Shown: positions 1 through 36,351 of the stretch, in pieces
Layout: each line of letters opens with the position of its first letter
Position numbering within the stretch: the first letter of the stretch is position 1
Source: Escherichia coli
GTDB lineage: Bacteria; Pseudomonadota; Gammaproteobacteria; Enterobacterales; Enterobacteriaceae
DNA: 36,351 bases
Assembly: GCF_017348835.2 (NCBI RefSeq)
Contig: NZ_CP072313.1
Direction: 5' to 3' (one strand)
Program-made: the position numbers and the translations under genes
The notes under the pieces: model-generated
The model's database searches: none
What the model saw: the letters and a program-made list of their open reading frames with translations, nothing else
What the model was told of the DNA's origin: nothing

Positions 1-79
1 AGTGAGTGGGCGAGGAAGCGGAAGACTGCCAGGCCTGAATTGCGCTTGTGAGAAGGGGCCACAAGCCCCTTCCCGTCTT

Positions 80-391
80 TCATGGTAAATCACCACAACC
101 GAGAGGACAGCAATCGCGATCAAAGCCGTGACAACAATAGCCATTGGCATAGCCGTTGCGTATCTCTTCAGCAATCTCTTTCGCAGAAAGATAATCAAAT
201 TCCTTGCGAGCCAGTTCAAACGCCTGGGCGTGTTGTTCTTCCGGCAATCTGGCGACAACTTTATCAATCGCAGCACTCAAACGACGTTGGTATAGCTCAA
301 AAACAAGACCACAACCAGGCATGATCTCTTTTGATAAAATATCCAGTTCTGAGAGAAATTTTTCACTATCAAAAGTATCCATCATCTTCAC
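80..391 (-). CDS. hypothetical protein (103 aa), Cys-rich C-terminus; first gene of the putative leading-region island
   Basis: ORF in the track, same orientation as the neighbouring small genes; no family recognised by eye. Confidence 0.45.
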   Translation of the reverse strand: MKMMDTFDSEKFLSELDILSKEIMPGCGLVFELYQRRLSAAIDKVVARLPEEQHAQAFELARKEFDYLSAKEIAEEIRNGYANGYCCHGFDRDCCPLGCGDLP

Positions 392-430
392 CTTCGTAAG
401 TTACCTGACATTATTTCTGCATCAGTTAAT

Positions 431-454
431 AACAGGGGCTATTAAGCCCCTGTT
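431..454. terminator. perfect hairpin AACAGGGGCT-ATTA-AGCCCCTGTT between two minus-strand genes (terminator or attenuator candidate)
   Basis: 10-bp inverted repeat read directly; flanked by A/T-rich sequence. Confidence 0.3.
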
Positions 455-458
455 ATAT

Positions 459-692
459 TTATTTTCCTTCTATAGCGATTCTTCTAAGCTCATGAAGGAT
501 ACAAGCCGTTTGATCTACCAGATTTTCGTCATGAATGATGTTTTCTGCTATTAACTCGTTAAACGCTACGACCAGAAAATATGACTCTCTATAAACGTCA
601 TCCTGATCAAATTCTGCCGCTCTATACTTTGAATAGATGATAATGCCGCGATCTTGAATTTTCTGAATTTGCTTAATCACTTCTGAAGTCAT
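459..692 (-). CDS. hypothetical protein (77 aa), first gene downstream of module A1 promoter
   Basis: ORF in the track; start codon preceded on the minus strand by the conserved GGACAGGAGA Shine-Dalgarno shared by all three modules. Confidence 0.5.
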   Translation of the reverse strand: MTSEVIKQIQKIQDRGIIIYSKYRAAEFDQDDVYRESYFLVVAFNELIAENIIHDENLVDQTACILHELRRIAIEGK

Positions 693-1123
693 TTTTAATC
701 TCCTGTCCGTTTGGACTTAAGAAGGAAAGGAGCCTGTCCCCTTTCGATGAAACAATAATACATCTATTTGGATGTATCATCAAGATTTCTGGCCTGAAAA
801 ACGGTAAATTATTTGGTGGTTGCACGCTTTTTATCCGCGCCAGCGGATGGAAGGGGCGAACGAAAAAACCAGGGGAGCACAAGAGCCACATCGCCCCGGG
901 GCGCGGCAACGCCGCTACTGTTATCAACCGGAACCAGGGATACCCTCCCGCCCTGCTAAGCCCGACTGACTCACAGACAACGATGACGCTGATTTGCGCC
1001 GCAGAATGCCGCAGTTAGCGCTCGCGCCAGCGAGTTTACGCCGTCCAGGGTTTACTTGGACGGGGCGCTGTACTGCGCGTGTGAGCGTCAGCGAGCTACG
1101 GGTGCAACACACCAGAAGTTAAA
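693..1123 (+). repeat. type-A module copy 1: conserved 5'UTR plus promoter plus about 300-bp GC-rich structured element
   Basis: aligns along its length with 2453-2866 and 4523-4950; GC-rich core also matches 21376-21657; contains hairpins ATCCGC-GCCA-GCGGAT and CCGTCCAGG-loop-CCTGGACGG. Confidence 0.8.
755..783 (-). promoter_or_regulatory. sigma70-type promoter of module A1 (-35 TTGATG, 17-bp spacer, -10 TATTAT on the minus strand)
   Basis: hexamers read on the reverse complement; near-identical promoter repeated at 2515-2543 and 4585-4613; A/T-rich UP-like sequence just upstream. Confidence 0.55.
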
Positions 1124-1409
1124 CCGCTCTTAATATGGTTTGCATTAAAATCTTTCTTGACGAATCCTCATTAATATCACACTTGAAGGAAATTATTTTT
1201 ATTGCTCTCTTTTTCAGAGCGCTTTTTATTTGAACTGTTGATAATAAATCCTTGTAAATCGGATGAAGATAAACCCCATATTTATCTTCAAAAGCTCTAT
1301 CAATTTTTGATGCATTCATAATAGCATCAAAACAATTATCATCATCCACAGGGCAAGCTGTCCAAAACATCATTTCAACAGCCATTTTCTTAGCTTCATT
1401 AATCATCAT
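1119..1409 (-). CDS. hypothetical protein (96 aa)
   Basis: ORF in the track; its stop codon lies inside the conserved 3' end of element A1 (CCAGAAGTTAA). Confidence 0.5.
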   Translation of the reverse strand: MMINEAKKMAVEMMFWTACPVDDDNCFDAIMNASKIDRAFEDKYGVYLHPIYKDLLSTVQIKSALKKRAIKIISFKCDINEDSSRKILMQTILRAV

Positions 1410-1470
1410 CCCCCCTTTTATTACTTAAGGCGACTATAGTTACATATAGCACTTTTGTCTCAATATATGA

Positions 1471-1497
1471 AGGGGCGGAAATGCCCCTTTTTATTTA
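1471..1497 (-). terminator. hairpin AGGGGC-GGAAAT-GCCCCT with adjacent T/A runs (terminator candidate, possibly bidirectional)
   Basis: inverted repeat read directly; followed by TTTTTATTT on the plus strand. Confidence 0.3.
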
Positions 1498-1632
1498 AAA
1501 CATTTCATACCCTTGCAAGTAGTTTAACCACCACCGAAATTGATCCCACTCACTAAACGTCATTGCTGGAATTCTGGTTTCCCAGCCTTTGACAAGAGAA
1601 TCAGCAAGCTGTACGATCTGCCGAGTTGACAT
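1495..1632 (-). CDS. small hypothetical ORF (45 aa, MSTRQIVQLADSLVKGWETRIPAMTFSEWDQFRWWLNYLQGYEMF), not in the ORF track
   Basis: ATG preceded by GAGG about 8 nt upstream on the minus strand; too short for the 60-aa track cut-off. Confidence 0.3.
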   Translation of the reverse strand: MSTRQIVQLADSLVKGWETRIPAMTFSEWDQFRWWLNYLQGYEMF

Positions 1633-1710
1633 TTAAAAACCTCATTATTCAGTTTTGATTGTCGATAACGTGATCAGGTTGGTGGAACAACCTGATCACA
1701 CCTTGAATAG

Positions 1711-2076
1711 TCAGTCATTACCCTCCTTCTTTTCTATAGTTACTGTGTATCCGTAAAGGGTCAAAATGCGATAAGCATCCAACGCCTCACGCTCACTTTT
1801 AAATGTTCTGACTTCGTGTAATCCATTACCTTTATCAAGGGATACACAAAACTCATAATCTTCTTCTACTTCTATCTTTTTAATTAATTTATCAAGTTCG
1901 GCTAATGTTCGTTTTGGCTCAAAAAGAAATGTGCATTGTACAATGGCGTTTAAACCTTCCCGATCAAGCTCTAACAGAGCATCATTATAAGCAGCTTTAA
2001 AACAGCGATTATTACGCAGATCAGATGCAAACTGCATTGCGGCTTGTTTTAACGTTTTCATGAATTTCCCTTGCAT
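1711..2076 (-). CDS. hypothetical protein (121 aa)
   Basis: ORF in the track; co-oriented with module genes; followed by a 12-bp inverted repeat (GTGATCAGGTTG...CAACCTGATCAC) at 1669-1697. Confidence 0.5.
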   Translation of the reverse strand: MQGKFMKTLKQAAMQFASDLRNNRCFKAAYNDALLELDREGLNAIVQCTFLFEPKRTLAELDKLIKKIEVEEDYEFCVSLDKGNGLHEVRTFKSEREALDAYRILTLYGYTVTIEKKEGND

Positions 2077-2152
2077 TGATGTTAATAGACAATTTCAGAA
2101 TCAATATTGAAATTTCCAGAAAATGCAGGGTTCCCCCCTGCATTTATAATGC

Positions 2153-2452
2153 TTAACGAAGGCACTCAATAAAATCTTTAAAACTCAAGCATTCATCGCC
2201 ATCTTTTAACGAATCAAAATATTTTTCATATTCGTCCCTATAGAAAAGGACTAAATCAACATCACTCTGCTTAAGTTCGCCAAACTGAGGAACAATTCCG
2301 GTTTTATAGTCACGAATTTTATTGTTATCAGTAAATATGACAACATACTGTTGTCCCGTATCTTTATGGATAAGGGCAATAGTGCAAAGTGTTACTCGTT
2401 CTAATGTGAAAACATAGTTTGTGGTTGAGGTAAAAACAGGTGAGCATTTCAT
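2153..2452 (-). CDS. hypothetical protein (99 aa), first gene downstream of module A2 promoter
   Basis: ORF in the track; preceded by the conserved 5'UTR and Shine-Dalgarno of the type-A module. Confidence 0.5.
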   Translation of the reverse strand: MKCSPVFTSTTNYVFTLERVTLCTIALIHKDTGQQYVVIFTDNNKIRDYKTGIVPQFGELKQSDVDLVLFYRDEYEKYFDSLKDGDECLSFKDFIECLR

Positions 2453-2866
2453 TTAAAATCTCCTGTCCGTTTGGACTTAAGAAGGAAAGGAGCCAATCCC
2501 CTTTCGATGAAACAATAATACATCTATTTAGATGTATTATCAAGATTTCTGGCCTGAAAAACGGTAAATTATTTGATGATTGCACGCTTTTTATCCGCGC
2601 CAGCGGATGGAAGGGGCGAACGAAAAAACCAGGGGAGCACAAGAGCCACATCGCCCCGGGGCGCGGCAACGCCGCTACTGCTATCGACCGGAACCTGGAC
2701 CACCTTCCCCGTCCTGCTAAGCCCGACTGACTCAAAGGCAACGATGGCGCTGATTTGCGCCGCAGAATGCCGCAGTTAGCGCTCGCGCCAGCGAGTTTAC
2801 GCCGTCCAGGAAAACCTGGACGGGGCGCTGTACTGCGCGTGTGAGCGTCAGCGAGCTACGGGCGCA
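2453..2866 (+). repeat. type-A module copy 2
   Basis: near-identical to 693-1123 and 4523-4950; hairpin loop variant CCGTCCAGG-AAAA-CCTGGACGG. Confidence 0.8.
2515..2543 (-). promoter_or_regulatory. sigma70-type promoter of module A2 (-35 TTGATA, 17-bp spacer, -10 TATTAT)
   Basis: same architecture and near-identical sequence as 755-783. Confidence 0.55.
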
Positions 2867-3113
2867 ATTGCTCATTGATTTCGTTGTGCGTCATGTTGCC
2901 CCTTTTACAAAGGACGTATTCAGGGTGTTCTCCAGCAAGCAATAACAGATACTCAAATTCACCTTTTGACAAATTTAATTGGTTGTGGGTTTTTGCTTCC
3001 TTTTTCTGCCATGTACTTAAGCCTACGCCAAAAATTTCACCGCATTCTGTCTGGGTAAGGCCAATTTTTTTACGTAATTTCTTTATGTTTTCCGGTGTAT
3101 TTTCAATAGTCAT
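2856..3113 (-). CDS. XRE-family helix-turn-helix DNA-binding protein (85 aa), possible antitoxin or regulator
   Basis: HTH signature IKKLRKKIGLTQTECGEIFGVGLSTWQKKE; start overlaps upstream gene by 4 nt; stop codon lies in the conserved end of element A2. Confidence 0.6.
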   Translation of the reverse strand: MTIENTPENIKKLRKKIGLTQTECGEIFGVGLSTWQKKEAKTHNQLNLSKGEFEYLLLLAGEHPEYVLCKRGNMTHNEINEQLRP

Positions 3114-3364
3114 GTTTCATTCTCCTTATATTCTTTCATCATGGTTAAAAGAATACTCTTATCAACAGGTTTTAAACCATTTTTTGTAAAATCTATTGCC
3201 CCAACTTCATTTTCATTAAAAACCAGTTCGCTTAACGTTCTCTTTGTCGTTTTAGTTTTTCCTTCTGTGTACACCTTTGAATAGCTGCTTATTTTTTTTA
3301 CAAAATGATATTTTTCATCAATCATTTCAAGATAATAAGTCAATCGCCCTTTGTTTTTTCTCAT
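3110..3364 (-). CDS. hypothetical protein (84 aa), translationally coupled to the HTH gene
   Basis: ORF in the track; 4-nt overlaps at both ends (3361-3364 and 3110-3113). Confidence 0.5.
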   Translation of the reverse strand: MRKNKGRLTYYLEMIDEKYHFVKKISSYSKVYTEGKTKTTKRTLSELVFNENEVGAIDFTKNGLKPVDKSILLTMMKEYKENET

Positions 3365-3903
3365 AACTGTTTCAAATATCCTGTAATTTTAACAAGTTGA
3401 TCTATGTTCAAGCCCCGAATCTGCAAATCATAACGCTCGCCCTGTTTGATGACTTTACCGTTCAATCCGTTTTCAACTTTAAAGCCTGTCAATGCCCCAT
3501 ACCAGCTTTCAAGCTGGACAAGTTGCGATAACATACCTTTCAGGATCAGAATTTCGTCCTTTTTTACCTCCTGGCTTTTCTCATACTCAATCGCCTGTAA
3601 CACCTCCTGCGAAGCATTTATCAGAATTTTTCGCTCGATATCGGCTGCTATATCAACGGGATTCCGCTTCCTAGATAACGTGCAAACATGATGCGGACTA
3701 CGCCAGGAACGACTGTCCACACTCCCCACAACAGAAAATCGCTCTTTTTCCATCCGAATATGCACGGAGTAATTTTTAAACTGCGGTGATGTCAGTTTTA
3801 TACGAGACGGACAATCATCAAGTTTGTTCACGCGCCAGCCGTTCCCCAAGATACGGCAGACAACTTCAAAGACAGGGTGATATTGTTCAAAAAAAGAGTT
3901 CAT
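3361..3903 (-). CDS. hypothetical protein (180 aa), first gene of a three-gene operon
   Basis: ORF in the track; no family recognised. Confidence 0.5.
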   Translation of the reverse strand: MNSFFEQYHPVFEVVCRILGNGWRVNKLDDCPSRIKLTSPQFKNYSVHIRMEKERFSVVGSVDSRSWRSPHHVCTLSRKRNPVDIAADIERKILINASQEVLQAIEYEKSQEVKKDEILILKGMLSQLVQLESWYGALTGFKVENGLNGKVIKQGERYDLQIRGLNIDQLVKITGYLKQL

Positions 3904-4006
3904 CTGTTTTCCTTTTTGCTACGTGGCAGCTGTTCCCGTCTTTTGGGGTTCGATGCCCTAAAAGACGAGCTGGTTATGATATCGGGGGCTTCTGCCCCCG
4001 TTCCGG

Positions 4007-4522
4007 TTACGCTCTGTTTTCCACGCGTTGCCACCCTGTCGCCCTGCGCTGTCCAGTCGTACCGTATTTTGCGCGGATTTCTTCTATCGTGTGTTCTTCA
4101 CGATTCCAGTAACGTTTATGTTCTTCTGGACGATAAAACCATTGTTTTTTCTTTGCCGCCCATTTACACCCGATTTCTTTTAAAGTTTCTTTATGTGTAA
4201 TGGTATCTCCACTAATCCAGACCCAGTTACCTATAACTTCAAATACCAGACCTGATAAACCAGAAAGAACGTTTAATACTTTTTCCAGGTCGTCACCGTA
4301 ATTATATCGAGAATGTTCATCAGTGCTCTGAAACTGATTAATTTTATCGATGTTAGCCATGAGAAAATCAAAAGCTGCATTTACCGCTTTCATCAGTTCA
4401 GCCCCTAAAGGATTACGATCTGGATGATATTTTAACGCAGCTTTTCTGTATGCTGCTTTGATATCTTTTTCGGTTAATTCACCGGATAACCCAAAAACAT
4501 TTAACGCTTCCTGGATATTCAT
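4007..4522 (-). CDS. J-domain (DnaJ-like) protein, 171 aa, first gene downstream of module A3 promoter
   Basis: N-terminal J-domain with the invariant HPD motif (AAYRKAALKYHPDRNP); C-terminal part unrecognised. Confidence 0.7.
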   Translation of the reverse strand: MNIQEALNVFGLSGELTEKDIKAAYRKAALKYHPDRNPLGAELMKAVNAAFDFLMANIDKINQFQSTDEHSRYNYGDDLEKVLNVLSGLSGLVFEVIGNWVWISGDTITHKETLKEIGCKWAAKKKQWFYRPEEHKRYWNREEHTIEEIRAKYGTTGQRRATGWQRVENRA

Positions 4523-4950
4523 TTCAAATCTCCTGTCCGTTTGGACTTAAGAAGGAAAGGAGCCAATCTCCTTTCGATGAAACAATAATACATCTATTTG
4601 GATGTATTATCAAGGTTTCTGATCTGAAAAACGGTAAATTATTTGATGATTGTCACGCTGTTATCCGCGCCAGCGGATGTAAGGGGCGAACGAAAGTTCC
4701 AGGGTAGCACAGGAGCCACATCGCCCCGAAGCGCGGCAACGCCGCTACTGTTATCAACCGGAACCAGGGAACACCCTCCCGCCCTGCTAAGCCCGACTGA
4801 CTCACAGACAACGATGACGCTGATTTGCGCCGCAGAATGCCGCAGTTAGCGCTCGCGCCAGCGAGTTTACGCCGTCCAGGGTTTCCCTGGACGGGGCGCT
4901 GTACTGCGCGTGTGAGCGTCAGCGAGCTACGGGCGCAACACGCCAGAAGT
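4523..4950 (+). repeat. type-A module copy 3
   Basis: near-identical to 693-1123 and 2453-2866. Confidence 0.8.
4585..4613 (-). promoter_or_regulatory. sigma70-type promoter of module A3 (-35 TTGATA, 17-bp spacer, -10 TATTAT)
   Basis: same as the promoters at 755-783 and 2515-2543. Confidence 0.55.
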
Positions 4951-5104
4951 TAAGCAGCCCTCATTGGCATCCCCACGACCTGAAGGACGTGGGGTTACGT
5001 CGCATTTGACAGGGATTCCCCATGTAAATCTTAAAGATTCCTGTTGAACATCTTAAATACTTCTGTAGTATACCTATAGTAATTACCTAACAGGGGAGAC
5101 AGTA

Positions 5105-5770
5105 ATGGCTATTTATGCAATATCAATATCAAAAGGTGGGGTGGGAAAAACCACATCTGCTGTACATATAATCGATGAAATAAAGCCTGACGTTGTTTTC
5201 GATCTGGATTTACACCACAGCCTGAGCATAATTAACAGACTGCGACCAGCTGAAAAAAAATGGTCAATAGTGACAGTTTCAGACAAAGCAGAATTGCTCA
5301 CATATCTGAAAAAAATAAATGACGAAGGAAAAACGGCAGTTATCGACTGCGGGGGGTTTGATGCTGATATTAACCGCATCGCTATAGCTGTTGCTGATGT
5401 GATCATCGTTCCGGCAAATGACGATGTTACTGAGCAGATCGGACTTGCCACCTTCGATGCCGTCCTCGCCGAAATATCCAGACAAACAGGCAGAAATATA
5501 CAGGCCCATGTTCTGATGTGTAAAACACAACCTAATCAGAAAAACTTCCCTGATATGGACGATACAATGAAAAAGGTTAAACATATGGCGCTACTGAACG
5601 CTCGCTTATCATATCGTAAAGGACGCTATGGTTTTACCGATTCTTTGCGTAAAGGAATGGGGATAACCCAAATTAAGCATGGTCGTAGTTCACAGGCAGG
5701 ACGAGAAGTTATAGAGCTTGTAAAAGAATTACGCGCTTTATCTTCAGATAACACAGGTTTTCCTGCATAA
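5105..5770 (+). CDS. parA: ParA-family partition ATPase (small ParF-like)
   Basis: deviant Walker A box KGGVGKTT near the N-terminus; followed by a small RHH-like gene; GGAG Shine-Dalgarno. Confidence 0.8.
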   Translation: MAIYAISISKGGVGKTTSAVHIIDEIKPDVVFDLDLHHSLSIINRLRPAEKKWSIVTVSDKAELLTYLKKINDEGKTAVIDCGGFDADINRIAIAVADVIIVPANDDVTEQIGLATFDAVLAEISRQTGRNIQAHVLMCKTQPNQKNFPDMDDTMKKVKHMALLNARLSYRKGRYGFTDSLRKGMGITQIKHGRSSQAGREVIELVKELRALSSDNTGFPA

Positions 5771-5842
5771 ACCCCAAGAGAACCTTAAAGAAACACAAAG
5801 GATTTACCATAGATATCTTAAGGATTCATAAAGGATTTCCGC

Positions 5843-6082
5843 ATGAAAAACAAGCAATCCATTTTTGATGCCGCTCTCAATATTGGTAACGAAGCGCCTT
5901 TACAGGTAAAAAACGAAACGCCAAAACAACGGACGGTCAGAACAAAAACACTAAAAGCCATACCGACAAGATATTTTGATGCACACCTGAAATTAAGAGA
6001 AACAAATAAAACGAATCTCGATTTTTCCAATTACATAATGGAAGCACTACGGGAAAAACTGGAAAAGGATGGCGGACTTTAA
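5843..6082 (+). CDS. ParG-like ribbon-helix-helix centromere-binding protein (79 aa)
   Basis: position directly after parA; basic N-terminal tail and C-terminal RHH-like segment (NLDFSNYIMEALREKLEK). Confidence 0.55.
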   Translation: MKNKQSIFDAALNIGNEAPLQVKNETPKQRTVRTKTLKAIPTRYFDAHLKLRETNKTNLDFSNYIMEALREKLEKDGGL

Positions 6083-6236
6083 ATCTAAAGGGAACACCCA
6101 GGAAACACTTAGGATATCTGACGGAACCCCCATGTATTTCCATAAGTGTTTTTCGGGGTGCAAGCATCGTTCTTGCATTACAGTATTTCATGAACTACAA
6201 TGTAGTAACATACCTACCAGTATTTGAGGCAAGAAT

Positions 6237-6491
6237 ATGAAGATTACAACTCTATCCAGTCGGGAACTGAATCAGGATGTAACCAGGGCCAAACGCGCCA
6301 CAAGTGATGGTCCCGTATTTATTACGGATCGGGGTAAAACCGCGCACGTACTTCTTAGTATCGAAGAATACAGGAAATTAACGCAACAACGGCGAACTCT
6401 TATTGACATCCTGGCTATGCCTGATGCTGATGATGTTGAATTTGAACCGCAGCGAATTAATGTTGGTTTAAAACCAGCGGAGTTTTTGTAG
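6237..6491 (+). CDS. vapB: type II antitoxin, Phd/YefM-VapB type
   Basis: N-terminal antitoxin fold pattern (VFITDRGKTAHVLLSIEEYRKL); start of the next gene abuts its stop. Confidence 0.8.
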   Translation: MKITTLSSRELNQDVTRAKRATSDGPVFITDRGKTAHVLLSIEEYRKLTQQRRTLIDILAMPDADDVEFEPQRINVGLKPAEFL

Positions 6492-6907
6492 TGTATATTC
6501 TTGATACAAATGTTATTTCTGAGCTACGAAAGGCCCGTACGGGACGTATAGATAATAATGTTGCAAAATGGGCATTGCATACAGACGCGGCAGATTTCTT
6601 TGTATCTGTTATTACCATAATGGAACTTGAACAGGGAATATTACAGGTTGAGCGTCGAGATATACGCCAGGGGATTATGTTACGTTCCTGGATGGACCAG
6701 CATGTGTTACCAGCGTTTTCTGATAAGATACTTCCTGTAGATACTGCGGTTGCCTTACGTTGTGCTCGGTTACATGTTCCCGACAGACGCAGTGAACGAG
6801 ACGCATTAATAGCGGCAACAGCTCTGGTTCATGGGATGACCGTTGTCACCAGAAATGTTGGTGATTTTGAATTAAGCGGAGTATCAATTATTAATCCCTG
6901 GGATTGA
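6491..6907 (+). CDS. vapC: PIN-domain toxin VapC
   Basis: N-terminal MYILDTNVISE PIN signature with conserved acidic residues; classic antitoxin-toxin arrangement. Confidence 0.85.
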   Translation: MYILDTNVISELRKARTGRIDNNVAKWALHTDAADFFVSVITIMELEQGILQVERRDIRQGIMLRSWMDQHVLPAFSDKILPVDTAVALRCARLHVPDRRSERDALIAATALVHGMTVVTRNVGDFELSGVSIINPWD

Positions 6908-7031
6908 TATACCTTCCCTTTTTTAGATGCTGCAAGATTACACAAAGAACACAAAAGGAATACAAAGGATTTCCATAAGACATCTATAGAATTCCTTTTA
7001 GGAATCCAATAAAAATCCCAGCGACGACACA

Positions 7032-7193
7032 TTAAATGCCAAGTTTGCGGCGTGGACTATACAGTGTGTGATTCACCACTATGAATCCTTTGTTGATCCA
7101 CTGTGTTACCTGCGCAGGTTGAACTCCGGTCAGCCTGGCGAACGATGCCTGATTCCCCCGATAGAACTTGTTGATGTATTCAATCAAAGGCAT
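7032..7193 (-). CDS. small Cro/CI-type HTH DNA-binding protein (53 aa, MPLIEYINKFYRGNQASFARLTGVQPAQVTQWINKG...), not in the ORF track
   Basis: ATG with GGAGA about 10 nt upstream on the minus strand; HTH-like QASFARLTGVQPAQVTQW. Confidence 0.5.
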   Translation of the reverse strand: MPLIEYINKFYRGNQASFARLTGVQPAQVTQWINKGFIVVNHTLYSPRRKLGI

Positions 7194-7300
7194 TTTTTAA
7201 TTCTCCGCAACAATACGAAATCATATAGTAATTTACTATATGATTTATCTTTGGCAAGTAATTAACTTATCTGATTTCTTCCATTGGTAAGGGGGCTTTT

Positions 7301-7554
7301 GATGTCGCGCCAGCGACATGTAAGGCGGTACGCTGTGGTTACATGTGGAACTGGAGTAAAACCGCCGAAGCCCGGCGTAAGCCGGTACTGATTGATAGAT
7401 TTCACCTTACCTATCCCCATCCTGCTAAGCCATACCCGCTTTCAGCCATGACGGAGTTTCTGTGCGCGGTCGGAGTGGTCCCGACAAGGGTTTACCCGAA
7501 GTCGGGGCGTATCTCCGCGTTAGCGGGCCGTTAGGGCCGCTTACGAGCGTGTAT
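7301..7554 (+). repeat. type-C structured element copy 1; inverted partner at 35981-36235
   Basis: about 95% identical to the reverse complement of 35981-36235; shares the 5' hairpin and CTGCTAAGCC core with types A and B. Confidence 0.8.
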
Positions 7555-7599
7555 TCGATACTTCCAGCCAGAGGACTGACAGCGACGATGACGCTTAGT

Positions 7600-8148
7600 T
7601 ACAACATCCATTATTAAAAGCGATGTTGTTCCCGCCCTTTGGGCGGGGGCGGCGGCGCTTTTCAGTGATGGGTTGGGCGCTGTGGCTGAGTATTTGCAGC
7701 GTTTTTTGTAGGAGGGTTGGAGGGGCTTTGTTTTTCATCGGGCAGAAGTTCATATGCCCGCCGCGAAGCGGTGGGAGGTACTTTTATATTCTGAGCGGCG
7801 CGGCTTTAGCCGCTGCAAGCGAAGGCATTTTTGTGATTATCCACAGTTGTTTCAAAGATAAATATTTTCCCTGCGGCGAAGCAACGCTGGGGATTAAAGA
7901 ACAGGGGTTAAGAATATATTGCAGGTTTGATCTTCTATGTTTGCTGCTTTCTGAAGTTATTCGTTTGCGGTTTTTTGTGAATAACCGAAGGCGGTTTAGC
8001 TCCGATACCCGATTGTGGCCATCAAAAAACTGTCAGAGCGGGACAAAATGAAAAACGGTCGTCAAAAATGAGGAATTTCATGAAATGCAGGCAACACGAA
8101 AAGCCCCGAAGGGGCTGAAGAGAGTGCCGATTGTATCAGGCAGCTAAA
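7600..8148. other. candidate replication origin region downstream of repA
   Basis: consensus DnaA box TTATCCACA at 7837-7845; GC-rich then A/T-rich blocks; position matches IncFII-type plasmids where the origin lies 3' of repA. Confidence 0.4.
8097..8118 (-). terminator. rho-independent terminator after repA
   Basis: minus-strand RNA forms GCCCC-UUC-GGGGC followed by UUUU, about 30 nt after the repA stop. Confidence 0.5.
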
Positions 8149-9204
8149 CTAGTGGGGTGGAGAAGCTGTCAGGGCCAGTTCAAGCTGACGTAGATCCCTG
8201 GCTACCAGTTGCTCTAATCTTTCTTTAGTGCACCAGTACGCTTCGTCCGGCGACATACGCTTCAGAATAAACCGTGCAATTTCGTTTCGCTGTTCATCAT
8301 ACGGCAGTTTTGCAAGGCGATTGGCACGTTTGCGCTTTGCTGCTTTCTCTCGTCGGAACTTGATGGCATCGAGAGAACGCTGCGCATACCAGCGTTTACG
8401 AGCCGAGTGAACAGAGATTTCCTCGCCCTCGCGGATAACGCCTTCTTTAATCAGTTGCAGACGGATTTCACTTTCTGCAAGGCGCTTACGTTGCTGTTCC
8501 TGAAGTTTCACCAGATCAACTCCCAGCATTTTCCAGCCAGTTTCGGTGATCCAGACGTATTTCGGCAGTCGCTGGCGGGATTCACGGTCCCATATCGTCT
8601 TTTCTGACGTTCCCAACGTGCCAAAGGAAACCTGCTCTGCCAGCAGACGGGAAAGGCGCGATACTGTGACTGCGGTTTCAGGAATAACGTTTCCCTTACT
8701 GTCTTTTGGGCTTATTTCTTCTGCCAGGCGGGAGACAGACATGCCGACAGTGTGCAATCCACGATCACAAAAACTCACAAGTACAACCCATATTGCGTCA
8801 AGCAGCCGCTGTTTCTCCGGTCGGAATTTATATTTGCGACCGACACTCTGACGTTTCAGTACATAAAATGGATGCAACGACATATGCATTCTGAGTGTGT
8901 ACTGACCAGTGACCGGGTCTTTTTTAACGAGACGATTGTAAGCGTGGCCCAACTGTCCGCCCAGCGCCTTATAGCTGTCGGGACGGAACCAGGCTGGATT
9001 CTCACACTTTGGCTTAGTGGAATGTTCACCACGGCGGCGCTTCGTGCTCCGTTTTTCCGGTTCAACCAGAAATGACGTGGCCCTGCCCGATTCGTAATCC
9101 TCCCAGAAAAGGATTTGCTCTTCGGGAGACAGTTCACTCCAGTGTAATGAAGGCCTGTTCAGGGAAGCCATAAGCAATCGCTTATGGCAGAGCTTGATTC
9201 GCAC
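8149..9204 (-). CDS. repA: plasmid replication initiator RepA (IncFII/IncI-complex RepA family)
   Basis: overall resemblance to RepA1/RepZ-type initiators; GTG start at 9204, alternative ATG at 9171; terminator and DnaA box downstream, antisense-RNA-like hairpin upstream. Confidence 0.7.
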   Translation of the reverse strand: MRIKLCHKRLLMASLNRPSLHWSELSPEEQILFWEDYESGRATSFLVEPEKRSTKRRRGEHSTKPKCENPAWFRPDSYKALGGQLGHAYNRLVKKDPVTGQYTLRMHMSLHPFYVLKRQSVGRKYKFRPEKQRLLDAIWVVLVSFCDRGLHTVGMSVSRLAEEISPKDSKGNVIPETAVTVSRLSRLLAEQVSFGTLGTSEKTIWDRESRQRLPKYVWITETGWKMLGVDLVKLQEQQRKRLAESEIRLQLIKEGVIREGEEISVHSARKRWYAQRSLDAIKFRREKAAKRKRANRLAKLPYDEQRNEIARFILKRMSPDEAYWCTKERLEQLVARDLRQLELALTASPPH

Positions 9205-9264
9205 AGTGCATTTTTACACCGGACGATATTGAATAATGAGGAAAGCATCATGTATACTGTCTTC

Positions 9265-9346
9265 CAAGGGATTTCCCCTGCCCCCATTAAACTTTGATCG
9301 GCCTCTGCCAAGAAACGGATGCAAAGTTAATGGGGGTTTGTTTTTT
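9265..9346 (+). ncRNA. candidate antisense copy-control RNA (CopA/Inc-RNA-like) in the repA leader
   Basis: plus-strand promoter -35 TTGAAT (9229-9234), 18-bp spacer, -10 TATACT (9253-9258); 15-bp stem (9281-9296 with 9322-9336) followed by T-run 9337-9346. Confidence 0.45.
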
Positions 9347-10061
9347 ATGGCTTCATGGAATCTTTCAACTCCTGCCATACACCTGAATGCCTTATGGCGC
9401 ATCCTACCTTTATCCCCTATGACGGGGACCAAATTTCTCAAATTTAAGCGAAGATCAAAAAGGATCAACACCGAATGCCGCTTAATATACCTGTAGCCCT
9501 CCGATTTGAAAAGTGTTTGTCGTGACGCTCATTCCACCAATCTCGCCAAATCAGCACATCCGGCACTGCCGATGAAACAATCAAAAAGTATTTTTTTTCG
9601 CCACTTCTTTAATTTTTAGAATATTAGATCGTGAATGATCTATTCAACGATCTATCATACCAATATAAAAGCTGATTTTAGAATTTTATACTTTTTATTT
9701 TGATTTATGCGGGATAATAGATCGCCTAAACCACCTTGAACGATCTATTGTACTGGTTTAAAGTCTCCATGTTGAAGTTTTCCGCTATCAGCAGAACGCC
9801 CGAACAAGGCGTTATTCGTACGCTCTTTAACACCCCTGGACAGCGGTAATTGCCTGAAGCCCTGGCATGAGGAGGATTAATTGTGTGCAAAAAACAGCAC
9901 TTGCTGACAATGTTCAGTGTGGGCTACGTATAGAGTGACGTGCCGCGCCATCTGACAGGTAACGACTCATTTTTACAATTTTCAACATAGTTAATTCCCT
10001 TTATCAAACTCGATTCCCTGAAAGGGGGATTAACTGTGTACGAAAAGTACAGGAGATAATA

Positions 10062-10244
10062 ATGAGAGATGATAATTATCTTGATGGATTAATTGCCGGA
10101 GGTACTGTTGCAATTTCTTTTGCGGGACTGATTCTGTTAATCGTGAGTAATTTGAAAAACGAAGCTGAGACAGAAAAAACTGCATTTTATGAATGGGCCG
10201 ATTCACACTGTGAAAAAATTGAAAAACATTTTAAATGTTACTGA
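10062..10244 (+). CDS. small membrane protein (60 aa)
   Basis: AGGAGA Shine-Dalgarno 6 nt upstream; one hydrophobic helix (GLIAGGTVAISFAGLILLIV). Confidence 0.45.
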   Translation: MRDDNYLDGLIAGGTVAISFAGLILLIVSNLKNEAETEKTAFYEWADSHCEKIEKHFKCY

Positions 10245-10315
10245 AAATTCGAAAACATTTAAGTGTGATGACGGAAAAATTTACACAATAAAATGGTGAA
10301 ATAGATTAACATGTT

Positions 10316-10600
10316 ATGTCACAAGCAAAAGCAAACCTGAAGAAATTACGTCATCACTGTTATATTCCACCAAAACAAAAAATATCCAGACTGTATTATG
10401 TTGAAAAAGCCTTAAGTTCTCCCTGGATATATCGTGAACGGCCTGCATACAGAGCAGAGTTGCTACTTACACATGACACACTGCTTGTTATTTATGGCCT
10501 GGCAAAATCCGGCCTGATTGACCGTTCTGAGGAATCACTCAACAGAGAAATCAAAGGGGTCCGAAAAGCGCTCGCAGCCGGACGTTTCCGTTGGTCGTGA
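10316..10600 (+). CDS. hypothetical protein (94 aa) upstream of the T4SS
   Basis: ORF in the track; stop codon immediately followed by element B1. Confidence 0.45.
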   Translation: MSQAKANLKKLRHHCYIPPKQKISRLYYVEKALSSPWIYRERPAYRAELLLTHDTLLVIYGLAKSGLIDRSEESLNREIKGVRKALAAGRFRWS

Positions 10601-10799
10601 GATGCCGCGCCAGCGGCATGTAAGGCGGCACTCTGTACTTAAATATGGCTTTGCGGGTTATCCGCCGAAGCCCCGCGCCAGCGGGTACTGTCTTCTATAT
10701 TCTCTGGAACTGCGCTCGCGCCCCCTGCTAAGCCCAAAACGCACGGAACCAACAGCTACACGGTTGTTTCTGGTCGAAGACCGACACTGCTGAAGCGAT
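10601..10799 (+). repeat. type-B structured element copy 1
   Basis: hairpin ATGCCGC-GCCA-GCGGCAT, then TAAGGCGG, CCGCCGAAGCC, CTGCTAAGCC, TTGTTTCTGGTCGAAGA; starts at the stop codon of the upstream gene. Confidence 0.8.
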
Positions 10800-11163
10800 A
10801 TTATTCGAAAGTTATCCTACTGCGCAATGCCCCTGTTTTATTTGAGGAAAATGGCATGAAGCATAAAAATTTTATTCCGAAATGGTATGATTCAACTCTT
10901 GAGTCAATTTCCCATCAAGATGTTAACACGATTCACAGTATCATTGATGAACACCACAAATTATGGAATATCCAGATGTGCAACAGGAACTATTTAACAG
11001 ACTGTTATCCGGTAAAAAACTGACGATTCATGATGAGCGAGAAATAATTGATATCTGCTCACGAAGGAGCGCAACATATCATTTAACCAGAAGTAATATC
11101 CCTAAGTAATCTGACGCTGCCAATAATCCGTTAAATTAAACTTTCATCGTTACCTGTCAAAAA

Positions 11164-11769
11164 ATGTCTATATCCGCAACTGTGCTTATGACACTGATCA
11201 GTCAGTGCGCACCTGGTGTTTCTCCTGAAACCATGCGTGCCATTATTATGACTGAATCCGGTGGGAATCCCTACGCTATAGCAAATGTCACCGACGGTGG
11301 CAGTAAATATTTTACCACTGAAGAGGAGGCTGTTAATCACGCAAAAAAACTGACTACAGATAAAAAAAATTTCAGTGCTGGCCTAGGGCAGATAAACAGC
11401 CGTAACTTCCAGACTTTAAATTTAACTCATGAATCCGTTTTTTCTCCCTGTGCGAATATTCGCGCTGCTGCGGCAGTGCTGAAAACGTGCTGGGATAAAT
11501 ACGAAACAAAAGGGGGGGACCAACAAAAGATACTACGTGACGCTATGAGTTGTTATTACTCCGGTAATAACAAACGGGGTTATGTGAAGGAAAGCAATGG
11601 CAAAAGTTATATCGATATAATTGAGGAAAAAGCCGGAATACATACTCATTATGATATTCCGGCAATAAAGTCATATTCAGAAACATCCAGCCATTTAATG
11701 GTATCCAGTGATAACCATGATAAATGGGATGTTTTTGGTGATTTCGGAATACAGGATTTTAAGGAGTAA
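11164..11769 (+). CDS. virB1: VirB1-like lytic transglycosylase
   Basis: lysozyme-like catalytic motif region (IMTESGGNPYA); first gene of the virB-type cluster. Confidence 0.85.
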   Translation: MSISATVLMTLISQCAPGVSPETMRAIIMTESGGNPYAIANVTDGGSKYFTTEEEAVNHAKKLTTDKKNFSAGLGQINSRNFQTLNLTHESVFSPCANIRAAAAVLKTCWDKYETKGGDQQKILRDAMSCYYSGNNKRGYVKESNGKSYIDIIEEKAGIHTHYDIPAIKSYSETSSHLMVSSDNHDKWDVFGDFGIQDFKE

Positions 11770-11850
11770 CACACAGCCATTAATTTAATTATTCCTACCA
11801 TCTTTAACTACAATCTAATTAATGTTATCTAATTATGTATGGAGATAATC

Positions 11851-12156
11851 GTGAATAAATCCATTGCATTATACAGAACGTTCTTTTTATTTTTACTTTG
11901 TAGCTTTATTGCTACAAATCCGGCTCTGGCAGCGGGTGTTGGTGGGCTTGATAAAGGCACAAACTTCATCGGTGAACTGCGCCTCTGGGCGTATGGTTTT
12001 GTTGGTGGTGTGGCCCTTTTACACATTCTCTGGAAAGTATTCCAGGCATACACGGAAATGGACTCCTGGGCTGGCGTTCTCAAATCACTGATGTATGCCG
12101 CAATTGCCGGTGGTTGTGTGGTAGCTGCTGAAGCCTGCTACCAGATTTTCAAATAA
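11851..12156 (+). CDS. virB2: VirB2-like pilin (start taken at GTG 11851; the ORF track extends to 11839)
   Basis: small hydrophobic protein with signal-like N-terminus and two hydrophobic segments; GGAG 7 nt before the GTG. Confidence 0.8.
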   Translation: MNKSIALYRTFFLFLLCSFIATNPALAAGVGGLDKGTNFIGELRLWAYGFVGGVALLHILWKVFQAYTEMDSWAGVLKSLMYAAIAGGCVVAAEACYQIFK

Positions 12157-12210
12157 TTACCTAATCACCGGAATACATGATGTATTCCGGTTCATCATGA
12201 GGATCAAAAG

Positions 12211-12534
12211 TTGGATAAAGAAGAAATTAAAGCAGCCGAAGAGCTTAAGGCAATCTTTCTTACCTACAATGGCCTGAATCGTCCTGCAATGATCAAAGGT
12301 ATGCCCATCATTCCTTTTATTCTGTGTCTGCTGGCTCTCATGGTTTCTTTTTTTGTTGGCATACTGACTATTGATTTTTACGGGCTTATTATTCCCTCCA
12401 TTATTATCGGCGTAATGATCGCCATCAAACAAATGTGTGCCGATGACCCGAACGCCATGTCTGCCAGGGCACTAAAATTTAAAGGTCTGTGCCTTAAGGG
12501 ATTTCGTTCGAATAACGTTCTGAAGGTTGAATAA
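12211..12534 (+). CDS. virB3: VirB3-like inner-membrane protein (TTG start)
   Basis: LNRPAMIKGMP motif typical of VirB3; overlaps the virB4 start; GAGGA 7 nt upstream. Confidence 0.8.
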   Translation: MDKEEIKAAEELKAIFLTYNGLNRPAMIKGMPIIPFILCLLALMVSFFVGILTIDFYGLIIPSIIIGVMIAIKQMCADDPNAMSARALKFKGLCLKGFRSNNVLKVE

Positions 12535-14965
12535 TATGTCGATAAAGAAAATAACTAATAATTTCATTCCTCCTTATCACTCACATATTCATGAAAATAT
12601 CATCTGGCTTGAAGATAAAAAACTACTGCTCACTTTTCTTATTGAAGGCATTCCCTATGAAAGCCTGACAGATGATATGATTCTGAACAACTTTAACGGA
12701 CAAAAAGAAACACTTCTTGGACTCTGTAAAAGTGAAAGAGTTTTTCTGTGGAAACATCTTGTAAAACGCGAATCACCTATGGATGCCAGATATAAATTTC
12801 CTGGCAATCCTTTTCTTCAGCGCTTAGGTGATTTCTACTGTGATACTTTTAACGGAGAAAGATCATTCAGAACAGATTATTTTCTCACAATAGGCATTCC
12901 TTATGATGATATCGATGCTGGCGAAAAAAAAGCTAAAGATATCATCCGGCAGATTGAAACAGGTTTTAAAGACTACAATATTTATACGCTTGGGATCAGT
13001 GACGGCGGTATTTCCGATATTTGTTCAAACTATCTGAATTATTTACTCAATCATGATTTTGAGAAAATACCGTTATCTGCAACGAAGATTTCAGAGAGTA
13101 TTAAGAACAGCAAATTCTATTTCAGCTTTGATACTCTTGAAATAAAAAATCGCACAGGACACGATAATAAATTTTGTTCCAATTATATCGTAAAAGATGT
13201 ACCCCGAGGCTCGCAGATTGGTCAGTGGAATTTTCTGTTATCCCTGCCATTTGAGTTTATCCTGACGCAATCCTTTATTCCCGATTCGCTATCAAAATCC
13301 AGCAAGAAAATTGAGCAACAGCTTAACAAACTCACTTCCGTAAAGGACGCTGGTAAGACGCAACACACCGAACTCCATATGGCCCAGGAAGCTATCATCA
13401 ACCAGGAAACCGTTTTTGGCTCCTGGCACAGCGTCCTTTCCGTCTTCGGAAACACACCTGATGAAGCCAGTGATAACGGTTCTGAAGTCGCGGCGGAATT
13501 TGTCACCAGTGGGCGGGGATTTCGTTTTGTTCGTGCAGCGTCTGAAGCACCTTATGCATGGTTCAGTCATCTGCCAGCCTCAAAACTGCGCCCCCTTGCC
13601 ACACAACGCACGCTCACTAATGTCTGCTGCCTGATGCCGCTTCATAATCACAGCTATGGCAAAAAATCAGGAAATCCAATTGGTGATGGCTCTGCCATAA
13701 TGCCGCTGAAAACCGTCACTGATGGTCTTTACTGGTTCAACACTCACTACAGCGCACCAGGGCGTAATGTAACAGGACAGATGATCGCGGGGCACGGAAT
13801 GCTGCTGGGTGCGACTGGTGCGGGAAAAACCACGTTTGAAATGATGGCCGCCGCGTTTATCCAGCGTTTTAACCCAGATATGTTCGTGATTGACTTCAAC
13901 CGCTCTACCGAACTGGCAATCAGAATGTTCGGTGGTCAGTATTTCTCTCTGTCTGAGGGTGTGTATTCCGGCCTGAACCCCTTCCAGATCGGAGACAATG
14001 ACGATCCTGAACTGATGGCATTCCTGAAAGAGTGGGTCAAACGTTGTGCTGTTAATAACGATGGCAGCGACTGTAGCGACAGTGAGGCTGAAGAGATTGA
14101 CCGCGCCGTTGAAATGGTGATGAAACTTGAACGTCGCCAGCGACGTTTCGCTCGTCTGCAATCCCGTATACAAAGCCCCGAACTGAACGTCCGTCTGTCT
14201 AAATGGTGGGATAATGGCGCTCTTGCCTGGGCTACTGACAGCGAAGAAAATAAATTCGATCCCAATCAATACAGCAAAATCGGTTTTGACACGACTGTAA
14301 TCCTGGAAACAGTTAATCAACGAGATCATCCTGCGTGTGAAGTCATTCTTTCTGTTCTGTTTTTCTACAAAAAACGAATGCAGAAAGGCGGTAAGCTCAT
14401 GCTCTCCATCGTTGAAGAGTTCTGGAAACCCTGTAACTACCCAATGACACAGGCTTTAATCAAGGCTTCGCTCAAGGCTGGTCGTATGAAGGGGGAAATG
14501 ATGTGGCTCACCAGTCAGTCACCGGAAGACGCGATTAACTGTCAAATTTTCGCGGCTCTCGTTCAGCAGACACCGACAAAAATCCTGCTCCCTAACCCTG
14601 ATGCCAAATACAGCGGCTATAAAGAGATTGGGCTGACAGAAAAAGAATTTCGCCAGCTTAAAAAGCTGAAACTCGAAAGCCGAACAATGCTGATTAAGCA
14701 AAGTGGCTCAAGTGTCTTTGCCAAAATGGACCTGGTGGGATTTGACGATTTTCTGCCTGTTATTTCCTGCTCAATGAAAGGGATTAAATTGTGCGAAAAA
14801 ATCAGGGAGGAAATAGGCTCTGACGATCCTGAACTCTGGTATCCCCCGTTTATCGAGGGGATTTATCAGATAGATGACGTTATACGGGAAGCTAACAGCG
14901 ATATCCCTGAAGTCTGGCTGCCCTTCATGATGAAACGGCTCAAAGACAAATTGCCGGAAAAATAA
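12527..14965 (+). CDS. virB4: VirB4 ATPase
   Basis: 812 aa; Walker A GATGAGKTT; conserved position after virB3. Confidence 0.9.
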   Translation: MNNMSIKKITNNFIPPYHSHIHENIIWLEDKKLLLTFLIEGIPYESLTDDMILNNFNGQKETLLGLCKSERVFLWKHLVKRESPMDARYKFPGNPFLQRLGDFYCDTFNGERSFRTDYFLTIGIPYDDIDAGEKKAKDIIRQIETGFKDYNIYTLGISDGGISDICSNYLNYLLNHDFEKIPLSATKISESIKNSKFYFSFDTLEIKNRTGHDNKFCSNYIVKDVPRGSQIGQWNFLLSLPFEFILTQSFIPDSLSKSSKKIEQQLNKLTSVKDAGKTQHTELHMAQEAIINQETVFGSWHSVLSVFGNTPDEASDNGSEVAAEFVTSGRGFRFVRAASEAPYAWFSHLPASKLRPLATQRTLTNVCCLMPLHNHSYGKKSGNPIGDGSAIMPLKTVTDGLYWFNTHYSAPGRNVTGQMIAGHGMLLGATGAGKTTFEMMAAAFIQRFNPDMFVIDFNRSTELAIRMFGGQYFSLSEGVYSGLNPFQIGDNDDPELMAFLKEWVKRCAVNNDGSDCSDSEAEEIDRAVEMVMKLERRQRRFARLQSRIQSPELNVRLSKWWDNGALAWATDSEENKFDPNQYSKIGFDTTVILETVNQRDHPACEVILSVLFFYKKRMQKGGKLMLSIVEEFWKPCNYPMTQALIKASLKAGRMKGEMMWLTSQSPEDAINCQIFAALVQQTPTKILLPNPDAKYSGYKEIGLTEKEFRQLKKLKLESRTMLIKQSGSSVFAKMDLVGFDDFLPVISCSMKGIKLCEKIREEIGSDDPELWYPPFIEGIYQIDDVIREANSDIPEVWLPFMMKRLKDKLPEK

Positions 14966-14974
14966 CTGTCTCTG

Positions 14975-15175
14975 TAGCATGCCGCACAAGCGGCATGTAA
15001 GGCGGCACTCTGTACTTTAATATGGCTTTGCGGGTTATCCGCCGAAGCCCCGCGCCAGCGGGTACTGTCTTCTATATTCTCTGGAACTGCGCTCGCGCCC
15101 CCTGCTAAGCCAAAACCGCACGAAACCAACAGCCACGCGGCTGTTTCTGGTCGAAGACTGACAATCTTAAAGCGA
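14975..15175 (+). repeat. type-B structured element copy 2
   Basis: hairpin ATGCCGC-ACAA-GCGGCAT and downstream conserved blocks; sits between virB4 and virB5. Confidence 0.8.
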
Positions 15176-15187
15176 GAGGAAAATTCA

Positions 15188-15856
15188 ATGAAAAAGACTC
15201 TGACAGCCCTGTTTCTGGGTGCCACCCTGACCGGATACAGTTCTGTGGCAAGTTCTGTAGGCGGTGTCATCGTTAAAGACCCTGGCAGCATAGCTAAAAC
15301 CGTCGAAGTAATTAAGAAGGCTGCCGATCAGATTGCTGAACTGAAAAAACAGGTTGATCTGGCAACCAGCCAGCTTGAAGCCTATAAGCAGGAAGTGCTG
15401 GATACCAAAAGACGACTGGAAGGTATAACCGATTATTCCGCCATTTTTGGCAGTGCTGAATCCTACATGAAAGACTTCTGGGAAGATATGAAGAAGGAAC
15501 TTACCGATGCTGATATTCGCAGTATGGCAACTAAATACGGCTTTGATACAAAAGAGTACGACCGGATCAAACGCCAGTACGAATCAAAGTTTGAGGAAAT
15601 CACGAAATACGAAGCGATGAGTAAGGACCTGGAGAAAAGCGCAGAAAAGATAAAGGCAACTCAAAAGGCTTTCAGTAAAGCCGATACGCCACAAAAACGC
15701 GAAGAGCTTCAGAATAACATTCTTCTCGAAACTGCCGCCATGCAGTTAAAAATTGCACAGAATGAGGCAGAAATCAATCGTATGGCCCGTGAACGTAAAT
15801 TACGTGAGGAAGCGGCACTGATAAAATATACAGAAGATAACTTTTCCTTTAACTGA
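15188..15856 (+). CDS. virB5: VirB5-like minor pilus component
   Basis: signal peptide followed by a coiled-coil-rich 220-aa protein in the VirB5 position. Confidence 0.8.
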   Translation: MKKTLTALFLGATLTGYSSVASSVGGVIVKDPGSIAKTVEVIKKAADQIAELKKQVDLATSQLEAYKQEVLDTKRRLEGITDYSAIFGSAESYMKDFWEDMKKELTDADIRSMATKYGFDTKEYDRIKRQYESKFEEITKYEAMSKDLEKSAEKIKATQKAFSKADTPQKREELQNNILLETAAMQLKIAQNEAEINRMARERKLREEAALIKYTEDNFSFN

Positions 15857-15948
15857 TAAGAAAGTCACAAATTCTCTCCTAATACATACACTTTTCCTGT
15901 ACTATTTGATAGCATATTTAATTAATATATGCTATCAGGAGGTAACTT

Positions 15949-16296
15949 ATGTTCAAAAAACTACTTGGCGGTTTTATCCTTGCCTTTGCTTTTTTATTAT
16001 CCGGTTGCGGTGGTGATAATGGTGAATTAGCCGGGACATATATAGAAAAAAATCCTGACTCTGGTGATGCACCTCAAAAATGGATTATCAAATACGACAA
16101 AAAGGATAATTACTACACTCAAATATGGATAGAAAAAGATAAGAAAGGTAATGAGCATAACGGAACAACCAACTCATTCCTTATTAGAGATGGAGACTGG
16201 CTTGCAGGAAAAGAAAAACATTTTATTCGAGTGATTGATAAAAACACGCTTCAGTTAAGAGATGATGAGAACGCTTTGTATATCCGTACAAACTGA
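15949..16296 (+). CDS. lipoprotein, probable entry-exclusion protein (Eex-like)
   Basis: lipobox LLSGC; location between virB5 and virB6 as in IncN/IncX-type clusters. Confidence 0.6.
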   Translation: MFKKLLGGFILAFAFLLSGCGGDNGELAGTYIEKNPDSGDAPQKWIIKYDKKDNYYTQIWIEKDKKGNEHNGTTNSFLIRDGDWLAGKEKHFIRVIDKNTLQLRDDENALYIRTN

Positions 16297-16316
16297 ATGC
16301 TCTCTGATTAACCCAC

Positions 16317-16350
16317 AACGCCTGTCCCTGTGACGGGCGTTTTCTTTTGC
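16317..16350 (+). terminator. intrinsic terminator or attenuator between the lipoprotein gene and virB6
   Basis: 10-bp stem (AACGCCTGTC / GACGGGCGTT) followed by TTCTTTTGC. Confidence 0.4.
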
Positions 16351-16361
16351 AGGTAATAACG

Positions 16362-26198: not shown

Positions 26199-26786
26199 AT
26201 GTACCTACATATTGTCCCTAAACTTTTTCATCGCATGGCGAACAAATGCACTCTAAAATCCATCTCCATACCTGAACTTGATTTAATAATTGATGGCGAA
26301 TCATTGTCTGTAGGGAGGCCGTGGCCTAACAAATGTTTGTGGGTTGGAATGCGGAAAAGCAGAAAGGCAGTTAATGGACTTCTTTTGCATACAGATAAAA
26401 AACTAAGATGGTTCACTACCAGATATACCTGGGATATTGAAGATATGGGATTAATTCATCATCAGGTTAATACTTATATTGAAGATAATGAATTTGATAT
26501 GGTATCACAGGAAATTCTCTTAAATGGTTCTTTTGATAAGTGGAGTGACAGGGTGCATTCAGCTTATGAAGGTAAGCCTCCAGCAATAATCCAGCCCAAA
26601 ATGGAATCATTTTTAAAAAGACCAGGTGAAGACAGTCATGATATGTGGGAGGAGTTCGAGTGGGGTAACTTCCTCATATCAAGAGAAGAAAGCCTTTTAC
26701 TTCACACTATTCAGTCTGAACGATTGAATACAGATTGTTCTTTATTCAAAAGACAACCGTCTATTGAAAGTGCATTAGTTATATAA
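26199..26786 (+). CDS. hypothetical protein (start taken at ATG 26199; the ORF track starts at TTG 26169)
   Basis: AGGAAA Shine-Dalgarno 8 nt before the ATG; no family recognised. Confidence 0.5.
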   Translation: MYLHIVPKLFHRMANKCTLKSISIPELDLIIDGESLSVGRPWPNKCLWVGMRKSRKAVNGLLLHTDKKLRWFTTRYTWDIEDMGLIHHQVNTYIEDNEFDMVSQEILLNGSFDKWSDRVHSAYEGKPPAIIQPKMESFLKRPGEDSHDMWEEFEWGNFLISREESLLLHTIQSERLNTDCSLFKRQPSIESALVI

Positions 26787-26810
26787 ATCAGATACTCTTT
26801 GGTGGTTATT

Positions 26811-27386
26811 ATGCAATATGCATTGTTTGATGGATTTGAACGAAAGTTTTTGCTGGATGCTCTTGAATTTGGTGTTCTGAAGGACTGGAAAAAAAATCCG
26901 GTAAAAGAACTTCCTGATATTGATGAATCTGTTCACCCCTTCCATGTCTGCTATGGTGGATATTTATTAAATCCTAGTGTTTCAGATTCTGATATTAGCA
27001 GAAAAATAAAAGACCAGACAGGATTCTGGCTGGCAGCTATTGATGACACCCGCATGGATTGTCATTCAATAGCTTATTATGATATTCACACACTCCCTAT
27101 GATTTCGTGTGGTCATCAGAAGATAGTTCCTTTTGCCGCGTTAATAAAAGCTGATGAATGCATCATTTCAAAAATTGCTTCGTATTCTGGTTTTGCTGTA
27201 ACAGCCTTTTTGAGAATTAAAGACTGGGATATTGCAACTAATATACTTAACCGTGAGGGAATTTTTGCCTTTAATGGCTGTGAGCGCAGATTCAAACAAC
27301 CTGTAAGTGAAGATAACTGGCAACAGGAAGTATCAGAAGAACGCGCTATCCGTTGTGCCAAAAGATTAATTCAATGTAAAGGATAA
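26811..27386 (+). CDS. hypothetical protein (start taken at ATG 26811; the ORF track starts at TTG 26799)
   Basis: GGTGG Shine-Dalgarno 5 nt before the ATG; ends 4 nt before topB. Confidence 0.5.
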   Translation: MQYALFDGFERKFLLDALEFGVLKDWKKNPVKELPDIDESVHPFHVCYGGYLLNPSVSDSDISRKIKDQTGFWLAAIDDTRMDCHSIAYYDIHTLPMISCGHQKIVPFAALIKADECIISKIASYSGFAVTAFLRIKDWDIATNILNREGIFAFNGCERRFKQPVSEDNWQQEVSEERAIRCAKRLIQCKG

Positions 27387-27390
27387 CAAA

Positions 27391-29553
27391 ATGAAACTTT
27401 TTATTGCAGAAAAACCCGCAGTAGCAAATGATATTGTTAAGGCTCTTGGGGGCAATTTCACCCGTCATGATGGCTGGTTTGAAAGTGATAATGCCATTGT
27501 GACTAACTGCTTTGGTCATATTATCGAATCACAGCCACCGGAAAACTATAATCCTGATTACAAAGCCTGGAAAGTTGAAACACTCCCTTTACGTCTTTAC
27601 CCCGTCAAATATCAGCCAGTAGAAAGTGCCGCAAAGCAGGTTAACACAATTCTTGAGCTTATCAGACGTGGAGACGTGACTGAAATTGTTCATGCTGGCG
27701 ACCCTGATGAAGAAGGTCAGCTACTTGTTGATGAAGTTCTGGAATATGCGGGGAACACAAAACCCGTTAAGCGCGTTCTGATTAACGACAACACGCTTCC
27801 GGCAGTGAAAAAGGCACTGGCAAATCTTAAAGATAATCGTGATTTCAAAGGGCTTTACCTTAAGGCGCTGGCGCGTTCAGTTGCTGATGCCGTCTATGGC
27901 TTCTCTATGACGCGTGCTTACACAATCCCGGCAAAAACTAAAGGCTATAAAGGTGTTTTGTCTGTCGGACGGGTCCAGACACCCGTGCTTGGCCTGATTG
28001 TGAATCGTACCCGCGCTAACCAGAACCATAAATCCAGTTTTTACTACACCATGACCGGAGTCTTTCAGCGTGGTGCTGATGTTATCAGGGCGAACTGGAA
28101 GCCAGGGGAATTTGCTCCGCTGACAGACCGTAAATTACTTGATAAAGCGTGGGCAGACGGAACGGCAGCATCCCTTGCAGGAAAACCGGCTACAGTTGAA
28201 GCGGCAGCAACTGATGATAAAAAAACGGCTGCGCCGTTGCCGTTTAACCTGGTCAGACTCCAGCAATACATGAACAAGAAGTTCAAAATGACGGCACAAA
28301 AAACGCTGGATATTACGCAACAACTACGCGAAAAATATAAAGCAATTACTTATAACCGCTCTGATTGCTCATATCTTTCTGATGAACAATTCAGCGAAGC
28401 GCCGCAGGTTATCGATGCCCTGAAATCAGTCTTTCCTCAGTCGCTGGATATTGATTCTGCACGTAAAAGCAAAGCGTTTAACAGTGCAAAGGTGACTGCG
28501 CATACTGCGATAATCCCGACCGCCAGTGTGCCTGATGTTAACGCACTCAGCACCGACGAGCGCAATGTTTACCTGGCGATCGCACAACACTATCTTGTTC
28601 AGTTCATGCCTGAAAAAGCATACCAGGAAGTATCGGTTGCCATTCAGTGTGGTGATGAGTCGTTCTATGCCCGTGCCAGAAAAACAACTGACAGCGGATT
28701 TGAGGCGTTTCTTGGCGCGGAAACCACAGACGAAGGTGAATCAGAAGATAATGATGATTCCGCTTTTGAACAGCTTTGCAAAATTCGCACTGGTGAAACA
28801 CTGACAACAAAAGAAGTTGTTGTTAATGAGAAGAAAACAACACCGCCGCCGTTATTCACCGAAGCCTCCTTGCTTGCTGCGCTTGTTCGTGTCGCGGATT
28901 TTGTCACTGATCCAGTGATTAAAAAATTACTGAAGGATAAGGATAAAGACAAAAAAGATGAACATGGCGGTATTGGTACGCCAGCTACACGCGCTGCCAT
29001 TCTGGAAGCGCTGAAGAAGAGAAATTATATCACGCTGGAAAAAGGGAAACTTATTCCGACGGATACCGGATGTGCGCTTATTGATGCCCTACCAGGTATA
29101 GCGGTTAATCCTGATATGACAGCATTATGGTCTGAAAAACAGTCTGCCATTGAAAATGGCGACCTGACGGTTGAACAGTTTATTAATGATCTGTACGGTG
29201 AACTGACAGGCATGATTTCTGATGTTGACCTGGGCGAAATGAAAATTGAACCCGCAGCGCCAGCCGGACAATCTCCACGCCTGAGTTCTCCCTGCCCTTC
29301 CTGTGGTAAAGCGATTATTATCAGACCAAAAGGTTATTTCTGTACAGGATGTGAATTTAAAATCTGGAAAAATTTTTCTGGTAAAGCATTATCCGATAAG
29401 CAAGTGGAAACACTTGTTACAAAAGGTATTACCGGAGAATTAAAAGGATTTGTTAGTTCAAAAACGAATAAGAATTTCTCGGCTAAGGTTAAACTTGTTG
29501 ATAAAACGGCCGGAAAGCTGGGATTTGAATTTACCCACAAAAAATCAATATAG
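27391..29553 (+). CDS. topB: DNA topoisomerase III (TopB)
   Basis: 720 aa; Toprim-type N-terminus MKLFIAEKP; C-terminal zinc-ribbon Cys pairs (CPSCGK...CTGCEFK). Confidence 0.9.
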   Translation: MKLFIAEKPAVANDIVKALGGNFTRHDGWFESDNAIVTNCFGHIIESQPPENYNPDYKAWKVETLPLRLYPVKYQPVESAAKQVNTILELIRRGDVTEIVHAGDPDEEGQLLVDEVLEYAGNTKPVKRVLINDNTLPAVKKALANLKDNRDFKGLYLKALARSVADAVYGFSMTRAYTIPAKTKGYKGVLSVGRVQTPVLGLIVNRTRANQNHKSSFYYTMTGVFQRGADVIRANWKPGEFAPLTDRKLLDKAWADGTAASLAGKPATVEAAATDDKKTAAPLPFNLVRLQQYMNKKFKMTAQKTLDITQQLREKYKAITYNRSDCSYLSDEQFSEAPQVIDALKSVFPQSLDIDSARKSKAFNSAKVTAHTAIIPTASVPDVNALSTDERNVYLAIAQHYLVQFMPEKAYQEVSVAIQCGDESFYARARKTTDSGFEAFLGAETTDEGESEDNDDSAFEQLCKIRTGETLTTKEVVVNEKKTTPPPLFTEASLLAALVRVADFVTDPVIKKLLKDKDKDKKDEHGGIGTPATRAAILEALKKRNYITLEKGKLIPTDTGCALIDALPGIAVNPDMTALWSEKQSAIENGDLTVEQFINDLYGELTGMISDVDLGEMKIEPAAPAGQSPRLSSPCPSCGKAIIIRPKGYFCTGCEFKIWKNFSGKALSDKQVETLVTKGITGELKGFVSSKTNKNFSAKVKLVDKTAGKLGFEFTHKKSI

Positions 29554-29684
29554 TATCTAATGACACGTCTGAAGTATCCGATTAACCAGGGGTGGTTTGT
29601 CGACTTTAGATTGTGCCATATATGGAGTTGTTAGAAGAAAAGGGACTTCCTCCGGTCGGAGCCACCAACTCAAGGCCGGAAAAC

Positions 29685-29716
29685 AAAAAAGCCCGATTAC
29701 CAGTCGGGCTTTTTTG
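29685..29716. terminator. bidirectional rho-independent terminator between convergent topB and relaxase genes
   Basis: AAAAAA-AGCCCGA-TTACCAG-TCGGGCT-TTTTTT; works on both strands. Confidence 0.6.
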
Positions 29717-29723
29717 TTTCTGA

Positions 29724-32700
29724 TTAACGGGACCGCGTGTTATCCCTGTTTCTTTCCCGTTCACGCTCATTTTTCAAAGCGTTGTCATAACTCACTATTT
29801 CACGCTTCACGGCCTCTACCGTTTCAGGTTTTTTCATTGCTGCCTTGAGATCGTTTACATCCTCAAAACGTATGAATTTGAGCGTATCTTTGACTGTTTG
29901 TTTGTCAATATTCATTTCCTTCGCCAGTTGCTTAGAAATTCGCTCAATTTCTCTTTCCATCGCTTTTTCACTATTGACAGTCCGCTTTTTCTTTTCTGTA
30001 GTATTCTCGTTTTTTTCCTCGACTGATTTAGCTTTTTTCTGCCCTTGTTGTTCCTCAAAGGCTTTAATCTGTTCATTAATCGTCTGAGCACGGGCCGAAA
30101 TACTGTTAACCCCTTTCGAAAGCAGATCAACCTCTTCTTTCGGCGCACCATTTTCTACAGCTTCATTCAGTAAACGCTGGGCTTCCTGGTGCTGGCTGGC
30201 AATAACTTTTGCCTCTTCCTGTAGCTGCTGTAGCGATGCGTTATTTTGCTGATGAGGATTTTCAGTGGCTAACGCGGATTTGCTTTGCTCATCTCCGGTC
30301 TGTTTATCCTGACCAGTAGTCACGTCTTTCTCTGTTACCGGCTTCTGTTGCTGCGCTTCTTGTGGCTGCTGCTCGCGTTCTTCAGAATGAGCCGAAACGT
30401 TCTGCTGCACAGACTCCTGTTTTTCCGCTTCCTGTACCACGGATGTTTCAGACGTGGATTTTTGAGAAACAGTTTCTGACTTAACAGGCTGTTCCGGCAC
30501 TGCATCACGCGATTTATCATCATTATGTACAGATTCCGCTACTTCGGGCGTTCTTTCCTTAGCCTGGGTGTCTTTCTCGACTGAATTAACCTGCTCTGCT
30601 CTCTTTTCCTGCTCCTGTTCTGGTTTCTGTCCGGCGACTTGTTGCTGACGCTCTGCCTCGACGCTGTTTTCATGTCCATGTTCAGCTTTCAGTTCCTGGA
30701 GGCGGACCTGCATCATTTCATGATATTTTTCAGGTCGCAGAATAACATTCATCCCCTTCTCGGCTGCCGCCATTGCACAGGCTACCTTAAATTCTTCCGA
30801 GCCATTGAGTTTCAGCATCCCACCAAATTTCTCTTTTGCATAAAGAAGGGCTGCTTCAGCTTTATCCTGGGTAATTTCACCATTTACACGAACATGATTT
30901 CCTTTATCAGTGAAAACAGTCTGTGTTGTCTTCGGATCAAGGTAACGCGTTTCTTTTGGGCTGACCTTATGAGGAACAAGATCGGTTAGTTCACGTTTTA
31001 CATAATCCTGAACTTGCTGGGATTGCTGTACTCGCTTAACTACGCTGAAAACTTCCTTTTCATTACCGGAAGAAATGCTGTTTCCATCAACCGGATTACG
31101 GATTATCTTTTTTAAAGAATCACCTAAAGCCATATCATATCTCCTGTCTGGATTCCAACGGTGATAGTATGAGTTTATTTCGCGAAAACATGCCTTTCGA
31201 ATTGAGTTTATTTCACTCTCTCTTTCCAGCTTTTTAAATATAATGTACCCTCTAGCAACCTCCCGTTCCTGCTTGTTTCTTATCGCCAGAAGCCCTCTGA
31301 GTTCTGCCCTGTAATTAGCTATATTATCATTATGCTTATATTTAATCTCATTATTTACCCAACCTTTATGTTCATTTAAACAAATAAATCTTTCTTTTGC
31401 CTGTTGACGCGTAAGATTTACACGGGTAATAACAGCATCAAAAGGTTTGTTATCTTTCTGATCCTGCCAGATATCAAGTAATACCTCTTTTGCCTCATCC
31501 CATTCAAGATTCAGATGTTTAGTTAAAAAATCACTGGCATTCATATTTCGATTGCCAACTCTGAAACGCGGAGATCCATCCTGTCCATAGGTGACAGTAT
31601 GCTTTGATGGATCTATGTTAAAGCGTGTTTGCAGATTGGACAAATAACGTTCAGCATTAATTTCTGTGCGAATTTGTTTCAAAAAAGGTAAATCATCACT
31701 GCGCTGAATCGCCGCTTTAATATTTGATTCAAGCGCTGACTGAACTACTCTTCTTCCTGCTCTATCCTGCAACCGTCGCACATATCGATCTGGATCGACT
31801 TTTTGTCGTCCAGCCGTTGATAAATAACCGTATTCATTTTGCTGCAATAACAACTGAGATTTATTAATGCTTTTCCCACCTGATCTTCCGTGAAGTCCGT
31901 AAACCAGTTTGCGTGCTGGCAGACGTGGCAATCCGATTGTCTTACCGGATACAAACTTTCCGGTATTGTATTTAATACCGGACTGGTCACTATTCTGTCG
32001 TCGGTCCTGTCTTTGAAGGTTGTGTTTTTCGTCATAACGATTAATTACCTTTTTCAGATACATTTGCTTATCTTCACCAGCAAGTGCTGCATATTCTTTA
32101 CGAATTTTTTGCCCTGCCGGATGAATATGTTTTATCTCATGACTGATCGAACTCTTCCAGTCTTTCAGATGACTCTCAATCTGCGTCTTTGTGGGTTTTA
32201 AAAGTGGTATAGTTCGATCAGAGATATACTGACGTGAAAATAAAGGGCTTTTGAGTCGAGTAAATTTAGAGTCTCCTTCGAGCTTCACACCAAAGTAGCG
32301 ATCAGACTTCCCCTTATTATACTCCTTTACCTCACCAAAACGGGAAAGATAATCAGAAAATTGTTTCTCTGTTCGGATATTCTCTGTATCCAGCGCATCA
32401 AAAACCGTGGTTTTAAACTCACTGTGCCGCTCACGGTAAAAATCGCCTTTAGCCCTGGATAATACATTAGCGTGGTTATGGTCACTGACTCTGACACCAT
32501 CTTTAGGAGAAACAAGATTGTATTTATTATTAATGTGCTCCTGTATGGCATCAAGATGTTTCAAATAATGGTTAATAACTCCCCCAGGATTTAGTTTATT
32601 TCCTGTCACCAGATTAACTTCAGGGATAACAATGTGAATGTGAGGCTTACGCTCAACCATTTCTCCTGTTTTATGATCAGGCATCTGTTTTATTTTTGGA

Positions 32701-33011
32701 AGATGCGCTTCCGCATAAAAATTATATTCATCTTCATGATAAGCGTTCATCATGAGAGACTTGTATTCCTGGACTACATCATGCAACTTTGATTCAGAAA
32801 CATCATCTTCAAAAAAGGATAACGTAATATGCATATAGCGCTCTTGACCATTATCAGGTATCGCGTCAATAACTGATTCAGTCAATGCCAGATCGCCATC
32901 CAGAACTAATCGATGGTCAATTTCATCTCGGGTATATTCCCTTCCTTGCTTATGACCTTTTTCAAGGTATTCGCATACCCCCTTATTGCCACCGCTGATT
33001 CTGACTAACAT
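29724..33011 (-). CDS. conjugative relaxase (TaxC/MOB-type) with long Q/E/K-rich C-terminal extension
   Basis: 1095 aa; histidine-triad motif HIHIVIPEVN in the N-terminal domain; adjacent to the accessory gene and putative oriT. Confidence 0.85.
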   Translation of the reverse strand: MLVRISGGNKGVCEYLEKGHKQGREYTRDEIDHRLVLDGDLALTESVIDAIPDNGQERYMHITLSFFEDDVSESKLHDVVQEYKSLMMNAYHEDEYNFYAEAHLPKIKQMPDHKTGEMVERKPHIHIVIPEVNLVTGNKLNPGGVINHYLKHLDAIQEHINNKYNLVSPKDGVRVSDHNHANVLSRAKGDFYRERHSEFKTTVFDALDTENIRTEKQFSDYLSRFGEVKEYNKGKSDRYFGVKLEGDSKFTRLKSPLFSRQYISDRTIPLLKPTKTQIESHLKDWKSSISHEIKHIHPAGQKIRKEYAALAGEDKQMYLKKVINRYDEKHNLQRQDRRQNSDQSGIKYNTGKFVSGKTIGLPRLPARKLVYGLHGRSGGKSINKSQLLLQQNEYGYLSTAGRQKVDPDRYVRRLQDRAGRRVVQSALESNIKAAIQRSDDLPFLKQIRTEINAERYLSNLQTRFNIDPSKHTVTYGQDGSPRFRVGNRNMNASDFLTKHLNLEWDEAKEVLLDIWQDQKDNKPFDAVITRVNLTRQQAKERFICLNEHKGWVNNEIKYKHNDNIANYRAELRGLLAIRNKQEREVARGYIIFKKLERESEINSIRKACFREINSYYHRWNPDRRYDMALGDSLKKIIRNPVDGNSISSGNEKEVFSVVKRVQQSQQVQDYVKRELTDLVPHKVSPKETRYLDPKTTQTVFTDKGNHVRVNGEITQDKAEAALLYAKEKFGGMLKLNGSEEFKVACAMAAAEKGMNVILRPEKYHEMMQVRLQELKAEHGHENSVEAERQQQVAGQKPEQEQEKRAEQVNSVEKDTQAKERTPEVAESVHNDDKSRDAVPEQPVKSETVSQKSTSETSVVQEAEKQESVQQNVSAHSEEREQQPQEAQQQKPVTEKDVTTGQDKQTGDEQSKSALATENPHQQNNASLQQLQEEAKVIASQHQEAQRLLNEAVENGAPKEEVDLLSKGVNSISARAQTINEQIKAFEEQQGQKKAKSVEEKNENTTEKKKRTVNSEKAMEREIERISKQLAKEMNIDKQTVKDTLKFIRFEDVNDLKAAMKKPETVEAVKREIVSYDNALKNERERERNRDNTRSR

Positions 33012-33409
33012 TTATTAATCCCTGCAACAAACGCATCACGAATATTAACAAGAACATTAAGATAGCGTAAATATGTACTTTCTGAAATAAAACCATTGCG
33101 ATATTCTGTGTTAATTTTTTTGGCTATCTGATTAATATTATTGCTTGACTTATTAAAAAGTCTGAGTAATTCTCTGTATTCAACTGGACGTTTTTGTTTC
33201 AAAGTCGGAATATCATCCAGACGATTCAGTATAACCATCCGAAAAAACTCACTACGACTGACTTCAAGAGATGTAAAATACTCATGAAATGACTGATATT
33301 CCTCATCAGTCAATCGCAGTGATATCACATGTTTTCTCTCCACCTTTGATGTGGAAGCTACAGCCTTTTTTCCTTTGTCTTGTTTTTTCATGGTTCGTAG
33401 AACCTCCAT
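33005..33409 (-). CDS. relaxosome accessory protein (TaxA-like, probable RHH DNA-binding)
   Basis: small basic protein immediately upstream of and overlapping the relaxase gene; start may be at ATG 33391. Confidence 0.6.
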   Translation of the reverse strand: MEVLRTMKKQDKGKKAVASTSKVERKHVISLRLTDEEYQSFHEYFTSLEVSRSEFFRMVILNRLDDIPTLKQKRPVEYRELLRLFNKSSNNINQIAKKINTEYRNGFISESTYLRYLNVLVNIRDAFVAGINKC

Positions 33410-33560
33410 ATAGCGACCTGGTTGTAGAGATATACTGGGGTATTAGGGGGAGATCCCCCTAAGCACGTCGATTATACCGGAATTTATTCCGTGTATACAT
33501 CGCTGTCGTGCCTGTGTCTTGTAGTAAGATCAATTGAACAAGTCACAAGCCCACATTACA
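33410..33560. other. putative origin of transfer (oriT)
   Basis: intergenic between divergent relaxase operon and stb-like genes; perfect inverted repeat TTAGGGGG-AGAT-CCCCCTAA at 33443-33462; second repeat CGGAAT-TTA-TTCCG nearby. Confidence 0.5.
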
Positions 33561-33700
33561 ACCTACACAACAACCCACACACAAAAGCATGAAGCCCACA
33601 AAACAACCCACACTTAAACCCACAAAAAAGACCACAAAACCTATTGACAACCCACACAACACCCCACATAATCACCCACACTAACGAAAAGCAAATTGAT
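33545..33700. repeat. array of about 9 CCCACA-containing direct repeats at about 10-12 bp spacing
   Basis: CCCACA recurs (agCCCACAtt, caaCCCACAcac, agCCCACAaaa, aaCCCACActt, aaCCCACAaaa, ...), upstream of the StbA-like gene. Confidence 0.6.
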
Positions 33701-33752
33701 TTAAATAAAGTACTGTGCCAATGTAGGAGGTATGAGAGAGGAAACATAACAA

Positions 33753-34154
33753 ATGAAAAAGATCGATAGTTTATTATCTCCAATATGCGAGACGATAAAA
33801 GAAACAAATTCAAAATCAAAACAGGCTGTCTTCAATATGTATTTATCGAACATACTTGAAGCAAAAAGTTATTATACATGGGAGCAAATAACAGATTACA
33901 TAAATAACAACACCAAGACAGAACTAGCCAAAAAGACTTATATGAACATGACAGAGAGAGCCAAAAAAAGGCAAAAATGCACTGAGCAAAAAGATCTAAG
34001 AAAAAGCACCAATATAATTGAAAAAAAAACAGATGAAGACAACAAACAAAGAGGGGGCGTAAAAGGATTTTTTTCAACAATCAGCGAGAACAAAAACGAA
34101 ATAGATCACGATCCAAGCGCAACCAATGAAAAATTTATAAACAAATATCTTTAA
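33753..34154 (+). CDS. basic Lys/Asn-rich protein, possible StbA-like DNA-binding protein
   Basis: position after the repeat array and before a ParA-like ATPase; GAGAGG Shine-Dalgarno. Confidence 0.45.
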   Translation: MKKIDSLLSPICETIKETNSKSKQAVFNMYLSNILEAKSYYTWEQITDYINNNTKTELAKKTYMNMTERAKKRQKCTEQKDLRKSTNIIEKKTDEDNKQRGGVKGFFSTISENKNEIDHDPSATNEKFINKYL

Positions 34155-34171
34155 GTAAAGGTGTATCATAA

Positions 34172-34927
34172 ATGAAAAACTCAATAAATTTTATCCTTCA
34201 AGGAAAAGGCGGTGTAGGAAAATCATTTACAACGGCAATACTAGCACAATACTTTATTGATGAAAAAAACATGGATAACGTCGTTGTAGGCGACACAGAT
34301 CCTGTAAATACAACTACAGTTAAAGTAAAAAGATTAAATGCTGATTTAATACAAATCACTGAAAACAGCAAAGTAGTCCAATCTAAATTCGATCCAATGT
34401 TCGAATCAATGCTAACTAATGGTCAAAATACATTTGTCATTGATAATGGTGCTTCTACATTTTTACCATTAATTCAGTATTTCAATGACAACTATGTAAT
34501 GGATATGTTTAACGAAGTTGAACAAGAAGTTTATATCCATACTATTATTGTTGGCGGTCAGGCACAAGCAGATACAATAGAAGGTTTTGAAGATCTTGTT
34601 AAACTAGTAAAAGGAACAAAAGTAAAAATAATAGTATGGATTAATGAATTTCAGGGTGCACCAGCACTTGAAAACATTCCTTTAATTAAAACTAAATTCA
34701 TTGAAAAAAATAAGGATGTCATCGCTGGAGTTGTGGTTATTCAGGACAGAAAAAGCGATGCCTTTGCTTCTGACATCAAAAATTTAACCGAAAAATCACT
34801 AACATTAAAAGAAGCCCTTGAATCAGAATATTTTGGATTAATGGCTAAATCTCGTCTCAAGCGAGTTTTTAACGATATATATGTGCAACTTGATTCAATC
34901 TATGACATGCAGCACACAGAAGCATAA
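34172..34927 (+). CDS. ParA/MinD-superfamily P-loop ATPase (StbB-like)
   Basis: deviant Walker A GKGGVGKS near the N-terminus; adjacent to putative oriT. Confidence 0.7.
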   Translation: MKNSINFILQGKGGVGKSFTTAILAQYFIDEKNMDNVVVGDTDPVNTTTVKVKRLNADLIQITENSKVVQSKFDPMFESMLTNGQNTFVIDNGASTFLPLIQYFNDNYVMDMFNEVEQEVYIHTIIVGGQAQADTIEGFEDLVKLVKGTKVKIIVWINEFQGAPALENIPLIKTKFIEKNKDVIAGVVVIQDRKSDAFASDIKNLTEKSLTLKEALESEYFGLMAKSRLKRVFNDIYVQLDSIYDMQHTEA

Positions 34928-34976
34928 GTGATTATATAACAGCCCTTATGGGCTGTTATATTCATGAGGACAAGTT

Positions 34977-35654
34977 ATGATTAATGATAAATCCTTTAAC
35001 ATTGAAAACATTATTTCTGATATTTTTAAAGAAACCAGATTAAAAATAAGTAAGGACGATCCTGTTTTAAGCATAGTACTAATGCATGAAAAAATACTCG
35101 AACATGCACTAACACAACTTAAAAACAGTAATCAAATAGCTACTGAAAGATTATCTCATGACATATCTTCAATAAGAGATGCAATCAACGCATTACCTGA
35201 AGCTATTGATGAAAAAACGTCAGAACTACAACATGCAGCAGTAGCACTTCATGACGAATTCCAGGAAAGCAAAGGAGAAATTAAAGGTTCTCTGGAAGAA
35301 GCACGAATTAATGCAACAGAGAAATTAGCAGAAAGTGCAAAAGAACTTCAATTAAACATTACAAAAGTTGCCGAAAAAACAACAGAAACAATAGACACAG
35401 TAAATAAAATAATAAGCAATATAGAAACCGAACTATATGACATAAATAAAAAAGCTCTACATGATTATGTAAAAGAGATTAAGTTAGTGGATGAAAAAAG
35501 AAAAAGTATAACAACTAACCTGGAAAGTGCAATTAATGACGCTTTCAAAAAAAGCGTAAAATCGTTTAAGTTTTATTGTAGCGCGGCATTAATTATTAGC
35601 ACTCTACTACAATTCACAATGTGGGGGTTCTTTCTATATAAGCTTCTGACCTGA
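34977..35654 (+). CDS. coiled-coil protein with C-terminal transmembrane anchor (225 aa)
   Basis: GAGGA Shine-Dalgarno; C-terminal hydrophobic segment AALIISTLLQFTMWGFFLY. Confidence 0.5.
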   Translation: MINDKSFNIENIISDIFKETRLKISKDDPVLSIVLMHEKILEHALTQLKNSNQIATERLSHDISSIRDAINALPEAIDEKTSELQHAAVALHDEFQESKGEIKGSLEEARINATEKLAESAKELQLNITKVAEKTTETIDTVNKIISNIETELYDINKKALHDYVKEIKLVDEKRKSITTNLESAINDAFKKSVKSFKFYCSAALIISTLLQFTMWGFFLYKLLT

Positions 35655-35860
35655 TGTTTTAAATGCCGCTTTAGCGGCATGGAAGGCGGCACTCTGTAGC
35701 TAAATGTGGTTTCGCTGGTTATCCGCCGAAGCCCCGCGCTAGCGGGTGCTGAATTCTATATTCTGAGGAACAGCGCTCGCGCCCCCTGCTAAGCCAAAAA
35801 CGCACGAAACCAACAGCCACTCGATTGTTTCTGGTCGAAGACTGACAATGTTAAAGCGAC
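35655..35860 (+). repeat. type-B structured element copy 4
   Basis: hairpin ATGCCGC-TTTA-GCGGCAT; starts at the stop of the upstream gene. Confidence 0.8.
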
Positions 35861-35980
35861 GTGACAAAAATATTTGAGCAACTACTCAAGAAAATTCGGT
35901 TTTGAAATTGAACAATGGTCTGATTTCACACCGACAATGCAATATTAATCTGCCGTTACAACGTCACTGAAACTCTGCTC

Positions 35981-36351: not shown

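Follow-up and report, generated by a model that had tools for sequence, protein, structure and literature searches.

The spacer between virB2 and virB3 of this plasmid holds a perfect palindrome, which we consider, at a probability of about 60%, to act as an RNA stem-loop in the polycistronic virB mRNA, placed directly 3' of virB2 and favoring the pilin message. To judge by analogy, it would most likely serve as an exonuclease barrier and/or a leaky terminator, roles of a kind known from papBA and cfaAB. The window, by which we mean the whole stretch of DNA analyzed (36,351 nt), represents an E. coli plasmid of ~37 kb with a VirB-type T4SS; the 1.6 kb of it that was tested is 100% identical to the E. 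coli plasmid pMB9635_3 (NZ_CP103482; 36.9 kb, with an IncI2-like rep and MOBP), which also encodes a VirB-type T4SS, ParA, a VapC toxin–antitoxin pair, a topoisomerase, Hha, and H-NS. The hairpin region is present on just 11-12 related plasmids, and no chromosomal location for it was found among 5426 E. coli genomes; a REP/BIME-like repeat, which would be expected in many intergenic copies, was rejected on this distribution.

The palindrome, ACCGGAATACAT-G-ATGTATTCCGGT, spans 25 nt at 12167..12191 on the + strand, in a region (12160-12200) that reads cctaatcACCGGAATACATgATGTATTCCGGTtcatcatgagg. Its arms (12167-12178 and 12180-12191, +) are 12 nt each and 100% complementary, with 1 nt between them according to the repeat finder. 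Both the sequence and the repeat finder confirm the palindrome at the place between virB2 and virB3 given in the initial annotation, and the stem is perfect as described there, but it is longer than the 10 bp reported, with 12-nt arms in the DNA and 11 bp in the RNA, and the "-GA-" center claimed for it is in fact a single G (CCGGAATACAT-G-ATGTATTCCGG). As RNA, the palindrome forms a stem of 11 bp, 5 of them G-C, capped by a 3-nt UGA loop. The isolated hairpin has an energy of -14.8 kcal/mol; the whole 54-nt virB2–virB3 spacer reaches -16.1 kcal/mol (z = -3.3), and none of 200 shuffles was as stable. The hairpin is separated by 10 nt from the stop codon of virB2 on its 5' side and by 7 nt from the virB3 Shine-Dalgarno sequence on its 3' side (GAGGA, 12199-12203), which lies within the post-hairpin spacer UCAUCAUGAGGAUCAAAAG (12192..12210, +). 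This spacer is without a U-tract: the tail directly 3' of the stem, UCAUCAUG, holds 3 U in 8 nt, and the hairpin was not called in a consensus terminator scan.

The window contains 7 perfect inverted repeats with arms of >=12 nt and a spacer of <=8 nt, whereas 40 dinucleotide shuffles gave none; the hairpin is thereby above chance expectation, and the plasmid is generally rich in such elements. By folding energy alone, the hairpin stands out only moderately from its surroundings, in that 8% of equal-length segments within +-2 kb are as stable. These equally stable neighbors are for the most part located within a GC-rich repeat or within an inverted repeat of virB1, and their proximity is the reason that the p value for the window is only 0.08. 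The full palindrome occurs once in the window. A search of the whole window against Rfam 15 at gathering score gave no relevant match to the hairpin, and at E<=1 over 10400-12400 only a single meaningless snoRNA match appeared (E 0.65, 18 bits against a gathering score of 75).

The genes around the hairpin all lie on the + strand. The cluster begins with virB1 (11164..11769; SLT lytic transglycosylase by Pfam), followed by an AU-rich, unstructured spacer (11770..11850; -6.8 kcal/mol over 87 nt), which may give RNase E access to the mRNA just ahead of the pilin cistron. The virB2-like pilin gene (TrbC/VirB2) runs from 11851 to 12156 (11851..12156), with an alternative ATG at 11839 and a TAA stop at 12154-12156; its Pfam TrbC/VirB2 match (E 4e-4, 20.8 bits) is below the gathering score of 27.9, its product shares ~35% identity with hundreds of proteins annotated as TrbC/VirB2, and the gene occupies the place expected of virB2. 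Next come virB3 (12211..12534; Pfam), with a TTG start, and directly after it virB4 (12536-14965; Pfam). The sole promoter-like site on the + strand upstream of virB3 is at 11020-11048, and none was found on that strand within 11049-12363; because there is no promoter-like site between virB1 and virB3, virB3 and the downstream genes must be transcribed through the hairpin. A search upstream for an RfaH ops element as an antitermination signal gave no significant match. Other structures in the T4SS cluster are a hairpin that opens a 190-nt repeat directly after virB4, a perfect inverted repeat before a small gene at 15949, and large GC-rich repeats that follow virB11 and virD4. A textbook intrinsic terminator also lies inside the cluster just before virB6 (~16317-16350, +), with a 10-bp GC-rich stem (AACGCCTGTC/GACGGGCGTT) followed by TTTCTTTTG; virB6–virB11 must therefore depend on read-through or on a downstream promoter.

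The strongest argument for an element acting in the mRNA comes from the same junction in other lineages, the breadth of which was obtained from a plasmid tblastn search (a VirB3 profile search of genome contigs gave 3 loci only). The nearest are Yersinia pestis pJARS36 and an Arsenophonus plasmid, whose VirB2 proteins are 84% and 67% identical to that of the window; in both, DNA similarity ends at the virB2 stop codon, and the spacers are unalignable yet strongly hairpinned. Further lineages, with VirB2 or VirB3 ~35-37% identical, are those of Xenorhabdus, Morganella, Haemophilus pF1947, E. coli pRHB06-C03_4, a Citrobacter plasmid, Klebsiella pHNLDL3-2, two IncI2-type plasmids, and IncN R46/pKM101. 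A dominant hairpin was found in the virB2–virB3 spacer of all 12 lineages in which this spacer is 36-82 nt long; the hairpin sequences are unrelated, and their loops range from 3 to 10 nt. When each hairpin was set against segments of equal length from its own locus, p was 0.001-0.23 for the single lineages (0.08 for the window) and 7.6e-10 for all of them combined. The spacer itself seems to be maintained, since adjacent T4SS genes mostly abut or overlap. A clear U-tract follows a GC-rich stem in 5-6 of the 12 lineages (L010, L011, L012, L014, L015, and partly L017); 6 of the 12 hairpins, including those of the window and R46, are without one and have the virB3 ribosome-binding site 3-19 nt downstream.

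Where the hairpins are imperfect, the mRNA-sense strand always folds more stably than the antisense strand: -22.1 vs -12.7 in Arsenophonus, -12.7 vs -7.9 in Morganella, -15.4 vs -11.1 in IncI2, and -14.9 vs -12.7 in Haemophilus. This asymmetry is due to 9 G·U pairs in total, and on these fold predictions it points to a function in mRNA rather than in duplex DNA. What is expected of a protective stem-loop, namely a stable structure 3' of the pilin cistron within an operon that is read through, and conservation of that structure in homologous operons, was found here on both counts. Two systems have no such element: R388 (L020) has a 12-nt virB2–virB3 gap (2409-2420) and a Ralstonia plasmid an 8-nt gap, neither with a hairpin, and because both work without the spacer, the hairpin is dispensable for T4SS function as such. 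In R46/pKM101 (L019), a U-tract-less hairpin, GGGGGGAC..GUCCCCC, lies at 4488-4536 between traM (virB2) and traA (virB3), and the pair of R46/pKM101 and R388 provides a useful natural contrast.

Within the E. coli plasmid family (relatives of 87-100% identity), the stem is kept: the lone change in it is an A to G at the apical pair, turning A-U into G·U, so that 10 pairs never vary, 1 varies one-sided, and 0 show double changes. Variation is seen in the 5' flank and in the central loop base, which may be G, T, or A; overall, 1/22 stem positions vary against 10/33 in the rest of the spacer (Fisher p 0.019). Covariation within the family comprises this single one-sided change, with no double compensatory changes, and these data would be compatible also with constraint on the stem at the level of sequence. 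In one relative, CP101957 (L006), the virB2 frame (1511-1868) diverges after about residue 58 and the annotated CDS ends early, which points to a probable frameshift, due either to a sequencing error or to a pseudogene; virB3 of this relative starts with GTG, versus TTG in the window.

We infer from the sequence an effect of the hairpin on pilin stoichiometry, which could come about as follows. Transcription of the operon would start upstream of virB1, and the hairpin, being without a U-tract, would let most polymerases pass, causing a pause or weak termination at most. After endonucleolytic cleavage in the single-stranded region downstream, the hairpin would stop 3'->5' exonucleases, so that a virB1–virB2 or virB2 segment would outlast the virB3–virB11 segment. 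The outcome would be more message for the pilin than for the low-copy components of the machine, and the weak TTG start of virB3 would push in the same direction. Such a reading in terms of stability or processing fits the hairpin of the window better than attenuation does, because it has no U-tract, and an exonuclease barrier is the best-supported model for all 6 hairpins of this kind; weak termination or pausing may nevertheless occur there, and termination rather than decay may have been the ancestral role of post-pilin hairpins, since about half of the related ones bear U-tracts. Of the initial proposal of an "attenuator or RNA-stability element", the placement at the mRNA level after the pilin gene is thus supported by the hairpins in 12 lineages and their mRNA-sense bias, whereas the attenuator half of it suits a stem without a U-tract less well.

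That half nevertheless has to be weighed as an explanation in its own right. As a true attenuator, the hairpin would halt some RNA polymerases after virB2, and read-through transcripts alone would carry virB3–virB11; we hold this to be unlikely, though the likeliest of the rival explanations. The 5-6 related hairpins with a U-tract have the look of textbook terminators at the very same position, and from their sequences they look like the canonical type, which here would necessarily be leaky attenuators; another canonical terminator is found inside the operon before virB6. An intra-operon terminator in hicAB of the IncI2 plasmid p45 sets a ratio of 10:1, with ~10-fold more upstream than downstream mRNA and a consequence for plasmid fitness, so that plasmids do use such devices (PMC11878559). 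The p45 case resembles the window in having a hairpin inside a plasmid operon, and differs from it in that termination was shown experimentally and that the operon is a toxin–antitoxin rather than a T4SS operon (PMC11878559). In the window, however, the stem is followed by UCAUCAUG and drew no call in the terminator scan; an intrinsic terminator combines a stable GC-containing stem-loop, which is present, with a U-tract of about 4-8 U, which is not. Hairpins without a U-tract are generally poor terminators in E. coli, and this counts against an attenuator. The likeness to canonical Rho-independent terminators extends to a stem with 5 G-C pairs, a short loop, and a position at the 3' end of a gene; it fails in the U-tract and in the essential genes downstream, which in the window have no promoter of their own.

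Translational control of virB3, by which the hairpin and its flanks would hide the Shine-Dalgarno sequence of virB3 or make initiation at virB3 depend on termination at virB2, is improbable. In the minimum free energy fold of 12140-12230, an outer helix does pair the last virB2 codons, GAUUUUCA, with UGAGGAUC, the unpaired probability of the Shine-Dalgarno sequence is 0.23 compared with 0.45 +- 0.13 in controls with shuffled upstream sequence, and the TTG start is a weak one. Yet this effect falls short of 2 sd in the window, most other lineages show no such effect or the opposite one, and the outer helix is without covariation; occlusion or coupling was rejected on the inconsistency of the unpaired probabilities over the 12 lineages. 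A mini-ORF in the 3' arm (ATG at 12177 to TGA at 12198-12200) was likewise rejected, its first ATG being lost in relatives and no free Shine-Dalgarno sequence being available to it.

Slightly less probable again is a DNA operator, in which the 25-bp perfect dyad would bind a dimeric plasmid regulator through the half-site CGGAATACA. The dyad is perfect about a 1-bp center, the stem is conserved at the sequence level in the E. coli family, and the 9-mer half-site occurs 6 times in the window where 0.21 occurrences are expected, an over-representation that a stem-loop acting in the mRNA leaves unexplained. One of these occurrences is part of a second inverted repeat, at 11632-11663, which is built from the same 11-mer, CCGGAATACAT. 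There is, however, no promoter at the hairpin to regulate, and the same spot in other lineages is occupied by unrelated sequences with 3-10 nt loops, G·U pairs, and U-tracts. Both the half-site at 11745 and the inverted repeat in virB1 carry disruptive substitutions in relatives of 87-97% identity, and both are within coding sequence, where they encode Gly-Ile. The half-site as an operator motif was therefore rejected: it is enriched, but its extra sites are unconserved in close relatives, and no promoter adjoins the dyad. The virB1 repeat, GCCGGAATACAT...ATGATATTCCGGC (+), is itself a stable structure (-17.7 kcal/mol, z = -6) and, to judge from its sequence, which is disrupted in related plasmids, is probably non-functional. 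The least probable explanation of all is that the palindrome has no function and arose by chance or hitch-hiking, for example as a by-product of local duplication of the 11-mer CCGGAATACAT, which is also present 535 nt upstream, in virB1; certain T4SS operons do lack any virB2–virB3 spacer, but perfect 12-nt arms are unexpected by chance, the flanks have diverged around a conserved stem, and 12 lineages have a hairpin at this junction.

For a stem-loop that favors the pilin message, the nearest conjugative precedent is reportedly found in the tra mRNA of R1-19, a stable core of which, containing traA, Koraimann and Hogenauer are said to have described in 1989. The presumed likeness, to be taken as a lead only, is that of a conjugative pilin message outliving the remainder of the long transcript of a transfer operon; R1-19 belongs to MPF_F, the system of the window to MPF_T. 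Protective 3' structures are known to reshape the stoichiometry of many E. coli operons, with pilin precedents in papBA and cfaAB (Dar & Sorek 2018, PMC5927463). As in those operons, the stem-loop here is directly 3' of the gene for the most abundant structural subunit in a polycistronic operon, conservation is of structure and not of sequence, and mRNA for the subunit is presumed to exceed that for the assembly machine. In contrast to the chaperone-usher systems of papBA and cfaAB, the subunit here is a T4SS VirB2, and the protective role of the element is a putative one; many of the structures of Dar & Sorek are moreover inside the downstream ORF (PMC5927463), whereas that of the window is intergenic.

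A full-text literature search found no description of a virB2–virB3 hairpin. The design principle is long established, and its recurrence across MPF_T plasmids is a modestly interesting generalization. It is rather doubtful that a rule so far undescribed operates in MPF_T systems, with a fast-evolving virB2–virB3 stem-loop, with or without a U-tract, fixing the ratio of pilin to machine, here perhaps together with a sequence-specific reader of CGGAATACA; if a sequence-specific factor did read the hairpin, the six-fold repetition of this 9-mer would be accounted for. If confirmed, the hairpin would be a simple cis-element setting the pilin level relative to the secretion channel, and a design with a hairpin after the major subunit gene would extend from chaperone-usher fimbriae to VirB-type systems, with no new mechanism involved. 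The element recurs in medically relevant backbones, namely IncI2 mcr-1 plasmids and IncN R46/pKM101. Pilin level bears on conjugation efficiency, sensitivity to pilus-specific phages, and plasmid cost, and because it affects these traits, the hairpin is a possible handle for tuning or comparing transfer rates.

Several other repeats and elements were observed in the window. A GC-rich structured repeat of ~190 nt is present in five copies of the same orientation (+; 7301-7490, 10602-10798, 14979-15175, 23723-23919, and 35663-35859). The first two hairpins of the copy at 7301 carry compensatory changes (ATGCCGC..GCGGCAT vs ATGTCGC..GCGACAT, and CCCCGCGCCAGCGGGG vs CCCGGCGTAAGCCGGG). The 5' ~90 nt of the repeat are 75-82% similar to an unannotated sequence in >5000 IncF/IncI/IncI2 plasmids, found there ~750 nt beyond repA, and the copy at 7301 has the same position relative to the repA of this plasmid. 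The repeat had no Rfam match; it may be a "G-site", a G4-type signal for single-strand initiation, of which copies have spread through the transfer region.

Repeats of a second family, 286-425 nt long, are found at four places (689-1113, 2449-2873, 4519-4944, and 21378-21663). Three of these copies precede small genes of the leading-region type, and the fourth separates virB11 from virD4; each copy holds the palindrome CCGTCCAGG..CCTGGACGG. The family is reminiscent of the IncN "CUP" repeats, and the plasmid encodes CcgAII. An Rfam match to the antisense RNA AgrB (29631-29716, +; 61.9 bits) adjoins a gene for a DinQ-like type I toxin (named dqlB in the matching record). At the end of this region lies the longest perfect hairpin in the window (29682-29718), which has 15-nt arms and T/A tracts. 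Perfect AT-rich palindromes are further found at 7218-7246 (AAATCATATAGTAATTTACTATATGATTT, with 14-nt arms) and, in the form ATAATACATCTATTT(A/G)GATGTATTAT, twice at 2515-2540 and 4585-4610; from their sequences, all three are likely operators.

Follow-up and report, generated by a model that had tools for sequence, protein, structure and literature searches.

The C-terminal tail of a putative MOBP-type relaxase from Escherichia coli: a predicted disordered linker followed by a predicted helical module

Relaxases and secretion signals of related systems

The gene mcr-1 is spread by IncI2 and IncX4 plasmids. The relaxases of both plasmid groups are true homologues of the protein described here, with 41-44% identity over amino acids 1 to ~800. 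They share with our query the order of relaxase domain, disordered segment, middle region and LPD7 domain, the overlapping gene for a ribbon-helix-helix (RHH) accessory protein and the point at which the conserved core ends. The IncI2 group, whose relaxase is NikB (e.g. in pEC006 and R721-type mcr-1 plasmids), has been assigned to MOBP6 (PMC3394729). Behind the core IncI2 relaxases carry ATEQ(A/E)Q repeats as a Q/E-rich stretch of low hydrophobicity, whereas the corresponding linker of the query is non-repetitive. The C-terminal modules of the IncI2 and IncX4 proteins are unrelated to that of the query (hhalign probability <1%), and their C-termini are polar and acidic with related end motifs, e.g. 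RDNSQDMH and QSEQER, unlike the alternating Arg/Glu end of the query sub-clade. Our literature searches returned nothing relevant on LPD7 and no study of relaxase tails in IncI2 or IncX4 plasmids.

How relaxases are recognized by coupling proteins is poorly understood, and the known signals vary among systems. The C-terminal domain of F/R1 TraI (amino acids 1630-1765), which is considered intrinsically disordered, has been proposed as an interaction platform for the initiation of transfer (PMC6439144), while the mapped translocation signals of the conjugative relaxases MobA, TraI and TrwC are internal and not C-terminal (PMC10025392). TraI is a MOBF relaxase-helicase without sequence relationship to the query, and the tail of the query, in contrast, contains a confidently predicted folded helical module; neither the relaxase nor the module gave a sequence or fold match to the TSA of TraI. 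In Bartonella Beps and some alphaproteobacterial relaxases, a helical BID domain of ~100 amino acids and a positively charged tail end the substrates of VirB/D4-type systems (PMC10025392). On paper this is similar to the query, where a helical domain is likewise followed by a charged tail, but no match to the BID profile or fold was found in the module. The XVIPCD of Xanthomonas T4SS effectors, a C-terminal domain of ~120 amino acids with a glutamine-rich region, binds VirD4 (PMC10025392). There the Gln-rich part follows the domain, whereas in the query the Q/E-rich region precedes the folded module, and the query C-terminus has no sequence or structural match to XVIPCD motifs or fold. Finally, Arg-rich transport signals within an unstructured extreme C-terminus are known from the Agrobacterium VirB/D4 substrates VirF, VirE2 and MobA C48 (PMC10025392). 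The query shares spaced C-terminal arginines with these proteins (RERERNR, then RSR); however, its arginines alternate with glutamates, so that the net charge of the end is merely +2, and most ends in the family are neutral or acidic.

The relaxase gene and its conserved core

The relaxase gene occupies positions 29,724-33,011 on the minus strand of the window, i.e. the whole 36,351-nt stretch of DNA that was analysed, and encodes 1095 amino acids followed by a stop codon. Based on sequence comparison the product is a MOBP-type relaxase and kin of the IncI2 and IncX4 relaxases. It has more than 1000 homologues, IncX4 and IncI2 relaxases among them, is 40.6% identical to relaxases of IncI2 plasmids over amino acids 1-811, and is conserved with 93-99.9% identity among 11 E. 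coli plasmids. The Pfam Relaxase profile (PF03432) matches amino acids 54-166 of the query with 19.5 bits, which is under the 24.6-bit cutoff, but the homologues P0059 (29.8 bits) and P0102 (31.4 bits), whose cores are 41-45% identical to the query, exceed it. Tyr15, His103, His124 and His126 (PHIHIVIP) are invariant in 78 aligned family sequences; we take these residues to be the N-terminal catalytic tyrosine and the three-histidine metal site. The start of the gene is overlapped by a gene on the same strand (33,005-33,409) for a NikA/MobC-like RHH relaxosome accessory protein (Pfam NikA-like, E = 1.2e-08), which also has a weak VirD1 match in NCBIfam. The invariant residues, the Pfam matches of the homologues and the overlapping accessory gene thus bear out the original prediction of a relaxase.

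Structure-based and PDB searches with the complete protein added little. Foldseek with the model of all 1095 residues yielded weak helical matches only, which are uninformative, and a PDB sequence search with the full-length relaxase at E up to 1 returned nothing except one designed protein. On the near-identical plasmid NZ_LT985310, virB-type genes and a type IV coupling protein are annotated. The coupling protein of the window, a candidate docking partner of the relaxase, is encoded at 21,665-23,716 on the plus strand, and the corresponding gene of NZ_LT985310 bears the annotation 'conjugative DNA transfer family protein'. The coupling protein has an acidic, D-rich end (NDFDDDKEYFPGDGGGD), which, beside the Arg-rich, net +2 end of the relaxase, speaks for docking.

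The core, which is conserved family-wide, spans the first ~780 amino acids; in it an HUH nuclease domain is followed by a disordered segment, then by a helical middle region and finally by LPD7. The N-terminal HUH relaxase domain (amino acids 1-330; 32,022-33,011, minus strand) is predicted by AlphaFold2 (AF2) with a confident α/β fold. It is followed by an internal region predicted to be disordered (amino acids 335-437; 31,701-32,009, minus strand), which has pLDDT values of 30-41, hardly any secondary structure and a poor, gap-rich alignment across the family. The LPD7 domain (amino acids 689-768; 30,708-30,947, minus strand) is recognized by Pfam PF18821 with E = 2.8e-16 and 59.7 bits against a 27-bit cutoff. 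As judged from the family alignments, LPD7 is part of the conserved core and not of the extension, since the core ends at amino acids 761-822 in 117 homologues. The C-terminal extension had originally been given as 400 amino acids within positions 29,724-31,200. This span corresponds to amino acids 604-1095 and, as the core ends at about amino acid 780, also covers the folded, conserved LPD7 domain; the extension proper is shorter and comprises ~315 residues (amino acids 781-1095; nucleotides 29,727-30,674).

Composition and predicted structure of the tail

The 315-residue tail is real but fairly ordinary, and its compositional bias is smaller and more structured than first described. Glutamine, glutamate, lysine and serine together account for 46% of amino acids 781-1095 compared to 27-29% in the first 780 amino acids, while hydrophobic residues drop from ~30% to 17%. 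The enrichment of Q+E+K over the core's own frequency corresponds to z = 7.4, so that the originally noted difference between the C-terminal and N-terminal parts holds. With 44% Q+E+K the best 150-residue segment of the tail ranks first among the 85 open reading frames of at least 80 amino acids in the window (runner-up 33%). The DNA contains no meaningful tandem repeat and the linker shows no self-similarity; the low complexity is a compositional bias and is not repeat-driven.

AF2 models of the full-length relaxase and of the tail alone divide the tail into two parts. The first, an acidic Q/E/S-rich linker (amino acids 780-922; 30,246-30,674, minus strand), has pLDDT values of 25-35 without secondary structure and is predicted to be intrinsically disordered. 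The low values are not due to alignment depth, because the equally shallow C-terminal module scores ~90. Amino acids 781-950 contain no aromatic and 13% hydrophobic residues. The mean hydropathy of amino acids 780-922 (0.314, boundary 0.448) is the second lowest among eight segments tested, a ranking that we use alone because the charge-hydropathy plot discriminates poorly for a relaxase that is hydrophilic as a whole. The second part, amino acids 923-1091, is predicted to consist of confident helices (pLDDT 85-93) interrupted by a short low-confidence K/E loop. The disorder that had been suggested for the extension is therefore supported for amino acids 780-922 only, and the tail is not of low complexity throughout.

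The helical module starts with an antiparallel hairpin (amino acids 923-998; 30,018-30,245, minus strand), for which AF2 predicts helices 920-953 and 958-998 with pLDDT ~90. Its heptad a and d positions are 70-73% hydrophobic compared to 17-21% elsewhere, and coiled-coil character, originally assigned to the Q/E/K/S-dominated region in general, is thus found in the hairpin and not in the Q/E-rich stretch. The K/E-rich loop (amino acids 994-1013; 29,973-30,032, minus strand; pLDDT <50) is longer in this E. coli lineage, owing to an insertion of 11 residues that is absent from seven of eight sub-clade relatives; the eighth, P0010, shows a longer gap at this place. It leads to a small C-terminal bundle (amino acids 1005-1091; 29,739-29,999, minus strand) of predicted helices 1005-1033, 1037-1046, 1052-1060 and 1062-1091 with pLDDT 85-93.

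The module is confined to an Escherichia/Salmonella/Arsenophonus sub-clade. Over amino acids 915-1095, seven sub-clade relatives share 35-41% identity with the query, and P0010 from Arsenophonus, with 20%, is still alignable. Neither the sequence nor the fold of the module was specifically matched: Pfam and PDB profile searches gave noise, and the fold search returned generic helical hairpins, on which the hairpin superposes with 1.2-1.7 Å over ~74 residues. A phmmer search for the module on other proteins among 1.84 billion representatives recovered its own cluster and a Salmonella cluster only, and every stand-alone match of a module profile derived from a relaxase gene that is broken or partial. 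A 192-amino-acid Arsenophonus 'protein' that seemed to be a free-standing module corresponds to the C-terminal part of a relaxase split into three open reading frames. As only fragments of its own gene were matched, the module is not shared with other proteins, and there is no sign of a common substrate signal.

The linker, in contrast to the module, is variable. In-frame insertions and deletions among the variants are confined to the linker or its boundary, and dN is roughly doubled in the linker compared to the core; the dN/dS of the linker is nonetheless 0.20. A low-hydrophobicity acidic stretch right behind the core is found family-wide, with a median of 31 amino acids and, within the sampled family, the greatest length in this lineage, but the sequence and length of the linker are poorly conserved. 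The Q/E-rich stretch behaves like a length-variable spacer. An internal start yielding a separate product was considered for the 238-amino-acid P0121, which begins at a GTG within the linker. As it stems from short contigs (longest 3.4 kb) and may have been called on a gene copy that is cut short, it is no evidence of such a product.

The tail is in frame in 10 of the 11 plasmids; a frameshift is present in the copy of CP101957. The comparison with the most divergent copy gave dN/dS values of 0.20 (linker), 0.17 (module) and 0.15 (amino acids 301-780); values of ~0.2 and below indicate that the tail is functional coding sequence under purifying selection. 'Partial' relaxase entries of 755-809 amino acids were rejected as functional truncations: they stop 26-28 residues into the tail, probably at assembly breaks in the IncI2 ATEQ repeats.

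The extreme C-terminus and possible roles of the tail

The final residues of the relaxase are Arg-rich (RERERNRDNTRSR). The last 15 of them (NERERERNRDNTRSR, amino acids 1081-1095; 29,727-29,771, minus strand) contain RxRxRxR and end in DNTRSR, and the last 20 carry a net charge of +2. Across 90 family tails, the net charge of the last 20 residues is usually 0 to -3, so that positive charge is not conserved. An end motif does recur. Exactly at the C-terminus, [DN]-x-[GD]-x-[SE]-[RMLHI] occurs in 35 of the 90 distinct tails, compared to an expectation of 0.02 based on the internal rate (7 matches in 28,902 internal tail positions); the motif was defined post hoc from the same sequences, which are not phylogenetically independent. 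As read from this motif, the free C-terminus appears to be constrained across tail classes that are otherwise unalignable. No other open reading frame of the window carries the terminal motif. One J-domain open reading frame in the window ends Arg-rich.

A recruitment or translocation signal is plausible and, if present, would rather lie in the folded module and the extreme C-terminus than in the Q/E-rich stretch, because the terminal motif recurs family-wide and the module is under purifying selection. Our favoured reading, which we hold tentatively and at somewhat less than an even chance, is that the tail combines a flexible spacer with a C-terminal module whose role would be docking on the coupling protein or signalling translocation. 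The folded module and the terminal peptide would dock the DNA-bound relaxase on the VirD4-type coupling protein of the plasmid and would thereby act as a type IV secretion signal at the C-terminus, possibly a bipartite one. Owing to the disordered spacer, the module could reach the coupling protein with the N-terminal domain still on the oriT DNA. Translocation requires unfolding of the relaxase (PMC5826034), and the spacer could in addition provide an easily unfolded segment for threading. The Arg-rich signals, the BID domain with its positive tail, the XVIPCD and the disordered end of TraI are precedents in favour of this reading. Against it speak the internal position of the signals mapped in MobA, TraI and TrwC, the lack of matches of the module to BID, XVIPCD or TraI TSA, its apparent absence from other proteins and the poor conservation of positive charge at the C-terminus. 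It is doubtful, though worth stating, that this extends to IncI2/IncX4-type MOBP relaxases at large, which would then combine a fixed core, an expandable Q/E-rich spacer and interchangeable clade-specific adaptors with a common end of approximately [DN]-x-G/D-x-[SE]-[RML]-COOH that is read by the VirD4-type coupling protein.

An unlikely explanation, compatible with docking, is that the heptad hairpin drives dimerization or higher-order assembly of the relaxase, with the disordered region as a tether. The strong hydrophobic a/d periodicity of helices 920-953 and 958-998 points in this direction, and the best structural matches include hairpins of homo-oligomers, namely the Cep57 C-terminal domain, the designed proteins 5J0K and 5J2L, the CheA dimerization domain and prefoldin. 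For the termination reaction, oligomerization could bring in another catalytic tyrosine; alternatively, it could contribute to relaxosome assembly.

As the relaxase enters the recipient together with the DNA, the variable module could also act there as a clade-specific establishment or anti-defence domain, the Q/E-rich region being an inter-domain linker, which we consider quite improbable. Pfam names LPD7 after the large polyvalent proteins with which this domain is associated, and polyvalent proteins have been described in conjugative elements (PMC5512222). The tails of the family are hypervariable in length, with 128-566 amino acids in full-length members of the homologue set with mapped core end and 653 in IncI2 pEC006, and form at least seven unrelated classes (hhalign probability between classes <1%). 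Some relatives carry extra folded inserts, e.g. a duplicated unit of ~100 amino acids in P0003 and P0006. Hypervariable tails and extra inserts are a pattern typical for conflict-driven modules. However, the module shows neither a catalytic nor a known anti-defence signature, selection within the clade is of the ordinary purifying kind without a sign of positive selection, and a payload role leaves the terminal motif common to several tail classes unexplained.

It is very unlikely that the acidic linker is an intramolecular regulator that folds back on the basic core and, as an autoinhibitor or DNA mimic, modulates nicking or the binding of single-stranded DNA up to the point at which the relaxosome contacts the secretion system. 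The charge asymmetry fits such a role, as the linker (amino acids 781-922) has 31 D/E and 17 K/R, net -14, whereas the core has 131 K/R and 108 D/E, net +23, and acidic linkers stand right behind the core family-wide; the argument is, however, purely electrostatic, and linker sequence and length are poorly conserved. A dispensable, near-neutral extension arising from compositional drift tolerated at the gene end would agree with the great variation of the linker and the absence of known domains from the tail, but is most improbable given a dN/dS of 0.17-0.20 in both tail parts, the maintained reading frame, the identity of the module in the seven sub-clade relatives and the Arsenophonus sequence, the terminus-anchored motif that recurs family-wide and a tail of at least ~130 amino acids in every full-length homologue.

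Should the tail amount to no more than a spacer with a lineage-specific helical appendage, this would be an ordinary finding, but even then a useful one for annotation, because the genes now carry only the label 'LPD7 domain-containing protein'. If the tail and the terminal motif are a docking signal, they would offer a defined, mutable target to study or block the transfer of mcr-1 plasmids and would help explain which plasmids use which transfer machines. Should the common architecture with its shared end hold for the family, it would represent a new, previously undescribed class of T4SS signal in the relaxases of clinically important mcr-1 plasmids.

The relaxase gene, its plasmids and its neighbours

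The relaxase is encoded by an ORF of 1095 aa at 29724-33011 on the minus strand. Its MobA/VirD2 relaxase match in Pfam (aa 54-166) scores 19.5 bits, below the 24.6-bit cutoff, and its LPD7 domain (aa 689-768, nt 30708-30947, minus strand) is a clear match at 59.7 bits. A NikA/MobC-like ribbon-helix-helix accessory gene (33005-33409, minus strand) overlaps the gene start, and a type IA topoisomerase gene (27391-29553, plus strand) faces the gene end.

Eleven E. coli plasmids of 35-45 kb match the window, with 93-99.9% identity in the relaxase gene. One of them, NZ_LT985310, was examined in full: its annotation covers a complete VirB-like T4SS, including VirB3, B4, B9, B10, B11 and other T4SS genes, as well as a coupling protein. 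All 11 PLSDB records are nevertheless labelled 'mobilizable' by MOB-suite, probably just because the mating-pair-formation type is unrecognised, and the replicon types assigned are inconsistent (IncI2, IncK2/Z, IncFIA or none). A 171-aa ORF at 4007-4522 (minus strand) has an Arg-rich terminal tail, GQRRATGWQRVENRA, and the same length as an NZ_LT985310 gene annotated as a J-domain protein; it could be a further candidate T4SS substrate.

The 170-nt gap separating the topoisomerase and relaxase stop codons holds an Rfam match to AgrB (RF02891; 29631-29716, plus strand; 61.9 bits against a gathering score of 40). In the dinQ type I toxin system, AgrB serves as the antisense RNA. The gap shows no evident ORF for a DinQ-like hydrophobic peptide, and a dqlB toxin is annotated ~370-410 nt downstream of the relaxase on related plasmids. 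The site may represent the remains of a toxin-antitoxin locus, or one that has been rearranged.

Extent, composition and predicted anatomy of the tail

A protein search with the relaxase returned more than 1000 homologues. The IncX4 relaxase (CP051788, 1065 aa) and the IncI2 relaxase of an mcr-1 plasmid (pEC006, 1437 aa) are family members, with 41-44% identity over aa 1 to ~800; IncI2 relaxases have been assigned to MOBP6 (PMC3394729). Alignments are well conserved up to ...EKGMNVILRPEKYHEMM (~aa 767) and conservation collapses beyond. In 117 of the 120 best homologues the LPD7 region ends at homologue residue 761-822, and full-length homologues carry a further 128 to 566 aa. As family conservation stops there, we place the boundary of the extension at ~aa 780. 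The original prediction had described a 400-aa Q/E/K-rich extension at 29724-31200; this span, in the 3' part of the ORF, corresponds to aa 604-1095 and takes in the conserved LPD7 domain; the true size is ~315 aa.

The compositional bias itself is real. Q, E, K and S make up 46% of residues 781-1095 compared with 27-29% of the first 780, and hydrophobic residues 17% compared with ~30%. With the core as reference, the Q+E+K enrichment reaches z = 7.4, and among all window ORFs of at least 80 aa the 150-aa stretch richest in Q/E/K is the tail (0.44; next best 0.33). Repeats do not account for the bias: TRF detected only a trivial 2-copy 15-mer, and no self-similarity was found within the linker.

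AlphaFold2 was run on the full-length protein with a 78-sequence alignment. Residues 780-922 (the linker) have a pLDDT of 25-35 and lack secondary structure, and two long helices (aa 920-953 and 958-998) reach ~90. A K/E-rich low-confidence loop (aa 994-1013) is followed by helices 1005-1033, 1037-1046, 1052-1060 and 1062-1091 at 85-93. The same zones appear when the tail is modelled by itself. As only ~10 sequences align anywhere in the tail and depth is equally shallow throughout, the low pLDDT of the linker is not simply a depth artefact. The linker has a net charge of -14 compared with +23 for the core, and its mean hydropathy is the second-lowest among eight segments, after the short K/E loop. 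Both hairpin helices show heptad periodicity, with a/d positions 70-73% hydrophobic and the others 17-21%. Disorder and coiled-coil character, both proposed for the extension as a whole, thus suit different parts: the former aa 780-922 and the latter aa 920-998.

A second predicted disordered segment lies at aa 335-437 (31701-32009, minus strand; pLDDT 30-41), where it separates the nuclease domain from the middle region; it is R/G/S/Q-rich and aligns poorly across the family.

Variation and constraint across the family

The helical module is confined to a sub-clade of Escherichia, Salmonella and Arsenophonus relaxases. Searching 1.84 billion representatives with aa 925-1095 (phmmer) gave two clusters only, the protein's own and one from Salmonella; a profile search yielded nothing but fragments of the same relaxase gene, and Pfam and PDB profile searches gave no match. 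One of these fragments, a 192-aa Arsenophonus ORF, is the C-terminal portion of a relaxase that is divided among three ORFs. When 110 full-length homologues were clustered by their final 110 aa, 7 classes resulted, and hhalign found no relationship between the class studied here and four others (probability <1%). Pfam domains were absent from the tails of 7 diverse members, save DUF5710 in one. In two Salmonella homologues (P0003 and P0006) a duplicated ~100-aa unit (SPFEQKIKELE...GEMIT.AEI...EDGTY..., alignment columns ~1150-1480) follows the linker and precedes the shared C-terminal module, suggesting that the linker region is a hot spot at which additional domains insert.

Two features recur family-wide. 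Essentially every member has an acidic, low-hydrophobicity stretch (median 31 aa) immediately after the core, and this stretch is longest in the present lineage; in the IncI2 relaxase of pEC006 (4001-8314), ATEQ(A/E)Q repeats spanning ~100 aa occupy this place, around aa 810-890. Many IncI2 entries (P0110-P0117) are 'partial', stopping 26-28 residues into the tail, probably reflecting short-read assemblies that break at this repeat. At the C-terminus, N or D occupies position -6 in 66 of 90 tails, G position -4 in 40, S or E position -2 in 56, and R, M, L or H position -1 in 69. The pattern [DN].[GD].[SE][RMLHI], set post hoc from the same data on tails that share ancestry, forms the exact end of 35 of the 90 and occurs at 7 of 28,902 internal tail positions; it is present in several otherwise unalignable tail classes. 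Judged from these sequences, the free C-terminus is constrained across the family.

For codon-level comparison with four variant plasmids, we anchored the frames on the window. Against the most divergent copy, CP101957, dN/dS is 0.20 in the linker, 0.17 in the helical module and 0.15 in aa 301-780; dN in the linker is ~2x that of the core. The sole indels are both in-frame: 6 nt are deleted inside the linker, and 3 nt are inserted where linker and module meet. The C-terminal module (aa 915-1095) is kept at 35-41% identity in 7 sub-clade relatives (Salmonella, Logan assemblies) and is still alignable in Arsenophonus (20%). The tail is functional sequence.

Over aa 1-300 (32112-33011, minus strand) dS is 0.30 against three variant plasmids, compared with 0-0.075 in the remainder of the gene; against CP101957 the values are 0.56 and 0.11-0.20. 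The gene seems to be a recombination mosaic, with the oriT-specific nuclease domain exchanged independently of the remaining protein. Two copies are pseudogenised: in the goat STEC plasmid CP101957 (501-3786) a frameshift splits the relaxase into two CDS, and the Arsenophonus copy (3649-6579) lies in pieces of 51, 706 and 192 aa.

Possible roles of the tail

The anatomy of the tail is much more secure than its function. The best-supported reading, which we advance tentatively, is that the acidic flexible spacer would make the folded C-terminal module and the terminal peptide accessible to a partner, most likely the VirD4-type coupling protein. In this role the tail would be a T4SS recruitment signal located at the C-terminus and possibly bipartite. 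The constraint anchored at the C-terminus counts for docking. The relaxase ends in RERERNR...RSR (net charge +2), opposite in charge to the strongly acidic tail, NDFDDDKEYFPGDGGGD, of the coupling protein (21665-23716, plus strand). Precedents are Arg-rich C-terminal signals including MobA C48, relaxases with a BID and positive tail, and XVIPCD, which binds VirD4 (PMC10025392); transport requires relaxase unfolding (PMC5826034). Against docking, conjugative relaxases have their mapped signals at internal positions (PMC10025392), the module has no homology to known signal domains and is absent from other putative substrates, and the positive C-terminal charge is not conserved in the family. Alternatively, the hairpin may mediate oligomerisation, or the tail may be a payload domain acting in the recipient, following the logic of polyvalent proteins (PMC5512222); the acidic region might also be autoinhibitory. 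A neutral appendage is disfavoured by purifying selection.

Disordered regions at the C-terminus of relaxases have been described before, R1 TraI 1630-1765 being an example (PMC6439144). In the literature searched we found no description of a fixed core with variable tails in the IncI2/IncX4-type family, of the lineage-specific helical module or of the recurring terminal motif. The gene itself belongs to a known relaxase family.

Follow-up and report, generated by a model that had tools for sequence, protein, structure and literature searches.

We consider it likely that positions 33410-35654 of the window (the whole 36,351-nt stretch of Escherichia coli DNA that was analyzed) hold the oriT and a "leader operon" of an IncI2/IncX4-type plasmid with MOBP, NikA/NikB-type transfer genes, the mechanism proposed below being included as a whole in that estimate. 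Judged from its sequence, the operon is a hybrid, in which a putative StbA-like protein and its iteron array are joined to TraL and TraM-like genes of the IncP type. It would probably assist transfer, through a nucleoprotein complex that is assembled beside the nick under autoregulation.

The window covers nearly the whole of a small, resistance-type plasmid of ~37 kb. Its segment 32900-35700 was 99.9% identical to CP056572 and pDETEC35, and CP103482 was 99.9 to 100% identical to two substretches within that segment; by tblastn, CP103482-type plasmids, not pDETEC35, were collinear with the window. Near-identical plasmids were typed by MOB-suite as having an IncI2 replicon and a MOBP relaxase. 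The backbone genes included those for a VirB-type T4SS, topoisomerase III, Hha, and H-NS, and a Phd/VapC addiction pair was also present. An intergenic region separates two divergent gene sets (Table 1), namely, the NikA-like and relaxase genes on the minus strand and the open reading frames (ORFs) for proteins of 133, 251, and 225 aa on the plus strand. The site has the layout of a MOBP oriT, in that the accessory and relaxase genes adjoin it and are transcribed away from it and an inverted repeat lies 5' of a conserved core. The oriT reading of the initial annotation is supported by these neighbors, by compensatory changes in the hairpins, and by an invariant TCGTGCCT block from which the nick is predicted. 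In R64 (IncI1), NikA and NikB are transcribed away from oriT, and an inverted repeat is found 5' of the conserved nick core. The plasmid resembles R64 in that a NikA-like ribbon-helix-helix accessory gene and a MOBP relaxase gene diverge from oriT and an inverted repeat lies 5' of the core, whereas the nick core itself is different and the relaxase has an LPD7 domain. Neither a TraL operon nor a phased array is known from the leading side in R64.

Table 1. Features of the predicted oriT, the leader operon, and the adjoining transfer genes
Feature	Position	Strand	Description
Relaxase, NikB/MOBP-type, 1095 aa	29724-33011	-	LPD7 (Pfam), E 2.2e-15; Relaxase PF03432 (MobA/VirD2 nuclease domain), E 1.2e-3, residues 54-166
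Relaxosome accessory protein, NikA-like ribbon-helix-helix, 134 aa	33005-33409	-	PF21983, E 2.3e-8; DUF6290, E 3e-6; MobC; NCBIfam VirD1, E 2.4e-5
IR1, TTAGGGGGA ga TCCCCCTAA	Arms 33443-33451 and 33454-33462	+	9+9 nt, 100% complementary, 2-nt loop
IR2, long bulged hairpin	33463-33511, directly after IR1	+	ssDNA fold; covariation
Predicted nick region, TCGTGCCTGT	33506-33515	+	First 8 nt invariant in ten lineages
Block A: CCCACA, CCTACA, CCCACA	33550, 33562, 33574 (33550-33579)	+	12-bp period
Block B: three CCCACA, then ACCACA	33595, 33607, 33619, 33631 (33595-33636)	+	12-bp period
Operon promoter, sigma-70, TTGACA-17 nt-CATAAT	33644-33672	+	11/12 matches; top site in 33300-35800
Block C: three CCCACA	33651, 33663, 33675 (33651-33680)	+	In and just 3' of the core promoter; putative operator position
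Basic protein, 133 aa, putative remote StbA relative	33753-34154	+	Helical putative HTH N-terminal domain (~residues 1-80), disordered linker, conserved C-terminal motif VKGFFS...HDPSATNEKF
TraL-type ParA/MinD-like ATPase, 251 aa	34172-34927	+	Walker A GKGGVGKS
Coiled-coil protein, 225 aa, weakly TraM-like, hydrophobic C-terminus	34977-35654	+	pAKD4 TraM, BLASTP E 1e-4, N-terminal 110 aa; NCBIfam TraM, E 0.045

The perfect inverted repeat that had been recognized at 33443-33462 (IR1) was borne out, and the second repeat mentioned with it was present as a bulged hairpin (IR2), which a gapless repeat finder missed because of the bulges. Folded as ssDNA, IR1 and IR2 together had a minimum free energy of -18.6 kcal/mol, against -8.2 ± 2.1 for shuffled sequences (z = -5.05), and none of the 200 shuffles was as good. 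IR1 occurred in the versions TTAGGGGG/CCCCCTAA versus CAAAGGGG/CCCCTTTG in relatives, with three compensatory arm changes recognizable by eye; RNAalifold, run on MAFFT columns, counted just one IR1 pair as a double change because the alignment register shifts by one. In total, six pairs were changed on both sides with pairing kept, and five of the six lay in IR2. The outer arms of IR2 were conserved in sequence, and its apical stem covaried, occurring as CCGGAAT/ATTCCG, GGCCAT/ATGGC, ACCGAT/ATCGGT, and GACCG/CGGTC. IR2 is the probable NikA/relaxase recognition hairpin.

Directly after IR2, TCGTGCCT (33506-33513) was invariant in all ten lineages compared, namely, the window, five PLSDB relatives with a CCCACA-type array, pNIID8_2, an Arsenophonus plasmid, and two contigs (metagenomic or genomic) that were reached via remote homologs of the 133-aa protein. 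This block is probably the nick region of a NikA/NikB-type (MOBP) oriT. The nick core of MOBP systems is YATCCTG/Y (the slash marks the nick), and the version in pAKD4 is CTATCCTG/CCC. By analogy with this core, and from the conservation of the block and a breakpoint in homology between lineages, the nick is predicted on the plus strand at ~33513-33515, which would put both the operon and its array on the leading side. The -1 base of another candidate, ATCGCTG/T at 33499-33505, differs among relatives, in which it is G, C, or A, and this makes a nick there less likely. The searchable literature yielded nothing usable as a mapped nick site of an IncI2 or IncX4 plasmid.

Exact copies of CCCACA numbered 24 in the window (13.7 ± 3.7 expected), and eight of them, all on the plus strand, fell within 33550-33680 (Poisson P for at least 8 in 131 nt, 3e-18). 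Together with two one-mismatch units, these eight form an array of ten units in three blocks (3+4+3), with a spacing of exactly 12 bp within blocks and gaps of 21 and 20 bp between them. No other repeat pairs at 10- to 13-bp spacing were found elsewhere in the window on either strand. The array had been described as about nine CCCACA repeats at helical spacing between 33545 and 33700; the array itself stands, with a count of ten, a period of 12 rather than 10.5 bp, and an end at 33680 rather than 33700. As had also been noted, the repeats lie upstream of the gene for a small basic protein, and the array in addition overlaps the promoter of that gene. In six lineages (83 to 99% identity), the promoter, block C, and most of the other cores were invariant, a few upstream copies had single substitutions, and the spacers drifted. 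The position of block C over the promoter is the classical geometry of an operator, which we take block C to be on the evidence of this arrangement.

Iteron replicons typically have direct repeats that are spaced by roughly a helical turn, but the replication initiator of this plasmid, an IncFII/IncI-type RepA (8152-9171), is encoded ~24 kb from the array, and the same array-plus-gene module was found on plasmids typed IncI2 and IncX4. A chance low-complexity tract is excluded by the P value above and by conservation, and the probability that the array represents either replication iterons or such a tract is close to nil. RepA iterons, and likewise a centromere for the ParA protein of the plasmid, were rejected as descriptions of the array on its position and its distribution across different backbones. 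The composition of 33540-33690 (A73 C57 G8 T13) raises another alternative, that the array acts as ssDNA, as the first ~170 nt of the transferred strand, its extreme A+C bias serving entry, priming, or protection in the recipient. On the leading side, the array does directly follow the predicted nick in the 3' direction, and a large ssDNA-hairpin element is found further downstream. This alternative is nonetheless very unlikely, since the repeat core changes in step with the small protein between lineages, the strict 12-bp phasing and the promoter overlap suit operator sites in duplex DNA, and any asymmetric motif that is repeated in direct orientation automatically gives a strand bias.

The small basic protein expected downstream of the array was found as the 133-aa ORF, whose product has a pI of 9.2. 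Sequence searches of Pfam, NCBIfam, and PDB, with the single sequence and with a profile, gave no named family for it. A word-index protein search reached only relatives of at least 70% identity, and more distant members needed an exhaustive profile search, which recovered 46 representatives (50% identity) at E ≤ 0.001, fragments and one repetitive 591-aa hit included. They have a common N-terminal domain of ~80 residues (KSKQAaFN...ysWe.I..IN..T...Y..M..RAKkK) and variable C-termini. In hhalign comparisons, this family aligned with the R388 StbA family at an E value of 4.4e-4 and a probability of 34% over 79 columns, in register with the StbA HTH, versus an E value of 0.023 and a probability of 2% for the TraK family PF17273; StbA against TraK, for reference, gave an E value of 0.1, and a Pfam scan of the 133-aa protein gave no match to PF17273. 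These values are consistent, at a modest level, with remote homology of the N-terminal domain to the tri-helical HTH domain of StbA (residues 1-75), and there was also a remote similarity in fold; the StbA-like identity first proposed for the protein would be that of a remote relative, through that domain. The putative homology agrees with the PSI-BLAST link to StbA published for R721 YciA, which consisted of PSI-BLAST and a synteny cartoon only (PMC3098194). YciA of the IncI2 plasmid R721, which has an StbB-like neighbor, belongs to the same protein family and has the same position, as does TP114-043 with its neighbor traL. The small protein is carried in databases as a "zinc transporter," an annotation that was rejected, as no domain matched it and the model had a helical, soluble domain with a disordered tail after it.

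The array, the 133-aa gene, and TraL were found in IncI2 plasmids at ~83% DNA identity to the window, with the CCCACA core retained and small proteins that were 77% identical. Operon synteny, with the small gene followed by the ATPase gene on the leading side of oriT, was seen in five further lineages, including the remote L008, L013, and L014, which also shared the wider layout with the NikA-like and relaxase genes on the other side. In the distant relatives, a phased array occupied the same position, and its core was altered along with the small protein. The core was (G)ACACACA in pNIID8_2 (L007) and CTACA/TGACA in the Arsenophonus plasmid paIh5 (L008), whose small proteins were 47% and 24% identical to that of the window, respectively; it was AACCACA, at an 11- to 12-bp period, in L013 and GTACA in L014, in which the array was weaker and irregular.

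A module swap that has occurred naturally is, at the sequence level, the strongest evidence tying the array to the 133-aa protein. The NikA proteins of L004 and L007 are identical (WP_000963832.1), and these two lineages were 87 to 100% identical on the relaxase side as far as TCGTGCCTGT, versus 37 to 72% over the next 700 nt. Conversely, L004 was 87 to 100% identical to the window in the array, the small gene, and TraL, versus 42 to 82% on the relaxase side. The homology breakpoint lies within a 60-nt interval starting at TCGTGCCTGT and coincides with the predicted nick region. The swap indicates that the array is inherited together with the small gene rather than with NikA or the relaxase. 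Binding of the repeats by these relaxosome proteins instead would fit with the start of the array being only ~35 nt from the predicted nick and with the frequent binding of direct-repeat arrays by ribbon-helix-helix proteins (introduction of the StbA paper, bioRxiv 2022.04.29.490116), but it is highly improbable: despite the same NikA and near-identical relaxase-side DNA, L004 has CCCACA and L007 has ACACACA, each matching its own small-protein allele, and block C coincides with the promoter of the operon, where an autoregulator would be expected to bind. The array is most likely bound by the 133-aa protein, the gene for which is just downstream.

The second gene of the operon had been annotated as encoding a ParA-like, StbB-like ATPase, and the assignment is correct as to a ParA/MinD-type P-loop ATPase, though of the TraL branch rather than the R388 StbB branch. 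The 251-aa protein matched NCBIfam TraL (PRK13886) at an E value of 8.5e-53 over residues 5-243, the 179 bits being below the curated cutoff of 360, and it was 36% identical to IncP-1 pAKD4 TraL over the full length (E 8e-49). In addition to this full-length similarity, it has the TraL-type KGGxxK[T/S] motif; the StbB-type SGxxGK[T/S] Walker A was absent, and BLASTP against R388 StbB gave an E value of 0.12. The third protein, of 225 aa, had no similarity to R388 StbC. Guynet et al. included the TraL branch among "StbB-like" proteins, named the IncI2 plasmid R721 as Stb-type, and placed all Stb-type systems on the leading side of oriT (PMC3098194).

The function of the operon is illuminated by high-density transposon data for the IncI2 plasmid TP114 (PMC7508951, Supplementary Data 1). 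The four scores were - / + / - / ++ for TP114-043, the positional ortholog of the 133-aa gene (annotated as a "putative zinc transporter"), - / - / + / ++ for traL, - / - / - / - for the third gene, TP114-045, and ++ / ++ / ++ / ++ for parA, which was essential for maintenance (PMC7508951). Insertions in TP114-043 and traL reduced conjugation and scored "-" for maintenance (PMC7508951). The phenotypes were modest (+ or ++ in some conditions only), and traL may be subject to polar effects of insertions in the gene before it; with such effects possible, the data point to a transfer-related role rather than R388-type stability.

Alternatively, the array might serve as a centromere in the manner of R388 stbS and the small protein might act chiefly in partition and positioning, with stability traded against transfer. 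R388 provides the precedent (PMC3098194), and the multiblock direct repeats resemble stbS and also the tubC repeats, of 12 bp, to which the StbA paper refers (bioRxiv 2022.04.29.490116). However, the plasmid has a separate partition-type ParA ATPase gene with a small partner gene (5105-6082), the TP114 ortholog of parA is needed for maintenance whereas those of the small protein and TraL score "-" there and are positive for conjugation, and the ATPase of the operon is TraL-type, not StbB-type. We regard a centromere as distinctly unlikely, and the initially proposed balancing of stability and transfer by the operon is probably not a feature of this plasmid. From its own ParA and the TP114 ortholog phenotypes, the operon would therefore be closer in function to IncP traK-traL-traM than to the R388 stability switch.

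The stbA promoter of R388 is repressed by StbA itself, which binds the 11-bp direct repeats of that plasmid (PMC3098194; bioRxiv 2022.04.29.490116), and a control analysis of R388 recovered the 11-bp repeats. The parallel with the layout of IncW R388 that had been drawn holds for the repeats, the small, putatively StbA-like gene, and the order of the ATPase gene, and fails for the TraL-type ATPase, the TraM-like third gene, and the 12-bp period. As in stbA-stbB-stbC, the operon on the leading side of oriT has three genes, of which the first encodes a small basic protein with a putative N-terminal HTH domain and a nonconserved C-terminal part and the second a P-loop ATPase, and direct-repeat blocks with a period of about one helical turn overlap the operon promoter. 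In contrast to the 11-bp period, 9-bp core, and 5+5 arrangement of R388, the array here has a 12-bp period, a 6-bp core, and a 3+4+3 arrangement, and it stands alone, the window having no further operator sites outside it. The ATPase is of the TraL branch (KGGxxKS) rather than the StbB branch (SGxxGKS), and the third gene is unrelated to StbC. Furthermore, R388 is a MOBF plasmid, whereas this plasmid has a MOBP relaxase and its own ParA, and the TP114 orthologs are dispensable for maintenance.

In IncP-1 plasmids (RP4/RK2 and pAKD4), as here, the accessory and relaxase genes diverge from the operon, and oriT is followed by the genes for a small oriT-region protein, TraL, and TraM. The likeness extends to TraL over its full length, to the N-terminus of the third protein, which is weakly TraM-like, to a separate partition system elsewhere on the plasmid, and, as we infer it, to a role in transfer efficiency rather than maintenance. 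RP4 TraK binds between nic and traK, as cited in the StbA work (PMC3098194). Unlike in IncP-1, the first protein is not of the TraK family PF17273, and the nick core is GTGCCTG rather than ATCCTG; upstream of pAKD4 traK, the one IncP region that was examined, there was no comparable phased array.

In the proposed mechanism, NikA and the relaxase would recognize the IR2 hairpin and nick the plus strand in or just after TCGTGCCT, so that the array and the operon would enter the recipient first. The 133-aa protein would bind the ten CCCACA iterons cooperatively via its StbA-like HTH domain, and its binding at block C, over the -35 and -10 elements, would repress its own operon because the block overlaps the promoter. 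The full array would form a nucleoprotein complex beside the nick site, as with RP4 TraK and R388 StbA, and this complex and the TraL ATPase would promote or tune conjugative DNA processing rather than act as the main partition system of the plasmid. The sequence features with their conservation and covariation, the coupling of the array to the small gene, and the homologies were observed, whereas binding to DNA, repression, the precise position of the nick, and the part played in transfer are deduced steps of this scheme. Several observations fit it less well: with a period of 12 bp, which exceeds one helical turn, bound proteins would follow a spiral path around the DNA instead of sharing one face; the array in L014 is weak and irregular; and the hhalign match to TraK is weak.

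A bolder reading, which we think rather unlikely, is that the array, the StbA-like gene, TraL, and the TraM-like gene form an exchangeable "leading-edge cassette" that recombines at the nick site from one plasmid backbone to another, that the HTH protein polymerizes on the iterons as a ParR/TubR-like superhelical filament, and that the C-terminal peptide VKGFFS...HDPSATNEKF recruits TraL. If true, a partition-type machine would have been repurposed to hand the relaxosome to the T4SS in the clinically dominant mcr-1 plasmids (IncI2 and IncX4).

Colistin resistance due to mcr-1 is carried mainly by plasmids of the IncI2 and IncX4 types, whose oriT and accessory proteins are poorly described. R721 has already been grouped with the Stb systems (PMC3098194); descriptions of the CCCACA iterons and operator map, the promoter overlap, or the module swap were not found in the searchable literature. 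The analysis provides a candidate operator/iteron map, a nick region predicted to ~10 nt, a family of proteins with a putative remote link to StbA, and a swap by which the array can be assigned to the small protein. The results suggest that Stb-like modules with a TraL-type ATPase serve transfer, not stability, which refines the generalization of the R388 paradigm. Full-length homologs of the 251-aa ATPase were found in 1,282 plasmid records.

Comparison of the window with L004 and L007 (pNIID8_2), two related plasmid lineages with an identical NikA, placed a homology switch at 33506-33520, within a 60-nt segment that starts at the predicted nick core. This switch suggests modular exchange at oriT, in which the leading side and the relaxase side are swapped as separate units, possibly through recombination mediated by the relaxase. 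Furthermore, relatives with the same oriT module as the window were typed as IncI2 or IncX4, and the transfer module is therefore decoupled from backbone typing. In the MOB-suite typing of PLSDB plasmids, those near-identical to the window were classified as "mobilizable", yet these plasmids carry a T4CP and a full VirB1-11 set.

The leading region of the window plasmid, on the operon side of oriT, contained a GC-rich element with inverted-repeat arm pairs of 47, 40, and 19 nt. Folded as single-stranded DNA, this element was far more stable than its shuffled counterparts (z = -9.4). A single-strand initiation (ssi) or ssDNA-hairpin function is probable for the element. Its right part (254 bp) showed 93-95% identity to a sequence present in >5000 enterobacterial plasmids, where the match carries no annotation; in an IncFII plasmid, the counterpart sits ~600 bp downstream of repA.

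Features identified in the window
Feature	Coordinates	Strand	Remarks
Two 22-nt direct repeats	5014-5057		Upstream of the ParA-type ATPase and partner genes; candidate centromere
ParA-type partition ATPase and 79-aa partner genes	5105-6082		Separate from the oriT operon
Phd/VapC pair	6237-6907		After the ParA-type ATPase and partner genes
Rfam AgrB antisense RNA match	29631-29716	+	61.9 bits, E 2.7e-8
C-terminal motif VKGFFS...E/D-H/Y-D-P-S-A-T..KF..KY	34050-34151		Short; residues ~100-133 of the 133-aa protein
GC-rich element, ~570 bp	35663-36232		Core 35981-36234; nested long inverted repeats

The first gene of the operon beside oriT (33753-34154) encodes a 133-aa protein that, like its homologues, is named "zinc transporter" in NCBI records. 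Neither domain nor fold evidence was found behind this name, and the label therefore looks like a propagated misannotation. The C-terminal VKGFFS motif of this protein, which follows a disordered linker, was kept in part of the family, and one other subfamily had a longer, different C-terminal domain. This motif is a candidate peptide for binding a partner protein such as TraL, the ParA/MinD-like ATPase encoded by the next gene.

The AgrB antisense RNA match lies directly downstream of the relaxase gene, and in a related plasmid, dqlB, encoding a DinQ-like type I toxin, is annotated in the matching area.

Follow-up and report, generated by a model that had tools for sequence, protein, structure and literature searches.

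An A/T-rich stb/TraL-type operon next to oriT on an IncI2-typed plasmid of Escherichia coli

The locus

The window, that is the whole stretch of 36,351 nucleotides that was analysed (contig NZ_CP072313.1 of assembly GCF_017348835.2), belongs to a 36-kb element typed IncI2, whose closest complete relatives are typed just as 'mobilizable' (MOB-suite). Its A/T-rich block at 33700-35654 consists of exactly three coding sequences, which are the plasmid's oriT-adjacent stb/TraL-type operon. The three genes are on the plus strand (33753-34154, 34172-34927 and 34977-35654) and mobC and the relaxase gene are on the minus strand, so that the two groups diverge across oriT. The operon is transcribed away from oriT, on the side that would be the leading region by analogy with homologous systems. 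The name 'stb-like genes', under which the block appeared in a first-pass annotation, is well chosen: the trio diverges from the mobC-relaxase pair and has a ParA/MinD-type ATPase in the middle. The features of the locus are as follows.

29724-33011, minus strand: MOBP relaxase, 1095 aa, left neighbour of the operon, GC 0.414 (Pfam; annotation of pDETEC35)
33005-33409, minus strand: NikA/MobC-like relaxosome accessory protein of the ribbon-helix-helix type, GC 0.33 (Pfam)
33443-33521, plus strand: putative oriT core (inverted repeats, five-plasmid alignment, BLAST breakpoint)
33443-33462: distal inverted repeat of oriT, TTAGGGGGA/TCCCCCTAA
33478-33491: proximal inverted repeat of oriT, CGGAAT-TT-ATTCCG
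33550-33680, plus strand: ten direct repeats with a CCCACA core, recurring every 12 bp and grouped 3, 4 and 3
33644-33672, plus strand: sigma-70-like promoter, TTGACA, 17 nt, CATAAT, 11 of 12 matches (best-scoring in a promoter scan)
33753-34154, plus strand: orf133, gene 1, in the position of StbA/TraK/YciA_R721 (open reading frame; synteny per literature)
34172-34927, plus strand: TraL-type (StbB-like group 1) ParA/MinD ATPase (NCBIfam, Pfam, Walker A)
34977-35654, plus strand: orf225, gene 3, with a coiled coil and a C-terminal transmembrane tail, in the position of StbC/TraM (open reading frame, sequence)
35663-35859, plus strand: GC-richer repeat, about 190 bp long and present in four copies, of which this one lies at the right edge of the block (self-BLAST, sequence)

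The relaxase matches the Pfam family LPD7 (2.8e-16) and, weakly, the MobA/VirD2 nuclease family Relaxase (1.2e-3). The MobC-like protein matches NikA-like (1.2e-8) and DUF6290 (3e-6). The intergenic region between mobC and orf133, 343 bp long, contains the inverted repeats and a block, GTGTATACATCGCTGTCGTGCCTGTGT, that is conserved across all five aligned plasmids. A candidate nic was placed within this block by analogy with the MOBP consensus YATCCTG|Y. On the other side of the operon, the 190-bp repeat opens with a hairpin, ATGCCGC-TTTA-GCGGCAT, and the GC content climbs to 0.47. The single-strand folding of this repeat is not significant (z -0.12), and a comparison of the 430-bp leading-region repeats with the IncN region holding CUP elements found no nucleotide similarity. 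An Rfam search of the block gave no match.

The three gene products

In orf133, roughly the first 75 residues are predicted to form a helical domain, which a disordered linker separates from a short, conserved motif at the C-terminus. The AF2 model has a pLDDT of 73-85 over residues 1-60 and of less than 50 over residues 76-119, and the N-terminal part is conserved in sequence comparisons. The C-terminus matches StbA of IncN and IncW plasmids weakly (E about 0.1). A Pfam search with orf133 gave no match, a search of the PDB with the single sequence or a six-sequence profile gave nothing relevant, and StbA is absent among the fold matches. Profile-profile alignment (hhalign) of the orf133 family with TraK (DUF5338) gave an E value of 0.29.

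The ATPase has the Walker A motif GKGGVGKS at residues 11-18. It matches NCBIfam PRK13886 at positions 4-238 of the 241 in the model (E 8.5e-53) with a score of 179.2 bits, under the curated cutoff of 360, and Pfam CbiA with 1.5e-7. Judged by these profile scores, it is TraL-like and yet not a close member of the RP4 TraL family. PGAP names it TraL nonetheless. Homologues are found on 1287 plasmids in PLSDB, low-GC plasmids of Haemophilus and Campylobacter among them. The profile matches of orf225 are weak coiled-coil-type Pfam ones and a faint one to TraM (E 0.045). It is 86% identical to its counterpart in L004, one of the comparison plasmids, and 26-32% identical to those in L002 and L003, which marks it, at the level of sequence, as the most variable gene of the module.

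Base composition and codon usage

The GC content of 33700-35654 is 0.316, that of the rest of the window 0.435 and that of the whole 0.429. Among all 1955-bp intervals (mean 0.4286, s.d. 0.042), the lowest value, 0.314, belongs to the one starting at 33687, and just 0.13% are as low as the block. The runner-up that does not overlap it, 24249-26203, has a GC content of 0.36. In 300-nt steps the oriT intergenic region has 0.42-0.44, the stretch 33753-35654 has 0.28-0.36 and the DNA from 35551 onward 0.47, and 33567-35725 is the sole run longer than about 640 bp in which the value stays below 0.36. The edges of the block are sharp and coincide with the coding sequences.

GC and GC3 are 0.311 and 0.328 in orf133, 0.320 and 0.226 in the TraL gene, and 0.310 and 0.212 in orf225, whereas the T4SS genes have 0.41-0.49 and 0.37-0.53 and the relaxase gene 0.414 and 0.359. 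At synonymous third positions, GC3s is 0.198 for TraL and 0.199 for orf225. Pooled over the three genes, GC1, GC2 and GC3 are 0.417, 0.283 and 0.243, as against 0.516, 0.366 and 0.401 in all other genes; the deficit is thus present at all three codon positions and is strongest at the third. Synonymous codon usage also differs from that of the rest (chi-square 182, df 41, p=1e-19); 500 size-matched random samples of codons gave a chi-square of 41±9, with a maximum of 72. Adenine makes up 42.8% of the coding strand. Runs of five or more A occur at 14.2/kb, compared with 4.3/kb elsewhere, and the 27 runs observed exceed the 15.4±3.4 of composition-matched shuffles. The earlier description of these genes as more A/T-rich than the T4SS and relaxase regions, with long A-runs, is confirmed by sliding-window GC and by codon usage, both of which differ sharply from the rest.

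The products are rich in Lys, Asn and Ile, as had also been noted: these residues account for 11.2, 7.2 and 9.9%, compared with 7.9, 5.0 and 6.6% elsewhere, FYMINK residues for 38 versus 30% and GARP residues for 13 versus 22%. Coiled-coil and DNA-binding proteins rich in Lys, Asn, Ile and Glu might by themselves force A-rich codons, the nucleotide bias being secondary. The amino acid figures and the share of A in the coding strand agree with this explanation, but the largest deficit is synonymous, GC3s is already low in the globular TraL, and TraL homologues of IncP-1-like plasmids, which have the same fold, are coded at 64% GC. An explanation by protein composition only is contradicted by the GC3s values, was rejected, and is highly improbable.

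The block is the extreme of a continuum rather than a lone outlier. The gene for the MobC-like protein (0.33) and about ten other small genes are also low in GC (0.29-0.37, GC3s 0.20-0.30), and the gene-level difference, with n=3 genes on the side of the block, has a Mann-Whitney p of 0.018. Measured in 300-nt steps, some 37% of the plasmid has less than 40% GC; the E. coli host has a GC content of about 0.51. Since the other small genes are equally A/T-rich, part of the signal may not be a trait of this module but reflect a T4SS/Rep core that is richer in GC than the remainder of the plasmid.

The iteron array and the promoter

Eight of the 12 plus-strand copies of CCCACA in the window lie at 33550-33680, and there is no second cluster. 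The last set of iterons (33651, 33663 and 33675) overlaps the promoter of the operon. The same array is found in L002-L004, alongside the same allele of orf133. L005, in which the N-terminal domain of the gene-1 product is only 54% identical, has TTGACTTACA repeats in place of this array, arranged as two sets of five. The CCCACA array is probably the orf133 operator and is predicted, as an analogue of stbS of R388, to be a centromere-like site for the same protein. Because orf133 is not tied to StbA or TraK, its binding to the iterons is deduced from their position and co-variation only. The iteron-covered promoter suggests autorepression by orf133 as the main control of the operon.

Exchange of the module

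The DNA of the sibling L005 is 97.8% identical to the window up to 33513, unrelated from there to 35178, and then 90% identical (BLAST). The break at 33513/33514 is the 3' edge of the conserved block GTGTATACATCGCTGTCGTGCCTGTGT. The ATPase of L005 is of the StbB family, with 35% identity to StbB of IncN and IncW plasmids (about 1e-25), and the sibling RCS93_pII carries a true StbB-type cassette at the site of the operon. StbB hits fall on 1509 plasmids of PLSDB. In L003 the DNA match, 93.8%, is confined to 33437-34906; orf133 and TraL are 95-96% identical as proteins, the relaxase 45%, MobC 48% and the T4SS proteins 33-61%. L006, which shares the backbone of L003, has an orf133 with 45% and a TraL with 76% identity. 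Between the window and its sibling L004, dS is 0.088, 0.033 and 0.38 in the three genes of the block, and 0.0014 and 0.014 in the genes for the relaxase and VirB4. In every relative examined the site is filled by an analogous three-gene operon, and no integrase, IS element or insertion scar flanks the block; the only repeat at its flanks is the plasmid-wide one of 190 bp.

These comparisons of sequence indicate that the history of the block disagrees with that of the flanking genes, the module recombining independently of its neighbours. It would be swapped between backbones as a unit. On the left the exchanged piece would start at the conserved block of oriT that holds the candidate nic, and on the right it would finish either where the ATPase gene ends or within gene 3. 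A more far-reaching proposal is that everything past nic (iterons, StbA-like binder and TraL/StbB ATPase) is a swappable specificity cassette, exchanged between unrelated MOBP backbones at oriT, possibly in an event initiated by the relaxase at nic. The extreme A/T-richness would then be no passive by-product but have been selected for in the DNA that enters first, for example because H-NS/Hha keep it quiet until orf133 can repress its own operon. This we regard as speculative and rather improbable.

The 'different evolutionary origin' proposed in the first-pass annotation is supported insofar as the module has a recombination history of its own, as L003, L005 and the dS values against L004 attest. 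A recent import from a low-GC source is not supported. In such a classical compositional island, the three genes would have come recently from a low-GC donor and would still be undrifted; the sharp edges, the distinct codon usage, the conflict with the flanks and the low-GC Haemophilus and Campylobacter plasmids that carry TraL homologues would fit. Against this, the order of relaxase, oriT and operon is kept out to Haemophilus plasmids, IncN and IncW, the locus is occupied in every relative and replaced only by an analogous operon, and neither mobility genes nor scars are present beyond the 190-bp repeat. The composition of the operon in other plasmids, described below, argues in the same direction.

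Persistence of the low GC content

The GC survey covered 14 hand-picked loci, which come from about 11 backbones. In 8 of 8 loci of the MOBP6/LPD7 type the operon is below its plasmid by 0.05 to 0.12, at or under the 4.5th percentile; for a Pseudomonas plasmid of 59% GC, which has ssb in the gene-1 position, the measurement covers TraL and the next gene only. The differences for stbABC of the IncW-like and IncN plasmids are -0.07 and -0.09 (7th percentile), and in a Haemophilus plasmid the operon has 0.33 and the plasmid 0.374. In seven independent backbones, operons of the stb type thus rank among the segments lowest in GC. The alternative cassette of L005 has a GC content of 0.31-0.36, every allele seen being A/T-rich. 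Four IncP-1-like TraKLM operons, by contrast, show no deficit in GC (0 to +0.02 relative to the plasmid, with one more at -0.04), which implies that low GC is not intrinsic to the function.

As every allele is A/T-rich and the operon is low in seven backbones, low GC is something that the module retains, and not the mark of a recent import. The operon lies below its plasmid in all seven, even in the Haemophilus plasmid with its 37% GC, and no identifiable donor composition explains this. Recent import was rejected on the grounds of conserved synteny and A/T-rich alleles everywhere; it is largely refuted, and very unlikely.

Neutral drift would leave the composition without a function, through weak selection and low expression under the universal A/T bias of mutation. 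GC3s does range continuously between 0.20 and 0.51, many small genes have values close to those of the block, GC3s correlates with conservation in siblings (Spearman 0.41-0.45, p 0.02-0.005), and dS in the block exceeds that of neighbouring genes. However, dN/dS in the three genes is 0.08-0.37, and they are under clear purifying selection. In R388, conjugation needs StbB and stability needs StbA. The IncP-1-like homologues lack the deficit, and because the breakpoints are discrete, replacement of alleles accounts better for the elevated dS. Drift of this kind is an unlikely explanation.

We favour, as somewhat the more probable reading, that the A/T-rich block is a stb/TraL operon repressed by iteron-bound orf133, whose ATPase and membrane protein provide a link to transfer, and that low GC is a stable trait of an exchanged module, due neither to recent import nor to decay. 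Orf133 would bind the ten CCCACA repeats, spaced 12 bp apart, over its own operon promoter; binding would repress the operon and mark the oriT-adjacent DNA, and the ATPase and the membrane protein would couple this complex to conjugative transfer in the manner of StbA and StbB of R388. The composition would result from long-term A/T-biased evolution of a fast-evolving, often exchanged module, which a GC deficit at all codon positions, strongest at the third, fits.

H-NS

From its GC content the block is likely to be bound by H-NS, and its silencing is plausible. Binding is treated here as a consequence of composition, possibly exploited by the plasmid, and not as a demonstrated cause. The stronger proposal makes silencing the cause of the composition: the 2-kb block would be coated by H-NS/StpA from the chromosome, or in relatives by H-NS and Hha encoded on the plasmid, and selection would keep A/T and A-tracts so that the first DNA to enter the recipient stays quiet and cheap. 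A GC content of about 31.5% and A-runs three times denser than elsewhere, and above composition-matched shuffles, point this way. So do the promoter-like sites in 33300-36351, which number 14 where 9.5±3.3 are expected; spurious promoters are of the kind that H-NS masks. The plasmid pDETEC35, 99.7-99.9% identical, encodes hha and an H-NS family gene, and H-NS or Hha proteins are encoded by the IncW-like L013 and the IncP-like L012. Plasmids encoding H-NS are more A/T-rich, MOBP subgroups included (PMC12826799), and the transfer genes of IncX plasmids are silenced by plasmid H-NS homologues.

On the other hand, hns and hha are absent from the window plasmid, L004 and L005. Allowing at most 2 mismatches, a scan for the high-affinity motif TCGATAAATT showed no clear enrichment over the window (57 matches, 61±8 expected), and the 6 matches in the block, where about 3 are expected pro rata, are at the level of an A/T-rich motif in A/T-rich DNA. 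With some 37% of the plasmid below 40% GC, targeting by H-NS would not be specific to the block. The very A/T-rich vir operon of R6K largely excludes H-NS, so low GC alone is no predictor of occupancy. The iteron-covered promoter, finally, points to a dedicated repressor mechanism. Silencing as the reason for the composition is doubtful.

Significance

A compositional anomaly that could be read as foreign DNA is here a core transfer-associated operon of a known type, for which an annotation as cargo or xenogeneic island would be wrong. The iteron array with its 12-bp period was previously unannotated and is a testable candidate operator or centromere for the stb-like system of IncI2/MOBP6 plasmids, which is also present on mcr-1 plasmids. 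Near-identical backbones with either a TraL- or a StbB-type cassette, joined at the nic-region block, are an example of the mixed distribution in MOBP6 plasmids described in 2011. That stb-type operons in several families lie systematically below the GC of their plasmids would, if confirmed at scale, need explaining.

Comparison with known systems

The block resembles the xenogeneic DNA targeted by H-NS and the 'stealth' plasmids encoding H-NS or Hha in its A-tracts and in being much poorer in GC than its E. coli host; the near-identical sibling pDETEC35 has hha and hns. It differs from them in that the window plasmid has no hns and in that the locus is a conserved core transfer module, not cargo.

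Guynet et al. (2011, PMC3098194) described an operon of three genes, adjoining oriT in the leading region, for MOBF11, MOBP11 and MOBP6 plasmids. According to the same work, the homologues of StbA include YciA_R721 and TraK_RP4, StbB proteins form two groups, KGGxxK[T/S] and SGxxGK[T/S], with MOBP6 plasmids in both, TraK of RP4 binds between nic and traK, and the synteny of StbABC and TraKLM extends to MOBP6/IncI2 plasmids. Several traits of such operons are found here: a co-oriented trio, a ParA/Soj/MinD-superfamily ATPase with a deviant Walker A in the middle, and repeats between the candidate nic and gene 1 that overlap the promoter. For a first gene homologous to StbA/TraK, with an N-terminal HTH DNA-binding domain, orf133 is a candidate by position. 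The layout recurs in IncI2, IncX4-typed, Haemophilus, IncN and IncW loci.

The operon shares with stbABC (IncW R388, IncN pKM101/R46) three genes by oriT, divergent from the relaxase gene on the leading side, a ParA/MinD-type ATPase in the middle and a GC content below that of the plasmid; an IncW-like and an IncN plasmid were used as stand-ins for R388. As modelled, orf133 is similar to StbA in its small size, N-terminal helical domain, disordered tail and C-terminal motif (the DNA-binding domain of R388 StbA is the subject of bioRxiv 10.1101/2022.04.29.490116), and orf225 has the coiled coil and C-terminal transmembrane segment of IncN/IncW StbC. In R388, too, ten direct repeats spaced by about one helical turn overlap the promoter. 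The stbDRs of R388, however, are 9 bp long, have a period of 11 bp, form two groups of five and are also present in other promoters, whereas the repeats here have a CCCACA core, a 12-bp period and sets of 3, 4 and 3, and the array is found nowhere else on the plasmid. The ATPase belongs to the TraL subgroup (KGGxxKS) and not to StbB (SGxxGKT), to which it has no BLASTP similarity, gene 3 is twice as long, and the relaxase is MOBP6/LPD7 rather than MOBF.

The position next to oriT and the orientation are also those of the traK-traL-traM 'leader operon' of the IncP-1 plasmids RP4/RK2, with iterons where TraK binds, and TraL is the nearest named family over its full length. The identity to TraL is only 31-33%, however, with a score below the curated cutoff, orf133 has no match to the TraK family (Pfam DUF5338), gene 3 matches TraM only at E 0.045, and the IncP-1-like operons are without a GC deficit.

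The direct orthologues of the operon are in the yciA region of IncI2 plasmids (R721 and the pHNSHP45-type mcr-1 plasmids). Those plasmids have a relaxase and a MobC with no more than about 40% identity and a gene 3 with just 32%, but orf133 is 77% and TraL 89% identical, the DNA is 82.9% identical over 33492-34906, and the same iteron array and the same synteny of mobC and the LPD7 relaxase are present.

Composition of the stb-like block

The block at 33700-35654 is an operon of three genes:

33753-34154, plus strand: orf133, the first gene; structure prediction gives a helical N-terminal domain of ~75 residues and a disordered remainder
34172-34927, plus strand: the TraL-type gene, in the middle of the operon; a ParA/MinD-type ATPase with the Walker A motif GKGGVGKS
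34977-35654, plus strand: orf225, the third gene; a coiled-coil protein with a C-terminal transmembrane tail

The GC content of the block is 0.316, compared with 0.435 in the rest of the window. This is the minimum among all windows of the same size, 0.13% of which are equally low, and the next non-overlapping one has 0.36. The stretch 33567-35725 is the only one longer than ~640 bp in which the 300-nt GC stays continuously below 0.36. The edges of low GC coincide with the limits of the three coding sequences; outside them, the oriT intergenic region has a GC of 0.42-0.44, and the value reaches 0.47 directly past the last stop codon. Pooled GC1/GC2/GC3 values are 0.417/0.283/0.243 in the block and 0.516/0.366/0.401 in all other genes, and synonymous codon usage differs from the rest with a chi-square of 182 (df 41; size-matched random codon samples, 41±9, maximum 72). 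The A/T-richness that the first-pass annotation had seen by eye is thus statistically robust, as are the Lys/Asn/Ile-rich products and long A-runs it described: K, N and I are enriched, and runs of at least five A occur at 14.2/kb against 4.3/kb elsewhere (27 observed, 15.4±3.4 in composition-matched shuffles).

By composition, the genes of the plasmid fall into two tiers: GC3s is 0.40-0.51 for the T4SS, the coupling protein and RepA, and 0.20-0.35 for most other genes; the block is the extreme and longest part of the lower tier, not an isolated outlier. Genes with higher GC3s tend to be better conserved between siblings (Spearman 0.41-0.45). Small hypothetical genes make up a second A/T-rich patch (24249-26203, GC 0.36), which lies between the coupling protein and the topoisomerase. 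It is another variable A/T-rich spot, because 25573-26150 has no homology in the siblings L004 and RCS93_pII (NZ_LT985310).

The oriT intergenic region

The operon is divergent from a NikA/MobC-like gene and an LPD7-type MOBP relaxase. The 343-bp region between them contains inverted repeats and a block conserved across all relatives compared, GTGTATACATCG.TGTCGTGCCT. This block includes GCCTG/T, similar to the MOBP nic core, and may by analogy hold a candidate nic. The oriT-proximal inverted repeat (33478-33491) keeps its structure in the equivalents from two compared plasmids, L002 and L003, and its sequence varies with the relaxase of the plasmid (CGGAAT/ATTCCG, GCCAT/ATGGC, GACCG/CGGTC). 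The pattern suggests that a relaxosome recognition hairpin, situated upstream of the conserved nic-region block, has undergone compensatory change.

Eight of the 12 plus-strand copies of CCCACA in the whole plasmid fall at 33550-33680 and, together with two degenerate copies, make ten repeats with a 12-bp period. The array overlaps the best promoter match of the region (TTGACA-17-CATAAT, 33644-33672), and is kept in IncI2 mcr-1 plasmids and an IncX4-typed plasmid having this orf133 allele. In RCS93_pII, where the N-terminal domain of the gene-1 product is only 54% identical to that of orf133, there are instead two sets of five TTGACTTACA repeats, also with a 12-bp period. Since the array co-varies with the gene-1 allele, it is likely the operator or centromere-like site of orf133.

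H-NS and a near-identical relative

The window represents an entire circular plasmid, 99.7-99.9% identical end-to-end, in circular permutation, to E. coli pDETEC35 (NZ_CP116127; IncI2, MOBP). The sole difference is a 2.2-kb segment between topoisomerase and relaxase, absent from the window, which encodes hha, an H-NS family gene and dqlB. The topoisomerase-relaxase intergenic region of the window matches the AgrB antisense RNA (29631-29716, plus strand; Rfam, 61.9 bits, E 2.7e-8), which would imply a dinQ/dqlB-type type I toxin-antitoxin locus. The pDETEC35 segment sits at the same spot.

H-NS prefers A/T-rich, A-tract-dense DNA, so the block, at ~31.5% GC with dense A-tracts, very likely binds it in E. 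coli. Silencing of the operon by H-NS, as the first-pass annotation had proposed, is plausible at most. The near-identical pDETEC35 does carry hha and hns, and plasmid-encoded H-NS has been linked to A/T-rich MOBP plasmids (PMC12826799) and, in recent literature, to the silencing of IncX transfer genes. However, the window plasmid has no hns gene, a window scan found no enrichment of the high-affinity H-NS motif, more than one third of the plasmid is likewise below 40% GC, and on R6K H-NS is largely kept off a very A/T-rich operon. That iterons cover the promoter points to a dedicated autorepressor.

Exchange of the module

Compared with RCS93_pII, the window is 97.8% identical up to 33513, unrelated from there as far as 35178 (inside the third gene) and 90% identical thereafter; the junction falls where the conserved oriT block ends on its 3' side. 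The replacing cassette (RCS93_pII 28595-30326) encodes a StbB-family ATPase with SGNVGKT, 35% identical to IncN/IncW StbB at ~1e-25. In PLSDB it is limited to four plasmids, each an E. coli plasmid of 35-43 kb; the TraL-type allele occurs in hundreds of IncI2 plasmids. In L003, an E. marmotae plasmid, 93.8% DNA identity is restricted to 33437-34906: orf133 and TraL are 95-96% identical as proteins, and the relaxase (45%), MobC (48%) and T4SS (33-61%) are far less so. In L006, which shares its backbone with L003, orf133 and TraL are 45% and 76% identical. Against L004, a close sibling, dS is 0.088, 0.033 and 0.38 in the three genes, 0.0014 in the adjacent relaxase and 0.014 in VirB4. By these breakpoints, identities and dS values the module does have its own evolutionary history, and to this extent the 'different evolutionary origin' of the earlier claim stands.

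The composition is no evidence of foreign import, the other sense of that claim. The alternative cassette is likewise A/T-rich (GC 0.31-0.36), dN/dS in the block is 0.08-0.37, none of the relatives examined has an empty stb site, and the block has no mobility genes beside it. Operon GC ranks no higher than the 4.5th percentile of its plasmid in all eight MOBP6/LPD7-type loci examined, among them one on a Haemophilus plasmid of 37% GC and one on a Pseudomonas plasmid of 59% GC (the latter measured over TraL and the following gene only). The IncW-like and IncN stbABC lie at the 7th percentile; four IncP-1-like TraKLM operons, the only such exceptions, have no deficit. Low GC is best read as a lasting property of a functional module that can be exchanged, reflecting module-level ancestry and dynamics and not recent acquisition.

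Repeats around the block and in the leading region

Three repeat families are present:

689-1122, 2449-2867, 4519-4953 (full) and 21384-21658 (partial): ~430-bp repeat, 88-94% identical
10602-10786, 14979-15163, 23722-23907 and 35663-35859: ~190-bp repeat, four copies, 85-95% identical
35981-36232 and 7302-7553: 252-bp inverted duplication, 95% identity

Downstream of the block, each ~430-bp copy precedes small minus-strand genes directed toward oriT (a CcgAII homologue, a DnaJ-like ORF and hypotheticals). The CUP-controlled leading region of IncN pKM101 has a similar layout, but at the nucleotide level the repeats show no similarity to the IncN locus. Their plus strand, when single-stranded, folds better than shuffled sequence does (z -3.3). 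The ~190-bp copies sit at the boundaries of operons, one preceding virB1 and the others following virB4, the coupling protein and, directly, orf225; all begin with the hairpin ATGCCGC-TTTA-GCGGCAT; their single-strand folding is not significant (z -0.12). One copy of the 252-bp duplication is downstream of repA, in a region annotated as RepA4 in relatives, and the other, ~330 bp past the block, might be a second single-strand priming signal in the leading region. The sequence at the repA-side end of the window is common to more than 5000 plasmids at 90-95%, mostly conjugative plasmids of Escherichia, Klebsiella and Salmonella.

Relation to known stb operons

The middle-gene ATPase matches NCBIfam TraL (PRK13886) over its full length at 8.5e-53, with a score below the curated cutoff. 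Orf133 has no family match; a C-terminal motif weakly similar to IncN/IncW StbA is the only signal from attempts to link it to StbA/TraK. StbABC/TraKLM synteny is known for MOBF11, MOBP11 and MOBP6 (IncI2, R721) plasmids, with YciA_R721 and TraK_RP4 named as StbA homologues, and the ATPases form two groups, KGGxxK[T/S] and SGxxGK[T/S], with MOBP6 plasmids in both (Guynet et al. 2011, PMC3098194). The three-gene operon has this same synteny, with a ParA/MinD-type ATPase in the middle, so the label 'stb-like' holds and the system is known in kind. The operon is an uncharacterised new member of the known stb/TraL oriT-adjacent class, real, well delimited and ordinary, to which it brings modest, testable additions: the iteron array, the TraL-type and StbB-type cassettes swapped at the oriT block, and a GC deficit that recurs among stb-type operons.
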